This document shows positions 1-44,260 of a stretch of 44,260 nt of DNA, piece by piece. The DNA comes from a virus. The stretch lies in the IMG/VR virus record IMGVR_UViG_3300045988_065940; one strand, 5' to 3'. The notes beneath the pieces were generated by a model, which was not told the origin of the DNA, made no database searches, and was given only the letters and a program-made list of their open reading frames with translations. The number at the start of each line of letters is the position of its first letter. The first letter of the stretch is position 1. The translations under genes and the position numbers were made by a program.

Positions 1-119
1 CGTACTTGTCGCCCTTAGTCCACTCGACATTTCCGTCCGGCAGCTCGTAGCCGAAGCTTATGGTTACCGGCGAGTTTTTGTCGACATAGGCGTACATGCC
101 TGTAGGATTGTCAGGATCA
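1..119. repeat. Terminal direct repeat, copy 1 (identical to 44142..44260)
   Basis: Bases 1-119 (cgtacttgtcgccc...ttgtcaggatca) recur exactly as the last 119 bases of the window, so the contig closes on itself (44,141 unique bp). Confidence 0.95.
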
Positions 120-826
120 TATTTATGCTCGTAATCCAATATCGCAAACTGCATGGTCTCTTTCGGCAGCCTGCGGCTCAAGGGGTCCACATCATGTGAT
201 TGCTTTGTCGATACGATATCACTGTTGGTAAACGTTTTTTCAACGCCGTACATAACGCGTTCCAAACGCGGGCGGCGATAAGGAAGCATATCACCGAATA
301 CCAGCTCTATCTTGTCGCACGAAGCTACGCGAGCCTCAAAAGCTGCCTCGGTGTCAGTTACACTTATTGTTTTATTTTCGACCACTTCATTATTAAGATA
401 AAACTTTGCGGCAATCTCAAGCGGCCACTCTTTAGTGCGCGTATCAAAAATAAACGTAAGCCCGGCGAACGTGTGAGGGTCGGTAAACTCCCTTGTCAGC
501 ACTGCGCTTGTGGTAAACTCGCCGTTTGCATTACTTATAAGCGTAGATGTAAAGCCGTCTTGCCGCGTATTGCCCGTGTTCGATACCAGAATGATTTGAG
601 AGCCGTCAAGCCCCCACCTGTTCAACTCCAACGTTGCATAGGTTTCTTCATAGTCATATTCGTAATCTATCGTGTCAAATTCCGAATATCCCTGTGCGCC
701 GTTGCTCTCCCACTCGCCGTCTGTTGCTGCCGCTACGTTGACGTTTGAAAACGCGACTTTCACATACGAACGGTTTCTGAGCATAGACCTCATGCTCAAC
801 TTGTAAGCATCGCTTACCTGCTTCAC
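1..826 (-). CDS. Tail-tip (Tal-like) minor structural protein, N-terminal part; continues across the circular junction into 42706..44141
   Basis: Open minus-strand frame from GTG at 826 (GGAGGTG RBS 6 nt upstream) with no stop down to base 1. It is in frame with ORF 42706..44238 across the 119-bp overlap, giving one 753-aa protein. It is absent from the ORF track because it runs off the edge. It lies two genes after the tape measure. Confidence 0.8.
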   Translation of the reverse strand, partial: MKQVSDAYKLSMRSMLRNRSYVKVAFSNVNVAAATDGEWESNGAQGYSEFDTIDYEYDYEETYATLELNRWGLDGSQIILVSNTGNTRQDGFTSTLISNANGEFTTSAVLTREFTDPHTFAGLTFIFDTRTKEWPLEIAAKFYLNNEVVENKTISVTDTEAAFEARVASCDKIELVFGDMLPYRRPRLERVMYGVEKTFTNSDIVSTKQSHDVDPLSRRLPKETMQFAILDYEHKYDPDNPTGMYAYVDKNSPVTISFGYELPDGNVEWTKGDKY

Positions 827-839
827 GGTCTACACCTCC

Positions 840-1223
840 TTAGAACGGCTCGCCGCAATCGATAAGATTGACTTTACAATTGATATAATCCAGCGGCAAG
901 CCGGTTTTCGGGTCAAGATGAAGCGGCTCGGCTGTGCGGTCACCGGGGTACATTTTTCGCGTTGTCCAGCGGTTATTTACCATATCGGGATAGCTCACAG
1001 TCACATAAAATCGGCTAAACTCCTTCAATATAGCCGACCATTGAGCAGCGGTAAGATAACCCCATTCAAGGTTGTTTATCTTCTGCTGCTCGCGGCCTAC
1101 CACCTGACCGACAACGACTGCATTTGCGTTTCGTGCTGAGTCAACAATAGTGGCGACCATTAAGTTCAGCCCCCGCCGAGGCGTGGGATATGCCTTGCCG
1201 TTGATTTTTATAAAGCTGTTCAT
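840..1223 (-). CDS. Small tail protein directly after the tape measure (putative distal-tail/Dit-like component)
   Basis: 127-aa ORF with an AAGGAGG RBS, located between the tape measure and the tail-tip protein. The call rests on position only. Confidence 0.5.
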   Translation of the reverse strand: MNSFIKINGKAYPTPRRGLNLMVATIVDSARNANAVVVGQVVGREQQKINNLEWGYLTAAQWSAILKEFSRFYVTVSYPDMVNNRWTTRKMYPGDRTAEPLHLDPKTGLPLDYINCKVNLIDCGEPF

Positions 1224-1237
1224 ATCCTCACGCCTCC

Positions 1238-4200
1238 TTAATAAGCGTTTGCAAACGCACCAACATTGACTCTGCGGCCTCTGCTCTGATTGTATCGATC
1301 ATAAGAATGGCCTATCGCGTCATCGCCGATATAAACGTCCATATCCTTAGACTCAACCACGTTGATAAGCGAATATATTGCAGCGATAACGCCGTCATTT
1401 GCATTAGTAACGCCGGCTGATATGCCCTCTACAATCTGGTCGTTGTTGGCTACCGCCGTTCTGCGTCCCATTGTGCCGACCATCTCAGCGCCGGACTCAC
1501 GAGCAATAAACAACTGCCCTTCGTTCGGAAAACCGCCCTCTGCAAATCCAAGCGCGCTGCCAATTGAAGATGCGGCATTTGAAAGGCCGTTTGATATGGC
1601 ACTACCAATACTGGACAAAGCGCTTCCTATCGCACTAACAGCACTCTGCGCCGCGGCTACAGCGCTGGCGAACGCCCCTTTTACTGCACTCACACCGGCA
1701 GAAACAATGCTTTTCATTTTGCCCACAAAGCCGATAATGGAGTCTACAACATTTGAAATATGAGTTTTTAATGCATCCCAAATACTGCAAATCATTTCTT
1801 TCATGGAATTGAATATTGAAGTCGCATTAGACTTAATTCCATTCCAAGCACCAGAAAGAAAAGACTTAACATTATTCCATACAGCACTTGTGTTAGTTTT
1901 TGTGTTATTCCATGCATTTGTGATAGCAGTATTAACACTGCCAAAAACCGAGCTCGCAGTAGATTTAATCGTATTCCACACTCCGGAAAGTGAAGACTTA
2001 ATAATATCCCATTTTGATGTGGTATCAGTACTGACATTATTCCATGCACCGCTAATAGTAGTTTTTAAATTTTCCCACGTAGTGCTTGCTCGCGTTTTGA
2101 TGTTATCCCACGTGTTTGAAAGCGAAGTCTTAATATTGTCCCATTTAGTGGAGGTATCAGTACTGACGTTGCCCCACGCCATTGAAATAGTGGTTTTAAT
2201 GCCATTCCAAGTATTACTTGCTGTAGTTTTTATGCTATCCCAAGTATTGGAAAGCGAGGTTTTAATATCATCCCACTTTTCTTTTGTGTCGGTTTTGATA
2301 TTTTCCCACTTTTTCTTAAATGTATCTTCTACAGATTTAAGAGTTTTTTCTACCTTTTTGGTTAAGAAATCCCAGTCTAACGCAACAGAAGTAGCCAACG
2401 ACGCAGCCCCGGCCATAATAAGACCTATTCCGAGCCCTGCGCCAACGCCCGTAAGCAGCAATATAACGCCAAGCGCCAATAAAGCCCCTCCGACTATGCG
2501 TGTGATTTTGGTAATTGTTTTCCTGATCTCTTCAGGTATCTCGTTCCATTTAGGTTCAACCGAGCTTGCCATCATTAATGCACCGGTAGCCAAGAGCGCA
2601 AGGCCGATAGGTATGTTAGTACCCGAGAACGCCAAGAGCGCGCCGAACGCTATAAACGCAATTGATACTGCTGCTGTTATCTCTGCAATAACGCCTTTTA
2701 TATTGTCCGATAGTTTATCCCAATTCGGTACAACAGCTGTAGCCATAGTCAATGCACCAGCTGCCAAAAGCGCAAGACCTATAGGCAGGTTAATGCCCGA
2801 AAAAGCCAAAATTGCGCCAACAGTTATAAACGCTAACGATACAGCAGCGGTTATAATTGCTATTACATCCTTTACTTTTTGAGGCAACTTGTCCCAATTC
2901 ATGAGCGCGTTTGTTGCAATGCCTATTGCACCAGCTGCTATGAGTGCTATGCCTAAAGGCACATTTACGCCCGATAAGGCTAACAATGCACCAACCGCTA
3001 TAAGTGCACCAAGTACAATGCCTTTAATTGTGGTCAGGGCATCTCTAATATGATCCGTGCTCTTTTTCCAATTGATAATTGCCGCAGTTACGAGCGCAGC
3101 AGCACCAATTGCCATAAGAGCAATACCTAAAGGAATGTTTGCCCCTGAAAATGTCAAGATTGCTCCCAGTGCAAGCAATGCGCCGCCAACCACACCGAGA
3201 ATTAAAGCTAACGTATTTGCAATTCCGTCGGTCATGCTATTCCAATTCAGTTTAACCGCAACAACTAAGCCAGCAGCGCCAGCCGCCATGAGCCCCAAGC
3301 CAAGAGGTATATTTGCACCACTAAGTGTTAGAAGCGCACCAACTACAAGTGAAGCTCCTGATATAATAATGAATAACTGCGCAAGGGCTTCCTCAATGAT
3401 GCTTTTCAGTTTATCGATTTTCATTTCAATCGCATCACTGAGAAAATCATACTCAGGCAATTCAAATTCAAAGCCACCGCCACCGCCGCCTGCACCGCTG
3501 CCGGAAGATGATTTGTCTTCCGGCTTGAATACATTCAGCTCGTCAAAACCGGCAGTGTACTGTTTAAGCTTTTTAGCAGCGTCGCCAGCACCTTCAAGAT
3601 TGTCCTCAAGAGCGCCAGCGCCACCTGCTGCATTATCAAGGCCGGAATAATCAATGTCCGTCAACTTAAATCCGAACAAACTTGCTATAGCATTTGCTAT
3701 TTCTCTTATAACTCTCAAAATAGCAATCGCCACGGGGAGTATCGCGTTGAGCATCGGGATAAAGATATCGCCTATTGCTCTCGCACACATAGTGAACTGC
3801 GCCTGCAATATTCTGAGCTGATTAGCCGGGGCTTCAAGCGAACGTGCCATATCACCCTGTGCAGTCGTTACCTGTGTCATAATGGCGTAATAACGTAGCT
3901 CGGCTTTCTCGGCCTGAGTCATTGCCGATACACTTTCATTGATACCCAGTGTATACGCCGTCTGCTGCAAACGTGCCTGAGACAGGTCATAGCCCAACCT
4001 ACGTAGCGGCTCAAGCTCGCCGGAAATGCCGGACTGCAATTTTAACATTGCATCTTCAACGCTTATATTAAAGAACGAACTTATATCATAGCCTAATTGC
4101 GTCAGGTTCTTGCTCATCGTGTATGCTCGATCTGAAACAGAACCAAAGCCCTCTAAGAGCGTGTTGAATATACCCTGATTGCGCATCCACTCGGCAGGGT

Positions 4201-5017
4201 CAATACCCATGACCTCAGATACAGTCTCGGCGTATTTCTTTGCTTGTTCGGCATATTTGCCCATTGATGCAGTGAAGAGGTTTAAGTCTTCCTGATATTT
4301 ATTCGACTCTGTAATAGCCGAGCTTATCAAATTCGACACCGTGCGCAGCGATAAAGCAACGCCGCCCAATTTGAGAAGCCCCGCCGCTTTGCCGAATTTG
4401 CCAACGCTTTTCTTGCCCTTTTCACTGGACGAGATAAGTTTTTGAATTTTCGATGGAAACGCCGAGAAACCGTTAGATACCTTTTGCATCTCATCAGCCA
4501 GTGGCTTCATAGCCGTAGCCAGCTCCGACATTTGCCGCGTGAATTTATCAAGATCAACTTTTTCAAGCTCTCCGACGACTTCGGGGAGCTTTTTTAATTG
4601 ATTAATAAATGTAGTCAGTTTCGATTTTCCGAGCTCGGAAAGCGGCCTGAGACCGTCCGCGAGGCCGACAAGCTTATCTTTTGTACTTTCGTTAACACCG
4701 GCTAAAGCATCGTTTATCGCCTTTATCTGGTTGGCAATAGAAGATGATATAGTAACCTTTCCAACGCCCTTAAGCACATTGAGCGCACCTGCCAGAGATG
4801 AAATCTTACTTGCTGCATCCGACTGACTAAAGCCCTTTAAAGCATCGTTTAATTTTCTAATGCTATCAGCAGTCTTGCTAAGTCCGCCCGTGCCGCCTGA
4901 TGTAGCGGTTTTCAATGCCTTGAGTGTATCTATCAGAGCTTCCAAGCCTTTGACCGTATCTTTGCTGTCATTGACTATCTCGAACTCCAAGCCCTGAATT
5001 TCTACATTATCAGCCAT
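1238..5017 (-). CDS. Tail tape measure protein (1259 aa)
   Basis: Largest ORF, directly after the G/GT chaperone pair. It has a coiled-coil-like N-terminus, six 58-aa hydrophobic repeats, seventeen 11-aa repeats with invariant W/F, and a typical C-terminal segment. Confidence 0.95.
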   Translation of the reverse strand: MADNVEIQGLEFEIVNDSKDTVKGLEALIDTLKALKTATSGGTGGLSKTADSIRKLNDALKGFSQSDAASKISSLAGALNVLKGVGKVTISSSIANQIKAINDALAGVNESTKDKLVGLADGLRPLSELGKSKLTTFINQLKKLPEVVGELEKVDLDKFTRQMSELATAMKPLADEMQKVSNGFSAFPSKIQKLISSSEKGKKSVGKFGKAAGLLKLGGVALSLRTVSNLISSAITESNKYQEDLNLFTASMGKYAEQAKKYAETVSEVMGIDPAEWMRNQGIFNTLLEGFGSVSDRAYTMSKNLTQLGYDISSFFNISVEDAMLKLQSGISGELEPLRRLGYDLSQARLQQTAYTLGINESVSAMTQAEKAELRYYAIMTQVTTAQGDMARSLEAPANQLRILQAQFTMCARAIGDIFIPMLNAILPVAIAILRVIREIANAIASLFGFKLTDIDYSGLDNAAGGAGALEDNLEGAGDAAKKLKQYTAGFDELNVFKPEDKSSSGSGAGGGGGGFEFELPEYDFLSDAIEMKIDKLKSIIEEALAQLFIIISGASLVVGALLTLSGANIPLGLGLMAAGAAGLVVAVKLNWNSMTDGIANTLALILGVVGGALLALGAILTFSGANIPLGIALMAIGAAALVTAAIINWKKSTDHIRDALTTIKGIVLGALIAVGALLALSGVNVPLGIALIAAGAIGIATNALMNWDKLPQKVKDVIAIITAAVSLAFITVGAILAFSGINLPIGLALLAAGALTMATAVVPNWDKLSDNIKGVIAEITAAVSIAFIAFGALLAFSGTNIPIGLALLATGALMMASSVEPKWNEIPEEIRKTITKITRIVGGALLALGVILLLTGVGAGLGIGLIMAGAASLATSVALDWDFLTKKVEKTLKSVEDTFKKKWENIKTDTKEKWDDIKTSLSNTWDSIKTTASNTWNGIKTTISMAWGNVSTDTSTKWDNIKTSLSNTWDNIKTRASTTWENLKTTISGAWNNVSTDTTSKWDIIKSSLSGVWNTIKSTASSVFGSVNTAITNAWNNTKTNTSAVWNNVKSFLSGAWNGIKSNATSIFNSMKEMICSIWDALKTHISNVVDSIIGFVGKMKSIVSAGVSAVKGAFASAVAAAQSAVSAIGSALSSIGSAISNGLSNAASSIGSALGFAEGGFPNEGQLFIARESGAEMVGTMGRRTAVANNDQIVEGISAGVTNANDGVIAAIYSLINVVESKDMDVYIGDDAIGHSYDRYNQSRGRRVNVGAFANAY

Positions 5018-5498
5018 CCGTTACACCACCCTCTTCTTTAAATTTCTTGTTATTTGACATCATAAATGCCTGCATAAACGCTTTTGCCTTTTCGTCCTGC
5101 CTCTTTTCAACCACCTGTTTCTTGCGCGTTTCATCGTTCCTGCTAAACAGCTCATAAGGCTGATTTGCATACGGCGTAGGCTTAGTGCCTTTCTTTGCAA
5201 ACGCTCGCAATATAGGAGCAACGTCAATCAATGCTTCATAAAAATAAGCTCCCTGTAACCACGCATCTTGATTTTTTAAATCCTGTTTTATCTGCGCTGC
5301 ACGGCGGTAATATTTAACTAAATCGCAATCTTGCTCCCAATATTGCTCATAGGTCATACCTATAGACAGGTAATACGGAAAAAGCTCATAAAACTTATCT
5401 GTGTAAGCAAAACGGGGGATGGGGCTTCGTTCACCTCCATCCCCCACGTTTATGGAAGAATGGCCGCTTACCAGCCAGCCTTCCAGCTCAGGTTTCCC
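5010..5498 (-). CDS. gpT-like extension of the tail assembly chaperone, reached by -1 frameshift from 5468..5809 (GT fusion about 265 aa)
   Basis: The -1 frame opens exactly at the GGGAAAC heptamer (a TGA lies immediately upstream in that frame). It runs through the 145-aa ORF 5010..5447, which has no convincing RBS of its own. It sits immediately upstream of the tape measure. Confidence 0.7.
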   Translation of the reverse strand, partial: GKPELEGWLVSGHSSINVGDGGERSPIPRFAYTDKFYELFPYYLSIGMTYEQYWEQDCDLVKYYRRAAQIKQDLKNQDAWLQGAYFYEALIDVAPILRAFAKKGTKPTPYANQPYELFSRNDETRKKQVVEKRQDEKAKAFMQAFMMSNNKKFKEEGGVTDG

Positions 5499-5809
5499 TC
5501 ATCGTTCTCCTGCTCGGGTTCGTCAAGCAGCGCCATAAGCGGCTCGTTGTACATCTCCACAAGTGCGCCTATAAGCTCGTCCTTGTGGTTCAGCTTTGCA
5601 TAAATTGCGTCAATCACATCACGCTTAACAAAACGATGATGCGCAAGAAACGCACCCGCAAAAAGTGCGGGAAGAAGCGTCATAGGTTTACGCTCCATGT
5701 CAGCAGCCACAAAGCCGTTTTTCTCCATGAGCTCGATTGTCTTTCGGGTAAATTCCAGTGTATATGTAACGCCGGAAACAGGATCGTTAATAGTAAGCTG
5801 TTTTGCCAT
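5468..5809 (-). CDS. Tail assembly chaperone (gpG-like)
   Basis: 113-aa acidic-tailed ORF between the major tail protein and the tape measure, with an AAGGAGG RBS. It contains the slippery site near its 3' end. Confidence 0.8.
   Translation of the reverse strand: MAKQLTINDPVSGVTYTLEFTRKTIELMEKNGFVAADMERKPMTLLPALFAGAFLAHHRFVKRDVIDAIYAKLNHKDELIGALVEMYNEPLMALLDEPEQENDEGNLSWKAGW
5492..5498 (-). promoter_or_regulatory. -1 programmed ribosomal frameshift slippery heptamer G GGA AAC
   Basis: Minus-strand sequence GAG GGA AAC CTG is in the zero frame (X XXY YYZ pattern), about 24 nt before the G stop codon. Confidence 0.7.
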
Positions 5810-5840
5810 GATAAATCCTCCTTATCAATTTGGCTTGTAA

Positions 5841-6272
5841 TCAGGTATCAGAAAAAGCAATAGGCGTGGACGGAGCAATGGTAATGGTCATACCCACGAC
5901 TTCGTTTACACCGCCGCCGACGGGATAAACAGAAAGCTCGCCGTCAAAGCTAAACTTGCCGTTAGAACCGTCTGGGGTAACAGTGCCGGAAACCTCCGTG
6001 CCGCCAAACCATACCGCATAACTGGCTTTCTTACCTTCAAGAGCCTTGAGCGTCTTGAAAGTGGTCATGTCGTAGTTTGCGGAGAACGACAGGCCATCAA
6101 GAGACTGAATGCCTGCAATATAGGTCTGCATGTTGTCACTCAGAGTAGTGGTTTCGAGCATTTCGGGCTCGCCGCCGAGATCGGGGAACTCTTTGATATC
6201 AACAAGCTTCGACCAGGTATCGCCTGTGTCACCTTTCTTCATCAGAAAGACTTTATATGTACTTATCGCCAT
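5841..6272 (-). CDS. Major tail (tube) protein, TP901-1/phi13-like
   Basis: 143-aa ORF with an AGGAGG RBS. The N-terminal pattern ...LVDIKEFPDLGGEPEMLETTTLSD... is typical of this family, and it sits just before the chaperones. Confidence 0.8.
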   Translation of the reverse strand: MAISTYKVFLMKKGDTGDTWSKLVDIKEFPDLGGEPEMLETTTLSDNMQTYIAGIQSLDGLSFSANYDMTTFKTLKALEGKKASYAVWFGGTEVSGTVTPDGSNGKFSFDGELSVYPVGGGVNEVVGMTITIAPSTPIAFSDT

Positions 6273-6275
6273 GAT

Positions 6276-6674
6276 TTACCTCCTATAAAGATTGGTACCG
6301 TCCGTTTCTGCCTTGTATCGGGCAACGAGCCGGTAAATTGTCGCATTTTCCATATTTGGAACGGGCGAAAGTGATATTCGCCTAAAATTCTTTGAATACA
6401 TCAAATTATCGATGAACGTTATGATCTCGCGGCAAGCCGCTTTTTTACCAACGCTTTTGTTGGAATAAACGTTCACCTCATACATCAGCGTCGAAAACTC
6501 AACACTACCGCTGTCCATGTGCGCCTGTGTCGTGTAATTGTCCTGCTCGACAATGCTCACATAAGGGAAATCAGGCGGAGCGTTTATATATTCGCCGCTA
6601 ACGATAATGCCGGAGAATTTGTTTCTAAGCGCTTTGGCTATCGGCGTGTATATCTGATTTTCAATGTCGATCAT
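6276..6674 (-). CDS. Tail completion/terminator-like neck protein
   Basis: 132-aa ORF immediately upstream of the major tail gene. The call is by gene order. Confidence 0.5.
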   Translation of the reverse strand: MIDIENQIYTPIAKALRNKFSGIIVSGEYINAPPDFPYVSIVEQDNYTTQAHMDSGSVEFSTLMYEVNVYSNKSVGKKAACREIITFIDNLMYSKNFRRISLSPVPNMENATIYRLVARYKAETDGTNLYRR

Positions 6675-7192
6675 TTAAACACTTCCTTTGCCAAAGCAGT
6701 TAAGCTTGCTTCCAATTCCTTTACCGTTTCATACATCGGCATATTTGCCGGATTGCCTTGCGTAATAACAACGGTGCTGCCGTCGGACTTTTCTCTGACG
6801 ATACCGTTAGAGCCGGGTTCACCGTAATAGCCCCATGATGATTGCTTGCCGTGACCATCGCCGTACTCGCCGCGAGCCATACCCAGCTCACCCGCTTGCG
6901 GATGATTGTCAGGATAAGTAACGCCTGTGCCGAACTCTATAAACAGCGTTGCCGTGCCCGTAGCGACTATTGCCATAGTGTTTCTGTCTCGTTCTTCGAT
7001 CTTCACCACAACATCATTCGTGCCGTCATAGATCGCAGTGCCGAACTTAGCGCTCGCCGCGTTGTAACCCATTTTAGCCAAACGCCTCAGAAACTCGTTT
7101 GAGCGCTCTTTGAGCCACACGTTGTATTCGTTCACGCTTTTTGTCAGCTCCGCAATACCGGCATTAGACAGCGGTACAACGACCTTTTTCAC
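6671..7192 (-). CDS. HK97 gp10-like head-tail joining protein
   Basis: 173-aa ORF with an FIEFGTG-type motif, located in the connector block. GTG start with an AGGTGA RBS. Confidence 0.65.
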   Translation of the reverse strand: MKKVVVPLSNAGIAELTKSVNEYNVWLKERSNEFLRRLAKMGYNAASAKFGTAIYDGTNDVVVKIEERDRNTMAIVATGTATLFIEFGTGVTYPDNHPQAGELGMARGEYGDGHGKQSSWGYYGEPGSNGIVREKSDGSTVVITQGNPANMPMYETVKELEASLTALAKEVFK

Positions 7193-7563
7193 GACACATT
7201 CACCTTTTGAATTGCATACGCAATGGCATTAAGCGATTTTGCAACGCGTTTTACAACGTAGTCATAAAGTGGAGTGCCGTCCTCGCTGTATTCAGGCAGC
7301 TTATCAACAAACAAAACCGAGTTTTCGTCAATCGGACAAGTCAGGTCGTCAGTAACGATCACCTTGTCATAACCCGCGAAATTGCCGAACTGTTCTATCT
7401 GTGCCGTGCCTGTAGCCGACGAAACATTAGCTCTTAACTTAACGGCGGGTTTGTAAATCAACCTTGAGCCACCGGTTTCGTTGCCGTATTCATCCTCAAT
7501 GATTTCCTTGCGGTCATAGAGCTGATACCAAAACGCCATTTTGTTTCGCTCTAATATTTTCAT
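7189..7563 (-). CDS. Head closure protein (SPP1 gp16-like position)
   Basis: 124-aa ORF with a GGAGGTGA RBS and an ATGA overlap with the upstream gene. The call is by gene order. Confidence 0.5.
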   Translation of the reverse strand: MKILERNKMAFWYQLYDRKEIIEDEYGNETGGSRLIYKPAVKLRANVSSATGTAQIEQFGNFAGYDKVIVTDDLTCPIDENSVLFVDKLPEYSEDGTPLYDYVVKRVAKSLNAIAYAIQKVNVS

Positions 7564-7883
7564 GCGTCACCTCCGAGGATGGACGCAAAAGGCACGATAT
7601 CTCTCAACAGCGCAGAAGGGATATCGGCATTGTCATAAGTGCGCGATATTCCATTTTCACTATGTGCCGTCTCCCCTTCTGCACCGCGTTTGTTGATTAG
7701 ATAAACTGCGATCTCGACCTGAACATATTCATAGCGCTCAGGCACATTCTGCGTAGCAAACGTAAAGGGATATGCTTTCCTGCAAACCTTATCCCCGGCG
7801 ATTTTAAGGTAAGTGGACAGAACGCTTTCATCCGTCTCGCCGGTCATAGCTTTAACCATTGCCAGTTTTTCAGTTTCCGTCAT
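7560..7883 (-). CDS. gp6-like head-tail connector protein
   Basis: Sequence pattern ...YLINKRGAEGETAHSENGISRTYDNADIPSALL... is typical of gp6-like connectors. The ATG at 7883 has a GGAAGGAG RBS; the track start at 7892 is less likely. Confidence 0.65.
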   Translation of the reverse strand: MTETEKLAMVKAMTGETDESVLSTYLKIAGDKVCRKAYPFTFATQNVPERYEYVQVEIAVYLINKRGAEGETAHSENGISRTYDNADIPSALLRDIVPFASILGGDA

Positions 7884-7914
7884 ACTGTCCACTCCTTCCG
7901 TTTAAATGTTTTTA

Positions 7915-8937
7915 TCAGCCACCGGTAGAGCCAGTGGTTTTAAAATCAGCTGCATTCGCAACAAATACGCTGCGGCTGTAAGTAGGTGCGGTAAACGAGG
8001 TCGAAATGCCGGTAAACTTGCCGTGATACCACTCGGGGCCATGATCGAGGCCGATCTGACCAAAGAGCTGATATTTCTGACCCGCGCCGGTCTTAGCAAG
8101 CTCTTCAAGGAAGAAGTTGCCCTTGCCGGGAACGGGCTGGAACACAGGTGCAAGAACGTCGAGGTTCAGCAGCAGCGCAGTACCGCTGGGCAGGTATTCA
8201 CCGAGATACAGGTAAACAACGCCTATCGGGGTAACGACGCTCGACAGCGCGATACCGTTGATCTCACGAGACGCAGGAACTACCGACAGGCCGTTCTGCA
8301 CCGCATCAGCATTGATCTGGAACATGGTAGTTGCATCGCACCACAGGCACAGGCCGGTAGTGGGCGCATTCTGGCCATAGATTTTCTTGACCATATCTGC
8401 GATATCCCACAGGCCAAGAGGCTTGGATGCCATTGCCTTGGCGTTGGTAGTGATAGCAGGAACGAGACCACGGGTCTTGTTGATCTTGCTGTCATCGGTG
8501 GCCTTGCTATATACGCCGTTAATGAAGGTGTACTCGATATCGGCATTGATCTTCATCATCTTTGCAGCAACCTGAAAATCGAGTTCGTTCATGGGGTTAG
8601 CCTGCTGATTGGCAATATTGATGCCGCTCAGAGTGCCCATGTTCGACTGCTTTGCATAAGAGATGCCTACGCTTTCCTGAAAGATCTGAGTAACGTTCGT
8701 TTTCTGCTCACGAGTTACTACAGTCGCATCGGGCGCAGTAAGCGATGCGGTCTCGCTGATAGCAGGCTGAGCACCGCCGCCGGAAGTAAACTCCTGACCG
8801 GTAACAAACTCAACGTGATTGGTCGTCTTTGCTCTGCCGCCTATAATCGAAGACAGCGGAGTTCGGGTGTTGCCCTTGTTAAAAAGCATTCCGGAGTAGT
8901 TAAGTACCCCAAAACTTGTAGCAAAAGTATCTGCCAT
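7915..8937 (-). CDS. Major capsid protein
   Basis: 340-aa ORF directly after the scaffold gene, with an AAAGGAGAAAA RBS. Size and position fit. Confidence 0.85.
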   Translation of the reverse strand: MADTFATSFGVLNYSGMLFNKGNTRTPLSSIIGGRAKTTNHVEFVTGQEFTSGGGAQPAISETASLTAPDATVVTREQKTNVTQIFQESVGISYAKQSNMGTLSGINIANQQANPMNELDFQVAAKMMKINADIEYTFINGVYSKATDDSKINKTRGLVPAITTNAKAMASKPLGLWDIADMVKKIYGQNAPTTGLCLWCDATTMFQINADAVQNGLSVVPASREINGIALSSVVTPIGVVYLYLGEYLPSGTALLLNLDVLAPVFQPVPGKGNFFLEELAKTGAGQKYQLFGQIGLDHGPEWYHGKFTGISTSFTAPTYSRSVFVANAADFKTTGSTGG

Positions 8938-8952
8938 AATTGGTTTTCTCCT

Positions 8953-9537
8953 TTATTCATTCTGAATTTGCGCCTCCGCCTGAGCTTTAAGGCGCGTGTA
9001 ATACGCAGCCGCCGTAAAATCTCCGGCCTTCTGCGCGTTTGAAATCTTTTCGTCGTAATTTACAGACTCGTTACCGCCCTGACCAGGTGCAGGTCTCGGA
9101 GTCTTTTTAAGAGCATCTGCTTTAACTCTTTTCGCGTAATCATCAAGAAACTTCTGATTATTAGCAAAAACCTTTTCGCTGTTGCCCTCTGCCATTGCCT
9201 TAGCGGTTTCCTCTGCAAGTGCTTCGTCATAGCCCTGAGCGATAAATTTAGCTTTATACTCGGAGACCTTTTTGCCCTCGCGCAGCTCGTCAAGCTCTTT
9301 CTGCATCTGCGCGATGCTGTCAGCCTGCTCCTGCTTTTTGCGTTCGTCTTCAGAAAGAAGCTCATTGTGCTTTTTCTTCCACGAAGCGGCCTCGGAATTG
9401 GCTTTAGACGCTGCGGATTTGTACCTTTCCAGCTCTATCGAATTGTCGTTATACTCGAACGCTTCGAGAGCCTTGATTTTCTCCTCGGCGGTCATGTTTT
9501 CATAACCGTCAATACTACTTACATCGATTTTTGCCAT
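8953..9537 (-). CDS. Capsid scaffolding protein
   Basis: 194-aa charged, helix-rich, Lys/Glu/Ala-rich protein between the portal and capsid genes, with an AGGAGG RBS. Confidence 0.8.
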   Translation of the reverse strand: MAKIDVSSIDGYENMTAEEKIKALEAFEYNDNSIELERYKSAASKANSEAASWKKKHNELLSEDERKKQEQADSIAQMQKELDELREGKKVSEYKAKFIAQGYDEALAEETAKAMAEGNSEKVFANNQKFLDDYAKRVKADALKKTPRPAPGQGGNESVNYDEKISNAQKAGDFTAAAYYTRLKAQAEAQIQNE

Positions 9538-9749
9538 GATGATTACCTCCTGCGTTTAACAAGGCTGTTCACTCAGCGCTATTTTCTGTTTTTGGTGGGG
9601 TTGTCTCCCCTCTGCGATTTAGGTCTTCCCTGACCATTAACGCCTCTCGGCGATTGATTGTTTTTTGCTGCTGCCTTTCTCATACCGCGCACAACGGTGA
9701 GCTTTCATGAACACTCCGCAGAGCTCAGGGGCAACAGGAAGGAAAAGAG

Positions 9750-9835
9750 AATAACAAAAAAGGAGCTACCGACATCTTTTCGATATCGATAGCCCCTAAC
9801 TGGCTGTCCCTAATGCCCTATGCAATAGGCTGTTC
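9750..9835 (-). terminator. Structured element A: intrinsic terminator plus conserved upstream hairpins (paralog of 13478..13542)
   Basis: The minus strand reads GCCTATTGCATAGGGCATTAGGGACAGCCAGTTAGGGGCTATCGATATCGAAAAGATGTCGGTAGCTCCTTTTTT. It contains an 11-bp stem (with G-U pairs) followed by a U-tract, 58 nt after the portal stop. Confidence 0.6.
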
Positions 9836-9893
9836 GTATTTAGTTTTGCTTTTGATCTCCCAAACGCAAATTTTATTGTTCTTTACGCCGATC

Positions 9894-11360
9894 TCAATCC
9901 TGCTGCGTTGGCTCAGTGCCTGTTCTATCGCCGTTATCATCTCCGGCGTTAGCTGCATCGCCGCTCTCGGTTTTGCCTCCATTAGTTATTACCTCCGCAG
10001 CCTTTTTCTGCTGCTCTTTCATATACTCCATACTCATTCTGTAAGCGAGCTGCGGATCGCTGAATAGGCCGCAGTGTGTAAACGCCAGCACTGGCGCGAT
10101 TTTGGGATTAGCGAGCATCATAGTCAATACGTTCGCTTTTTCAGTAATATTCTCATAATTTCGCCTTGTAAAGCGAATTTCGAGGTTTGAAAGCTTAAGG
10201 CTCAAATCGCTCAGGTCGCGGCAAATGCGCAGCAGCAGTTTAAGAAACTCTTTCTCCGCCTTTTTAAACACAAGCTCCGTATCTTTAGCTCTTGCCTCGG
10301 CGGATGACCAGCCGTCACGCATAATAACAGCTGAGCCGGTGTCAGAAGTCGAAGAACCGCCGTTCCTGTTCGGCATGCCGCAAATCGTCAGCACAGTGTT
10401 GTACATGCTGTCAACGAGCGTCTGAGTTTGCGTTTGATTCATCTCGGAAGTAAGATATTCAATTTCTGCTTTGAATTGAGGATCAATGTCCTTGAACTTG
10501 ATTGCACCCTCGTTACGCAGCTTTGAAAAATCGTCACTTGAAATATCAACATTGTGGAAAAGCATAAGCGCCTGAACGAACTGCTCAACGCCGTCAATAC
10601 GGTTGCTTTCGGTCGTATTTATAGCATCCAAAAGCGGCAGCACAATTTCAAAAGCGCCAAGCCTTGCAGCGTTTGCGGGGTATTCAATGATCGGAATACC
10701 AAGTATCTGATCTTCGCTGCGCGTGATAGTAGACAGGTTCTCTATCTCATAATAATGATCTCGCGTGTAACAAGAATAAACAAGCGTTCCGTCCTCGCGG
10801 AGTATATACTTTACGCCCAACAGCGCCGGATTGCCAAGTTCACTTGAATAGACCACAAAAGCAAAACGCGGGTCAAGTGTAAATATCTCAAACGGCACTT
10901 CATCTTCCTCTATATTCACATTCGCATCAGGCAGAATCATCCGATAAGACGTGCCACAAATATGAAACCAATCCGCAAGCTCTTTGTCCTTAGCGGCCTT
11001 GTCCTCAGATATCACATAGCTGTTAAGCTTCAATACCTTAGACGCAATACTCTCCTCGTCATCACGGCTGACATACTGCACAGGCTCGCCCATAAGATAG
11101 CCGACCTTAAACGACACGATCTCATTAGCGCGATTCTCCACGATCTTGTTACAAATCTCCGGTCTTACGTCCTTGACCCTATGAATAATCGGCTGATCTC
11201 CGCAATAATAGCGATAAAGATAGTCAATATCCGCGCTATTCTGTAGGTGCACAAATAGTGCTTTTTTAAGAACATCAACTATATTTTTTGCGTTGATCTC
11301 AGCGACATCCGTGTATATAACACGCCGCCCAAACAACATACGTCCCGCTATTTGTGACAC
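9894..11360 (-). CDS. Portal protein (SPP1 gp6-like)
   Basis: 488-aa ORF after terL, with an acidic C-terminus and portal-like central region. The exact start is uncertain (the GTG at 11360 abuts the RBS). Confidence 0.9.
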   Translation of the reverse strand: MSQIAGRMLFGRRVIYTDVAEINAKNIVDVLKKALFVHLQNSADIDYLYRYYCGDQPIIHRVKDVRPEICNKIVENRANEIVSFKVGYLMGEPVQYVSRDDEESIASKVLKLNSYVISEDKAAKDKELADWFHICGTSYRMILPDANVNIEEDEVPFEIFTLDPRFAFVVYSSELGNPALLGVKYILREDGTLVYSCYTRDHYYEIENLSTITRSEDQILGIPIIEYPANAARLGAFEIVLPLLDAINTTESNRIDGVEQFVQALMLFHNVDISSDDFSKLRNEGAIKFKDIDPQFKAEIEYLTSEMNQTQTQTLVDSMYNTVLTICGMPNRNGGSSTSDTGSAVIMRDGWSSAEARAKDTELVFKKAEKEFLKLLLRICRDLSDLSLKLSNLEIRFTRRNYENITEKANVLTMMLANPKIAPVLAFTHCGLFSDPQLAYRMSMEYMKEQQKKAAEVITNGGKTESGDAANAGDDNGDRTGTEPTQQD

Positions 11361-11455
11361 CTCCTTTGCTAATTCCTACATTATTATATATTTATTTCTG
11401 CGTCAAGCAAAACTATCATACTTTGAATTATTTCTATTATTTGTTATTTCACGCA

Positions 11456-13105
11456 CTAACAAGGCCGCTTAAACACTTCTACTTTAGCGCCGTTTAAGCT
11501 CTGAGCGAATTCCGCAAACATAGCCATTCCGTCAGGTACATCGTCGTGCTTGTTTTTACCAGCTACGGTGTACGAGCAAAGCATATCCATCATCCGACCG
11601 TAGTCCGAGTTTCGCTTATATTTGCTTTCGTCCAAAAACAAGCAGTGCTCTTTGACCCACGCTGAATTTACAATGATTTTTGTTTCCTTATTCGCCGTTG
11701 TAAATTTCGTTGTAATGTTGGTAATGCCGCCAAGTCTTTTAACCTCGCCTTGAATTTTCTCCGCCACACGTCGACCGGCCGAGTTGCTTTCAAAACGACA
11801 CATATTGACCTTGTCTCGCACAAGAATATCCGCAAGGCGAATATCTACAGTGTCAGGCAAACCGTTATCGCAGATACAATCGCCGATATAATAATCCTGC
11901 CCATACACATAGCCAACAGGCAAAAACGCATAGTCAGCGCCTTTATCCTTAGTATCACATACGCCGATAACAGCGTCCGGCTCCTGCGTGGGCAGTTCAA
12001 AGAAACGCCGCAGCTCATCAGAATGATAAATAAGTCCTTCCCTCTCTATCGGTTGGTTCATGTACAGCGCTTTCCAGCTGACAGAGTCCATAATGTCCCG
12101 CTGATCACGATAAAACTTTGTAGTAAACCCTACGCCGTAATCATAATCAAAATTGCTCTCGTCGTTCTCGTTCATAGCGGGAAAGCGAATGAATTTCGCG
12201 CGAGGGTTATTCTCATACTCCCGTTCCAAGCGGCCTATAACATCATGTACGCTCCACCGAGTAGCGATATGAAGCTCTTTGCATTTATCGCCGATCTTAC
12301 GCTGCCTCAAGTCAGTGGTATACGTCTCCCACAGCTTGTCAAGCCGCTCCTTAGAGAGTGCAACTTCAATACCCGACACCAAGTCATCACAGTAAAGCAA
12401 ATTCGCAGCGCGGTACAAACCGGCGTTTCCTGTGCCTATAGAGGTAAACTCCAGCGTCTCAAAACGCTGACACTTATCAAGATCGATGCGGCAATCCTTA
12501 GCGTTTGTGTTGCTGACCTGAACGGCGGGAAATACGTCATGCCAAAGATATTCGCCCTGCGCGTCGAACAGCCTCAAACACTCATCATACACGCCGCGTA
12601 CAAACGAGTTGGAGTGACTGCCGGTAAGGTTCGGATGATTCGGATCGCGCCCGGCTATCCACGTAAGCAGGAAGATTGCAAGCGTGGTTTTGCCGACGCC
12701 GGGGGGTAAGCTCACGGCCAGTAGGTCGAGCTCATCGTCACCGCAAAGCGCCTGTAAAGCGTCAACCACAGGCTTCAGCTGCTTCTTTCGCGGCTGATAA
12801 AAGCGCTTATCCGCTTGCCTGTCAAGCTCCATATACGTCAAATAGCTGTCGAAATCGTGCGGTGCTTCAAACAGCAGGCACTTACGCCACTGCTCATAAA
12901 ACGACGCTTTATCTGCGCTCACACGCAGCTGCGCAGCGCACTTTGCCTTTAGCGCCTTGTTAGCAGCGTGAGCCGCTGCAAAATCCTCAGTTTCCCATGC
13001 ACGGCAAAGCGAGAAAAAATCCCCGTAAGCTCCCTTATCATCAGGTTTCTTATCAATCGCGGCATTTATAGAGCTCGCAAGCTTTTCGTAATTCACTCTA
13101 AGCAC
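11456..13105 (-). CDS. terL: Terminase large subunit
   Basis: 549 aa with Walker A PPGVGKTT, followed by a nuclease-type C-terminal half. It is followed by the portal gene. Confidence 0.95.
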   Translation of the reverse strand: MLRVNYEKLASSINAAIDKKPDDKGAYGDFFSLCRAWETEDFAAAHAANKALKAKCAAQLRVSADKASFYEQWRKCLLFEAPHDFDSYLTYMELDRQADKRFYQPRKKQLKPVVDALQALCGDDELDLLAVSLPPGVGKTTLAIFLLTWIAGRDPNHPNLTGSHSNSFVRGVYDECLRLFDAQGEYLWHDVFPAVQVSNTNAKDCRIDLDKCQRFETLEFTSIGTGNAGLYRAANLLYCDDLVSGIEVALSKERLDKLWETYTTDLRQRKIGDKCKELHIATRWSVHDVIGRLEREYENNPRAKFIRFPAMNENDESNFDYDYGVGFTTKFYRDQRDIMDSVSWKALYMNQPIEREGLIYHSDELRRFFELPTQEPDAVIGVCDTKDKGADYAFLPVGYVYGQDYYIGDCICDNGLPDTVDIRLADILVRDKVNMCRFESNSAGRRVAEKIQGEVKRLGGITNITTKFTTANKETKIIVNSAWVKEHCLFLDESKYKRNSDYGRMMDMLCSYTVAGKNKHDDVPDGMAMFAEFAQSLNGAKVEVFKRPC

Positions 13106-13464
13106 CCCAATTCTTGATACACTTTAAATATCTTCGGGAATTGAATAGCTATCCAGTCAACCATTTCTTCGTTCTTAGCCCATGATTGATCTGACGCAGC
13201 AGCATTCCACTGTAAGCCACTTTCGTTCAAGAATGCATGGATTATCTCGTGACGCAAAGTGCAAGCCTCCGAGCTCTTACGCACTTCCTCCCTTTCGTCT
13301 TTCCAATCCTCAACCGTAGCCAAATCAAGAATGTAAATCTTGCGATCACCGGCGCAGCATAACCCGCCGTAATGCATCCTTTCCATATATTCATTTTCGC
13401 CCGAACCTACCCGATAAACAGCGTATTTCGAGCCCAAAATATCGACCTTACGAATTAATTTCAT
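13093..13464 (-). CDS. HExxH (zinc-metallopeptidase-motif) protein, translationally coupled to terL
   Basis: 123-aa ORF with an HEIIH motif and a GGAGG RBS 5 nt before the ATG at 13464. Its 3' end overlaps the terL start by 13 nt. Confidence 0.6.
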   Translation of the reverse strand: MKLIRKVDILGSKYAVYRVGSGENEYMERMHYGGLCCAGDRKIYILDLATVEDWKDEREEVRKSSEACTLRHEIIHAFLNESGLQWNAAASDQSWAKNEEMVDWIAIQFPKIFKVYQELGCLE

Positions 13465-13477
13465 AAACGCCTCCACT

Positions 13478-13542
13478 AAACGAAAAGAGGCTACCCCTTT
13501 CGAGATAGCCCCTTAGCTGTCACCCTTGCCCTTGCAAGAGCC
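13478..13542 (-). terminator. Structured element B: intrinsic terminator plus conserved upstream hairpin (paralog of 9750..9835)
   Basis: The minus strand reads GGCTCTTGCAAGGGCAAGGGTGACAGCTAAGGGGCTATCTCGAAAGGGGTAGCCTCTTTTCGTTT. The U-tract ends 3 nt before the GGAGG RBS (13 nt before the ATG) of the HExxH gene. Confidence 0.6.
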
Positions 13543-13546
13543 TACT

Positions 13547-13636
13547 TTATAAAATTCTCGGTATCACATACGCTAACAGTAGCGCGATACATATTATCAC
13601 CAGCATATAACCGATGAGATTGAAAAAATATTTCAT
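13547..13636 (-). CDS. Possible 29-aa hydrophobic peptide (MKYFFNLIGYMLVIICIALLLAYVIPRIL)
   Basis: Short ORF with an AAAGGATG RBS between the recombinase and element B. It is too short to be in the track, and coding status is unproven. Confidence 0.25.
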   Translation of the reverse strand: MKYFFNLIGYMLVIICIALLLAYVIPRIL

Positions 13637-13680
13637 TGCTTATTCATCCTTTAAGATTGCTTCGCGCTTATACCTTTCTT

Positions 13681-14280
13681 TCATGCGTTGCTCCCATTCT
13701 TGCGGGGGATACCCATTTCGTCTTCATACTCCCACATTCTACGGTAAAAAGTATTCCGACTAACACACAGCCGTTTAATAGCATGCGCGGTGGTGATCTC
13801 ATTCTTATACCACGACGCATGAACGTCTTTCAAAAGCCCCTCATCAATAGCAATAGGCTTTCTGCCTTTATACTTCCCAGCTGCTTTTGCCGCCGCAATC
13901 CCTTCCGCTTGCCTTTGTAAAGTCTGATCACGTTCAAGCTGTGCCATAGCGCCGAACACCGTCAACATAAATTGACCCTGCGGTGTTTCTGTGTCAATAT
14001 TCTCTTTCTGCGAAACAAAAGCTACCTTCTTGCTCTTCAACTGCTCAATCAAGCTCAGCAAATCTTTCGTGCTTCTCGCAAATCGGCTGATGCTCTCAAC
14101 AATAACAACATCGCCCTCACGCACATAGTCCAGCATAGCTTCCAGTTGAGGACGGCCAGCGCGGCTTTTCCCGCTCGCCTTTTCAATATAAATTTTTTCA
14201 ACGCCGAGTTCCTTCATCAAAATCTCTTGGCGAATAGTGTTCTGCTCCTCTGTCGATACACGAACATACCCAACTTTCAT
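13681..14280 (-). CDS. Small serine recombinase (resolvase/invertase type)
   Basis: 199 aa. The N-terminus MKVGYVRVSTEEQNTIRQ carries the catalytic Ser context. It has resolvase-like core motifs (VVVESISRFARS, GAMAQLERD) and a C-terminal HTH. Confidence 0.9.
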   Translation of the reverse strand: MKVGYVRVSTEEQNTIRQEILMKELGVEKIYIEKASGKSRAGRPQLEAMLDYVREGDVVIVESISRFARSTKDLLSLIEQLKSKKVAFVSQKENIDTETPQGQFMLTVFGAMAQLERDQTLQRQAEGIAAAKAAGKYKGRKPIAIDEGLLKDVHASWYKNEITTAHAIKRLCVSRNTFYRRMWEYEDEMGIPRKNGSNA

Positions 14281-14313
14281 TATGCCCTATCTCCTTTGCG
14301 TTTTGTCTATTAC

Positions 14314-14342
14314 ACAATACCATATGCAACGTTATATGTCAA
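14314..14342 (-). promoter_or_regulatory. Near-consensus sigma-A/sigma-70 promoter for the recombinase gene
   Basis: Minus strand has TTGACA (14342..14337), a 17-nt spacer and TATTGT (14319..14314) with an upstream TG (extended -10). It lies about 35 nt before the recombinase ATG. Confidence 0.6.
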
Positions 14343-14600
14343 TACTTTTTGTGCCCAAAATTTCATAAATAAATCTCTTTTTTGTTTTTTTGCGATTTTT
14401 GAAATAGCGTGTAAGGCAAACTGACCTTTTTAATTTTTTCAGTATTCGCAGACGTAACCCCAGCCCCATTGCGCGTTTCATTTCCCCCTCCCCCGGCTCT
14501 GCCGCCGTGCCCCAATTGGGTATGATTATATGGGCATCGTGCACAAATACCCGCACACATTATTGTGTATATTTTATGGGTAAAATGTGTTGCAAAATAC

Positions 14601-14629
14601 TTGACATGTATTTAAATGGGCATTATAAT
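14601..14629 (+). promoter_or_regulatory. Consensus sigma-A/sigma-70 promoter of the plus-strand cassette
   Basis: TTGACA (14601-14606), an exactly 17-nt spacer and TATAAT (14624-14629). It is followed by a GC-rich leader of about 115 nt with hairpin potential. Confidence 0.75.
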
Positions 14630-14750
14630 AAGCACGTAAACAAAAAAGCGCACCCGAAGCCGTAGGAAGCAAACCGGGAGCGCACCGCCAAGGAGAGCGG
14701 CAAATAAATTATAAGGCCGTTCCTGCGAATAATCAAGGAGGAGTTTTACA

Positions 14751-15023
14751 ATGTCAGAAAATCGTGAATATTGCAAGAGAATTGCCGAAGAGCTTGAAGA
14801 ATACGCTGCTGGGAAAATGGTAGACGACGACGGGAACGAGCTTAGCTTGTATGATTATTTGGGCGATATGCTCGACTATGAATTTACTATTGACAGTCAG
14901 AAAGAGTACAAGGCCGCTAAAATTTGGATCACTTTGGGAGGCCCTAATGTGTGGATCGATACGGCGGAAAGAGCGGTAAGATTGGCGTGGGGTACAGATC
15001 GTGAAGAATATCCGCTTGACTAG
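14751..15023 (+). CDS. Hypothetical acidic 90-aa protein (cassette ORF A)
   Basis: Strong AAGGAGGAG RBS. By my count about 24 D/E versus about 11 K/R. No family recognised. Confidence 0.65.
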   Translation: MSENREYCKRIAEELEEYAAGKMVDDDGNELSLYDYLGDMLDYEFTIDSQKEYKAAKIWITLGGPNVWIDTAERAVRLAWGTDREEYPLD

Positions 15024-15089
15024 GATGTATGCGACGAGATCGACGACATAATGCAAGATATTTATAAGTGTTAAAAGGGGGATTATAAA

Positions 15090-15314
15090 ATGAGAAAATA
15101 CACACAAAAGGAATTGCGCCAGCTTGTGCGGCTGGGCGTAGCTGAGGATTACACGAATAAGCCGAGCGATTATATTTACACGCTTAACAGGCTCGACAAA
15201 GTGGGCTATTCTACAGGCATTTATGGTATTAACGGCGGACTTGTGCAGGACACGGAAACCGGCGCATTATATGCCATTATCGGGCGTTGCTCTAATCTGT
15301 TTATCTTGTTTTAA
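15090..15314 (+). CDS. Hypothetical 74-aa protein (cassette ORF B)
   Basis: AAGGGGGA RBS. Same strand and tight spacing with ORF A. Confidence 0.6.
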   Translation: MRKYTQKELRQLVRLGVAEDYTNKPSDYIYTLNRLDKVGYSTGIYGINGGLVQDTETGALYAIIGRCSNLFILF

Positions 15315-15326
15315 GGGGGGGATATT

Positions 15327-15509
15327 ATGAAAACAACAGGTCATTATTATAAATCTTTGAAAGCGTGGATAAATGCGGGCGGGAATAAGTACATTGTAAA
15401 TTGCCCTTGTATCCATGTGTCCGGGAGCGTTGCGGGAATGCGTCGGGATTTTTGGGGCTATAAATGCGATGTTGTCCGGGTTGGACAATGGATATATAAA
15501 GCAAATTGA
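15327..15509 (+). CDS. Hypothetical 60-aa protein (cassette ORF C)
   Basis: AAGGGGGGA RBS 5 nt upstream. It starts 12 nt after the ORF B stop. Confidence 0.5.
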   Translation: MKTTGHYYKSLKAWINAGGNKYIVNCPCIHVSGSVAGMRRDFWGYKCDVVRVGQWIYKAN

Positions 15510-15539
15510 TTGACAGTTTGCACACAAAAATAGTACAAT
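15510..15539 (+). promoter_or_regulatory. Second near-consensus promoter inside the cassette
   Basis: TTGACA (15510-15515), an 18-nt spacer and TACAAT (15534-15539), upstream of ORF D. Confidence 0.55.
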
Positions 15540-15596
15540 GGTAACACAAACACAAATTCAAGCGAACAAGGCCGCAAGCCTGGAAGGGAGCACAAA

Positions 15597-15878
15597 ATGA
15601 AAGAATTGAATCCTATAGGATATTGGTGGAATGCGCAGCCGTCTAACGATATGCCTATTTATAACATTGACGGCGTTTTGTATTGCGCTGACGGCTGGAA
15701 TGGTGAGGCATATACCCATTCTTTCCGGGTCCTAAACGCCTACGATTTAGACACTGACCACCCGCAGCCGGTGACATTGCGTCTCGTCTATGTCTTTCAA
15801 GCCGAAGGGATTGATCCAGACACAATAGACGAGATGTCAGACGAGTGGGACCGCATTATAGCAATTGCAGATTTTTAG
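15597..15878 (+). CDS. Hypothetical acidic 93-aa protein (cassette ORF D)
   Basis: GGAAGGGAG RBS. Asp/Glu-rich with few basic residues. No family recognised. Confidence 0.6.
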   Translation: MKELNPIGYWWNAQPSNDMPIYNIDGVLYCADGWNGEAYTHSFRVLNAYDLDTDHPQPVTLRLVYVFQAEGIDPDTIDEMSDEWDRIIAIADF

Positions 15879-15913
15879 TAGAATGATAAAGCCGACAATG
15901 AAAGGAAAAAACA

Positions 15914-15985
15914 ATGTATCTAATATTAACTATAATCTTTCTCCCGATATTAATTTTAATCGAATGTGTAAAATTAAATAAATGA
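15914..15985 (+). CDS. Possible 23-aa hydrophobic peptide (MYLILTIIFLPILILIECVKLNK)
   Basis: GAAAGGAAAAA RBS in an AT-rich patch. Its stop lies 6 nt before the terminator stem. Coding status is unproven. Confidence 0.3.
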   Translation: MYLILTIIFLPILILIECVKLNK

Positions 15986-15991
15986 TTCATA

Positions 15992-16024
15992 CCGCCTGGA
16001 ACAAATTCCAGGCGGTTTTCTTTT
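15992..16024 (+). terminator. Intrinsic terminator of the plus-strand cassette
   Basis: Perfect 10-bp stem CCGCCTGGAA/TTCCAGGCGG with loop CAAA, followed by TTTTCTTTT. Confidence 0.8.
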
Positions 16025-16223
16025 GCCCTTAGCGTTTGCAGCATTACAGCACGTTCAAGCGGTGCGCGCTTAGCCAGTTTGCGTTATATCCCGCTCAAAT
16101 CGTTTTTGAACGGGTTTTTATACTTCATTGTTAAAACAACACTATGGTGCAGCAAATCCGCTTACACAGCGTTGTAGCAGCCTTTAACGCGAAATGGCCA
16201 TTAAGGCAGCACACCACAAACGC

Positions 16224-16271
16224 AAAAACCGCCAAATCCTATATTTTGAGGATCAGGCGGTTTTCTTTTTT
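16224..16271. terminator. Bidirectional intrinsic terminator (backs up the cassette and stops terS read-through)
   Basis: AAAAACCGCC-AA-ATCCT...AGGAT-CA-GGCGGTTTTCTTTTTT. A-run and T-run flank the hairpin, so it can act on both strands. Confidence 0.6.
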
Positions 16272-16335
16272 CGGTTTTCGTCTGCGTCTCCGGCCAAAAG
16301 CTGCCAGAGCGGGAGTTTGTCCTGGCGGCGGTCTG

Positions 16336-16480
16336 ATAGTCGCTCGATAGTCGCTGACGATTCAGCGATAGTCGTTGGCTTTTTCCCAATAGCCGAGTAA
16401 GAGTTGTTCGGCTTCGCCGCCCGGCTGTATCATAGTCGTGAGCCCGGCATAGTCGCTCAGGAATCTACTTCATAGTCGCT
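16336..16480 (+). repeat. Array of six same-orientation ATAGTCG(C/T)(T/G) repeats at and beyond the terS 3' end
   Basis: Copies start at 16336, 16347, 16368, 16432, 16449 and 16472, with a degenerate copy at 16388. The first two spacings are 11 and 21 bp. The last copy is inside terS and the fifth abuts its stop codon. Confidence 0.85.
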
Positions 16481-17071
16481 AGCTGACGCGCCGATCACGT
16501 CCTCAAGATACTTTTTCTCCAAAGTCTCAGCCGGTATCTGTTCACCAAACTGCTGGTTAGGCGTTACAACGACCTCCTGCTTGTCCTGATATCCCATATT
16601 ATTCTTCATAAGGAAAATTCCTGCTACGGGATTTATCTTGCCGTTTTGCATGTAATTTTCCATTTGAGCGGTCAGAATTTGATACGCTTTTTTGAGTGCG
16701 TCCCTACTTTCGGCGGCTACAAAGTCGCTTTGAATGCCGTTTATCCACTTCCACAAAGTTCTTCTATCAATGCCAAAAGCTAATGCCAACCCAGCAACAG
16801 AGGGTTTCATATCGTCATCAGCGCAGGTTTGGAAGTAGAGAGTAACACGTTCGAGGACGTTTTCAGGTTTTTTCATGTCGACCGATGGCCAATTCCACAT
16901 CTTGAGGTTGTGTTCGAGATATTTGCGGTTATCGCCGGGTTCGGCTTGCACTGTGCTGTCAGGACGTTTGTAACCGCCTGCACCTTTAGGGTGGCCGCGT
17001 CCGCGCTTGGGCGTTATTTCGGTCGTTGTTGTTTCGGTTGAAGTTTTGGGTTTAGATTTAGATTCTGCCAT
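16457..17071 (-). CDS. terS: Terminase small subunit
   Basis: 204 aa from the ATG at 17071 (GAAGGTGA RBS). It has a basic N-terminus and an HTH-like segment (...KPSVAGLALAFGIDRRTLWKWI...). The motif ...FLMKNNMGYQDKQE is typical of Gram-positive phage TerS. Confidence 0.8.
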   Translation of the reverse strand: MAESKSKPKTSTETTTTEITPKRGRGHPKGAGGYKRPDSTVQAEPGDNRKYLEHNLKMWNWPSVDMKKPENVLERVTLYFQTCADDDMKPSVAGLALAFGIDRRTLWKWINGIQSDFVAAESRDALKKAYQILTAQMENYMQNGKINPVAGIFLMKNNMGYQDKQEVVVTPNQQFGEQIPAETLEKKYLEDVIGASASDYEVDS

Positions 17072-17072
17072 G

Positions 17073-17294
17073 TTAGTTATCACCTTCTGTTGTAGAATTA
17101 TTGGTTTTGTGAGATTCGTGGAACGTCGGAACAGGAGAAACATCTCGACAAGATGGGCACTTAACAAATGCTAATTGTTCGAGGCCGAACGCAATTACTT
17201 CAACATCTGCATAAGGGCTGTATTGAAATACGCAGCCACAACGAGAACATTCTTTCGTAATTTCGTTGTTTTTCCCAGGTTTTAAAATTTTCAT
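17073..17294 (-). CDS. Zinc-ribbon protein (73 aa)
   Basis: CSRCGC...CPSC motifs and an AAAGGAGC RBS, immediately upstream of terS. Confidence 0.5.
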   Translation of the reverse strand: MKILKPGKNNEITKECSRCGCVFQYSPYADVEVIAFGLEQLAFVKCPSCRDVSPVPTFHESHKTNNSTTEGDN

Positions 17295-17665
17295 GCATTT
17301 GCTCCTTTCGGTATCATGTGATAGACTTCGTAGTAAAGTTGATCGGCGTTTTCGATTGTTCTATTTTTGGCATAATTGCAACCGGCGGCCTCGATTGATT
17401 TGTAGAATTCTGCAATTTGCATGTTGCTTCGAGTATATTGCTGCTCACGATTTGAGTTAATTATATAGGCGGCTATTATTTTGTTTTTGCGTTCAGCGCC
17501 TATAGCGGCGGTTATCATGCCTTTAGCGTGAAGGTCGTAGAGTTCTCGCGCTTGGTAATACAGCAGCTCGTCAGCCGGTGATCGTTCGCCTTGCAAAGGC
17601 AAATTTTGAGCCGCTTGCAGGATGATGTTTTTTGCAGTTATTGACAAATTGCTGATTTTGAACAC
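17291..17665 (-). CDS. Hypothetical protein (124 aa)
   Basis: First ORF after the ori-like gap. The start codon is uncertain because the GTG overlaps the GGAGG. Confidence 0.45.
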   Translation of the reverse strand: MFKISNLSITAKNIILQAAQNLPLQGERSPADELLYYQARELYDLHAKGMITAAIGAERKNKIIAAYIINSNREQQYTRSNMQIAEFYKSIEAAGCNYAKNRTIENADQLYYEVYHMIPKGANA

Positions 17666-17686
17666 CTCCGATTTTAGATTTTTTAA

Positions 17687-17961
17687 TACAGGACAGGGGA
17701 CGGGCGGGCACGCGGTTTCCCTATATAAGTGTTTCGTTTTCTTATATGGTGTACACCATACGCTATTTTACGGAATACTCTTTTTATATTACTTTACCTG
17801 TCCCCCTGTCCTGTAAAAGAGAAAAAAGATAGATAATTCAAGGGATTGAGCCACGGGACAGGGTACGGGACAGGGGTAGGACAGGTCTATACCCTGCCCC
17901 GTTTTTGCTGTGACTTTTGCACAAAACCAACGTATAACCAACGTATTTTGATTGTGCAAAA
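17687..17961. promoter_or_regulatory. Iteron-rich non-coding region (candidate replication origin and/or late-promoter control region)
   Basis: Six GGACAGG cores: 17691(+), 17797(-), 17805(-), and 17856, 17868, 17879 (+). There is a 15-nt inverted repeat TACAGGACAGGGG(G)AC (17687-17701 / 17797-17815). Three tandem CGGGACAGGG(G)TA units are present, plus two tandem AACCAACGTAT units (17925-17946) flanked by a 10-bp inverted repeat. An AT-rich stretch lies between these features. Confidence 0.5.
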
Positions 17962-17963
17962 CG

Positions 17964-19454
17964 TCAAAAAGGTAATTCGTTGATATTCTTGATAGCTCCC
18001 ACTTTTTTCTGCCAACATCTTTGCCGACCATATTTCGCGGTATATTTTCTACCAATGTTTGTCCATTCAGGTATTGTAGCGACGATACGATAAATCTCTT
18101 GTGTCTCTTTCGGCGTTAAGTCTCTTTGGAAATCGCTGTCAGGAAATAGCGCCTCGCATTTGAGTTCCTTGATGCATACGGTATCGCCCGGCGACTTCTC
18201 ATCAAGGTACTTTTCAATAACGCCGATACGCCAATCATCTTCCATTGCTTCATCCTGTGCATGCTTGTATTCGGACAGCAGAGAACGATCTGCGAAAGCT
18301 GGCATTTCGTCGCGTTCGAATTTTACACGCGCCTCTGCCCAACATTGAATGATATAATCGCGGCATTCCTGCTCATGATCGTGTAGGTCATAACCATTGC
18401 TGTTGACTGTTACGGGATAAAAACGACGGTTGCCGGTCTTGTCGCGCAAGAATTGTTCATTGTTGGTCGTGCCTATAAAGATGCAACGGCGCGGAAACTC
18501 CATTGCGTTAACGTCGTAAGGCGGCCTGTATTTGTCGCGCTGCCGTGTTATGTAGGACTTGACGGCCTCCTGCTCTTTCGTTTTGGTAAGCGCAAGCAGC
18601 TCCGCAACCTCGCATATCCACGCGCCTTCTAATTGCTCTATGGCCTTTTGGCCGTCCATTTCGGTTACTTCGGAAAAATAGCTGTCGTTAATGGCAAGCC
18701 ATTTAACAAGCGTGGATTTGCCTTCACCCTGCTTTGCACCGATGAGTACAGGAACATCATCAAACTTGCAGCCGGGCAGATAGAGCCGGTTAATGCCACC
18801 AGCGAATATCAGGCGGCTGACCTCACGAGTGTAAGCGGTGTCTTCGACTTTCGCCCATTTAGCGAGAAAATGTATGCAACGTTCTTCTCCGTCCCATTCA
18901 AGAGTGTCAACTATGTCTTTTATCGGGTTATATTCGCGTTCCTTCCACAAAATGCGTAAAGCGTCAGAGTGTTTTTTGTCGCTGTACAGGCCGTAATTGG
19001 CTTCACAGAAATTTCGGCTTTGTGCCGCATCCGCGTCCGACCATCGGCATATTTCGCCGTTATGCGTGATCTCAGGTGAATTGCGCAGCACATTAAAACG
19101 AATGCTGCTGTATTCCATTCTTCCGCGCATGATTTTAAGAAAATTGTCGATAGTCGGAACGGGTACGCCCTTGTCATTTAAGCGCAAGTTAAGGTCGTTT
19201 CTATCTTGCGCCTGTGATTTTTTAAAATCAGCTTCAAGCTGCTTGTCCTTTTGCCGGTATGCGCCGAGCTGACGGTTAACGACTACTTTTGCGCCAACTT
19301 CTGCCGCTCTTATCTGCATAAGCGCCTGTATGCGTTCGCGTTCTATCACGTCGGGGATATCAAACGAAACCAAAACGGAGTTTATAAGCTCGGCAGCGTC
19401 CATGTTTGCTATGGCTTCATCCGTTAATTGGTTGCAGTCAATCAGTTTCGTCAT
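17964..19454 (-). CDS. VirE-family primase/helicase-like P-loop NTPase
   Basis: 496 aa with Walker A GAKQGEGKST and a D5/VirE-like layout. AAGGGGGGA RBS. Confidence 0.8.
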   Translation of the reverse strand: MTKLIDCNQLTDEAIANMDAAELINSVLVSFDIPDVIERERIQALMQIRAAEVGAKVVVNRQLGAYRQKDKQLEADFKKSQAQDRNDLNLRLNDKGVPVPTIDNFLKIMRGRMEYSSIRFNVLRNSPEITHNGEICRWSDADAAQSRNFCEANYGLYSDKKHSDALRILWKEREYNPIKDIVDTLEWDGEERCIHFLAKWAKVEDTAYTREVSRLIFAGGINRLYLPGCKFDDVPVLIGAKQGEGKSTLVKWLAINDSYFSEVTEMDGQKAIEQLEGAWICEVAELLALTKTKEQEAVKSYITRQRDKYRPPYDVNAMEFPRRCIFIGTTNNEQFLRDKTGNRRFYPVTVNSNGYDLHDHEQECRDYIIQCWAEARVKFERDEMPAFADRSLLSEYKHAQDEAMEDDWRIGVIEKYLDEKSPGDTVCIKELKCEALFPDSDFQRDLTPKETQEIYRIVATIPEWTNIGRKYTAKYGRQRCWQKKVGAIKNINELPF

Positions 19455-19465
19455 ACTATCCCCCC

Positions 19466-20002
19466 TTATGAATATAGCATCAGCCGGTAGGCCGCACCGT
19501 CGATTTCCTTACAGGCAATGACGTAATGCTCGTCTAAAGGCTCTGTAGGGCTTTCAGGGGCATATTTGCACTTCCACTTATCAAGTGTAGCATATACCCA
19601 TAAAAGGCGCTCATAGCGCTGCTGGAGCTCTTTTTCGGCTTGCTTGCATTTGTTGTATTCCGTTATTGCCGCATTATAGGTTGCTGTGATCTCGCTGTCC
19701 TCGCGTAAAGTCATTTTGCGGTCGGCCACTATCGGTAAGTTGAAATCGTTAATCAGCTTTCGTGTAGACTGTTCAAAATCAAGGTTGAATAATTGGCCGG
19801 TAAAATTGATAATATCGCCTGACCAGCCACAGCCAAAGCAATGGGCGCTATGCCGGTTTTTGATTTTGAATGATGCCGTTTTCTCGGCGTGAAAAGGACA
19901 TCTTGCAAAACCGGCGCGATTAAAATCAAGCCCGTAAGCTGTAGCGACAACAGCGAAATCAAGCATATCTTTTATTAATGCGCTTTTATGTTTTGCATTC
20001 AC
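19466..20002 (-). CDS. CHC2 (DnaG-type) zinc-finger protein
   Basis: The CPFHAEKTASF...HCFGCGWSGD signature of the primase zinc-binding domain. No TOPRIM domain is visible. Confidence 0.75.
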   Translation of the reverse strand: MNAKHKSALIKDMLDFAVVATAYGLDFNRAGFARCPFHAEKTASFKIKNRHSAHCFGCGWSGDIINFTGQLFNLDFEQSTRKLINDFNLPIVADRKMTLREDSEITATYNAAITEYNKCKQAEKELQQRYERLLWVYATLDKWKCKYAPESPTEPLDEHYVIACKEIDGAAYRLMLYS

Positions 20003-20510
20003 TTAACATCATCCTTTCCAGCATTTCGCGCCCTTCACGATAAAGAATATCGTGTATCAGATTGCCGCTTGTGCGTTGATCGCAAAATATGATCTGGCAG
20101 CGGTAACGCGCCAACCACGCAAGCAGCGACGCAACAAACGCCTGCGGCTTCATCTGACTGCGATAGTTGCCGCTATAAGCATCCTCCCAGCATTGATTTT
20201 CGATAAGCAGATAGATCTTTGCGTCGGCAGCTTTGGCACGTTCAAATTCCCGTGCAAAGCGTGCACGGCCATTACAGAAGCATTGAGCTAATTCCGAAAA
20301 ATCCATCTTGCGCTCTACGGCGGCGTTTAGCATCAGCCATTCGCCGCCTACAGAAAACTTCGCCGAGTAGTCGCCAAAATCGAGCTTACACCTTTCATAA
20401 AGGCAGTTCATGCTTTCCAATCGCGCTCTGAAGCGTGGTGTATCCTGTTCACGCGTATCTACCAATATCACCATGCCCCCGAGCGCTTCTTCGATTTCGC
20501 GTGGTGTCAT
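19986..20510 (-). CDS. ERCC4/XPF-type nuclease (probable junction resolvase)
   Basis: VDTREQ...GDY...ERK motif arrangement, 174 aa. Confidence 0.65.
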   Translation of the reverse strand: MTPREIEEALGGMVILVDTREQDTPRFRARLESMNCLYERCKLDFGDYSAKFSVGGEWLMLNAAVERKMDFSELAQCFCNGRARFAREFERAKAADAKIYLLIENQCWEDAYSGNYRSQMKPQAFVASLLAWLARYRCQIIFCDQRTSGNLIHDILYREGREMLERMMLSECKT

Positions 20511-20515
20511 GGGCT

Positions 20516-21091
20516 TTAGAACGGCAGGTCGCTATCATCATCGTCCATTGTTGTGAACGTCGCAGCCGGATAAGCGGATGTAGTGTTGGTCTTTTTAAGA
20601 GGCTTGTCCTTCGGCATTTTGAAATTGCCGTCGCGTACGTCCTGCGCAGTGGTAACGGCGCAACATTCGGTTGTCCAGCCGGTATTGCCGTTATATTCCC
20701 ATTCCTTATTACGAAACAGAACGCCGAGCCTCTTGTCCTTGAGTTTGGTTTCATCCCAATCCCAGTGGTAGCCGTTATTGGTTTCCTCAAGGCATGCTAT
20801 AAGGTTGTTAAATGATTTTTTCTGACTGTCGAAATATTGATTGCTTTCGTTCGGGATGTTAATGCGATAGCAACCGCGCCATTTCTTATCATCGTTGATG
20901 TTTGCGCGATAGTCTGCCGCGAAAAAACCCTTGTGTTCACCTTCAGCAACGTCGAAATCGATTTTCAGGACGCTGCCCCAATCGTAATCGATAACGCTTG
21001 CGTCCATGATCTTAGCTACATAGCCGCCTGCCGGGAGTGTTTCACGCGCTGTGGTGCGTTCTGCTTTAAAGCCGTTGTAAGATTTAATCAT
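20516..21091 (-). CDS. Phage single-strand DNA-binding-like protein
   Basis: The C-terminal DDDDSDLPF tip matches the SSB acidic tail motif. It lies next to the Sak4-like ATPase gene. Confidence 0.6.
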   Translation of the reverse strand: MIKSYNGFKAERTTARETLPAGGYVAKIMDASVIDYDWGSVLKIDFDVAEGEHKGFFAADYRANINDDKKWRGCYRINIPNESNQYFDSQKKSFNNLIACLEETNNGYHWDWDETKLKDKRLGVLFRNKEWEYNGNTGWTTECCAVTTAQDVRDGNFKMPKDKPLKKTNTTSAYPAATFTTMDDDDSDLPF

Positions 21092-21114
21092 TGTTTACTT
21101 GTTCCTTTCTTGTT

Positions 21115-21324
21115 TCAATATTCAAGTGGGCAACTGACACCCACATATTTGTCAGGCTCGGCGCACACTTCGTTATTAAGCATGCACCTGTAAGTATTGC
21201 ATTTGTAGAAATAGCACTGTCGGCAGTTGATGTGCGCTTTGCCGGTCGTGTCTATCGGGAAAAATACCTTGACGGTTGCCGTACCCTCTACATAACCGGG
21301 TACACCGTTTTCAAACTTAGCCAT
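21115..21324 (-). CDS. Cys-rich hypothetical protein (69 aa)
   Basis: Contains CRQC...C...C...C, with tight packing between neighbouring genes. Confidence 0.45.
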   Translation of the reverse strand: MAKFENGVPGYVEGTATVKVFFPIDTTGKAHINCRQCYFYKCNTYRCMLNNEVCAEPDKYVGVSCPLEY

Positions 21325-21325
21325 A

Positions 21326-21949
21326 TCACAGCCCCCAGTACTCGCGAATTGTTTGATCGACGGATTTTAAATCGTTCTCGATCTCAAGCTCAAACATGCC
21401 CTCCGGCGACTTGCTTATATCGCTGCCGTCAGACTGCGTGATAAACATATGCTTACCGTCGCGGACTACACATCGCAGCACGATAGTTGCCATGCCTTCA
21501 ATGCATACTTTTTCATTCAACAGTTTGCCAATTGTGCGTATTTTGGTCTCGCCGTAGTCGCTTGTGTCTTCGTGAACGACTATGTATACAATGACATCTT
21601 CGGGCAGTTCGTTTTTAATGAACATCAGCAGTCCCCAAAAGCTATCGGCAATGCTGTTATACAGATCGAATGAGCTTGATCCGCTTTTCGGCGCCGAGTG
21701 GCCTTGCATAAAAGCGTTAGTCATTAGATAACCGCTATCGTCGATGACTGCCGTTTTTACCGGCATCTTTTTCAGGCCGTTCATGATCTTAACAGGATTG
21801 TCGCTGACCATCGTATACTTAAATTTTTTTCGAAACGGCAAGCGTTTTGCGATGACGTTAACAAGAAAAATTTCGTCCTCGCCGAAGTTAAGTAGGCTTC
21901 GGCTTTTTCCGCTGCCGGACTTACCGTAAACAATAACGCATTCTCCCAT
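21326..21949 (-). CDS. Sak4/AAA_24-like RecA-fold ATPase
   Basis: N-terminal Walker A YGKSGSGKS and Walker B-like VIDD. 207 aa. Confidence 0.7.
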   Translation of the reverse strand: MGECVIVYGKSGSGKSRSLLNFGEDEIFLVNVIAKRLPFRKKFKYTMVSDNPVKIMNGLKKMPVKTAVIDDSGYLMTNAFMQGHSAPKSGSSSFDLYNSIADSFWGLLMFIKNELPEDVIVYIVVHEDTSDYGETKIRTIGKLLNEKVCIEGMATIVLRCVVRDGKHMFITQSDGSDISKSPEGMFELEIENDLKSVDQTIREYWGL

Positions 21950-22184
21950 ATGGTTTATGCACCTCCCTTGCGTCCTCTGCGTTCATAACCTCTGCGCCGA
22001 TAAGCTCGGCAAGTTCTTCGGTCGGTAAATCGTTGATTTCTTCTCTAAAGCAATCGGGGCACAAACGTCGACCGTTGGAAATGTACATTAAATCGTCGCC
22101 GTAAAACCAGCCGTCGCATTCCTGGCATATGCAATCGGGGGCAGGAAAATCAGGCGGCTCTAATGGCCGTTCTATAGAATACAT
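21921..22184 (-). CDS. Zinc-ribbon protein
   Basis: CICQEC...CPDC motifs. The ATG at 22184 is preferred (AAGGGTGA RBS). Confidence 0.5.
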   Translation of the reverse strand: MYSIERPLEPPDFPAPDCICQECDGWFYGDDLMYISNGRRLCPDCFREEINDLPTEELAELIGAEVMNAEDAREVHKPYGRMRYCLR

Positions 22185-22186
22185 AT

Positions 22187-22399
22187 TCACTTCACCCTTT
22201 TTCCATTGAATAATCTTGTTTTTTTCTTTCGGCGTATATAGCCGTTGATTAATACGCCGTTCGGTGCATTATGCTTTTCTAAATACGCCTTTTTCGCCGC
22301 TTTATCGGCCTTGTTATCTGCGCAGAACGCTTTATAACTATCGCACTTCGCGTGGCAAAACGGCGTTCTATCCGGGCAATTACGGCAGTCACTTTCCAT
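22187..22399 (-). CDS. Cys-rich hypothetical protein (70 aa)
   Basis: CRNC...CHAKC...C motifs with a basic C-terminus. Confidence 0.45.
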   Translation of the reverse strand: MESDCRNCPDRTPFCHAKCDSYKAFCADNKADKAAKKAYLEKHNAPNGVLINGYIRRKKKTRLFNGKRVK

Positions 22400-22679
22400 A
22401 GCTTACAGGTTCAAAACCGTTACACCAGCCGTTACGCTTATCGCAGTCGCAAGCGCACTGGTCGCAGCACCAGTCGTAATAGGTGTTTTCACTGCGGCGG
22501 CAGATTTCACGGATAGCTATGCGGTAATTGCGTATTTCGTCCTCGTATTCGCAACATATCATGTTGTGGCCTCTGCGTTCGCTATGCAGCAGGCCATATA
22601 AACGATCATAATGCGGCTTTGACACACCGCCGAGAACATCTAACAGCCATAGGCGTATTGCGTATAGTAGTTTTTTCAT
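22389..22679 (-). CDS. Cys-rich hypothetical protein
   Basis: CCDQCACDCD cluster. The ATG at 22679 follows AAAGGA; the alternative start is 22688. Confidence 0.45.
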   Translation of the reverse strand: MKKLLYAIRLWLLDVLGGVSKPHYDRLYGLLHSERRGHNMICCEYEDEIRNYRIAIREICRRSENTYYDWCCDQCACDCDKRNGWCNGFEPVSYGK

Positions 22680-22692
22680 GTTTCCCATCCTT

Positions 22693-23046
22693 TCAAAATG
22701 CTATGCCCGAATGTTCGCCGCGTTCGGGCAAATCAACCATTTCAGGCCGTTTTATTTCCTGTTCCACAGCCCACGCTATATTCCACAGCGCCGCTACAAG
22801 GTGATGCGCTTCCGCGTCGCCCTGTATGTACAGGCTAAGATGCCGTATGCCGCTGTCTATCAAGCTGTGCTGGGGTATTCCTCGATCTACGTTCCTTTCC
22901 CCATAGTGGATAGCGCCGCGTTCACAGTGCTGCGCAAGGGCGTGTATCGCGCCCCACGGCAGCAAATCATAGCGGCCTTTCCCGTCGGCCTTATCTCTCA
23001 CTGCGCCGGTAGAAAACTCGCGGCGTTCATCCTTTTCGAATTTCAC
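22693..23046 (-). CDS. DUF5664-like (dATP/dGTP diphosphohydrolase-like) protein
   Basis: Pattern REFSTGAVRD...GRYDLLPWGAI...GAIHYGERN...GIRHL...AHHLVAALWN resembles that family as I remember it. Confidence 0.5.
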   Translation of the reverse strand: MKFEKDERREFSTGAVRDKADGKGRYDLLPWGAIHALAQHCERGAIHYGERNVDRGIPQHSLIDSGIRHLSLYIQGDAEAHHLVAALWNIAWAVEQEIKRPEMVDLPERGEHSGIAF

Positions 23047-23187
23047 TATCCTCCCACCTTTCGCCGATATCTTCTAAAAAATGCAGAAATTCATGCGTAT
23101 CTGCACAATAATATTGTTTGCCGTTAACGGTAACCGTGTAGCTGCCGTCGTGGTTGCTTTTGGCTTCCCAGCCTACGTTTTTAGCCA

Positions 23188-23511
23188 TTATCGCCTACCA
23201 TACCTTTCATCGAATGGCGAGAAGTTATCCTCGCCCACTATTTCACGGATGCGACGGTCAAGGACGGTTTTTGAATATTCCAGGCTTTTATCGCCCACGC
23301 TGTCTTCTACGAACAGTTCGGCAATTTCGTTTACATACATAACGAATCTTTCGCCGAACGCCTTAGCGCGTCCAGCGCCCAAACCCAAAATATCATTAGC
23401 CGCCATAAACGCCGCGTCCTCCGCAAGCTGCATACGGTTTCTGCCGTATAACGCAAGCTGTATGTTTACCTCGCGCTGCACGGCTTTTGCAAATGCTGAT
23501 TGCTTACCCAT
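23188..23511 (-). CDS. Hypothetical protein (107 aa)
   Basis: AAGGTGGTG RBS. It overlaps the upstream XRE gene end by 8 nt. Confidence 0.5.
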   Translation of the reverse strand: MGKQSAFAKAVQREVNIQLALYGRNRMQLAEDAAFMAANDILGLGAGRAKAFGERFVMYVNEIAELFVEDSVGDKSLEYSKTVLDRRIREIVGEDNFSPFDERYGRR

Positions 23512-23722
23512 GCTTAGTCACCACCTTATGGCCTACGTATTCATCAATACTCAGTCCGAGCGCATCGGCAAGGATTTCTATTGTATCTATCCAGCCGCCG
23601 CGTAGTGATTTGCGTTCAAGCTGGCTTATCGTGGTTTGGGATATGCCGGATATTTCGGCCAGCCGTACGATGCTTAACCCTGCATTCAATCGCGCCTTGC
23701 GCATATATTCCCCGTGTGTCAT
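23504..23722 (-). CDS. XRE-family HTH protein (72 aa)
   Basis: RKARLNAGLSIVRLAEISGISQTTISQLER is a canonical HTH_3 pattern. Confidence 0.8.
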   Translation of the reverse strand: MTHGEYMRKARLNAGLSIVRLAEISGISQTTISQLERKSLRGGWIDTIEILADALGLSIDEYVGHKVVTKHG

Positions 23723-23755
23723 TCGGTATCACCCCAGTCAAGCGCTTGGTTTTTT

Positions 23756-23944
23756 TCACGTGTTCGCATTGTCAGTTTCCTTCCAATCCATGGCTTTCCC
23801 TAAGCCAAAACTGATACCCCAAAAGCCCCATATAATGCTAAGGCGGTAAGGGTAACGATATATGCCGTTCTGCTTTTTTATAACGCCAATAGCAGGCAGT
23901 ATGGCAAACTGATTAGGCATATAGTCTGTGTAGATAAATCTCAT
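23756..23944 (-). CDS. Small membrane protein
   Basis: Two hydrophobic segments. The ATG at 23944 has a GGGGAGGAA RBS. Confidence 0.4.
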   Translation of the reverse strand: MRFIYTDYMPNQFAILPAIGVIKKQNGIYRYPYRLSIIWGFWGISFGLGKAMDWKETDNANT

Positions 23945-23946
23945 TG

Positions 23947-24501
23947 TCAATTCCTCCCCTTTCTTATCGTCGTTTTAACGCTTTCAACGCCGTCACGGAG
24001 TGTAGCCGTCAACACATCGAAGTTTGCGTTTATGCAGTCCTCGTTGAGCTTCCGCGCCGTTGTCACCGTCTGACATATATCGTCTGCCGCTTCTGTTATC
24101 GCGTTTACCGCCTCATCGAGCTTTTCAAGCAGTTTGATGATTGCCGCCGCCGTGTTGTCGATCGGCTCTGCTGGCGGCTCGGGCTGCGGTGCTGCTTCTG
24201 CCGTTTTGGGCGTTGCGTAGCGATACCGTACCGCCTCAATAGTCTCCGCGACCTCCTGCGGCAGTTGCGTATCGAGGTATTCGCAAGCCCATGTAATCAC
24301 CCCGCCGGTTGTCGCATACCGAGAATATTCTATTAACTCGTCCCACTGCTCATTGGCAATGTGCTTTACCACAGTGTACAGTTTGTTGCAGTAGCACCGG
24401 CTCACGCCGACCGCGTTCGCCGCCTGTTCGCTCGTCTTGCCCATCGACATAAGCGCAATTATCTTCTCGTTCGTCGCGTTAGAAATTCGTCTTGCTCCCA
24501 T
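23947..24501 (-). CDS. Hypothetical protein with N-terminal HTH-like segment
   Basis: 184 aa, AAGGAGGA RBS. The N-terminus contains ...MGKTSEQAANAVGVSRCYCNKL.... Confidence 0.5.
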   Translation of the reverse strand: MGARRISNATNEKIIALMSMGKTSEQAANAVGVSRCYCNKLYTVVKHIANEQWDELIEYSRYATTGGVITWACEYLDTQLPQEVAETIEAVRYRYATPKTAEAAPQPEPPAEPIDNTAAAIIKLLEKLDEAVNAITEAADDICQTVTTARKLNEDCINANFDVLTATLRDGVESVKTTIRKGRN

Positions 24502-24519
24502 TTTTGTTAGTCCTCCTTT

Positions 24520-24792
24520 TTATTTTTCCCATTCAAGCCATTCAAGCGCTTGCCCACAGTGATTGCAAAAAGCAAACGGAAAAAGCTCTCGATGCGATTG
24601 TTCGCAGCTTGGGCACTCGCAGTCATAGATTGTGTAACCATCGTTATTGGCTATTGCAAAGTATGCCGGCTTTTTCGGTATCTGCTTGTTAATAGCATTG
24701 ATTGCTAAGTACATTGCCTTTTTGTCTGCTCTTGTGAATTGATTATTGTTTAAGATGCAAACAAGGCGTTCCTGTATTTCTGCTGCTGTCAT
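24520..24792 (-). CDS. Zinc-ribbon protein (90 aa)
   Basis: CECPSC...CNHCG motifs. Confidence 0.5.
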   Translation of the reverse strand: MTAAEIQERLVCILNNNQFTRADKKAMYLAINAINKQIPKKPAYFAIANNDGYTIYDCECPSCEQSHRELFPFAFCNHCGQALEWLEWEK

Positions 24793-25031
24793 TAGTCAGG
24801 CTCCTCATCCCAATAGTGATCTACGAAATATCGCAGCGCGTCTTGCGGCTTGTCCTTGCCTGCGGGGTCATTCGACCAGTTTTCACAAGCTGCATCGCCC
24901 GGCGGCGTTACGGTCGCCGGCATGCCCACGCTTTTAACGTAGTTTTCACACACCCACCAGCGTTCACCGTTGTCGCGGATGTATTTTTCGCAATTGACGC
25001 AGCTGCCGCAGGTTTTATCAGTATCAGCCAT
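24792..25031 (-). CDS. Cys-rich hypothetical protein
   Basis: CGSCVNC...C...C motifs. The ATG at 25031 has an AGGATGAGGA RBS. Confidence 0.5.
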   Translation of the reverse strand: MADTDKTCGSCVNCEKYIRDNGERWWVCENYVKSVGMPATVTPPGDAACENWSNDPAGKDKPQDALRYFVDHYWDEEPD

Positions 25032-25377
25032 TTTCCTCATCCTTTCTTGCTCCATAGCTGCAAAAGTCATCATCAGCCTTTACATACAGTAAGCCGCCAT
25101 CACATCCGCATCCGAATTCGTATTCATCCGGTTTGTAATACTTACAATCCTTACACCGCACCACAGGCACATAATCCATCTGCACCGCCATGCGCTTGAA
25201 CTCGCTTTTTTTCGGTTCGTGAATATAAATAGGCTCGACAGCAGGCGCACACTTAATGCGCTCGATAATTTTGTGAGCGCCTCGCATTTCTGCGCTCGTT
25301 ATTTTTTCTCTTACCGTATATACCACCGATTGTTCGATGTCATGTAACAGCGCTTCACGCTCTATGTATTCAGCCAT
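25024..25377 (-). CDS. Hypothetical protein with C-terminal Cys cluster
   Basis: N-terminus MAEYIEREALL... and RCKDCKYY...GCGCD motif. Confidence 0.5.
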   Translation of the reverse strand: MAEYIEREALLHDIEQSVVYTVREKITSAEMRGAHKIIERIKCAPAVEPIYIHEPKKSEFKRMAVQMDYVPVVRCKDCKYYKPDEYEFGCGCDGGLLYVKADDDFCSYGARKDEENG

Positions 25378-25573
25378 TGTCGTTCTCACTTTCTGCTTGT
25401 TTTTTCAGTTTTCTCCACGCGCTGTAGCATTCAGGGCACAGATGATAGCCGTCGAATTCACCCCAACCACAAGGCCTTTCTATGTATTCGAACGGCCATT
25501 CTCCGCTTATTTGCGCTTGTTTGACTTCTCCGCAGTGATTGCAAATGAAAACTTTTATCCTAACAAACGACAT
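25370..25573 (-). CDS. Zinc-ribbon protein (67 aa)
   Basis: CNHCG...CPEC motifs, with a GAAGGAGG RBS. Confidence 0.5.
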   Translation of the reverse strand: MSFVRIKVFICNHCGEVKQAQISGEWPFEYIERPCGWGEFDGYHLCPECYSAWRKLKKQAESENDNG

Positions 25574-25753
25574 TATTTGTTACCTCCTTCTACCGCTTAA
25601 ATCGATTTTCTTGCCTGTTATAGTTTCAAGATGCAAGCGAATATGTCTTAATTCTCTCAATATATCAAGTAATATATCTTTCATTTTGCCCTCCATTCCG
25701 AACAGCCGCCGTTGTATTTCCACACACAGCGGCCACATTTTCCGTAGCATGGT

Positions 25754-25933
25754 TTAATCATCGTCATTCTCCTTTCCACTAAGCCACGCACGCAGCTCGT
25801 GCACGCACGAAACGCACAGCTCGTAGTCGTTGTCGTATATTTCCATTTTAAGCAGCCGTATTCCTACGTAGGTCACGGAACTCTTTGGGTTTATCTCCGC
25901 GCCGCAGCGGTCACAGATCAGTTTTGTCGCCAT
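25754..25933 (-). CDS. Possible 59-aa zinc-ribbon protein (MATKLICDRCGAEI...CVSCVHEL...)
   Basis: Just below the track's length cut-off. GGAAAG RBS and CxxC...CxxC motifs. Confidence 0.35.
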   Translation of the reverse strand: MATKLICDRCGAEINPKSSVTYVGIRLLKMEIYDNDYELCVSCVHELRAWLSGKENDDD

Positions 25934-26318
25934 CTTTCCTTGCCTCCAATGCTTTTTCCGCTTCCTCGCGGGTGAGGAATACGGTCTTGCCGATGTCGCA
26001 CCCCCATAGCGTTCCGCAGCCCAAGGTGTTCAGCACCGTGCGCCCGTTAAGAGTGCTTATATCCGTCACGGTAAAGCCGTAAACCCGCGCAGCGGGGTAG
26101 GTGCTGAAGCTCCATAGTTCGTCTCCCACCTTGCACGGCAGCACAACCACGCGCCCGTCCTTGTCGGCTTTCAGCAGTTCTCTGATGTGCTCGGTCAAGC
26201 GGTCGTTGTCGTTGTTTTTTTCAGTTTCCGCAAGTTTCCGTTCCGCAAGTTCTATGCGTTTTTTCAGCCATTCGTTTTCACGCCGAAGGTCTTGGATTGT
26301 CAAATCTTTCTCTGTCAT
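25911..26318 (-). CDS. Hypothetical protein with N-terminal coiled coil
   Basis: The ATG at 26318 has a GAGGTGG RBS. The longer 174-aa version in the track lacks an RBS. Confidence 0.5.
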   Translation of the reverse strand: MTEKDLTIQDLRRENEWLKKRIELAERKLAETEKNNDNDRLTEHIRELLKADKDGRVVVLPCKVGDELWSFSTYPAARVYGFTVTDISTLNGRTVLNTLGCGTLWGCDIGKTVFLTREEAEKALEARKDGDKTDL

Positions 26319-26325
26319 AGCCACC

Positions 26326-26562
26326 TCAATAACCGTACGGGTATGCCGCGACCGCATGTGGCGCAGTCGTTTGCTTTTCGAGTTCGGTAAGCCTACGGGC
26401 GATATCATTGAAAGCTCTGCGCATGCGCTTATCAAGCTCGTTTATGCGCTCATCATTCCAGCGCTTTTCTTCGCGCTCGTTCGCCCACTTTTCATACTTC
26501 GCCTGTTCCTCAGCGCGAACCTTTTCCATTGCTTCTTCAAACTTTTTCTGCGTGATTATCAT
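26326..26562 (-). CDS. Small coiled-coil protein (78 aa)
   Basis: Highly charged and helical, with a GAAAGGAAAG RBS. Confidence 0.5.
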   Translation of the reverse strand: MIITQKKFEEAMEKVRAEEQAKYEKWANEREEKRWNDERINELDKRMRRAFNDIARRLTELEKQTTAPHAVAAYPYGY

Positions 26563-26818
26563 TTTCTGCTTTCCTTTCTTCCAAAAATCCTAAATCAATC
26601 TGGTTAATCTGCACCGCATCCATCCCGGATATTCTGCAATCACTGCAAGGGCAGCTAAAGCAGCTTGGGGAATACGGGCAGGGCTTGTTTACTGTTGGTC
26701 GGCGCATATTTTGCCCCACTGTTCAGCCATCGCTTTTGCTATGCCGGGGAAAGTCTTGCTTCTGACTTTGGCGCGATTGCCAATCGGCTCTATATCTGCG
26801 CCGTTTATACGCGTGATA

Positions 26819-27703
26819 TCACCGAGATGCTTCATCAAGTATGTCCTCCATTTCTATCTGCCCCGGCAAAACTCCGTCTTGCATCCACCAGTGGAATACC
26901 GCTCGCGCATCAATCCAGCCGCCCGCAGTATCGTCTTTACCCATTTGTTTTCGCGCACTAAGCATACGATCAAATGCAGCGATATATAAATCTTTAAATT
27001 TAGGGAGCATTTTAAATTCGGTGTATCTTGATTTGCCTGCCATCGGGCAGCCCACGCATCCCACGCGCTTAAATCCGCACTCATACAGCGGATTCATGTA
27101 AAGGTTTTCGCTGGCAGCATAATCCCATATATCATCATAGCTCCAATCGATAATTGGGTTTACAATTCTTTTTGCTTTCAATTGGCAGTGTTCAAACAAT
27201 CTGCGTTCCACATCATTATCGTCTAATAACATTATTTTCGCCTTGTTCCTGCCTTGCTCCTCAAAAACACCTCTGCCATTTTTTCGCGCATTGCTTTCTT
27301 CCCAGCGAACTCCGGTCGCTATCATGCGCCCGTTTCCTGTAGTTTCCTTGAGTACAGCGCAACAATATCTCGCCAATCGAGTGGGAGGTATCAGTTTTTG
27401 TGGGATCAATGACCACATCGAGACTCGCTCCCCTTTATACTTGGGGTAAACAATCTTGCAATTAAAGCCTTGCGCCTCCCATTTTTTAAACTGATCGCGT
27501 ATGTGATATACAGTTTGTGGCGCGTCCGCCGTTGTGTGGCTGTTGACAATTTCTATTGGGATTTTTGATTTAATTGCTAAATGTACCAGCACTTCGCTAT
27601 CCTTGCCGCCGCTGTATGTAATCATGAGAGGTTTACCGTAGTATTTAAGCGACATATCGCTTCCAATCTTTAAGCGCTCAAGCGCTTTATCCACTTTATC
27701 CAC
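26819..27703 (-). CDS. PAPS-reductase-family (PP-loop ATP pyrophosphatase) protein, IbrA/DndC-like
   Basis: SGGKDS PP-loop near the N-terminus and a C-terminal Cys cluster (ECGFKRVGCVGCPMAG). 294 aa. Confidence 0.8.
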   Translation of the reverse strand: MDKVDKALERLKIGSDMSLKYYGKPLMITYSGGKDSEVLVHLAIKSKIPIEIVNSHTTADAPQTVYHIRDQFKKWEAQGFNCKIVYPKYKGERVSMWSLIPQKLIPPTRLARYCCAVLKETTGNGRMIATGVRWEESNARKNGRGVFEEQGRNKAKIMLLDDNDVERRLFEHCQLKAKRIVNPIIDWSYDDIWDYAASENLYMNPLYECGFKRVGCVGCPMAGKSRYTEFKMLPKFKDLYIAAFDRMLSARKQMGKDDTAGGWIDARAVFHWWMQDGVLPGQIEMEDILDEASR

Positions 27704-28222
27704 TCAGTACACCGCCCTAAAATGATTTTCGACTGAATCGCCCGTGAACCACAGATATTCACTACCCAGTTCGCGCGCGACTTCCGCGCCCTGTTTCTCC
27801 GCCGCCCAGCGCTGCATAACATCCAGCGCAACGGCGTAAAGGTTATCCCACACGGGAAAATCAGCCGAGTATCCGTAGAACTGGTGCGGTTGTTTCAATA
27901 CCCCGATGATGCTGTCAGGAAAACGCGCATCGTCAACGCGGTTAAGCACACACCACACGCATTTCATCTGATTGTCTACCGTGCAGCCACGAGCCTCGCC
28001 GTATAGCATCTGCGCAAGGGCTATCACGTCGGCCTCGGTAAAGTACATCTCGTACTCAGGCTCTGCCACTTCCACTACGCACAGGCCGTGCGTATCAACC
28101 TCGGGCGGCACACCGTCCGCATCGGCCTTGTTGCCCCCTTTGTCAAGGGCAAGCAATACCATGACTATCAGCGCCAGCAGCGCCGCGCACACCTGGGCTA
28201 TGATGATCGTGTATTTATTCAT
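27704..28222 (-). CDS. Membrane-anchored SleB-like cell-wall hydrolase
   Basis: N-terminal TM helix. The motif YGEARGC...CVWCVLNRVDDARFPDSIIGVLKQPHQF matches the SleB/Hydrolase_2 signature. Confidence 0.75.
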   Translation of the reverse strand: MNKYTIIIAQVCAALLALIVMVLLALDKGGNKADADGVPPEVDTHGLCVVEVAEPEYEMYFTEADVIALAQMLYGEARGCTVDNQMKCVWCVLNRVDDARFPDSIIGVLKQPHQFYGYSADFPVWDNLYAVALDVMQRWAAEKQGAEVARELGSEYLWFTGDSVENHFRAVY

Positions 28223-29363
28223 CGGCTACCTCGGCAAATTCGCCGTCCGCAAGCTTATACCATGTATCAGCCTTTATTATTTCGCCGTCGATCTGTGCTG
28301 ATTTAACGCAAACAGGGGCACAGCGCTGTTTATCGCTGTCATATGCCCACTCCGCAAGTGTTATCCAGTTGCCGACTGCTCCTTTTATAATGCTGTTGAT
28401 GCCTATAGCAGCGCCTACGCTGGTGTTGCCCGAAATATCGATCTGCGCGGAGTTGCCTGAGCTGCCTATCTGCGCGTAGCTGCCTGAGCTGCCTATCTTC
28501 GCGTAGCTGCCTGAGCTGCCTATCTTCGCGTAGTCGCCTGAGCTACCTATCTGCGCGGAGTAGCCTGAGCTGCCTATCTTCGCGGAGTCGCCTGAGCTGC
28601 CTATCTGCGCGTAGCTGCCTGAGCTGCCTATCTTCGCGGAGTCGCCTGAGCTGCCTATCTGCGCGAAGCCGCCTGAGCTGCCTATCTGCGCGGAGTAGCC
28701 TGAGCTGCCTATCTTCGCGGAGTCGCCTGAGCTGCCTATCTTCGCGTAGTCGCCTGAGCTACCTATCTTCGCGGAGTCGCCTGAGCTACCTATCTGCGCG
28801 GAGTCGCCTGAGCTGCCTATCTTCGCGGAGTCGCCTGAGCTGCCTATCTTCGCGGAGTAGCCTGAGCTGCCTATCTGCGCGTAGCTGCCTGAGCTACCTA
28901 TCTTCGCGGAGTCGCCTGAGCTGCCTATCTGCGCGGAGTTGCCTGAGCTGCCTATCTTCGCGTAGTCGCCTGAGCTACCTATCTGCGCGGAGTAGCCTGT
29001 TTCGACCTTATCACTCGGCATATTTTTTATCGTTTTCTCGTATACGAAATCTATACAGGCTTTGACGAAACCGGCAAAACCAAGCTTTACGCCGATTTTG
29101 ATAGTGCTTGTGGCGAATTTTCGCCCATCATCGGTAACAGGCTCGTCGATAGCTTCTACGGTCGTAAATTCGCTGAACTTGCCATCTTCGTGCACCAGCG
29201 GGTAATGGTCCAGCACGTCAAACGGATTAACGCAGTAGTGCGTAACCCCGCCGACGCATACGCCGTGCCCGTTTTTCTTGTAGGTTTTGCCTTCTTCGTA
29301 CTGATAACCCCTGCATACGAGTCCGGGGTCATAGGCTTTGTAGCCGTGTTTGTTATCTGTCAT
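28215..29363 (-). CDS. Repeat protein: conserved N-terminal domain, 21 x 9-aa (IGSSGxSAx) repeats and a C-terminal domain
   Basis: 382-aa ORF with an AAAGGGGAA RBS. The repeats are in frame and uninterrupted. Confidence 0.7.
   Translation of the reverse strand: MTDNKHGYKAYDPGLVCRGYQYEEGKTYKKNGHGVCVGGVTHYCVNPFDVLDHYPLVHEDGKFSEFTTVEAIDEPVTDDGRKFATSTIKIGVKLGFAGFVKACIDFVYEKTIKNMPSDKVETGYSAQIGSSGDYAKIGSSGNSAQIGSSGDSAKIGSSGSYAQIGSSGYSAKIGSSGDSAKIGSSGDSAQIGSSGDSAKIGSSGDYAKIGSSGDSAKIGSSGYSAQIGSSGGFAQIGSSGDSAKIGSSGSYAQIGSSGDSAKIGSSGYSAQIGSSGDYAKIGSSGSYAKIGSSGSYAQIGSSGNSAQIDISGNTSVGAAIGINSIIKGAVGNWITLAEWAYDSDKQRCAPVCVKSAQIDGEIIKADTWYKLADGEFAEVADE
28427..28997. repeat. Tandem 27-bp coding repeat, about 21 copies
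   Basis: Plus-strand unit GCCTGAGCTGCCTATCT(G/T)CGC(G/GGA)... is repeated head-to-tail with a few variable positions per unit. Confidence 0.9.
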
Positions 29364-29376
29364 GGTTGTTCCCCTT

Positions 29377-29616
29377 TTACTTTCTTATTGCCTCGCGCAT
29401 TTCTGCGATCGGAATATCTAAGGCCGCTGTCAGCGCGATTGTATTGCCGATCGTCCAGTTAGCAGACGGCTTTTCAAGTATCGTGCTAAGCTGCGAACGC
29501 GTTATGTGCATCTTTTCCGCAAGCCGCGTGAGCGACATATCAAGCGCCGCTTTTCGGCCTAAAACGAGCTCCTTCAGCGGATCGCGCGGCACACGGTCAA
29601 AGCGTGTTTTCGGCAT
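29377..29616 (-). CDS. HTH (XRE-like) DNA-binding protein (79 aa)
   Basis: The ATG at 29616 has a GGAGGTG RBS. Contains the ...MSLTRLAEKMHITRSQLSTIL... helix-turn-helix pattern. Confidence 0.6.
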   Translation of the reverse strand: MPKTRFDRVPRDPLKELVLGRKAALDMSLTRLAEKMHITRSQLSTILEKPSANWTIGNTIALTAALDIPIAEMREAIRK

Positions 29617-29761
29617 TGTGCACCTCCGCTCTGATATACCGCTCGCGCCTTTTAGCGCACTCGTCCTCGGCTGTGTTGGCAAACCACACAAGCGCCGATA
29701 TTACGCCGCCGACGACGAAAACAACGCCCATAACGGCTATGAAAAATAAAGCGATCATCAT
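29597..29761 (-). CDS. Small single-pass membrane protein
   Basis: The ATG at 29761 follows GAGGTAAGGA. Hydrophobic core IALFFIAVMGVVFVVGGVISALVW. Confidence 0.4.
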   Translation of the reverse strand: MMIALFFIAVMGVVFVVGGVISALVWFANTAEDECAKRRERYIRAEVHNAENTL

Positions 29762-29771
29762 TTTCCTTACC

Positions 29772-30149
29772 TCATTCATCAAAGCCGGGCAAAAGCTGCA
29801 CAGTATCAAGAAGCAATTCAAGATCGCTGCGGCTAAGGCCGGATTTGCGAATAATATCATTTACTCGCTCGATAGTTTCAGGATCATCCGTCACATATTC
29901 CTGTTTCGTGATGGGCGTATCGCGGTAGTAGTATTCCCTGCCTGTAGGTACGCTGTACACAAGATGTGAGTAAGCATACTCGATAGCCCTTGACGCCACT
30001 TCTGACAGCGAACGTCTTGTTTCTTCCGACATCTCGCAGACATGGGCGTAGGCTACCATGCTGATACGGATGCGGGGGTACTGCTTCTGCCCACCAACGC
30101 GAGTGCCGGTGTTACGGGGCATTACAAATTTATCTATTTCTTTTGTCAT
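29772..30149 (-). CDS. Hypothetical protein (125 aa)
   Basis: The ATG at 30149 has an AGGAAAGGGGAAAA RBS. Its C-terminal GLSRSDLELLL motif echoes the preceding gene. Confidence 0.5.
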   Translation of the reverse strand: MTKEIDKFVMPRNTGTRVGGQKQYPRIRISMVAYAHVCEMSEETRRSLSEVASRAIEYAYSHLVYSVPTGREYYYRDTPITKQEYVTDDPETIERVNDIIRKSGLSRSDLELLLDTVQLLPGFDE

Positions 30150-30181
30150 TTTCTTTTCCCCTTTCCTATAGTTGGTTTTAA

Positions 30182-30343
30182 TCAAGTACGGAAATCGTCT
30201 AAGCAGTATTCAGGCCGAACGCGAAGAGCTGTAACTATCAGCGCCAGCTCGTACCGGCTCAGCCCTGCACGGTTTAGGATGGCTTCAAGCTCTTCTATCC
30301 GCGCAGGGTCTTTTTCTATGAGCTCAAATCTGCGAAAATTCAT
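30182..30343 (-). CDS. Hypothetical 53-aa protein
   Basis: The ATG at 30343 has a GAAAGGGGAAAG RBS. Contains a GLSRYELALIV motif. Confidence 0.4.
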   Translation of the reverse strand: MNFRRFELIEKDPARIEELEAILNRAGLSRYELALIVTALRVRPEYCLDDFRT

Positions 30344-30548
30344 CTTTCCCCTTTCCGCGCATAAACGCAATAAAAGCCTCACGCGGTATTTTTACGCGGT
30401 TGCCTACGATGATTATGTCAAAGCCCAGCAGCTCCGGGCGCTGCCTTGCCGCAACGCGGATAAGCTGAGGGTCAGAGTGCAGCACACTTGCCACCTGTGC
30501 CGGTGTCAGCGTTGTCGCGTCCATGCGTTCAACTTCCGATAGCGTCAT
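30324..30548 (-). CDS. Excisionase/MerR-like HTH protein (Xis- or Cro-like)
   Basis: LTPAQVASVL...GNRVKIPREAFIAF pattern of the HTH_17/Xis family, with an AAAGGAGAAAAA RBS. Confidence 0.55.
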   Translation of the reverse strand: MTLSEVERMDATTLTPAQVASVLHSDPQLIRVAARQRPELLGFDIIIVGNRVKIPREAFIAFMRGKGKDEFSQI

Positions 30549-30568
30549 GCGTTTTTTCTCCTTTCTGA

Positions 30569-30721
30569 TTAATCTTTATCCTGATCGTTCTTCTCGGCCT
30601 GTGCCTCTGCCATATCCGCTACGCCGTTGGCATAGCCGTTGAAATACTGCTGCTTATCGGCAGGCAGTTTGCTGAAGATGTCGGCCATCGTCTTAATGGT
30701 CTGCTTTTCTTTTTCACTCAT
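30569..30721 (-). CDS. Possible 50-aa protein (MSEKEKQTIKTMADIFSKLPADKQQYF...)
   Basis: Below the track's length cut-off. Strong AAGGGGGTGAAAAA RBS. Confidence 0.4.
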   Translation of the reverse strand: MSEKEKQTIKTMADIFSKLPADKQQYFNGYANGVADMAEAQAEKNDQDKD

Positions 30722-30783
30722 TTTTTCACCCCCTTGTGTTTTTCCCCCTGCTGTGATATGCTCACGGTGGAAGGGGAGATATT

Positions 30784-31050
30784 ATGGAAAGACCTACTAT
30801 GCAAGAAATACGTGAAGCTGTTACAGCGCCGTCTGTTTACGAACGCGCCATGCTTGATCGCGCCGACGAAAGCAACGAAGAATTAAGAACCATTGCCGCC
30901 CACGCCGAAAAACAAGCCCAGCTTGCCGAAGATGCAGCTAAACGCGCTAAGAAAGACGCTTTACGTGCAAGAATCGAAGCTGCTATTTCTCTTTCGATTG
31001 CTCTTGCGTCGCTGCTTGCCTCTGCTTTAGGATTGTTTCCGCTTCTCTGA
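30784..31050 (+). CDS. Possible 88-aa protein with C-terminal TM helix, antisense to the early transcript
   Basis: GGAAGGGGAGA RBS. It converges on and overlaps 30983..31174 by 68 nt. Only one of the two ORFs may be real. Confidence 0.35.
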   Translation: MERPTMQEIREAVTAPSVYERAMLDRADESNEELRTIAAHAEKQAQLAEDAAKRAKKDALRARIEAAISLSIALASLLASALGLFPLL

Positions 31051-31174
31051 GGCAATCTTCTATGGTTTCCTTCCGGCATTTTTCGTTGTGGTGCTGCCAT
31101 CCGAGGCTGGATGCCGTTATTCCGCAGGATAGCCCGGAAAGGAATATACCTAATATCGATACCGTCGCGCTCAT
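30983..31174 (-). CDS. First early-operon ORF: small protein with N-terminal hydrophobic/signal-like segment
   Basis: AAAGGGGGTGAGA RBS, about 60 nt downstream of the early promoter. Confidence 0.4.
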   Translation of the reverse strand: MSATVSILGIFLSGLSCGITASSLGWQHHNEKCRKETIEDCLREAETILKQRQAATQEQSKEK

Positions 31175-31217
31175 CGTCTCACCCCCTTTCTGTGTGTTGT
31201 GACTTGCTTAAATCACT

Positions 31218-31234
31218 TTTAAACTGTGTTTAAA
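31218..31234. promoter_or_regulatory. Operator palindrome O-a: TTTAAAC-TGT-GTTTAAA
   Basis: A 17-bp palindrome with perfect 7-bp arms that abuts the -10 of the early promoter. A second copy lies at 31281..31297. Confidence 0.6.
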
Positions 31235-31262
31235 TAATATATCAGCTGAGTTTAAATGTCAA
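31234..31262 (-). promoter_or_regulatory. Early (lytic, PR-like) promoter
   Basis: Minus strand has TTGACA (31262..31257), a 17-nt spacer and TATTAT (31239..31234). A GTTTAAA half-site (31250-31256) lies within the spacer, adjacent to the -35. Confidence 0.7.
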
Positions 31263-31280
31263 GAGAAATTTTCAATATTT

Positions 31281-31297
31281 TTTAAACACAGTTTAAA
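31281..31297. promoter_or_regulatory. Operator palindrome O-b: TTTAAAC-ACA-GTTTAAA
   Basis: Exact reverse complement of O-a. It lies just upstream of a candidate repressor promoter (TTGATT-17-TATTCT). Confidence 0.6.
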
Positions 31298-31356
31298 TTT
31301 ATTCTTGATTTTATTCTGTAAGTGTGTTATTCTTACGTCAGAAAGGTGGTGAGGAA

Positions 31357-31761
31357 ATGAATAATGAAAAAAATCGTTTCGCAATAGTAATAGATGAAGT
31401 GTGCAACGGCAATAAATCAGCTTTTGCCCGAAAGCTTAATATTACGCCGCAGTATGCCGCACAGATTTATTCCGGTGAAAGAATTCCCGGTGACCGTACA
31501 ATAAAATATATTTGCGAAGAATTTTCTGTTAACGAAACCTGGCTTCGTTCCGGCATCGGCGAGCCGTTCAAGGCCGTAAGCCGCGCTGATGAAATATCCG
31601 CGTTTATCGGTAAGGTGTTAGGCAACGACGGAACACCGATACAACAGGCGTTCATAACGGTGCTTGCACGGACTACGCCGGATGAATGGGCACTGTTTGA
31701 AAGCAAGCTGCTTGAACTCGCAGCCGAAGTCGAAAATATAAAAAAAGAAACCGACCAATAA
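31357..31761 (+). CDS. CI-like phage repressor (HTH)
   Basis: The ATG at 31357 has a GGTGGTGAGGAA RBS. The segment ...SAFARKLNITPQYAAQIYSGERIPGDRTIKYICEEFSVNETWLRSGIGEPF resembles the phage CI repressor HTH domain. It is divergent from the early promoter. Confidence 0.75.
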   Translation: MNNEKNRFAIVIDEVCNGNKSAFARKLNITPQYAAQIYSGERIPGDRTIKYICEEFSVNETWLRSGIGEPFKAVSRADEISAFIGKVLGNDGTPIQQAFITVLARTTPDEWALFESKLLELAAEVENIKKETDQ

Positions 31762-31776
31762 AGGCCGGTTTTTTTG
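31747..31776 (+). terminator. Intrinsic terminator after the repressor gene
   Basis: GAAACCGACC...GGCCGGTTTTTTT: a hairpin with one mismatch plus a T7 run, overlapping the stop codon. Confidence 0.55.
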
Positions 31777-32120
31777 TTGCTGTGTTTACTTCATATTAAG
31801 CAGTAGGATGTACGCGCACCGCAATTCGTAATTGCTTGCTTTGTTGATTAGCCGTTTTAGCTCCTTAATCAGTATTTCCCGTTCTTCTTTTGCTGTCATC
31901 TTTGTTCTCCCTTCCGTTTTTCTTCATTCGCTTATTTAGATATTATTTGCATGTTTCTGTCTAATTAAGATAATAGCACAATCGCGTAATCTTGCCTATT
32001 GGGTTTATGCACAAACATAATATTTAAGGTTTGTGCAAGTTGTGCGGTAAATTATGTTGTCATTTTACACAACTGCCGGATGGTCTTATTAAACAATTAG
32101 CCGAAATTTTTCAAATTTAT

Positions 32121-32149
32121 TGAGCACAAAGGTAATCAGTGGTATTATT
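32121..32149 (+). promoter_or_regulatory. Candidate promoter of the lipoprotein gene
   Basis: TTGAGC, a 17-nt spacer and TATTAT, about 45 nt before the ATG at 32196. Confidence 0.45.
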
Positions 32150-32195
32150 GTAAATACCCACAAGCAAAAAATAATGATAAAGGGGAAGAGATAAT

Positions 32196-33149
32196 ATGAA
32201 GAGAACCATAGCATTTCTACTTGCAGTTGTAATGCTGTTTTCACTCGCTGCGTGCGGGGCGAAACGAGAAAGCGCTCAAAGCGTAGCGGAAAAAGCAATA
32301 CAGGCTGTGCAAAAATTCGATGATGAGCAAATGCAGAATTACTGGGGCACATCCAGTATAAGCACCGGCAACAGTGAAATATCTGACCTTAATATCGAGT
32401 GTGTCAAGGCTATGTTTGCAAATCTGACCTACGAAGTAGTCTCAAGCGAAGAAAACGATTCTACGGCGGCAGTGAATGTGAAATTCACCAATATTGATGT
32501 AGCTAAGGCATTCACCGATGCGCTGAGCGTCGTTATCGTTAAATCCCTGCAAAACGCTTTCGGCGGGGCAGAAGATTTTGACGAAGATGCCATCATGAGT
32601 GAAGAATTGCTTAAAGCCCTCCAGAGCGGCAGCTATGATAAGGTAACCAAAGAAGCTACCATAAATCTGATTTTGAAAGATGATGCATGGGTTATCGATC
32701 CCGAATGCAAAGACGCCGTTTTTAATGCTATGCTTGCCGACCTCGATTCTGCTACTGACGGGTTTGCTGAAAATGAAGATCCCGACCGTGCACTTATAAG
32801 CGAGGTTAGAAACTGGGCTGTAGATCTGTGGAATGACGGTATATGTGAAATGCAGTGGTACTATGGTAGTGGTACTAACTCATCAGGCGGCACCATAGAC
32901 CCCGAGTTTACTATAAGCCAAATGGCAAAGGAAATGGAAAAGAAAGCCGACTATGATGCTAAAATGGCAGCTCTGCCGGACGAATATGTTGAAATCGCCG
33001 ATCTATGGGCTAAAGTATCTGGTGAAATAGATGTGCTTTATTCCGCAATACAGGAACAAGGCCCGAGCCGCGATGGTGCGGGAATTGATGTTAGCCTATA
33101 TGAACAGTATTTTGACGCATTTGATGACGCCGTTTTTGAATTAGACTAA
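32196..33149 (+). CDS. Secreted lipoprotein (317 aa), lysogeny-module moron
   Basis: Signal peptide MKRTIAFLLAVVMLFSLAAC with lipobox LAAC. The mature part is acidic. AAAGGGGAAGAG RBS. Confidence 0.8.
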   Translation: MKRTIAFLLAVVMLFSLAACGAKRESAQSVAEKAIQAVQKFDDEQMQNYWGTSSISTGNSEISDLNIECVKAMFANLTYEVVSSEENDSTAAVNVKFTNIDVAKAFTDALSVVIVKSLQNAFGGAEDFDEDAIMSEELLKALQSGSYDKVTKEATINLILKDDAWVIDPECKDAVFNAMLADLDSATDGFAENEDPDRALISEVRNWAVDLWNDGICEMQWYYGSGTNSSGGTIDPEFTISQMAKEMEKKADYDAKMAALPDEYVEIADLWAKVSGEIDVLYSAIQEQGPSRDGAGIDVSLYEQYFDAFDDAVFELD

Positions 33150-33158
33150 TTTTAAACC

Positions 33159-33192
33159 GCCCGCTCCGCCGCTGCAACCCGACGGAGCGGGC
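33159..33192 (+). terminator. Strong hairpin after the lipoprotein gene (weak U-tract)
   Basis: Perfect 10-bp stem GCCCGCTCCG/CGGAGCGGGC with a 14-nt loop. Confidence 0.4.
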
Positions 33193-33353
33193 TGTAACAG
33201 ATATCCCTTGTAAACCTTTTATCTGCTACGGTTATAGCGTAACAAAATGTACCTCCGAAATCTACAACGAAATCGCCGAAATGACGCTTTTTCAATAGTT
33301 TCGCCAAAAACAAGAACATTTCGGCGAAAACAAGAATGCTTTGGAGATGATAA

Positions 33354-33914
33354 TTGACCGTGCAATCGACTTATGAAATTCCCGATTTGACTGTGGTTTT
33401 CGCCAAAATCCGCAAAGGCAAGGACGCATCGGGGCTAACCAATCAGGAAATCGCCGACAAGTCCGGCATCGCGTACAACACCGTGTGCAATATAACCGCC
33501 GGTACTGCAAAGCAGGTTTCGTTCCACAGCGTCGCCGCCATATGCGTTGTTCTCGGCCTGTCGCTCGATGAAACGTTGGGTTTGCGCGACACCGATACTA
33601 ACGACTATATCCGTGAGCTTGAGATTGAAAACGCCTGCGCTAAAAATGACGTTGAGCACCACAAGCGCATGAACGCCGTTTACAGGCCGCTGATCTTCTG
33701 CCTTGTCGGTGTATGCGCAATTCTGCTGTGCGCAACCATCGGATATGTAATATTTGATATACAGCTTAAAAACATCGGTCTGTTCCGCTCCGGCGGCTTA
33801 ACTTTGCTGGCCGTGTTCCTGGCTATCGTGGTGCTTGCTGCCGTCGTCCTGATCGTCTTTGCAGTGAAAACCGTAATCCACGATGCTAAAACAGCAAAAA
33901 GCCCACAGGATTAA
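33354..33914 (+). CDS. Membrane-anchored XRE-family HTH protein
   Basis: N-terminal HTH (...LTNQEIADKSGIAYNTVCNITAG...) followed by two predicted TM helices (PLIFCLVGVCAILLCATIGYVIF and LTLLAVFLAIVVLAAVVLIVFAV). TTG/GTG start. Confidence 0.7.
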   Translation: MTVQSTYEIPDLTVVFAKIRKGKDASGLTNQEIADKSGIAYNTVCNITAGTAKQVSFHSVAAICVVLGLSLDETLGLRDTDTNDYIRELEIENACAKNDVEHHKRMNAVYRPLIFCLVGVCAILLCATIGYVIFDIQLKNIGLFRSGGLTLLAVFLAIVVLAAVVLIVFAVKTVIHDAKTAKSPQD

Positions 33915-33978
33915 TTTTGTGAGCATTATTCGCTATAAAATTATTTTCGGCGAATATCTAAGGGGGGCAAAGCGAATA

Positions 33979-35076
33979 ATGAAATGTAAAAAATGCAAAG
34001 CCGATATACCGGATGAACTTCATCCCGTGTACTGCTGCTACTGCGGCGAGAAGCTTCAGCGCGAGCGAAAGAAGAAAGACGAGATCAAAATACCCACGCC
34101 GCGCAAGCGTGGGCAGAAGTGGTATGTTGATCTTCGGCGCGAGGGCGTGATGGTGATCGAGGCCACCGAGGCCGAGGCGAGGGCAAAGGCGCTGGCAATT
34201 CGCACGGGAGTTGTCGCCGCCGAGAAAAAGCGCCCCCCACTCACGCTGCGGCAGGCAATAGATAATTATATCAACGATCGAGATAACGCCCTTTCGCCTT
34301 CCACCATTCGCGGCTACTACACGATCCAGCGCAATGCGTTTGCTGATGTAATGGATGAAGATATCCACGCCGTGCGCAACTGGCAAGCCGTTGTTAACGA
34401 AGAAGCTGGGCGCGTCGCGGCGAAAACAGTCAAAAATGAATGGCGGCTGACTAAATCGGTTCTGAAGCAAAACGGTGTTGCTTTTGATGTTACATCGCTG
34501 CCGCAAGTAGTACACGACGAGCTCCCGTGGCTGAACTACGATCAGATAAAAATATTCCTTGCCGCTGTGCGCGGTGCACCATGCGAGCTGGGGGCGCTGT
34601 TCGCGCTTCATAGCTTGCGCCGTTCCGAGTTGTTAGCGTTGACGCCTGATAAAATAAAAGATGGGAAAATATTAGTTCACGGAAGCGCAGTATTGAATAA
34701 GGATAATAAGCTTATTCAGAAGCGGGAAAATAAAAATACTCCATCTCGCCGAGAAATTGAAATTATGATACCGCGCCTTGAGGAACTTCTTGCAGAGAAC
34801 ACTACGCCAGTTGGTACGCCGTACATTCGTTTCAATCCTAATACTCTACGCGCTCAGATAAATCGGATCTGCGAACAAAGCGAGTTGCCGCTGGTTGGCG
34901 TTCACGGTCTACGGCGCAGCTTTGCATCGCTGGCGTATCATCTCGGCTGGGCGGAGCAGCAGACAATGAAAGTCGGTGGTTGGGCGGACTATAAGACTGT
35001 GCACGATATCTATGTTAAGCTTGCCGCGGCCGATGAAAAGCGTGATATAGATCGTATGAAAGCGTTCTTTAATTGA
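33979..35076 (+). CDS. int: Tyrosine integrase with N-terminal zinc ribbon
   Basis: The ATG at 33979 has an AAGGGGGG RBS. Contains CKKC...CCYC at the N-terminus, HGLRRSF (HxxR) and ...VHDIYV (catalytic Tyr region). It is adjacent to attP. Confidence 0.9.
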   Translation: MKCKKCKADIPDELHPVYCCYCGEKLQRERKKKDEIKIPTPRKRGQKWYVDLRREGVMVIEATEAEARAKALAIRTGVVAAEKKRPPLTLRQAIDNYINDRDNALSPSTIRGYYTIQRNAFADVMDEDIHAVRNWQAVVNEEAGRVAAKTVKNEWRLTKSVLKQNGVAFDVTSLPQVVHDELPWLNYDQIKIFLAAVRGAPCELGALFALHSLRRSELLALTPDKIKDGKILVHGSAVLNKDNKLIQKRENKNTPSRREIEIMIPRLEELLAENTTPVGTPYIRFNPNTLRAQINRICEQSELPLVGVHGLRRSFASLAYHLGWAEQQTMKVGGWADYKTVHDIYVKLAAADEKRDIDRMKAFFN

Positions 35077-35145
35077 AAATTTACAACAATTCTTACAACA
35101 TCGGCGTAAAATCCTTGATTTATCAATACTTTTAGCTGATACTTC

Positions 35146-35172
35146 ACGGGTTCAAGTCCCGCCTCGCGCACC
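35146..35172 (+). other. attP core: 3' fragment of a tRNA (T-arm, acceptor 3' strand and CCA)
   Basis: CGGGTTCAAGTCCCGCCTCGCGCACCA contains the GGTTCAAGTCC T-loop and ends in ACCA. No matching 5' acceptor strand, D-arm or anticodon arm lies upstream, so it is not a complete gene. Confidence 0.65.
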
Positions 35173-35183
35173 ATAAAAAGAGA

Positions 35184-35220
35184 AATCCCGTAGTTATTGA
35201 AACTGCGGGATTTTCTTTGT
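35184..35220 (+). terminator. Intrinsic terminator following the tRNA fragment
   Basis: AATCCCGTAG...CTGCGGGATT stem followed by TTTTCTTTGT. Confidence 0.6.
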
Positions 35221-35349
35221 TTATCAATGATTTGCGGGTTTTACACTGTGCAGATATTTTCCACAAATTTCAGACAACATCTGCCGTTTGCAGGGCTTTT
35301 AAGTGGCCATTTTACACCACTTTTTACACCACCTAAAAAATGGGTGGTG

Positions 35350-35829
35350 TTATTCCACGTCCACAATCCCTAAGTAATACGCTGCCATCTTTGCATTGGG
35401 GCTTTTTGCGTCCTTATCGAACAAAAACGCCTTTGCCATGCAAGCGTAAAATTCGGGTGTGCCTACGTTGTATTTATTGGCGACGGTGCAGTAATCCGAA
35501 TACATCATGTTCATTGCGACGTTCCAGCAATAATCGGTTATGTGATCGAATTTTACGCCGATAGACTGTGCGACTGCCGTTGTCTGCGCAATCGTCCAGT
35601 GCCCGCCGGTCGTGCCGTCGTCGTTCAGCATTTTAGAGTTCCATGCCTCCGCGTCGTCACGAGTGAATTTACCTGTGCGGCATAGGCACTGTTCCATGCT
35701 GTCTATCGCTTCCCAGCAATCTACCATGCCATGCACTGCCTGATACGTCCGCTCTGTGGACGGTGAGGCCATGTATTCAGATATGGCATTTTCAAGCTTT
35801 TCTTTGTAAGCTTTGATTTTATCTTTCAT
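35350..35829 (-). CDS. Cargo protein P5 (159 aa), hypothetical
   Basis: The ATG at 35829 overlaps the P4 stop (ATGA). It has a conserved-looking ...HWTIAQTT...NMMYSDY... core. I cannot name the family. Confidence 0.6.
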   Translation of the reverse strand: MKDKIKAYKEKLENAISEYMASPSTERTYQAVHGMVDCWEAIDSMEQCLCRTGKFTRDDAEAWNSKMLNDDGTTGGHWTIAQTTAVAQSIGVKFDHITDYCWNVAMNMMYSDYCTVANKYNVGTPEFYACMAKAFLFDKDAKSPNAKMAAYYLGIVDVE

Positions 35830-36266
35830 GCCAGTTTCACCATGCTTGCGCAAACATGCGTAACGGTACCCGCAATACCGCCGATAACCGCGCTGATCGT
35901 CGGCGCGCCATTGCAACATACGGGAATGTAAATTGTGGTTTCTACATGCAGCGAATAAATATTATTTGCCGCTGTAGTCACCTGCGCATCTGCGCACGGA
36001 AGCGCGATAGTGTCTTTAAACGCATTCAGCGTCGCCGTGCCTGCGCCGCCTGCCGTGAATGTTACATCATAGCTAATACGATAAAGGCCGCTGGACGCGA
36101 CTACAAAGCCGCCTGTAACGGTGTCGATAGAACATCCTGTGTCGGTGTTCAGCACGCCCAGAACATTAACCGGAGTTCCAGCAGCGGCGAAAGTCTGCGA
36201 TGCATTGTTATATGCATTCTGCGCACTTTTGTAGTGCTGATTTTTCAGTTTTGAATTACAAGCCAT
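35826..36266 (-). CDS. Cargo protein P4 (146 aa), C1q/TNF-like BclA C-terminal-domain-like
   Basis: The ATG at 36266 has a GAAAGGAAAA RBS. The beta-rich sequence with GLYRISYDVTF and the C-terminal ...ASMVKLA resembles the BclA C-terminal jelly-roll as I remember it. Confidence 0.5.
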   Translation of the reverse strand: MACNSKLKNQHYKSAQNAYNNASQTFAAAGTPVNVLGVLNTDTGCSIDTVTGGFVVASSGLYRISYDVTFTAGGAGTATLNAFKDTIALPCADAQVTTAANNIYSLHVETTIYIPVCCNGAPTISAVIGGIAGTVTHVCASMVKLA

Positions 36267-36286
36267 TGTAAATTTTCCTTTCAATT

Positions 36287-36324
36287 TTAAAATTAAAAGC
36301 CCGGACAGCGTAAACCATCCGGGC
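36287..36324 (-). terminator. Intrinsic terminator between P3 and P4
   Basis: Minus strand has GCCCGGA...TCCGGGC followed by TTTTAATTTT. Confidence 0.55.
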
Positions 36325-36352
36325 AAACGCTGTTAAAGCGGTCTAATGCGTG

Positions 36353-36955
36353 TTATGCACAGCCGCAGCCGCTATTGCAGCCGCAGAAGGGCGACACACC
36401 GGCATTATAAGTGTAGCCGTTGGGGTAACGGACCACGCCATACATGCGATTATCCATTTCAAGGCTGGCAATACGCGCCGACTGTTCGGCAATACGCTGT
36501 TCAAGCTGCGACTTTTCCAGCGCTGCAAACTTTGCTTCGAGGTTCGCGTTAACGCCGTCAATTGCTCGCTGTGTCTTGCAGCAGCAGTCGGCAAGCTGTG
36601 CCTGGATGCTGTTACCGGTCTGCATAATGGTCATGTTCGTGCCATTCTGAGCAAGCGCCATCTCTTTACCGAGCTGGCCGATGTTGCCCTGCGCATCGTA
36701 GCCAAGACTGCAAATGCCGTTGCCGATACTGGTAAGGCGATCATTAAGCTGGCCGAAATGCTGGCCGAAAAGGATCTCCTGCTGTGATGCAGCGGTTGCA
36801 TACTGGCCATAATCGCCGTTGCGATTGCCCCAGAAGCCGCCGCCCATGAACACAAACAAAAACAGAATGATAATCCACCATGCGCCGCCATTGCCCCAAC
36901 CGTCATTATCGTTGCGAGTTACGGCGGCGATGTCACTGAGAGACATAGTATCCAT
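36353..36955 (-). CDS. Cargo protein P3 (200 aa): single-pass membrane protein with coiled coil and Cys-rich C-terminus
   Basis: AAAGGAGAAAA RBS. Contains a GAWWIIILFLFVFMGGGFWG TM segment, a CCCK motif and the C-terminal FCGCNSGCGCA. Confidence 0.65.
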   Translation of the reverse strand: MDTMSLSDIAAVTRNDNDGWGNGGAWWIIILFLFVFMGGGFWGNRNGDYGQYATAASQQEILFGQHFGQLNDRLTSIGNGICSLGYDAQGNIGQLGKEMALAQNGTNMTIMQTGNSIQAQLADCCCKTQRAIDGVNANLEAKFAALEKSQLEQRIAEQSARIASLEMDNRMYGVVRYPNGYTYNAGVSPFCGCNSGCGCA

Positions 36956-37003
36956 AGTTTTCTCCTTTCGTCAGAAATTTTATATAAACCGTGTCGACCC
37001 GGC

Positions 37004-37225
37004 TTATTTCAGAAATTTCATAAATTCATCTGCTTGCTGTTTAAGCTGTTCAAACTGCGCCTGTGACATTCTGCCGGAACTTAAAAACTGCTGAACTTGC
37101 TGCTGGGCTTTTTCGGGTGTCATGCCCTGCGCGAATTTGCGAAATTCAGCTATCATTGCAATAGGGTTATTCGGCATTCGCTTTCCCACGCTTTGCCCTA
37201 ACATCTGCATCATCGGATTTGCCAT
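37004..37225 (-). CDS. Cargo protein P2 (73 aa), Gln-rich helical
   Basis: GGAGGA RBS 8 nt upstream. It overlaps the P1 3' end by 59 nt in another frame. Confidence 0.5.
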   Translation of the reverse strand: MANPMMQMLGQSVGKRMPNNPIAMIAEFRKFAQGMTPEKAQQQVQQFLSSGRMSQAQFEQLKQQADEFMKFLK

Positions 37226-37544
37226 TTAATATGTCCTCCAGTCGCTTTATTCTGATTTCAAGATCATTCACGTTTACTTCGGGCGCGGCCTGATAAGGCG
37301 CGATGGAATACGGCGTTATCGTCGGATAACCTGCGCCGTCAGTTGTTTTCAGCCACACTATAGGATCGTTTTCATCCAGCAGCAGCACCGAGCTGTCAGC
37401 GGCCATCCTGAACGCGTCAGCGCCGTTTCTGCCGTTCACTTTGATAACTTGGCATCTTTGCGGCATCTGCGCTCCTGTGCCCATCTGTGGCGTGTAGGGC
37501 GGTGCATATCCATAGCCGTTTCCGTAACCGTACATTCCGTTCAT
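37167..37544 (-). CDS. Cargo protein P1 (125 aa) with Gly/Tyr-rich N-terminus
   Basis: AAAGGGGG RBS. The N-terminus is MNGMYGYGNGYGYAPPYTPQ, followed by a globular segment and a coiled-coil tail. Confidence 0.6.
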   Translation of the reverse strand: MNGMYGYGNGYGYAPPYTPQMGTGAQMPQRCQVIKVNGRNGADAFRMAADSSVLLLDENDPIVWLKTTDGAGYPTITPYSIAPYQAAPEVNVNDLEIRIKRLEDILNGKSDDADVRAKRGKANAE

Positions 37545-37583
37545 GGGTTAACCCCCTTTATTTTTTCTGCCTAAATCATCGCA

Positions 37584-37617
37584 TAAAAAAAGCCCCGTAA
37601 CATGTCAGTTACAGGGC
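37584..37617 (-). terminator. Intrinsic terminator (second of a tandem pair) upstream of the cargo cluster
   Basis: Minus strand has GCCCTGTAAC-TGACAT-GTTACGGGGC followed by TTTTTTT. Confidence 0.7.
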
Positions 37618-37630
37618 GATAATGTGTCAT

Positions 37631-37664
37631 AAAAAAAGAGGGTAACGCATAATGCGCTACCCTT
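37631..37664 (-). terminator. Intrinsic terminator overlapping the stop of the sigma-r4-like gene
   Basis: Minus strand has GGGTAGCGCA-TTA-TGCGTTACCC followed by TCTTTTTTT. Confidence 0.7.
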
Positions 37665-37899
37665 TAGCTATGTCCGCTATTTTGTTTTTGATGCTGCGTA
37701 TACGCCGGTTGATCGTTTCAACACTGCAATGCCGCCGGTCGGCTATTTCGATGATGGATAATCCGTCGGCGCGTAGATTAAGTATCGTCTTTTCTTCAAG
37801 CGTAAAGCCGCATTCAGCTATCAGCCGTTCGCGCAATGCCGTTGGAAATTGCAGCTTGCATTTTCGCTTCGGCTGCGCTATTTCTTTCAAGGCTTCCAT
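37657..37899 (-). CDS. Small sigma-70 region-4 / LuxR-type HTH regulator (80 aa)
   Basis: ...LEEKTILNLRADGLSIIEIADRRHCSVETINRRIRSIKNKI... matches the region-4 HTH pattern. It is too short to be a complete sigma factor. Confidence 0.6.
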   Translation of the reverse strand: MEALKEIAQPKRKCKLQFPTALRERLIAECGFTLEEKTILNLRADGLSIIEIADRRHCSVETINRRIRSIKNKIADIAKG

Positions 37900-38031
37900 T
37901 GTCACCGCCTATCAAAGCTTCATAGATGATATCGGCAAGGTTTGCCGATGCTTCGTCAATGCCGTTTATCCGGCAAAATTCTTTGATGGTTGCAGTCATC
38001 AAACAGCCTCCGTTTTATGGTTTACAAGGGA

Positions 38032-38295
38032 TTACTTATCACACTTCGGCTTATCGTACTCCATAGCCTGTCTGCTGTCGCTGACTCCGGCGGTCGTCGG
38101 GTCTGTGACTACGCCGAGAATGGTAAGCACCGCGAACAGCGCGTTTACAACGGCCAGCAGCTTGTCTCCCAGCGCGTCAAGCTTGAGATCGATGCCGAAC
38201 ACAGCCGCCACCACCTGAATAAGCAGCAGCACCGCCGGAACGAGCGCGAGCCAAAAGGTTTTGTTTTTAAGTCTTACAGTCCAGTTGATTTTCAT
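38032..38295 (-). CDS. Holin, phage phi-LC3 family
   Basis: MKINWTVRLKNKTFWLALVPAVLLLIQ...GVVTDPTTAGVSDS pattern, 87 aa, next to the endolysin. Confidence 0.9.
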   Translation of the reverse strand: MKINWTVRLKNKTFWLALVPAVLLLIQVVAAVFGIDLKLDALGDKLLAVVNALFAVLTILGVVTDPTTAGVSDSRQAMEYDKPKCDK

Positions 38296-38309
38296 AAATG
38301 TGCCTCCTG

Positions 38310-38543
38310 TTAATGATGATGATTTTTCATGTCTTCTTCAAGATCGCTTATGCGATGGTTGATTACCTTAATCTGTTCCTCTACCACAGGCATACGCTTT
38401 GCAAACTTGTTGTGCTCCCTGACCTCTCGTGTCAGCTCGATCACCTTTGTTTCCATTACCGCCTGAGATTTGTTATTGCTGATAAGTACGCCGATAAGCG
38501 TCAGCACGCCGGTTATGATAGCTACGACTACACTTTCAACCAT
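38310..38543 (-). CDS. Lysis-cassette membrane protein (N-terminal TM plus coiled coil; XhlA-like role possible)
   Basis: 77 aa between the endolysin and holin. Contains the motif HNKFAKRMPVVEEQIKVINHRISDLE and a His-rich C-terminus. Confidence 0.5.
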   Translation of the reverse strand: MVESVVVAIITGVLTLIGVLISNNKSQAVMETKVIELTREVREHNKFAKRMPVVEEQIKVINHRISDLEEDMKNHHH

Positions 38544-39247
38544 TATTTTTTAATTATCCTCTCGCAAAAAATTATCGTCCTGAGCATGTCCTCGGTCAGG
38601 TCAACCACGCCGTCGCCCTTGCCCTGAATAACGCCGTCGGCCATAAGCTTCTTAACCGTGTCGCGGTAAAAGCCCTCCGGCACATCCTCGATTTTGTTCC
38701 ATCTGACCATTTCTTCATCCTCCGTAAGTCTTTTGTTTACCTCGGCCGCTATCTGCCCGTGCCGCTCATAAAGCCACTGCCCGGGGCAGGCCTTGTTTTC
38801 ATAGTCGCGGTGAACGGTCATGTTACAGCCGCCTTTGTGGTTCATGCGGTCGTATTTGTCCGTTGACCAGACCAGCTTTGCAATTCCGTTTCGCTTGCAG
38901 ATATCGGCTACAAGGGTAATCAGTTTTTTATACACGGCATCTTTAACGGCGTAGGGGTGTCGGTTATCGCACGCAACCTCTATGGTCACGGCGCGCGCGT
39001 CGTTGGCGTTGTTGGACGTACACCAGCTGCGTTCACCTTCGGGAACATACATCCCCACGCGCCCATCTGCGCCTATGCCGTAGTTGGCACTTGCCTGCTT
39101 GGTCTGGAACAGCCTGCCTAACGTTTCAACTGCCGCCTGTGCCGCTGCGCAGTGGATTGTGATAGTGTCTATCGCGTGCCCGTTACGGCTGCCCCGGTGT
39201 GGGGATATCTGCGTGTAGTTCACAAGCGGACTGTTTGTGTAGGTCAT
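38543..39247 (-). CDS. N-acetylmuramoyl-L-alanine amidase endolysin (Amidase_2/PGRP type)
   Basis: ...IDTITIHC...SANYGIGADGRVG...AVTIEVA...TVHRDYENKACPG motifs, plus a C-terminal module of about 60 aa. Confidence 0.9.
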   Translation of the reverse strand: MTYTNSPLVNYTQISPHRGSRNGHAIDTITIHCAAAQAAVETLGRLFQTKQASANYGIGADGRVGMYVPEGERSWCTSNNANDARAVTIEVACDNRHPYAVKDAVYKKLITLVADICKRNGIAKLVWSTDKYDRMNHKGGCNMTVHRDYENKACPGQWLYERHGQIAAEVNKRLTEDEEMVRWNKIEDVPEGFYRDTVKKLMADGVIQGKGDGVVDLTEDMLRTIIFCERIIKK

Positions 39248-39645
39248 TATACTTCCTCCCTCACCATCGCCGCGATATGCCGCAAATCTTCAATCGGGGC
39301 ACTGTAAAGTGCATCGCTCCACAGCCAGTAGTCAACATGGTCGCGGCGCTTATACTTGCGGCTTATCTCATCCGCCCAGACTTTATCCCACCGTGCCTGA
39401 TGGTCTTCGTCCTGCTTCTCAAGCGTTTTAGTAATGCTCTCTATCAGCTTGCCGCGCTCTACGCCGTTGCCGTCGGCGGCGTAGCAGAAGAACTTATGCG
39501 CCGTATCGCTCGCGGTCGTGCATATTGGGCTGCCGTCGAGAAACAGAAAGCCGTCGCTCTCGCTTATCTCCGTGCCGTAGGGGATGTTGACCGCACCGCA
39601 CAGCGCGTTGAACTTCGCCCTTTTTCGGCAAATGTAGTCAGCCAT
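39247..39645 (-). CDS. Hypothetical protein (132 aa) between the fibre genes and the endolysin
   Basis: Tight coupling on both sides. No motif recognised. Confidence 0.5.
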   Translation of the reverse strand: MADYICRKRAKFNALCGAVNIPYGTEISESDGFLFLDGSPICTTASDTAHKFFCYAADGNGVERGKLIESITKTLEKQDEDHQARWDKVWADEISRKYKRRDHVDYWLWSDALYSAPIEDLRHIAAMVREEV

Positions 39646-40324
39646 TGACTTCCTCCCACTGCCACAGCCCTTCGGTATCGGGCGCCCAGACGCACGGTGT
39701 CATCGTCAGCTTGCACAGATAGGTTTTGCCGTTGTAGCTGTAGTATTTTTCGGCAACAGTGTCCATGCCCGAGATATACGGTATCGGGTCTTCCAATGTG
39801 CCTGCATGCGTCTGGTCTATAGGGCGATACACGGCAAGCATGCCCTCGCCATGGGGCGGCTGGTGCTCCTGTGGCGTCACGCCATCTGCGGGCACAACGC
39901 GATACAGTGTGCCGCCATCGTTGATGATTGTGTTTGCCGTAAGCGCCGCTCCGGCTTCCAGCACTTCTTCCCACGTTTTGAACAGTCCCGGCATCTGCAA
40001 TGCAACGGCATCGTCAAGGTCTGCTGCTGCTTGTACGAAAACTTTTGCTGCAACCTCCATCTGCCCTGCCATCTTGGTGCTGTCAACAACGGCTTTGTTC
40101 GTTGCCGCAAGCTCATTGCCCATGTCCACTTCAAGCAAGAACACCGTCTCAAGCCCATCCATCGCGTCTCGGTCAAGCAGATGATAGGGCTTGCCGTTGT
40201 GGGCAATGCCTGTCGCTTCTGTCTCGCTGCAAAGCACATAGCTGCCGTTTGCGGCGATTTTTATGTATGTCGGCTTTTCCGTAAGGCCCACTGCGCTGTT
40301 TTCGGTTGATATGATTTTGTACAT
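39638..40324 (-). CDS. Tail-fibre-associated protein with CBM5/12-like C-terminus
   Basis: The C-terminal YYSYNGKTYLCKLTMTPCVWAPDTEGLWQWEEV resembles a small aromatic carbohydrate-binding module. Confidence 0.5.
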   Translation of the reverse strand: MYKIISTENSAVGLTEKPTYIKIAANGSYVLCSETEATGIAHNGKPYHLLDRDAMDGLETVFLLEVDMGNELAATNKAVVDSTKMAGQMEVAAKVFVQAAADLDDAVALQMPGLFKTWEEVLEAGAALTANTIINDGGTLYRVVPADGVTPQEHQPPHGEGMLAVYRPIDQTHAGTLEDPIPYISGMDTVAEKYYSYNGKTYLCKLTMTPCVWAPDTEGLWQWEEVNG

Positions 40325-40338
40325 TTGTGCCTCCCTTT

Positions 40339-41430
40339 TCAGACGTAGAATATAGGAGCGGAGAGTATCCTTGTTGATGTCGCAAAGGCTTTAATCTCTT
40401 CGCCTGAGTACCCAATGCCGTAACAACTTGACTTCCTGTTAAATTGGTTATATTCATCTCGGAGATAAGTGCGTCTCTGGCCGGTTCCATCTTTAAAGCT
40501 GTCGTCGGCTGTCGGCTGATTGTCAGTTGCCCAGTGGACAAGCGAATTTCCAGCTCGATAATAATCGTATTGCTGCTGATGACTGCCCATCGAAGAAAAC
40601 AGAACCGACTGCTCGCCGAAGCACTCTACTGTGCCCATTAAATGCAACGTATCGGAGTCCGGTTGAACTGAAAACGTCGGAATCTGAGAACCAGTTGACG
40701 AGACAGTAGCTTGTTGATAATACTTCGTCGTCGTTTTCCAAACGGCCGTTAAATCGGCTGGCAGTTTCGTTTTAATCGTTGCAAGCGGAATTATTGAGTC
40801 TTGGTAATAATCTGACAAACCCACTTGTTTTCCGTTCTGCTTGCCGATATGAAAATGTATTCGGTTGGAACCCTCGCGCGCGGCGTTATGGTTAAATCCC
40901 AAGATGAATGCGTCCAAAGTCACGTCCAAATATGACGTCGTGGATGGGGTATATGTTTGGAGTGATGTCACGACTATTGACTTCGTGTCCCCAACACTCC
41001 AGATACTTGGCGCAAGCCCAGCATCGCTTGCTGCGCGAATTTGAGCCCATGTATTGTCGTTTAGAACTGGGCTAAACGTGCTCGATGTCGCCGTCAGGCT
41101 CACCACTCGCCGCGCAGTCTGATATTTCTTTTTCGCGTTATAAGCGAAAGCTCGATAGTAATACGTTGTTCCGGCAGTCAGCCCGGTATCGGTATAAGTA
41201 AGCGCTGTGCCCTCGTACACCACCGTGCCGTCCGAAACCTTCTCGGGGGCGCTCCCGGCCTTGCGAACAATGCGTACACCTACAAAGCTGCTGTCTTCGT
41301 CAACCGTCGGCGCTTCCCATGACAGCCGGGCAGACAATGCGGTTGAGCCGGGGATAACTTTGAAATTCTCCACCTGTCCGCACAGCTGCGGAGTGCCGCC
41401 TCCACCACCTGCGTGATTGATAAGAGGCAT
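40339..41430 (-). CDS. Tail fibre/receptor-binding protein with fibronectin type III domain
   Basis: The ATG at 41430 has an AAGGAGGGA RBS and a TAATG overlap with the upstream gene. Contains the FN3 pattern LSWEAP...YTDTGLTAGTTYYYRAFAYN. Confidence 0.7.
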   Translation of the reverse strand: MPLINHAGGGGGTPQLCGQVENFKVIPGSTALSARLSWEAPTVDEDSSFVGVRIVRKAGSAPEKVSDGTVVYEGTALTYTDTGLTAGTTYYYRAFAYNAKKKYQTARRVVSLTATSSTFSPVLNDNTWAQIRAASDAGLAPSIWSVGDTKSIVVTSLQTYTPSTTSYLDVTLDAFILGFNHNAAREGSNRIHFHIGKQNGKQVGLSDYYQDSIIPLATIKTKLPADLTAVWKTTTKYYQQATVSSTGSQIPTFSVQPDSDTLHLMGTVECFGEQSVLFSSMGSHQQQYDYYRAGNSLVHWATDNQPTADDSFKDGTGQRRTYLRDEYNQFNRKSSCYGIGYSGEEIKAFATSTRILSAPIFYV

Positions 41431-42107
41431 TACAAATCCCTCCTTATAATAATGGTTACGGGGATGTCTACAGTCGGCACATCTCCAAGCGCGACGAGCT
41501 GAATGCTCCCTGCCGCCTGTGTACCACCGACGATCATTGCACCGCTCAGCGCTTCCATCTGCGCCTGCGTTATGCCGTTGTTTTCTCGCGGCAGAAGCTC
41601 GACCGCCGATGTCGCCGTAATGTTCGCGTTGCTGACGGTGTATTTCTTCGCCGTTGTCCAGCTTGACGCATACAGCGTTAAATTCACTTTCGACGACCGC
41701 CCCGCGGAATACACCTCCCACGTATACCCCGTAGCCGCCGCCGCTGTGCAGTGATAAACAAGCTTTGCCGCCGTGTCGATGTAGGTTTGGCCGACTACGC
41801 CGACGGTCGAGGTTGTGGGTGGGGTGGTGCCGATGATGGGCTGAGCGTTGCCGAGAAGATTAAGCGCTTCATTAATTGTCGGATCGTCGCTCGTAAGCCC
41901 CAAAGCCGTTTTGGTCTCGTCCGCCAGCAAATTGGATTTTGACAGCGGCGTTCCGACAGTGTCGCATCCGTCAGGGTTCAGTGCGATATCCAGCGTTGCA
42001 TTTCCGGCAAGCAGCTGTGTTCGCCATTCTGAAAAGCTCTCAGGCAGCGATGAGGGCGCTTTTAGCTTCCTCGACGTGCCGTCGCCTTTGATTATGGTGT
42101 TTTTCAA
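41430..42107 (-). CDS. Tail fibre-like protein
   Basis: The TTG at 42107 lies 7 nt after AGGAGG. The product is Thr/Ala/Gly-rich. The track's start at 42131 lacks an RBS. Confidence 0.55.
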   Translation of the reverse strand: MKNTIIKGDGTSRKLKAPSSLPESFSEWRTQLLAGNATLDIALNPDGCDTVGTPLSKSNLLADETKTALGLTSDDPTINEALNLLGNAQPIIGTTPPTTSTVGVVGQTYIDTAAKLVYHCTAAAATGYTWEVYSAGRSSKVNLTLYASSWTTAKKYTVSNANITATSAVELLPRENNGITQAQMEALSGAMIVGGTQAAGSIQLVALGDVPTVDIPVTIIIRRDL

Positions 42108-42118
42108 ATGCTTTCCTC

Positions 42119-42709
42119 CTATTCTCCGCAATAATACAAATTAACGTATTCAAATGCGGCAACTGTTTTGTCTATCTCGTTATACAATGACTGTTCCAGT
42201 TCGACGAGCGCCGTGTTTATGAGATAGAGCAGATATTCAATGTCATTCGCGGTCGAGAATGTGAGATTGCGCATGCTCGTTGGCACTGTAGGCGCGTCGA
42301 CCGGCAATGTAAGCTGTCCTCGCAGCTCGGTAAGGTTAGCAAGGTATGTTTCCATTGCCGCCTGCATCGGTATGTCCGTGACCGCCCAATCGGTCTTGGG
42401 ACTGACCGTGATGCTTTCGGGGTCATACGGCAGAACAACGGTAACGTCATTGCCGCCGCCTCTCGCCGCGCTGTATGCCGCCACTCTCTGCGGCAGCGTC
42501 TTCATTTGCTGCGCGATATACGAAACGGCCTGTCCGACGCGGTTTAAGTCGGTGTAGTTATACGCGCCTTTCATACCGGCCATATACTCCGTTTTCTCCG
42601 CGTCTGTCAGAGCGCTGAGCCCTCCGGCGAGTATCTTTCCCTTTAGCTCGTAAACGCGGTCTACATCGGCTTGTGTGCGGTCATATATAAGGTTATCGAT
42701 CACACTCAT
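42119..42709 (-). CDS. Tail-associated hypothetical protein (196 aa)
   Basis: ATGA-type coupling to the tail-tip gene. Contains the motif ...MKGAYNYTDLNRVGQAV.... Confidence 0.5.
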   Translation of the reverse strand: MSVIDNLIYDRTQADVDRVYELKGKILAGGLSALTDAEKTEYMAGMKGAYNYTDLNRVGQAVSYIAQQMKTLPQRVAAYSAARGGGNDVTVVLPYDPESITVSPKTDWAVTDIPMQAAMETYLANLTELRGQLTLPVDAPTVPTSMRNLTFSTANDIEYLLYLINTALVELEQSLYNEIDKTVAAFEYVNLYYCGE

Positions 42710-44260
42710 ATCAAAGCTTTCACCTTTACCTTTCCGCTCAGAGAGCCGTTGAATGTTATCTCATCAACCAGCACGAGCGCGTCCATCTCGTCGGTGTACA
42801 TGGTCTGCAAGCCTATAATGTCGCCGACTTCGAGCTCGGGATTGCCGCGATACGTCGCATCGTAAGTGTTGCGCATTGTAAGATACTTTTTGACATGCTC
42901 GGCAAGCGCGGCGCACATATCGTCGTTGGTTATGAGAGGGTTTGTCTCCTTGTCGGTTTCTCCGTCCAAATTCACGGGGTAAGAAACGACCACCGAGTTT
43001 TCAGACAAAGTTTTACCTGTTATGGTCACGGTTTTAGTGCCGGAGGATAACACCAAATCGGCAGCTCGCGCATATATATCGGAAGATACAAGCGTACCGC
43101 CGGTAACCGTGATTTGTACATCCGCTGCAAGACCTGAGAATTCAATATGTAGGTTAGTCTCGGCGGTCGTTCCTTCAAATAGCATACTGCTGTCGCCGTT
43201 GGCCGTATAAGCGTATTTAGCGACAGTAACGGTTTTGAGCTGATCGATCTTCGACAGCGTTTGGCTGTTTTCGGATATCGTCGTGAAGTCCAGCGTATAA
43301 TCCGTCTCGCGGTAATAGACCTTACTCACCCGCGCCCGGCGATAAGGCAAGCCGCTGAGAACAGTAACCTCAAACTTTGTGCATTCAAACGCAAGCGAGC
43401 TCGTAATAACTGTCTCGGCAGACGTTATGCCGCTTACGACTTTGGTATCAAGCAGCGTATCGCCGCTGTAATACTTGACCTGCACCGACGAGGGATATTC
43501 ATCTATCGGCGTATCAAAGCACAGCGTGAGCACCGGTAGATCATGCGATACATCGAACTTCTTAGTAAACACCGGCGCTGTGTCGTAATCTCCGCTGTTG
43601 TCCGACATGCTCTGACTTACATAGCCACGCCCCGACGCGTCCTCACTTTCGATAAGCACCTGTTCTTCCCCGCCGTCAAGCGCCCAACGATTGAGCTCAA
43701 GCGTGATATAGGTGTTATCCGTCTTGTTGCCTTTATCAACGCTGTTCCACTCACTGAACCACATATGGCCGTTATCCGACCATGTACCGTTGTATATACC
43801 GATAATCGTTACGCCGAACGGCTTAATGTGTATGATATTATCGTCATCGGTGAACAGGCGGCAGCGGCAAGCGTGGGCTATAAGCTGCAAGCAATTCATG
43901 TGCGTGTCGATAGGAAGCGCGGCAGTAGTTTTCATCTGTTTCAGTGCGGGGTCTATCACCCAGGGATGCGTTCCGCGCTCGGTAAGCGTCAGGTCTGCAT
44001 CCAGCAACACTTCCTCTGCCATGTCGTAAAAGTTCTTTTCGCCTAACTTGCTCTTATAAAAGCTGCCCGTTAAGCTGCCGATAAGCCCTGTGCCGGTAAA
44101 CGTAGCCTGATTTTTCGAGGCTTTGGGCTTGCTGTTCAAAACGTACTTGTCGCCCTTAGTCCACTCGACATTTCCGTCCGGCAGCTCGTAGCCGAAGCTT
44201 ATGGTTACCGGCGAGTTTTTGTCGACATAGGCGTACATGCCTGTAGGATTGTCAGGATCA
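42706..44260 (-). CDS. Tail-tip (Tal-like) protein, C-terminal part of the junction-spanning 753-aa gene
   Basis: The frame stays open to the window end. Sequence upstream of the track's ATG at 44238 (...YDPDNPTG MYAYVDKNSP...) is identical to bases 1-119 and continues the ORF that starts at 826. Confidence 0.85.
   Translation of the reverse strand, partial: DPDNPTGMYAYVDKNSPVTISFGYELPDGNVEWTKGDKYVLNSKPKASKNQATFTGTGLIGSLTGSFYKSKLGEKNFYDMAEEVLLDADLTLTERGTHPWVIDPALKQMKTTAALPIDTHMNCLQLIAHACRCRLFTDDDNIIHIKPFGVTIIGIYNGTWSDNGHMWFSEWNSVDKGNKTDNTYITLELNRWALDGGEEQVLIESEDASGRGYVSQSMSDNSGDYDTAPVFTKKFDVSHDLPVLTLCFDTPIDEYPSSVQVKYYSGDTLLDTKVVSGITSAETVITSSLAFECTKFEVTVLSGLPYRRARVSKVYYRETDYTLDFTTISENSQTLSKIDQLKTVTVAKYAYTANGDSSMLFEGTTAETNLHIEFSGLAADVQITVTGGTLVSSDIYARAADLVLSSGTKTVTITGKTLSENSVVVSYPVNLDGETDKETNPLITNDDMCAALAEHVKKYLTMRNTYDATYRGNPELEVGDIIGLQTMYTDEMDALVLVDEITFNGSLSGKVKVKALI
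44142..44260. repeat. Terminal direct repeat, copy 2
   Basis: Exact copy of bases 1-119. Confidence 0.95.

Follow-up and report, generated by a model that had tools for sequence, protein, structure and literature searches.

The region between the terS and terL genes of this phage is best explained, with a probability that we place somewhat above even, as an accessory-gene hotspot that is common to a whole lineage and is built on a conserved expression platform, its cargo being mostly counter-defence genes, and not as a recent insertion. The phages of this lineage are temperate siphoviruses of the headful type that infect gut Oscillospiraceae/Ruminococcus (gut Clostridia phages). According to the gene calls, terS and terL are 3.35 kb apart in the window, that is, the whole stretch of 44,260 nucleotides that was analysed, and between the two genes lie a small serine recombinase gene, five small plus-strand genes and three stable terminators (Table 1), as a preliminary description of the sequence had already proposed. 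Its remark that these cargo genes form the sole plus-strand coding block outside the lysogeny module is borne out by the strand layout of the window.

Table 1. Position, strand and supporting evidence of the features in and around the terS-terL gap
Feature	Position	Strand	Evidence or remark
terL	11456-13105	-	phrog_38, 1e-60
HExxH gene	13093-13476	-	adjoins terL
Intrinsic terminator, late strand	13485-13514	-	-20.9 kcal/mol, z = -4.7; consensus scan
TM29, 29-codon hydrophobic small ORF, probable coding	13547-13636	-	3' of recombinase
Serine recombinase, 199 aa, resolvase/invertase type	13681-14280	-	PF00239, 3e-43; phrog_125, 1e-62
Recombinase promoter, TTGACA-17 nt-TG-n-TATTGT	14314-14342	-	10/12 match, extended TG
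P1, TTGACA-17-TATAAT	14601-14629	+	12/12 consensus match
Conserved structured 5' leader, ~110 nt	14635-14750	+	nhmmer, covariation, folding
Leader hairpin 1	about 14649-14685	+	covarying
Leader pseudo-SD, CAAGGAG	about 14690-14697	+	SD-like, not at a start codon
Leader anti-SD-like, GTTCCT	about 14722-14727	+	pairs with either SD in folds
Leader true SD, CAAGGAGG	14735-14743	+	serves cargo gene A
Cargo gene A, 90 aa	14751-15023 (remnant to 15074)	+	dicodon score supports coding
Cargo gene B74	15090-15314	+	dicodon score supports coding
Cargo gene C60, basic, 60 aa	15327-15509	+	substitution pattern supports coding
P2 (TTGACA-18-TACAAT) and short leader	15510-15596 (hexamer span 15510-15539)	+	11/12 match
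Cargo gene D93	15597-15878	+	dicodon score supports coding; between P2 and E23
E23, hydrophobic 23-residue peptide gene, operon end	15914-15985	+	conserved; GRAVY 1.86
Intrinsic terminator closing cargo operon	15991-16016	+	11-bp stem then T-run; -19.9 kcal/mol, z = -5.6
Second terminator, bidirectional	16225-16264	both	-19.9 (plus) / -23.1 (minus) kcal/mol, U-run each side
Six same-strand ATAGTCG repeats	16336-16478	+	at/overlapping terS 3' end
terS	16457-17167	-	PF16677, 1e-13

Conservation of the gap across relatives

The two terminase genes had been taken to be normally adjacent and to be parted here by an inserted block, a view that the comparison with related phages contradicts. In all 65 related loci that carry both genes, down to 60% terL identity, terS and terL are separated by 2780-7052 bp, and terS adjoins terL in none of them. 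Gene order, leader and recombinase were counted over 60 distinct relative sequences, which keep the order terL, HExxH gene, variable minus-strand genes, recombinase, plus-strand cargo and terS; the 3'-end region of terS is conserved together with terS in all close relatives. Within this constant layout the cargo is exchanged gene by gene and not as a single cassette, the mosaic breakpoints against relatives being sharp and recurrent (13668, 14635-14753, 15085, 15330 and 15900). The alignment to relatives that had been suggested as a check finds genes that turn over and are not conserved packaging genes; a clean terS-terL junction was not among its results, and one of the cargo genes, B74, occurs in an unrelated phage backbone. 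These sequence comparisons show the gap and the promoter-leader to be ancestral to the lineage, as is, in most relatives, the recombinase.

Promoters, terminators and structured leader

All three near-consensus promoters of the preliminary description were recovered. P1 is the only perfect sigma-70-type consensus promoter in the window, where chance alone would give 0.21 matches with at most one mismatch, and its hexamers are retained among relatives while the spacer diverges. P2 is conserved in L002, L014, L016 and L071; from the gene arrangement it directly drives E23 in the first two, in which P2, E23 and the terminator make up a compact unit, and other genes in the last two. With its short leader it forms a second expression slot. 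The three terminators fold at about -20 kcal/mol, with z-scores from -3.9 to -5.6. The one on the late strand lies directly upstream of the HExxH-terL genes and closes the recombinase/TM29 unit, and the two that had been described as closing the cargo operon both fold stably, although the second, also listed as inverted repeat I12, is not one-way and acts in both directions.

The predicted transcript from P1 would begin with a structured leader in which an A-rich 5' end is followed by hairpin 1, a pseudo-SD, an anti-SD-like sequence and the true SD. P1 and leader were detected by nhmmer in 44 of the 60 distinct relatives, with the same orientation relative to the flanks in all 44. Hairpin 1 is paired in 95.5% of cells and has compensatory changes at 3 of its 8 pairs, a covariation score that none of 500 shuffles reached. 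In per-sequence minimum-energy folds the anti-SD alternates its partner across variants, pairing now with the pseudo-SD, now with the true SD, and in L029 and L035 the three elements are altered in matching fashion. No matching family was found in Rfam. The leader may serve as an mRNA stabiliser, of the kind of STAB-SD in the 5' region of Bacillus thuringiensis cry3A (PMC4113751), or as a translation gate. It has in common with STAB-SD a canonical SD-like sequence in the 5'UTR without a start codon after it, the Firmicutes context and a place upstream of a gene that is highly expressed, which in this case is a prediction. Unlike in cry3A, the decoy SD has a pairing partner, the anti-SD, which may bind the true SD instead, a covarying hairpin precedes the decoy, and the stabilising role is putative.

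Cargo genes and their probable function

All five plus-strand small ORFs hold up as coding, through the dicodon score or through their substitution patterns (Table 1). The dicodon score of C60 is poor (-5.0); its 26 substitutions relative to the homologue in L087 comprise 19 synonymous and 7 non-synonymous ones, and 19 fall at third codon positions. For E23 the corresponding counts are 15 and 2 over 5 variants, which supports coding. Gene A had been read as an acidic protein of 90 residues: the acidity stands (pI 4.2, net charge about -13), but the intact protein does not, as the allele is truncated by a TGG to TAG change at 15021-15023 (W91*) and an in-frame remnant of a conserved 16-residue tail extends beyond it. 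Its 271 homologues are mostly of 107 aa and none bears a family name. This truncation indicates that part of the cargo may be decaying. D93 is markedly acidic as well, in agreement with the earlier reading (pI 4.05, net charge about -13), and probably beta-rich; its family is small (25 homologues), some members have an N-terminal extension fused to them, and members also occur in small-ORF arrays of other elements, on contigs of 79-155 kb. The proposed check by structural models gave no PDB neighbour for either protein: the AlphaFold model of a full-length A homologue (P0002, pLDDT 92.9) has a best E of 0.32 in PDB and finds uncharacterised phage proteins only in BFVD, and the D93 model is of low confidence (pLDDT 70.6). 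Of the cargo genes B74 is shared most widely: it has 306 homologues (81-96% identity) and is found in about 25 loci of differing contexts, where the neighbouring SD sequences are its only boundaries. It also occurs, at 95% identity, in an unrelated P22-like backbone (L099-L101), in an analogous locus formed by a divergent HTH gene and then an operon of small genes. B74 has no match in Pfam, PHROG, PADLOC, NCBIfam or PDB.

As had been stated at the outset, no family is recognisable for these ORFs: the window's cargo matched no known anti-defence family or solved fold, contains no Acr homologue, and none of the PADLOC defence families matched the tested cargo. Its function is judged from position and general character only. 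In three of the 60 relatives (L046, L047 and L055) the same operon slot carries an AcrIC5-family gene, which matches Pfam AcrIC5 at 1.9e-20 (score 73 bits, cutoff 27) and, at 2.4e-10, the solved structure 7yhr. Other cargo in relatives includes antirepressors, among them a Bro/ANT antirepressor in L055, and FtsK-like proteins, which indicates that the slot is not used for anti-defence alone. The earlier proposal of acidic, DNA-mimic-like anti-defence proteins is thereby supported indirectly in its anti-defence part; the DNA-mimic part, which had acidity as its ground, is not supported, and the confident model of A is without a solved structural neighbour. The cargo of the slot probably consists of counter-defence genes.

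It is possible, though we consider it rather unlikely, that the locus serves instead for lysogenic conversion or prophage defence, as a moron expressed from the prophage whose products protect the lysogen by superinfection exclusion or abortive infection. Morons classically have this layout, in which terminators flank a host-type promoter that looks constitutive; the Bro/ANT antirepressor of L055 would suit this role, and the variable minus-strand half is, in relatives, rich in membrane and lipoprotein-like genes, such as those for zinc-ribbon transmembrane proteins, for a tRNA_anti-like OB protein that has a transmembrane segment and for a protein with a lipoprotein signal. The window itself has two tiny hydrophobic ORFs, E23 and TM29, the latter being 97-100% identical in close relatives by tblastn even where the recombinase allele differs; its substitutions by codon position (8/6/18) show a third-position excess, its GRAVY is 1.93 and it is probably coding. 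Against this reading, the tested cargo is without any PADLOC match, and the plus-strand genes encode small, soluble, acidic proteins, with an AcrIC5-family member in relatives. Both readings may hold together, one for each half of the hotspot.

Serine recombinase and candidate pac array

The assignment of the divergent gene to the resolvase/invertase-type serine recombinases is confirmed by the Pfam and PHROG matches. In PDB it is matched best by Gin invertase (4m6f, 1e-26) and by gamma-delta resolvase (aligned to residue 180), and it falls under every cutoff of the NCBIfam equivalogs. The catalytic motifs YVRVS..Q and DRxxR are present in the window's copy and intact in all 32 distinct variants, which suggests that the enzyme still recombines DNA. 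A serine recombinase occupies the divergent position in 47 of the 60 relatives (48 of 61 gaps including the window) and is missing from 13. Its alleles are wholly replaced between relatives, yet the position beside terS is retained; the window has a Sin type, and other relatives carry large-serine-recombinase-like (LSR-like) classes. The hexamers of the recombinase promoter are kept in diverged Sin-type relatives. The preliminary description had also listed a separate tyrosine integrase, which is present at 33883-35076 with a score barely over the Pfam cutoff (27.6 against 27.1 bits).

The comparison with relatives shows that the recombinase gene and the P1 core promoter are swapped as a single module (13669-14634), and in some relatives the promoter-coupled gene encodes a small HTH protein instead. 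An imperfect 30-bp palindrome at 14611-14640 encloses the P1 -10 element and is centred on it. A dyad bracketing the -10 is found in all LSR-like recombinase classes except L046 and in none of the classes without recombinase, its arm sequence varying with the recombinase subfamily; the window's Sin-type promoter has the imperfect palindrome only and not a clear dyad. There is one such site per genome. Most likely, the recombinase would bind at P1 and damp this strong promoter, resembling Tn3/gamma-delta resolvase at res and functionally an Aca repressor, although the association of promoter and recombinase could reflect mere physical linkage. As in Tn3/gamma-delta, a small serine recombinase gene diverges from the neighbouring unit and a candidate binding dyad or palindrome overlaps the intergenic promoter; unlike there, a three-subsite res architecture is not recognisable, no transposase is present, and the clear candidate dyad is limited to LSR-like alleles.

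The conserved right edge of the hotspot is marked by an array of ATAGTCG repeats. This motif occurs 15 times in the window against 4.2 expected, a number that none of 100 shuffles reaches, and 6 copies lie within 143 bp, forming a candidate pac or terS-binding array. The SPP1-type portal together with the P22 gp3-type terS suggests headful packaging. In phage P1, Cre/loxP cyclises the genome and lox stands in relation to pac. A comparable role in genome processing, in which the recombinase acts at a lone lox-like site near pac to cyclise terminally redundant headful genomes once they are injected or to resolve multimers, the cargo merely filling a tolerant gap, is in our view improbable. It would account for a catalytically intact enzyme being kept beside terS despite full allele replacement, for the single dyad or palindrome site and for the candidate pac array about 1.8 kb away in a genome of suggested headful packaging. 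However, 13 relatives do without the recombinase, the pac site, the extent of terminal redundancy and the direction of packaging are presumptive, resolvase-type enzymes usually require accessory sites and supercoiling, and a dyad overlapping the -10 fits regulation at least equally.

Two further readings have very little in their favour. That the recombinase flips the promoter or the cargo block, as the recombinase-controlled switch proposed earlier, is suggested by Gin invertase being its closest solved relative, by cargo that runs opposite to the surrounding genes and, in four distant relatives (L059, L060, L062 and L074), in the direction of the terminase genes, and by weak inverted repeats (14434-14460 / 16273-16299 and 14438-14451 / 14723-14736); these repeats are, however, 70-86% matches with cores of 8-9 nt, at chance level in 4 kb, none of the window-wide inverted-repeat pairs involves the neighbourhood of the cargo block, and the leader orientation is uniform, which makes a switch highly unlikely. 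Equally hard to credit is a discrete, recently acquired mobile cassette of recombinase and cargo between once-adjacent terS and terL, for which its own promoters, terminators on both flanks, the recombinase gene within the block and B74 in an unrelated backbone might speak, but which is largely refuted by the lack of adjacency in any of the 65 loci and by flanks, leader and layout conserved lineage-wide, and is opposed also by a base composition no different from that of the flanks, by terminal repeats or att-like junctions not being found in the repeat and junction analysis, and by the exchange of single genes. Of the autonomous moron or mobile insertion of the preliminary description, the block's own consensus promoters and terminators and its antisense position to the late genes are retained, and the insertion event is not.

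Proposed mode of action and likeness to known systems

In the hotspot reading that we prefer, P1, the structured 5'UTR, P2 with its second slot (gene position, E23 and terminator) and the flanking terminators are the fixed platform, and the variable cargo is small genes traded singly, at plain RBS junctions, among related and unrelated phages. The cargo would be strongly transcribed by host RNA polymerase without phage late factors, and proteins A-D may act mostly against host defences or competitors, as is to be expected of the AcrIC5-family gene in the slot of relatives.

The acr-aca loci sit in the structural/late region of temperate phages, for example Mu-like Pseudomonas JBD phages. The present locus shares with them a short operon of small, fast-turning-over, family-less genes under a strong promoter of its own, a fixed place between conserved morphogenesis/packaging genes with cargo that differs per relative, physical coupling of the promoter to the gene of a DNA-binding protein, and, in the cargo of relatives, an AcrIC5-family member. 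Unlike them, its operon is without an HTH aca gene, the coupled gene being a divergent, catalytically intact serine recombinase, whose place is taken by a small HTH gene in the P22-like backbone and some relatives; the operon is antisense to the late genes, the platform includes a conserved structured leader, and this window is without an Acr homologue. Work on a clostridial acr locus is found in bioRxiv 10.1101/2023.05.22.541795.

As in integrons, a fixed promoter serves an array of exchangeable small genes, most of them promoterless, and a recombinase gene diverges from that promoter; here, in contrast, this gene encodes a serine recombinase and not the IntI tyrosine recombinase, attC-like elements were not found, and one cassette joins the next at plain RBS sequences. 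Morons in the Hendrix/Juhala sense likewise have an autonomous promoter and terminator and stand outside the surrounding operon, whereas in this case the flanking genes are adjacent in no relative, the composition equals that of the flanks, and the locus is a multi-gene exchange platform and not one added gene. With the P2/P4 hotspots (PMC9122126) and the 'accessory regions' of phages (bioRxiv 10.1101/2023.04.06.535777) it has in common a fixed position, conserved core flanks, highly variable content and cargo common to unrelated elements. The P2/P4 hotspots mostly hold multi-kb defence systems, whereas this locus holds small single genes, splits terS from terL and has a promoter, an RNA leader and a recombinase that are themselves conserved parts of it.

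The gap between the terminase genes

The 3.35-kb gap between terS and terL contains a divergent serine recombinase and five small plus-strand genes, A, B74, C60, D93 and E23, here called the cargo. Its gene annotation in the preliminary description, including the five plus-strand ORFs, is confirmed by ORF calls and by Pfam and PHROG matches. The cargo genes are co-directional, encode 23-93 aa, are separated by gaps of 12-87 nt, and form the sole plus-strand coding stretch of this phage genome besides the lysogeny module, which includes a tyrosine integrase barely above the Pfam threshold. The ORF census rests on a dicodon model trained on 347 long ORFs of this phage group, in place of a greedy census that had chosen antisense ORFs, and it gives coding support for A90, B74 and D93, not for C60 or E23. 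The latter two are rescued as coding by the substitution pattern in relatives, with 19 synonymous vs 7 non-synonymous changes in C60 and 15 vs 2 in E23. A small basic ORF upstream of the recombinase, 14332-14481(-), was rejected as a gene, its substitutions (5/4/1 by codon position) being non-codon-like. On the late strand, the HExxH gene overlaps the terL start codon, and in about half of the relatives it is conserved immediately ahead of terL; its translation likely begins at the ATG at 13464, behind a GGAGG RBS, and the product may belong to the packaging operon as a small metallopeptidase-like component.

Features of the terS-terL gap and of related elements (window coordinates)
Feature	Coordinates	Strand	Remarks
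terL	11456-13105	(-)	phrog_38, 1e-60
HExxH gene	13093-13476	(-)	phrog_1233; 127 aa, HEIIH motif; no Pfam match
Terminator	13514-13485	(-)	between terS and HExxH-terL
Unit exchanged between close relatives	13669-14634		starts just below the recombinase stop codon, ends shortly after the P1 -10
Serine recombinase	13681-14280	(-)	PF00239, 3e-43; phrog_125 "DNA invertase", 1e-62
TTTGGGCA / (A/T)ATGGGCAT motif	14350-14358		next to the recombinase promoter, inverted
TTTGGGCA / (A/T)ATGGGCAT motif	14529-14537		intergenic
TTTGGGCA / (A/T)ATGGGCAT motif	14615-14623		in the P1 spacer
P1, promoter of the cargo operon	14601-14629	(+)	perfect consensus
Leader	~14635-14750		structured 5'UTR
Stop at codon 91 of A	15021-15023	(+)	TGG -> TAG
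Stop and conserved tail of A behind it	15021-15074	(+)	16 residues
P2, second promoter	15510-15539
P2 unit with D93	15510-16016
Terminator	16225-16264	both	folds on both strands; minus-strand reading 16264-16225, between terS and HExxH-terL
ATAGTCG array	16336-16478		six copies, same strand
terS	16457-17167	(-)	PF16677 GP3_package, 1e-13
Inverted repeat of the lysogeny switch region	31218-31297		23 nt, 96%
Promoter of the lysogeny switch region	31234-31262	(-)	near-consensus

A variable locus at a fixed position

The block had initially been taken for an autonomous moron or mobile cassette wedged between genes that are normally adjacent. A megablast search of the region against GenBank phages and PLSDB plasmids gave nothing similar, and relatives were found only in metagenomic collections, IMG/VR holding >80 of them with terL identities of 60-99%. 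In the 65 loci carrying both genes the terS-terL distance ranges from 2780 to 7052 bp and the two genes are adjacent in none, so that the alignment with relatives failed to provide a single case of terS abutting terL with clean junctions, and the premise of an insertion between neighbours is not sustained. The composition of the block equals that of its surroundings as well (GC 0.41-0.46 vs 0.40-0.53 in the flanks). Two of the three features that define a moron therefore fail, as the flanking genes are never adjacent in relatives and the composition is not foreign, and the third, an own promoter and terminator, is present.

Instead, a common order is observed among the 60 distinct sequences, with terL, HExxH, variable genes and usually a serine recombinase on the late strand, followed by the divergent plus-strand small genes and terS. 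Within this frame the gene content is highly diverse: gene-caller grouping yields 115 protein clusters among the gap ORFs of the 60 distinct relatives and the window, a total that takes in terS, terL fragments, HExxH and some spurious antisense ORFs. DNA comparison evidences a mosaic with sharp recurring breakpoints at ~13668, 14635-14753, 15085, 15330 and 15900. B74, the commonest cargo gene, follows four or more different genes, and only its own SD and that of the next gene delimit it; no attC- or att-like elements were found at the cassette junctions. A fixed site between conserved core genes, with a gene content that varies among relatives, corresponds to the definition of a phage variable-region hotspot. 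We conclude that the block is neither an inversion switch nor a mobile element inserted recently: it is a hotspot of ancestral origin, equipped with a conserved expression platform and a coupled recombinase, and we regard the description of the region as a hotspot with a platform as very probably correct. What is retained from the preliminary description is an autonomous accessory unit driven by host-type promoters, and the anti-defence content, there one of several options, is likely; the recent insertion and the inversion switch are abandoned.

In the most distant relatives (L059, L060, L062 and L074, terL identity 60-72%) the leader is absent and the cargo clusters c4, c32, c49 and c22 lie on the terS/terL strand, indicating that the antisense orientation is specific to a sub-lineage. 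Related terL genes are found in Oscillospiraceae, Ruminococcus and Dorea assemblies. The locus is widespread in uncultured gut Clostridia phages and is easily recognised by its terS-terL position, with the conserved leader as a marker. For annotation purposes, it shows that terS and terL can be stably apart by >3 kb of antisense genes and terminators, a point to be considered when phages are detected by their terminases and when late transcription is modelled.

Promoters, terminators and the structured leader

The own promoters and terminators attributed to the block are borne out by consensus scanning and folding. P1 is the sole perfect TTGACA-17-TATAAT in 44 kb, where 0.21 sites with at most one mismatch are expected by chance, P2 matches the consensus at 11/12 positions, and the recombinase promoter at 10/12 with an extended TG. 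Three terminators fold at around -20 kcal/mol (z-scores -3.9 to -5.6). In relatives, the -35 and -10 hexamers of P1 hold at consensus while the spacer diverges, a sequence signature expected of a working promoter.

The sequence from ~14635 to the first start codon is kept even where the genes on either side differ, and nhmmer recovers promoter plus leader in 44/60 distinct relatives, in one orientation throughout, with a single occurrence in the window. From its A-rich 5' end, the leader comprises hairpin 1, a decoy SD, a CCTCC-type anti-SD and the true SD. Hairpin 1 consists of GCGCNCCCG, a variable loop and CGGGNGCGC; 95.5% of its cells are paired, compensatory changes occur in 3/8 pairs, and its covariation score was reached by 0/500 shuffles. 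The decoy SD, CAAGGAGG, has no start codon behind it: CAAGGAG(G) lies ~55 nt from the predicted transcription start and ATG, GTG and TTG are absent at initiation distance. When the variants are folded one by one by minimum energy, the partner of the anti-SD is the decoy in roughly half of them and the true SD in the others, and this alternative pairing suggests that the leader may act as an added translational gate. In L029 and L035 the decoy SD, anti-SD and true SD are all altered together, and in L052 the second hairpin is rebuilt from a different sequence.

A permissive Rfam scan of 13400-16500 returned only a sub-threshold Hrs12 match (30.8 bits vs a threshold of 70), located on the terminator. 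Among documented mechanisms, the closest is the STAB-SD 5' stabiliser of Firmicutes (PMC4113751), with which the leader shares an SD-like, 16S rRNA-complementary sequence in the 5'UTR without a start codon; by analogy, a STAB-SD-like stabilising function may be attributed to it. The least expected elements of the locus are this widely conserved structured leader, which has no Rfam family, and the module of recombinase and promoter, whose dyad is specific to the subfamily (see below). The promoter-leader is a candidate new RNA element and would be a ready-made strong expression module for hard-to-engineer Oscillospiraceae. In L023 a second, diverged copy of the leader (9626-9743), with the same architecture and the same CCGTAGGAAG loop motif, is found downstream of terL and before small ribbon-helix-helix-like ORFs, which suggests a portable expression module that serves more than a single variable site.

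The second promoter forms a compact unit. In L002 and L014, P2 and a short leader directly drive E23, of 23 hydrophobic residues, followed by a terminator, and the slot between P2 leader and E23 is occupied by D93 in the window and by different genes in L016 and L071. Purifying selection on E23 is strong, and its product looks like a small membrane peptide or a type I toxin; no antisense RNA for it was identified.

On the minus strand, two terminators stand between terS and HExxH-terL, and late transcription must consequently read through them by antitermination or restart. Late transcription would also cross the cargo operon antisense, which could provide a simple shut-off of the cargo in late infection.

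The recombinase and its relation to P1

A serine recombinase occupies the divergent position in 48/61 gaps counting the window (47/60 relatives). The 32 distinct sequences belong to several subfamilies, small Sin/Gin-like proteins of 190-206 aa and LSR-like (large-serine-recombinase-like) proteins of 251-383 aa with PF07508, and all 32 keep the catalytic serine and arginine motifs. The window protein, of 199 aa, matches PF00239 over residues 3-137 and phrog_125 over residues 1-186, can be aligned to gamma-delta/Tn3 resolvase as far as residue 180, and contains the YVRVS..Q and DRxxR motifs. It thus has the N-terminal catalytic domain and short C-terminal DNA-binding domain of a small serine recombinase (~180-210 aa); a search for a separate Pfam HTH match found none. 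Its closest solved relatives are Gin invertase and gamma-delta resolvase. In L022, L040 and related loci (minus-strand c2 and c11), an LSR-like ORF of 272-383 aa precedes a 122-aa ORF with the GQHEPILKEE ending seen in other recombinase alleles, which suggests split or frameshifted large serine recombinase genes.

The boundaries of the unit exchanged between close relatives imply that the core promoter travels with the recombinase and the leader stays with the cargo. In LSR-like classes a perfect 6-8 bp inverted repeat brackets the -10, and its arms differ by subfamily (TTTACGG...CCGTAAA; ACATTTAC...GTAAATGT; TTACGGT...ACCGTAA; TTTACGT...ACGTAAA). Arms of at least 7 bp occur in 9/24 distinct promoters vs 4.6% of shuffles, and the dyad is found in every LSR-like class with a mapped promoter except L046, and in no recombinase-free class. 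In the Sin-type promoter of the window, the P1 -10 is the centre of no more than an imperfect 30-bp palindrome. A recognisable three-subsite res and a second site were not found in the window. The motif TTTGGGCA / (A/T)ATGGGCAT, a candidate operator, occurs three times in the region (table), and the two promoter-proximal copies, one at each divergent promoter, are conserved in all diverged Sin-type relatives.

These observations can be read in several ways. In the reading that we favour, the recombinase would act as a regulator, binding at P1 and tempering it in analogy to resolvase at res and to Aca proteins at acr promoters. The subfamily-specific dyads and the conserved motif copies are consistent with this role, and the dyad-recombinase pattern could also come partly from linkage alone; our confidence in a regulatory role is low to moderate. 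Much less probable is that the recombinase and the dyad or palindrome embedded in P1 constitute a single-site, lox-like exchange point. A crossover at the -10 between co-resident relatives would then swap whole cargo arrays, leader and genes, onto different recombinase-promoter modules, and the same reaction beside pac could also cyclise headful genomes. The recurring breakpoint at ~14635, which coincides exactly with the right arm of the dyad, would in that case have been left by site-specific rather than homologous exchange. If true, such an exchange would be a serine-recombinase analogue of the integron platform in phages, and any regulation or recombination at the promoter would couple a recombinase and an accessory operon in a manner that is new. 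Finally, the recombinase-controlled switch envisaged in the preliminary description is unlikely, because flanking inverted repeats occur only at chance level, locally and in the whole window, and all 44 of 44 leaders have the same orientation, so that the invertible segment with inverted crossover sites of Gin/Hin/Cin systems is lacking.

Cargo proteins and comparison with known accessory loci

Returning to the hotspot with its conserved platform, we have analysed the proteins that it carries. A and D are strongly acidic (pI 4.2 and 4.05, net charge about -13). A has 271 homologues, nearly all of 107 aa and none named. In the window allele codon 91, Trp in all homologues, is a stop, and the conserved C-terminal helix is lost, the 16-residue tail DVCDEIDDIMQDIYKC being still readable behind it. 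The identical 90-aa product occurs on 4 contigs, and it is hence a real circulating allele and not an assembly error. B74 has 306 close homologues and D93 has 25.

No match was obtained for A-D in Pfam, PHROGs, PADLOC, NCBIfam or PDB sequences. The full-length A model is confident (pLDDT 92.9); a fold search against the PDB gave no neighbour (best E = 0.32, TM <=0.33) and its matches in BFVD are uncharacterised phage proteins only. The D93 model is weak (pLDDT 70.6), too weak to interpret, and Foldseek returned no match for it. A Kelch-like assignment of D93 was rejected, since its profile reaches designed SAKe propeller proteins only via summed sub-threshold stretches. At least four uncharacterised protein families from this locus, A to D, can be put to the test, and A has a confidently predicted fold without a solved relative.

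Most cargo families of the relatives are equally anonymous. An exception is c30, the last gene of the cargo operon in L046, L047 and L055, which matches both Pfam AcrIC5 (1.9e-20; 73 bits, cutoff 27) and 7yhr, a solved AcrIC5 structure (2.4e-10); a Bro-N/ANT antirepressor is a further identifiable cargo. A possible AcrIC9-like assignment of c5 was discarded, as the single-sequence PDB match (E = 0.055) disappeared with the family profile. Cargo is also found in other backbones. An analogous locus is found in L099-L101 (~5150-7500), whose portal is P22-type and whose terL is Terminase_6. There, a B74 protein sharing 95% identity with that of the window is encoded beside the terminase genes, in an operon of small genes. 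Another product of this operon is a DUF2958 protein, for which a literature search found nothing useful. A 69-aa HTH_26 gene is divergent from this operon, which does not share the leader and has its own operator-rich promoter with repeated CACCACC/GGTGGT motifs. D-family genes occur in small-ORF arrays on 79-155 kb contigs.

Altogether, an anti-defence content, one of the functions considered possible in the preliminary description, is likely for the locus, given the AcrIC5-family gene in the operon of relatives and cargo that moves between backbones; no Acr homologue was found among the window's own ORFs A-D. The locus is probably an accessory locus of mainly anti-defence character; for the window's own cargo, where the argument is positional, such a role is quite possible rather than probable. 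Variable accessory loci are currently the most productive source of new anti-defence proteins.

Small co-directional genes with short gaps in a mobile element are shared by the window operon and acr-aca operons. However, the validated Acr homologue of the latter is absent among window A-D, being present only in L046, L047 and L055. As to an Aca-like HTH regulator, the window operon itself has no HTH gene; its divergent neighbour, which might take a repressor role, is the recombinase in the window and a small HTH protein (c8 or HTH_26) in some relatives as well as in L099-L101. In contrast to integrons, which have an IntI tyrosine integrase and attC sites, the locus has a serine recombinase and RBS-only junctions. 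Set beside the acr loci, P2/P4-type hotspots and morons already described, it is a new form of a familiar kind.

Elements outside the cargo block

In the lysogeny switch region, an inverted repeat accompanies the only other near-consensus promoter of the window (table), and together they are probably immunity operators. At and overlapping the 3' end of terS, ATAGTCG is repeated six times on the same strand within 143 bp. The window holds 15 copies of this motif vs 4.2 expected, a number reached by 0/100 shuffles, and the array is a candidate pac site or terS-binding array.

Follow-up and report, generated by a model that had tools for sequence, protein, structure and literature searches.

The window, meaning the whole 44,260-nucleotide stretch of viral DNA analyzed here (IMG/VR record IMGVR_UViG_3300045988_065940), carries a cluster of five open reading frames (ORFs), P1 to P5, all on the minus strand. 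The original prediction had placed this cluster between the lysis cassette and attP, a position that was confirmed, and the ORFs, terminators, HTH gene, lysis genes and attP that it listed were all found where it had put them. The upstream lysis genes encode an Amidase_2 endolysin (38543-39247), an XhlA-like protein (38310-38543) and a Phage_holin_1 holin (38032-38295). As each of P1 to P5 has homologues elsewhere, they are genes and not chance ORFs. A further minus-strand ORF of 61 codons (37814..37999), a candidate gene at most, has a GGAGG ribosome-binding site and overlaps the start of the HTH gene; it gave tblastn matches in 28 loci, all from close relatives, and no match in a Pfam search.

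At the other end of the cluster, the attP core corresponds to the 3' end of a tRNA-Leu(CAG) (35148..35173, plus strand; a unique match in the window), immediately past the tyrosine integrase gene, and the rest of the tRNA is absent from the window. In an integrated copy of the phage (L004), a complete tRNA-Leu(CAG) stands at the corresponding prophage junction, and the phage and integrated forms part ways within this segment. A tRNA 3' part beside int and a full tRNA restored at the junction identify the site as the attP of a tRNA-targeting tyrosine integrase. The boundary between the module end and the integrase gene is marked by a palindromic terminator (35182..35214) able to act on both strands: the scan called it on the plus strand, and the minus strand folds at -17.1 kcal/mol (z = -4.5). 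A lipoprotein and an HTH-membrane protein are also encoded beside the integrase gene of the window, the usual position of exclusion genes.

P1 (37167..37544, minus strand) is 125 aa long and starts with MNGMYGYGNGYGYAPPY. Its N-terminus is rich in Tyr, Gln, Pro and Gly by computed composition and is disordered in the AlphaFold2 model, in which the chain continues with a small beta domain and a coiled-coil helix and ends in a charged tail; no signal peptide was found. P1 matches phrog_21718 (6.7e-9) and has 740 relatives, all unnamed. The model gave no fold match in the PDB, and in BFVD its matches were confined to uncharacterised proteins from metagenomic phages that bear sipho-, myo- or podovirus labels. 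The gene for P2 (37004..37225, minus strand) overlaps that for P1 by 59 nt, an arrangement kept in L035, L095, L108, L110 and CPD1, and its ATG is preceded, 8 nt away, by GGAGGA. Its product, a helical, Gln/Met-rich protein of 73 aa, matches phrog_22984 (4.5e-11), is collinear in 94 loci, and gave a weak match to TMP_2 (E = 0.002). No characterised relatives of P1, P2 or P3 were found.

The hallmark protein is P3 (36353..36955, minus strand), a protein of 200 aa that contains a hydrophobic segment and the motif CCCK and ends in CGCNSGCGCA. In the alignment, a conserved N-terminal SLSDIAAV motif precedes a Gly-rich transmembrane helix (approximately residues 24-42; mean Kyte-Doolittle value 1.73); two long helices bearing the motif CCC come next, and the C-terminus is Cys-rich, with the conserved pattern CGVVRYP..SPFC.C.CGC. 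The charges on the two flanks of the helix (K+R 0.43 vs 0.97 per flank) weakly favour an orientation with the N-terminus out and the C-terminus in. The AlphaFold2 model is of low confidence (pLDDT 49.7). P3 matches phrog_16490 (2e-18) and has 3,612 relatives; at least 7,985 clusters result when its family is grouped at 90% identity, and 889 when the threshold is 50%, and no Pfam or NCBIfam family represents it. P3 is thus the founder of a large unnamed family.

For P4 (35826..36266, minus strand), a stand-alone protein of 146 aa, a likeness to the C1q/TNF jelly-roll domain at the C-terminus of BclA had been proposed, and this was borne out. The profile of P4 relatives matched BclA structures in the PDB (E = 2.2e-5 to 1.2e-4), with 2r6q and 1wck at 2e-5 to 8e-5, and Pfam BclA_C (PF18573) was matched by 13 of 17 family members. 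The window sequence alone reached only 21 bits (3.2e-4) vs a gathering score of 38, so the homology is remote; judged by these profile matches, it is genuine nevertheless. P4 has no collagen-like GXX repeats, no N-terminal exosporium-targeting region and no signal peptide. We rejected the reading of P4 as a BclA orthologue in the absence of GXX repeats; it is a BclA-C-like domain protein. P5 (35350..35829, minus strand; 159 aa), which shares an ATGA overlap with P4, belongs to Pfam DUF7841 (PF25223; 76.1 bits vs a gathering score of 25.2, E = 3.4e-21), a family of which we found no mention in the literature. P5 was present in 41 of 105 loci, and in L035, L108 and L110 a rubrerythrin-like protein of about 100 aa stood in its place, so that the last position of the module, which P5 takes here, is swappable.

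The original prediction had taken P1 to P5 as the unit, the HTH gene as an outside neighbour, and the whole as cargo. The survey of approximately 105 related loci gave a different picture. The invariant collinear block was HTH-P1-(P2)-P3-P4, found without P5 in 55 loci and with P5 in 36, at P3 identities down to 33-40%. The genes that co-occur as a unit are HTH and P1 to P4, with P5 replaceable, and the HTH gene is a member of the module, detected by iterative HMM searches in 99 of the 105 loci and always collinear with P1 to P4. The module was also better conserved than the genes around it, with 97-100% identity where lysins had 71-95% and integrases 24-99%. Of the sampled relatives whose flanks were complete, essentially all had HTH and P1 to P4, and the P5 slot alone varied among them. 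P1 to P4 and the upstream HTH gene make up an operon, uncharacterised and presumably self-regulated, that is widespread in Clostridia phages; it is not one-off prophage cargo, and it encodes a membrane-anchored, cysteine-rich protein set.

The genomic settings of the block were diverse. It lies beside tyrosine-integrase genes in the window, L001 and L035, and beside a serine-recombinase gene in L095; no integrase was found nearby in L101, L110 and the cultured Clostridium perfringens phages CPD1 and XP41-N3; and L108 and L109 are phage contigs of 100-116 kb with gyrB and dCMP deaminase genes. The "moron" slot of temperate phages, between lysis genes and attP, describes the position in the window; however, the block also occurs in phages without an integrase nearby and on the contigs of about 100 kb, which weakens a lysogen-specific reading. 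Phage morons, such as HK97 gp15, are insertions of promoter, gene and terminator; they typically comprise one gene each and differ from one close relative to the next. The present block resembles them in being terminator-bounded, in having a putative promoter of its own, in its place between phage modules, which in temperate members is a boundary beside attP, and in being carried through mosaic recombination. It differs in consisting of four or five genes and a regulator, conserved across very different phages, including those with integrase-free neighbourhoods. Patchy presence and absence among close relatives was not seen, HTH and P1 to P4 being nearly constant.

The LuxR/sigma-region-4-type HTH protein expected upstream of P1 (37657..37905, minus strand; 80-82 aa) was confirmed. 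It exceeded the gathering score of Pfam GerE/LuxR_C (PF00196; 24.8 vs 23.5 bits, E = 1.7e-5), stayed below that of Sigma70_r4_2 (21.2 vs 25.7 bits, E = 2.3e-4), and matched PHROG sigma-factor and regulator families at about 3e-5. With its small size, no region 2 and a Sigma70_r4_2 score below threshold, it was rejected as a sigma factor of the sigma-70 family and is only region-4-like. The gene follows the holin gene at a distance of 30 nt, with no intervening terminator, and therefore looks co-transcribed with the late lysis genes; it closes the lysis/late transcript and opens the conserved module. That transcript ends at terminator 1 (37639..37663, minus strand), which overlaps the HTH stop codon and has an 11-bp stem followed by a T-run (-17.5 kcal/mol, z = -5.4). 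A second terminator-like hairpin (37592..37617, minus strand; -18.2 kcal/mol, z = -5.1) follows, and a third, a terminator or attenuator, lies after P3 (36299..36324, minus strand; -19.5 kcal/mol, z = -4.2). All three minus-strand structures have stems of 10-11 bp in the scan, and none of 200 shuffles folded as well, indicating that the two tandem terminators and the internal one are real. The double insulation fits expression independent of the late operon, as had been proposed, and it counts against the explanation that we prefer below.

Hairpin 2 may be more than a terminator. Its T-tail is only about 38 nt from the P1 ATG, for which a ribosome-binding site lies at 37551-37559 (minus strand), and a putative extended -10 element of the P1 operon, TGcGATGAT, can be read at 37575..37583 (minus strand), which places the hairpin in the -35/spacer region of this putative promoter. 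The layout of hairpin, T-run and -10 recurred in 21 of 22 lineages, compared to a mean of 6 in shuffles, and a TGn-extended -10 directly after the T-run was found in 8 of 22, where 0.5 was expected. In L093, L102, L103, L105 and L110, direct repeats phased at 11 bp lie upstream of the -10, their sequence varying between lineages. The window has TGACAC (37629-37624) and TGACAT (37607-37602) on either side of the hairpin as putative HTH sites, two TGACA pentamers 22 nt apart, although a stretch as long as the window should hold one such pair somewhere by chance alone. Taken together, the -10 abutting the "second terminator" and the phased repeats suggest an HTH-controlled promoter, and the claim that the cluster has its own transcription signals stands at the level of prediction, given the terminators and the conserved -10 after the hairpin. 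By eye, the promoter regions of the 22 lineages carry sigmaA-like TAnnnT or TGn -10 boxes, and no sigmaE/sigmaK-like -10 was seen in the aligned regions on this visual check, which was not a scan.

Two hairpins inside the operon look, from sequence and folding, like attenuators. Between P2 and P3, a stem-loop with the palindromic loop GGTCGACA (36984..37007, minus strand; -9.6 kcal/mol, z = -3.3) is near-identical in DNA sequence across lineages; four of its pairs have changed on both sides, a covariation score reached by 2 of 500 shuffles, and it is probably an attenuator or a processing site. An equivalent of the hairpin after P3 is present in L035, L095 and CPD1. Only about 33 nt separate this terminator from the P4 ATG, and P4 and P5 are therefore probably made by read-through.

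Several known systems share individual traits with the operon. BclA, the exosporium glycoprotein of Bacillus anthracis (PDB 1WCK, 2R6Q), has a jelly-roll domain of the size of P4, whereas P4 is phage-encoded, stands alone without collagen-like and targeting regions, and always follows P3. Like the small sigma-region-4-like or LuxR-type phage activators of late transcription (RinA/ArpU type; PMC3152322), the regulator, compared with them in sequence through the PHROG and Pfam scans, is a short, HTH-only phage protein encoded next to a putative promoter without a good -35, and the upstream repeats are plausible binding sites for it. RinA-type activators, however, are encoded ahead of terS and turn on the late operon as a whole, while the HTH gene here comes behind the lysis genes and has a small accessory operon as its partner. 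P3 recalls the i-spanin Rz of lambda in its N-terminal transmembrane anchor, two coiled-coil helical segments, conserved cysteines and location near holin and endolysin genes; sequence similarity is absent, however, and the module is served by a regulator and terminators of its own. A spanin-like P3 would have nothing obvious to act on in the Clostridia hosts, which are presumably single-membraned and lack an outer membrane. A two-component spanin was rejected, as P1, P2, P4 and P5 have no signal peptide or lipobox. Little is understood of XhlA and XepA, accessory proteins from the lysis cassette of the Bacillus prophage PBSX, which are coiled-coil or oligomeric, associate with the membrane and have their genes beside those for holin and endolysin. 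The XhlA-like gene of the window is a point of likeness; those genes are part of the lysis operon and not a separate regulated unit, and no homology between P1 to P5 and XhlA or XepA was detected.

We tentatively favour the explanation that the region is one copy of a widespread, self-contained accessory operon of Clostridia phages, self-regulated and with an envelope-associated role in infection, though we hold this with less than even confidence. The HTH protein would bind the short direct repeats that precede the -10 box and control the P1-operon promoter, and the two internal hairpins would grade expression, with P1 and P2 above P3 and P3 above P4 and P5. The products would probably assemble around the Cys-rich coiled coil of P3 at the cytoplasmic membrane face, because P3 alone has a membrane anchor and none has a signal peptide; P1 and P2 could be Tyr/Gln-rich partners of P3, the BclA-type P4 a trimer, and the last slot would be filled by a small iron-type (rubrerythrin-like) protein or by DUF7841. 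Our best guess for the role is such an envelope-associated assembly made during infection. With low confidence, we link it to the lysis or egress stage instead of to a lysogen-only trait: in most loci the module directly follows holin and endolysin genes, but in L095 the block has no adjacent lysis genes, which counts against this link.

The spore-surface and defence ideas of the original prediction are not supported, though each retains a low probability. In the former, a lysogenic-conversion module would yield mother-cell products deposited on the spore coat or exosporium, or on the lysogen cell surface. The homology of P4 to the exosporium domain of BclA speaks for it, as do soluble products without signal peptides, like coat proteins, the Tyr/Gln/Gly/Pro-rich P1 N-terminus, the Cys-rich P3 and P4, the frequent rubrerythrin-like partner and an HTH above the GerE/LuxR threshold. 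In temperate members, moreover, no operon lies further out than the block at the attR-side end of the prophage, where it is insulated by terminators and has a sigmaA-type -10 box, and the spore former C. perfringens hosts two carrier phages. On the other hand, P4 aside, the resemblance is compositional, the HTH gene appears tied to the late lysis transcript, and the promoters lack the -10 type of sigmaE/sigmaK to the eye. The block also occurs in integrase-free neighbourhoods and on contigs of about 100 kb with the gene content of virulent phages, and some carriers were binned to genera such as Dysosmobacter and Lachnospira, which are not known to sporulate, although bins may be imperfect. A study of sporulation genes in gut phages is silent on coat or exosporium genes. 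We consider this reading unlikely, and equally so a superinfection-exclusion, anti-phage or anti-defence system at the membrane, moving between phages as a cassette. Exclusion genes are known from temperate as well as virulent phages, P3 is a bitopic membrane protein, and the cassette, with its putative promoter, terminators and regulator, is kept while lysin, tail and integrase neighbours shuffle. Four or five strongly conserved proteins are, however, unlike the known small, fast-evolving exclusion proteins, and in the window the lipoprotein and HTH-membrane protein already hold the usual exclusion position. PADLOC 2.0 gave no defence match for P1, P2, P4 or P5, and the match of P3 to ZorA was a chance-level coiled-coil one (E = 0.034 in PADLOC; 14.8 bits vs a cut-off of 190 for NCBIfam); a defence or exclusion module as originally stated is thus not supported by known defence families.

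Least probable, in our judgment, is an accessory structure of the virion, a head or tail fibre with P3 as coiled-coil shaft, P4 as C1q-like knob, and P1 and P2 as assembly factors. The module lies at the end of the late region, its proteins lack export signals, several viral fibres have knobs made of TNF/C1q-like trimers, and the weak matches of the P4 profile to the PRD1 P5 spike (1yq5/1yq8; E = 0.3-1) and of P2 to TMP_2 point the same way. Against this, the lysis cassette and two terminators separate the module from the structural genes, the transmembrane segment of P3 is classically hydrophobic, the matching PHROG families carry no structural annotation, and the same module accompanies unrelated tail gene sets, with P1-like proteins in phages labelled as sipho-, myo- and podoviruses. 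Slightly less doubtful, but still improbable, is that HTH-P1-P2-P3-P4, as a so far unrecognised multi-protein system common to thousands of phages of anaerobic Clostridia, builds a cross-linkable coat- or exosporium-like protein layer or appendage on the host envelope or on spores. In such a layer, the membrane-anchored, Cys-rich coiled coil would be joined by Tyr/Gln-rich partners, an iron-type protein and a BclA-type trimer, and these phages would then directly shape the surface or spore properties of gut bacteria.

Finally, the P2/P3 junction is interrupted twice, in separate settings, by an inserted ORF of HNH type or of putative homing-endonuclease type, once by CPD1_038 and once in L084. 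Such insertions are typical of target sequences that are conserved, which counts in favour of the conserved-operon explanation.

The window spans the complete contig of a temperate phage and derives from a gut-type community. Its late genes, including the tail genes, are on the minus strand, where the lysis genes encode an Amidase_2 endolysin (38543-39247), an XhlA-like protein (38310-38543) and a Phage_holin_1 holin (38032-38295); on the plus strand, a lysogeny block has a tyrosine integrase gene (33883-35076) as its last gene. In the minus-strand block studied here, the HTH gene (37657-37905) and the five ORFs P1 (37167-37544), P2 (37004-37225), P3 (36353-36955), P4 (35826-36266) and P5 (35350-35829) were all present as originally described, together with the protein motifs quoted, the 59-nt overlap of P1 and P2 and the ATGA overlap of P4 and P5. 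The three minus-strand terminators, at 37639-37663, 37592-37617 and, after P3, 36299-36324, are strong hairpins with T-runs (-17.5 to -19.5 kcal/mol, z-scores of -4.2 to -5.4). The attP site proposed to border the cluster was directly confirmed. ARAGORN detected no complete tRNA in the window, which carries just the last 26 nt of one (35148-35173), and in L004, an integrated copy within a 135-kb bacterial contig, a complete tRNA-Leu(CAG) is found at the equivalent position, immediately 3' of P5, with the integrated and phage forms parting inside the tRNA 3' segment. Tandem GGTGGTGTAAAA / GTGGTGTAAAA repeats at 35310-35333 (minus strand), on the stretch from the P5 stop codon to the attP core, are kept in L004 and in the related locus L005; they are possible arm-type binding sites of the integrase.

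Loci around P3 relatives were gathered from IMG/VR (80 loci), GTDB genomes (18 loci, mostly Oscillospiraceae, Clostridia, Dysosmobacter and Lachnospira MAGs), GenBank phages and assembled metagenomes, and were searched with iteratively built profiles, one per window protein. The HTH protein was matched in 99 loci, P1 in 102, P2 in 94, P3 in 105 and P4 in 103, and P5, which is DUF7841, in 41. Gene order was constant, being HTH-P1-P2-P3-P4 in 55 loci and the same with P5 added in 36, and the exceptions were mostly incomplete contigs. The P2 profile found no match in the most divergent loci; a small Gln/Met-rich ORF occupies the P2 place in at least L101, a Lachnospira locus, and the locus of phage CPD1. 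Where P5 is absent, the slot 3' of P4 often holds an ExxH protein of about 100 aa with a weak rubrerythrin/ferritin match (6995-7402 in L035, 8120-8428 in L108 and 8308-8607 in L110), which may hint at metal or redox chemistry beside the Cys-rich P3 and P4. L101 (7095-7661) and CPD1 (CPD1_043) encode proteins of 175-188 aa that are similar to each other, ferritin-like by eye only and unmatched in Pfam.

The locus counts, the fixed order and the replacement of P5 indicate that the HTH gene is a module member, that P1-P4 are the core and that P5 is the sole cargo-like position. The expectation that P1-P5 form the unit was thus not borne out, since the HTH gene belongs to the module and only the P5 slot varies. 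The picture of a terminator-insulated cargo cassette was right in its anatomy and wrong in the word cargo, as the block is too conserved and too widely shared across phage types. Among close relatives, module identity was 97-100%, compared to 71-95% for the endolysins and 24-99% for the integrases, and the tail gene sets flanking the module differed.

Nor is the module confined to the slot between lysis genes and attP of temperate phages. In the Dysosmobacter locus L095 the block adjoins a serine recombinase gene without lysis genes alongside, and in L101 and L110 (a 79.7-kb contig) it lies between lysis genes and SNF2-helicase early genes, without an integrase. It is also carried by L108 and L109, contigs of 100-116 kb with gyrB, dCMP deaminase and GIY-YIG genes, and by the cultured Clostridium perfringens phages CPD1 (CPD1_036/037/039/040) and XP41-N3, in which the amidase and holin genes lie about 3 kb upstream of it and the annotations around it read "hypothetical". 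Metagenomic phages that carry sipho-, myo- and podovirus labels encode P1-like proteins. When 50,697 GenBank phage records were searched with two P3 queries, the only matches were gut or faecal uncultured-virus records and the two C. perfringens phages, so the module seems to be restricted to Clostridia-type hosts.

A single-sequence search yielded 3,612 relatives of P3, and a profile search at least 7,985; at 50% identity, there are 889 clusters. No Pfam domain or informative name was present among the best 120-150 of each search, and a Pfam scan of 72 relatives gave just scattered coiled-coil noise (e.g., MAM1 and TRAF_BIRC3_bd). Conservation extends over the full length, comprising an N-terminal SLSDIAAV, a Gly-rich transmembrane segment, ATAASQQEILFGQ, a CCC motif within a long helix and the C-terminus CGVVRYP..Y.AG.SPFC.C.CGC. 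The monomer model, consisting of a transmembrane helix and two long helices, was poor (pLDDT 49.7), as would be expected of an oligomeric coiled coil. The flank on the C-terminal side of the membrane segment carries slightly more positive charge (K+R 0.97 vs 0.43), weakly suggesting that the bulk of P3 faces the cytoplasm, alongside its partners.

Composition and an AlphaFold2 model indicated that P1 has a disordered, Tyr/Gln/Pro/Gly-rich stretch of about 30 residues, followed by a small beta domain and a confidently predicted helix. Its fold was unmatched in the PDB (best E = 0.065, TM <0.35), a Pfam scan of 19 relatives was empty, and PDB sequence searches with P1, P3, P5 and a P1 profile gave no match. 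The model retrieved only uncharacterised homologues from BFVD, whose labels "Gal4-like", "zipper" and "membrane fusogenic" were set aside as reflecting the coiled coil. P2 is a small Gln/Met-rich helical protein. The HTH protein scores above the threshold of Pfam GerE/LuxR and is similar to sigma region 4, but its length falls far short of a sigma factor's. No soluble module product has a signal peptide.

The regulatory layout is compact. The HTH gene follows the holin gene after 30 nt with no terminator between them, so it is probably made together with the lysis genes, and its stop codon is overlapped by the terminator at 37639-37663. From the T-tail of the second hairpin to the ATG of P1 there are only about 38 nt, which contain TGcGATGAT (37583-37575) and a ribosome-binding site. 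The succession of hairpin, T-run and -10-like hexamer within 20 nt was found in 21 of 22 sequence lineages, compared to a mean of 6 in shuffled controls, and the full TGn-extended -10 in eight of the 22 (0.5 expected). Upstream, several lineages carry two to four copies of direct repeats at an exact 11-nt spacing, with lineage-specific units: TGACCAAACGA in L093, TTGGCAGAT in L102, TATTGCAAGAA in L105, TTTACGGTTTC in L103 and GTWTTAGTGAA in L110. In the window, TGACAC and TGACAT occur at a spacing of 22 nt, a pair that alone is no more than expected by chance. The HTH protein would act on the predicted promoter of the P1 operon, and the position of the putative sites upstream of the -10 box suggests that it is an activator there. 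A general late activator with sites elsewhere in the genome was rejected, the TGACA-N-TGACA pair occurring once in the window. In L015, L035 and related loci, an extra ORF of about 45 codons (MYDRLIACGYTEQMAADILKLF...; about 5245-5380 in L035) lies between the promoter and P1 and matches no family.

Two further structures lie inside the operon. The stem-loop between P2 and P3 (36984-37007, minus strand) recurs in L001, L035, L095 and other loci as nearly identical DNA though the proteins have diverged to about 60%; its palindromic loop (GGTCGACA, GGTGCGCA or GGTGCACA) is conserved and its stem carries compensatory changes. In the window, L035, L095 and CPD1, the strong terminator after P3 leaves too little room for a promoter before P4. 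Both structures look like internal attenuators of one operon; an Rfam scan of 34900-38400 had no match that came close to a gathering score. In two unrelated settings, L084 (5297-5890, minus strand, with an HNH-type motif read by eye) and CPD1 (CPD1_038, at 6182-6805 of L106), an inserted ORF sits precisely at the P2-P3 junction, and a similar gap of about 700 nt is present there in L059, L086 and L087. CPD1_038 is provisionally labelled a homing endonuclease, since Pfam gave no match, and the conserved P2-P3 intergenic sequence may be a homing site.

With modest confidence, we favour a complex organised by P3 with an envelope-associated role in the phage cycle, because placement beside lysis genes recurs, the regulator is likely co-expressed with those genes and the block is present in phages that seemingly do not lysogenise. 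The original speculation of a spore-coat or exosporium module draws on one real homology, P4 being a remote homologue of the BclA C-terminal domain by sequence, and on several compositional parallels; P4, however, lacks the collagen region of BclA and is therefore no BclA orthologue, and such a module fits the distribution poorly, making this reading improbable. Some P4 relatives have Cys-rich N-termini, for which reason P4 and CPD1_040 were considered as endospore-appendage (DUF3992) subunits, an idea rejected when Pfam scans gave no DUF3992 match.

A defence or exclusion role, which a membrane protein and a mobile cassette would suit, is similarly doubtful; NCBIfam and PADLOC scans of all products returned nothing meaningful, PADLOC thus linking none of them to a known defence family. 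The transmembrane segment of P3 speaks against a virion role, as does the independence of the module from the phage's tail gene set.

The databases and literature searched contain no family, structure or paper that covers P1, P2, P3 or the entire module. No paper on the DUF7841 family was found, and searches on DUF7841, BclA in phages, phage CPD1, phage-borne sporulation genes and region-4-like regulators behind lysis genes returned nothing on the module. We file it as a kind of promoter- and terminator-bounded phage accessory cassette with its own regulator added; it is possibly a categorically new system. The P3 family, with at least about 8,000 sequence clusters, is nameless, lacks a Pfam model and literature, and always has the same three to four partners and regulator. 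The block is conserved in temperate phages, in phages lacking a nearby integrase and in large phages of gut Clostridia, and is thus unlikely to be dispensable decoration; it marks a step of phage biology yet to be described. Clostridia are a dominant host group in the human gut and include pathogens. Because cultured C. perfringens phages carry the block, its function is testable now. The layout may also serve as a compact design for expression control in Clostridia, with the terminator fused to a promoter, the lineage-specific phased repeats and the internal attenuators as reusable parts.

An ORF of 61 codons, orf61 (37814-37999, minus strand), has a good GGAGG ribosome-binding site and covers the first 86 nt of the HTH gene in a different frame; gene callers picked one or the other in different relatives. 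Outside the closest lineage it is kept solely in L064, at 55%. A single frameshifted gene was rejected, as HTH proteins of other lineages measure 65-110 aa and lack any such N-terminal part.

The site beside the integrase gene is the usual position of superinfection-exclusion or immunity functions. Just upstream of the integrase gene, the window encodes a 317-aa lipoprotein (32196-33149, plus strand) and a 186-aa protein whose HTH is N-terminal and whose membrane segment is C-terminal (33354-33914, plus strand), the latter also adjoining int in L001 (3975-4577) and L035 (8749-9351). In the close relatives L006 (11921-13351) and L007 (11872-13428), the place of the lipoprotein in the lysogeny region is taken by a nuclease-like gene with SNIPE/T5orf172/MUG113 domains, and it is at this slot that cargo truly varies within the phage group.
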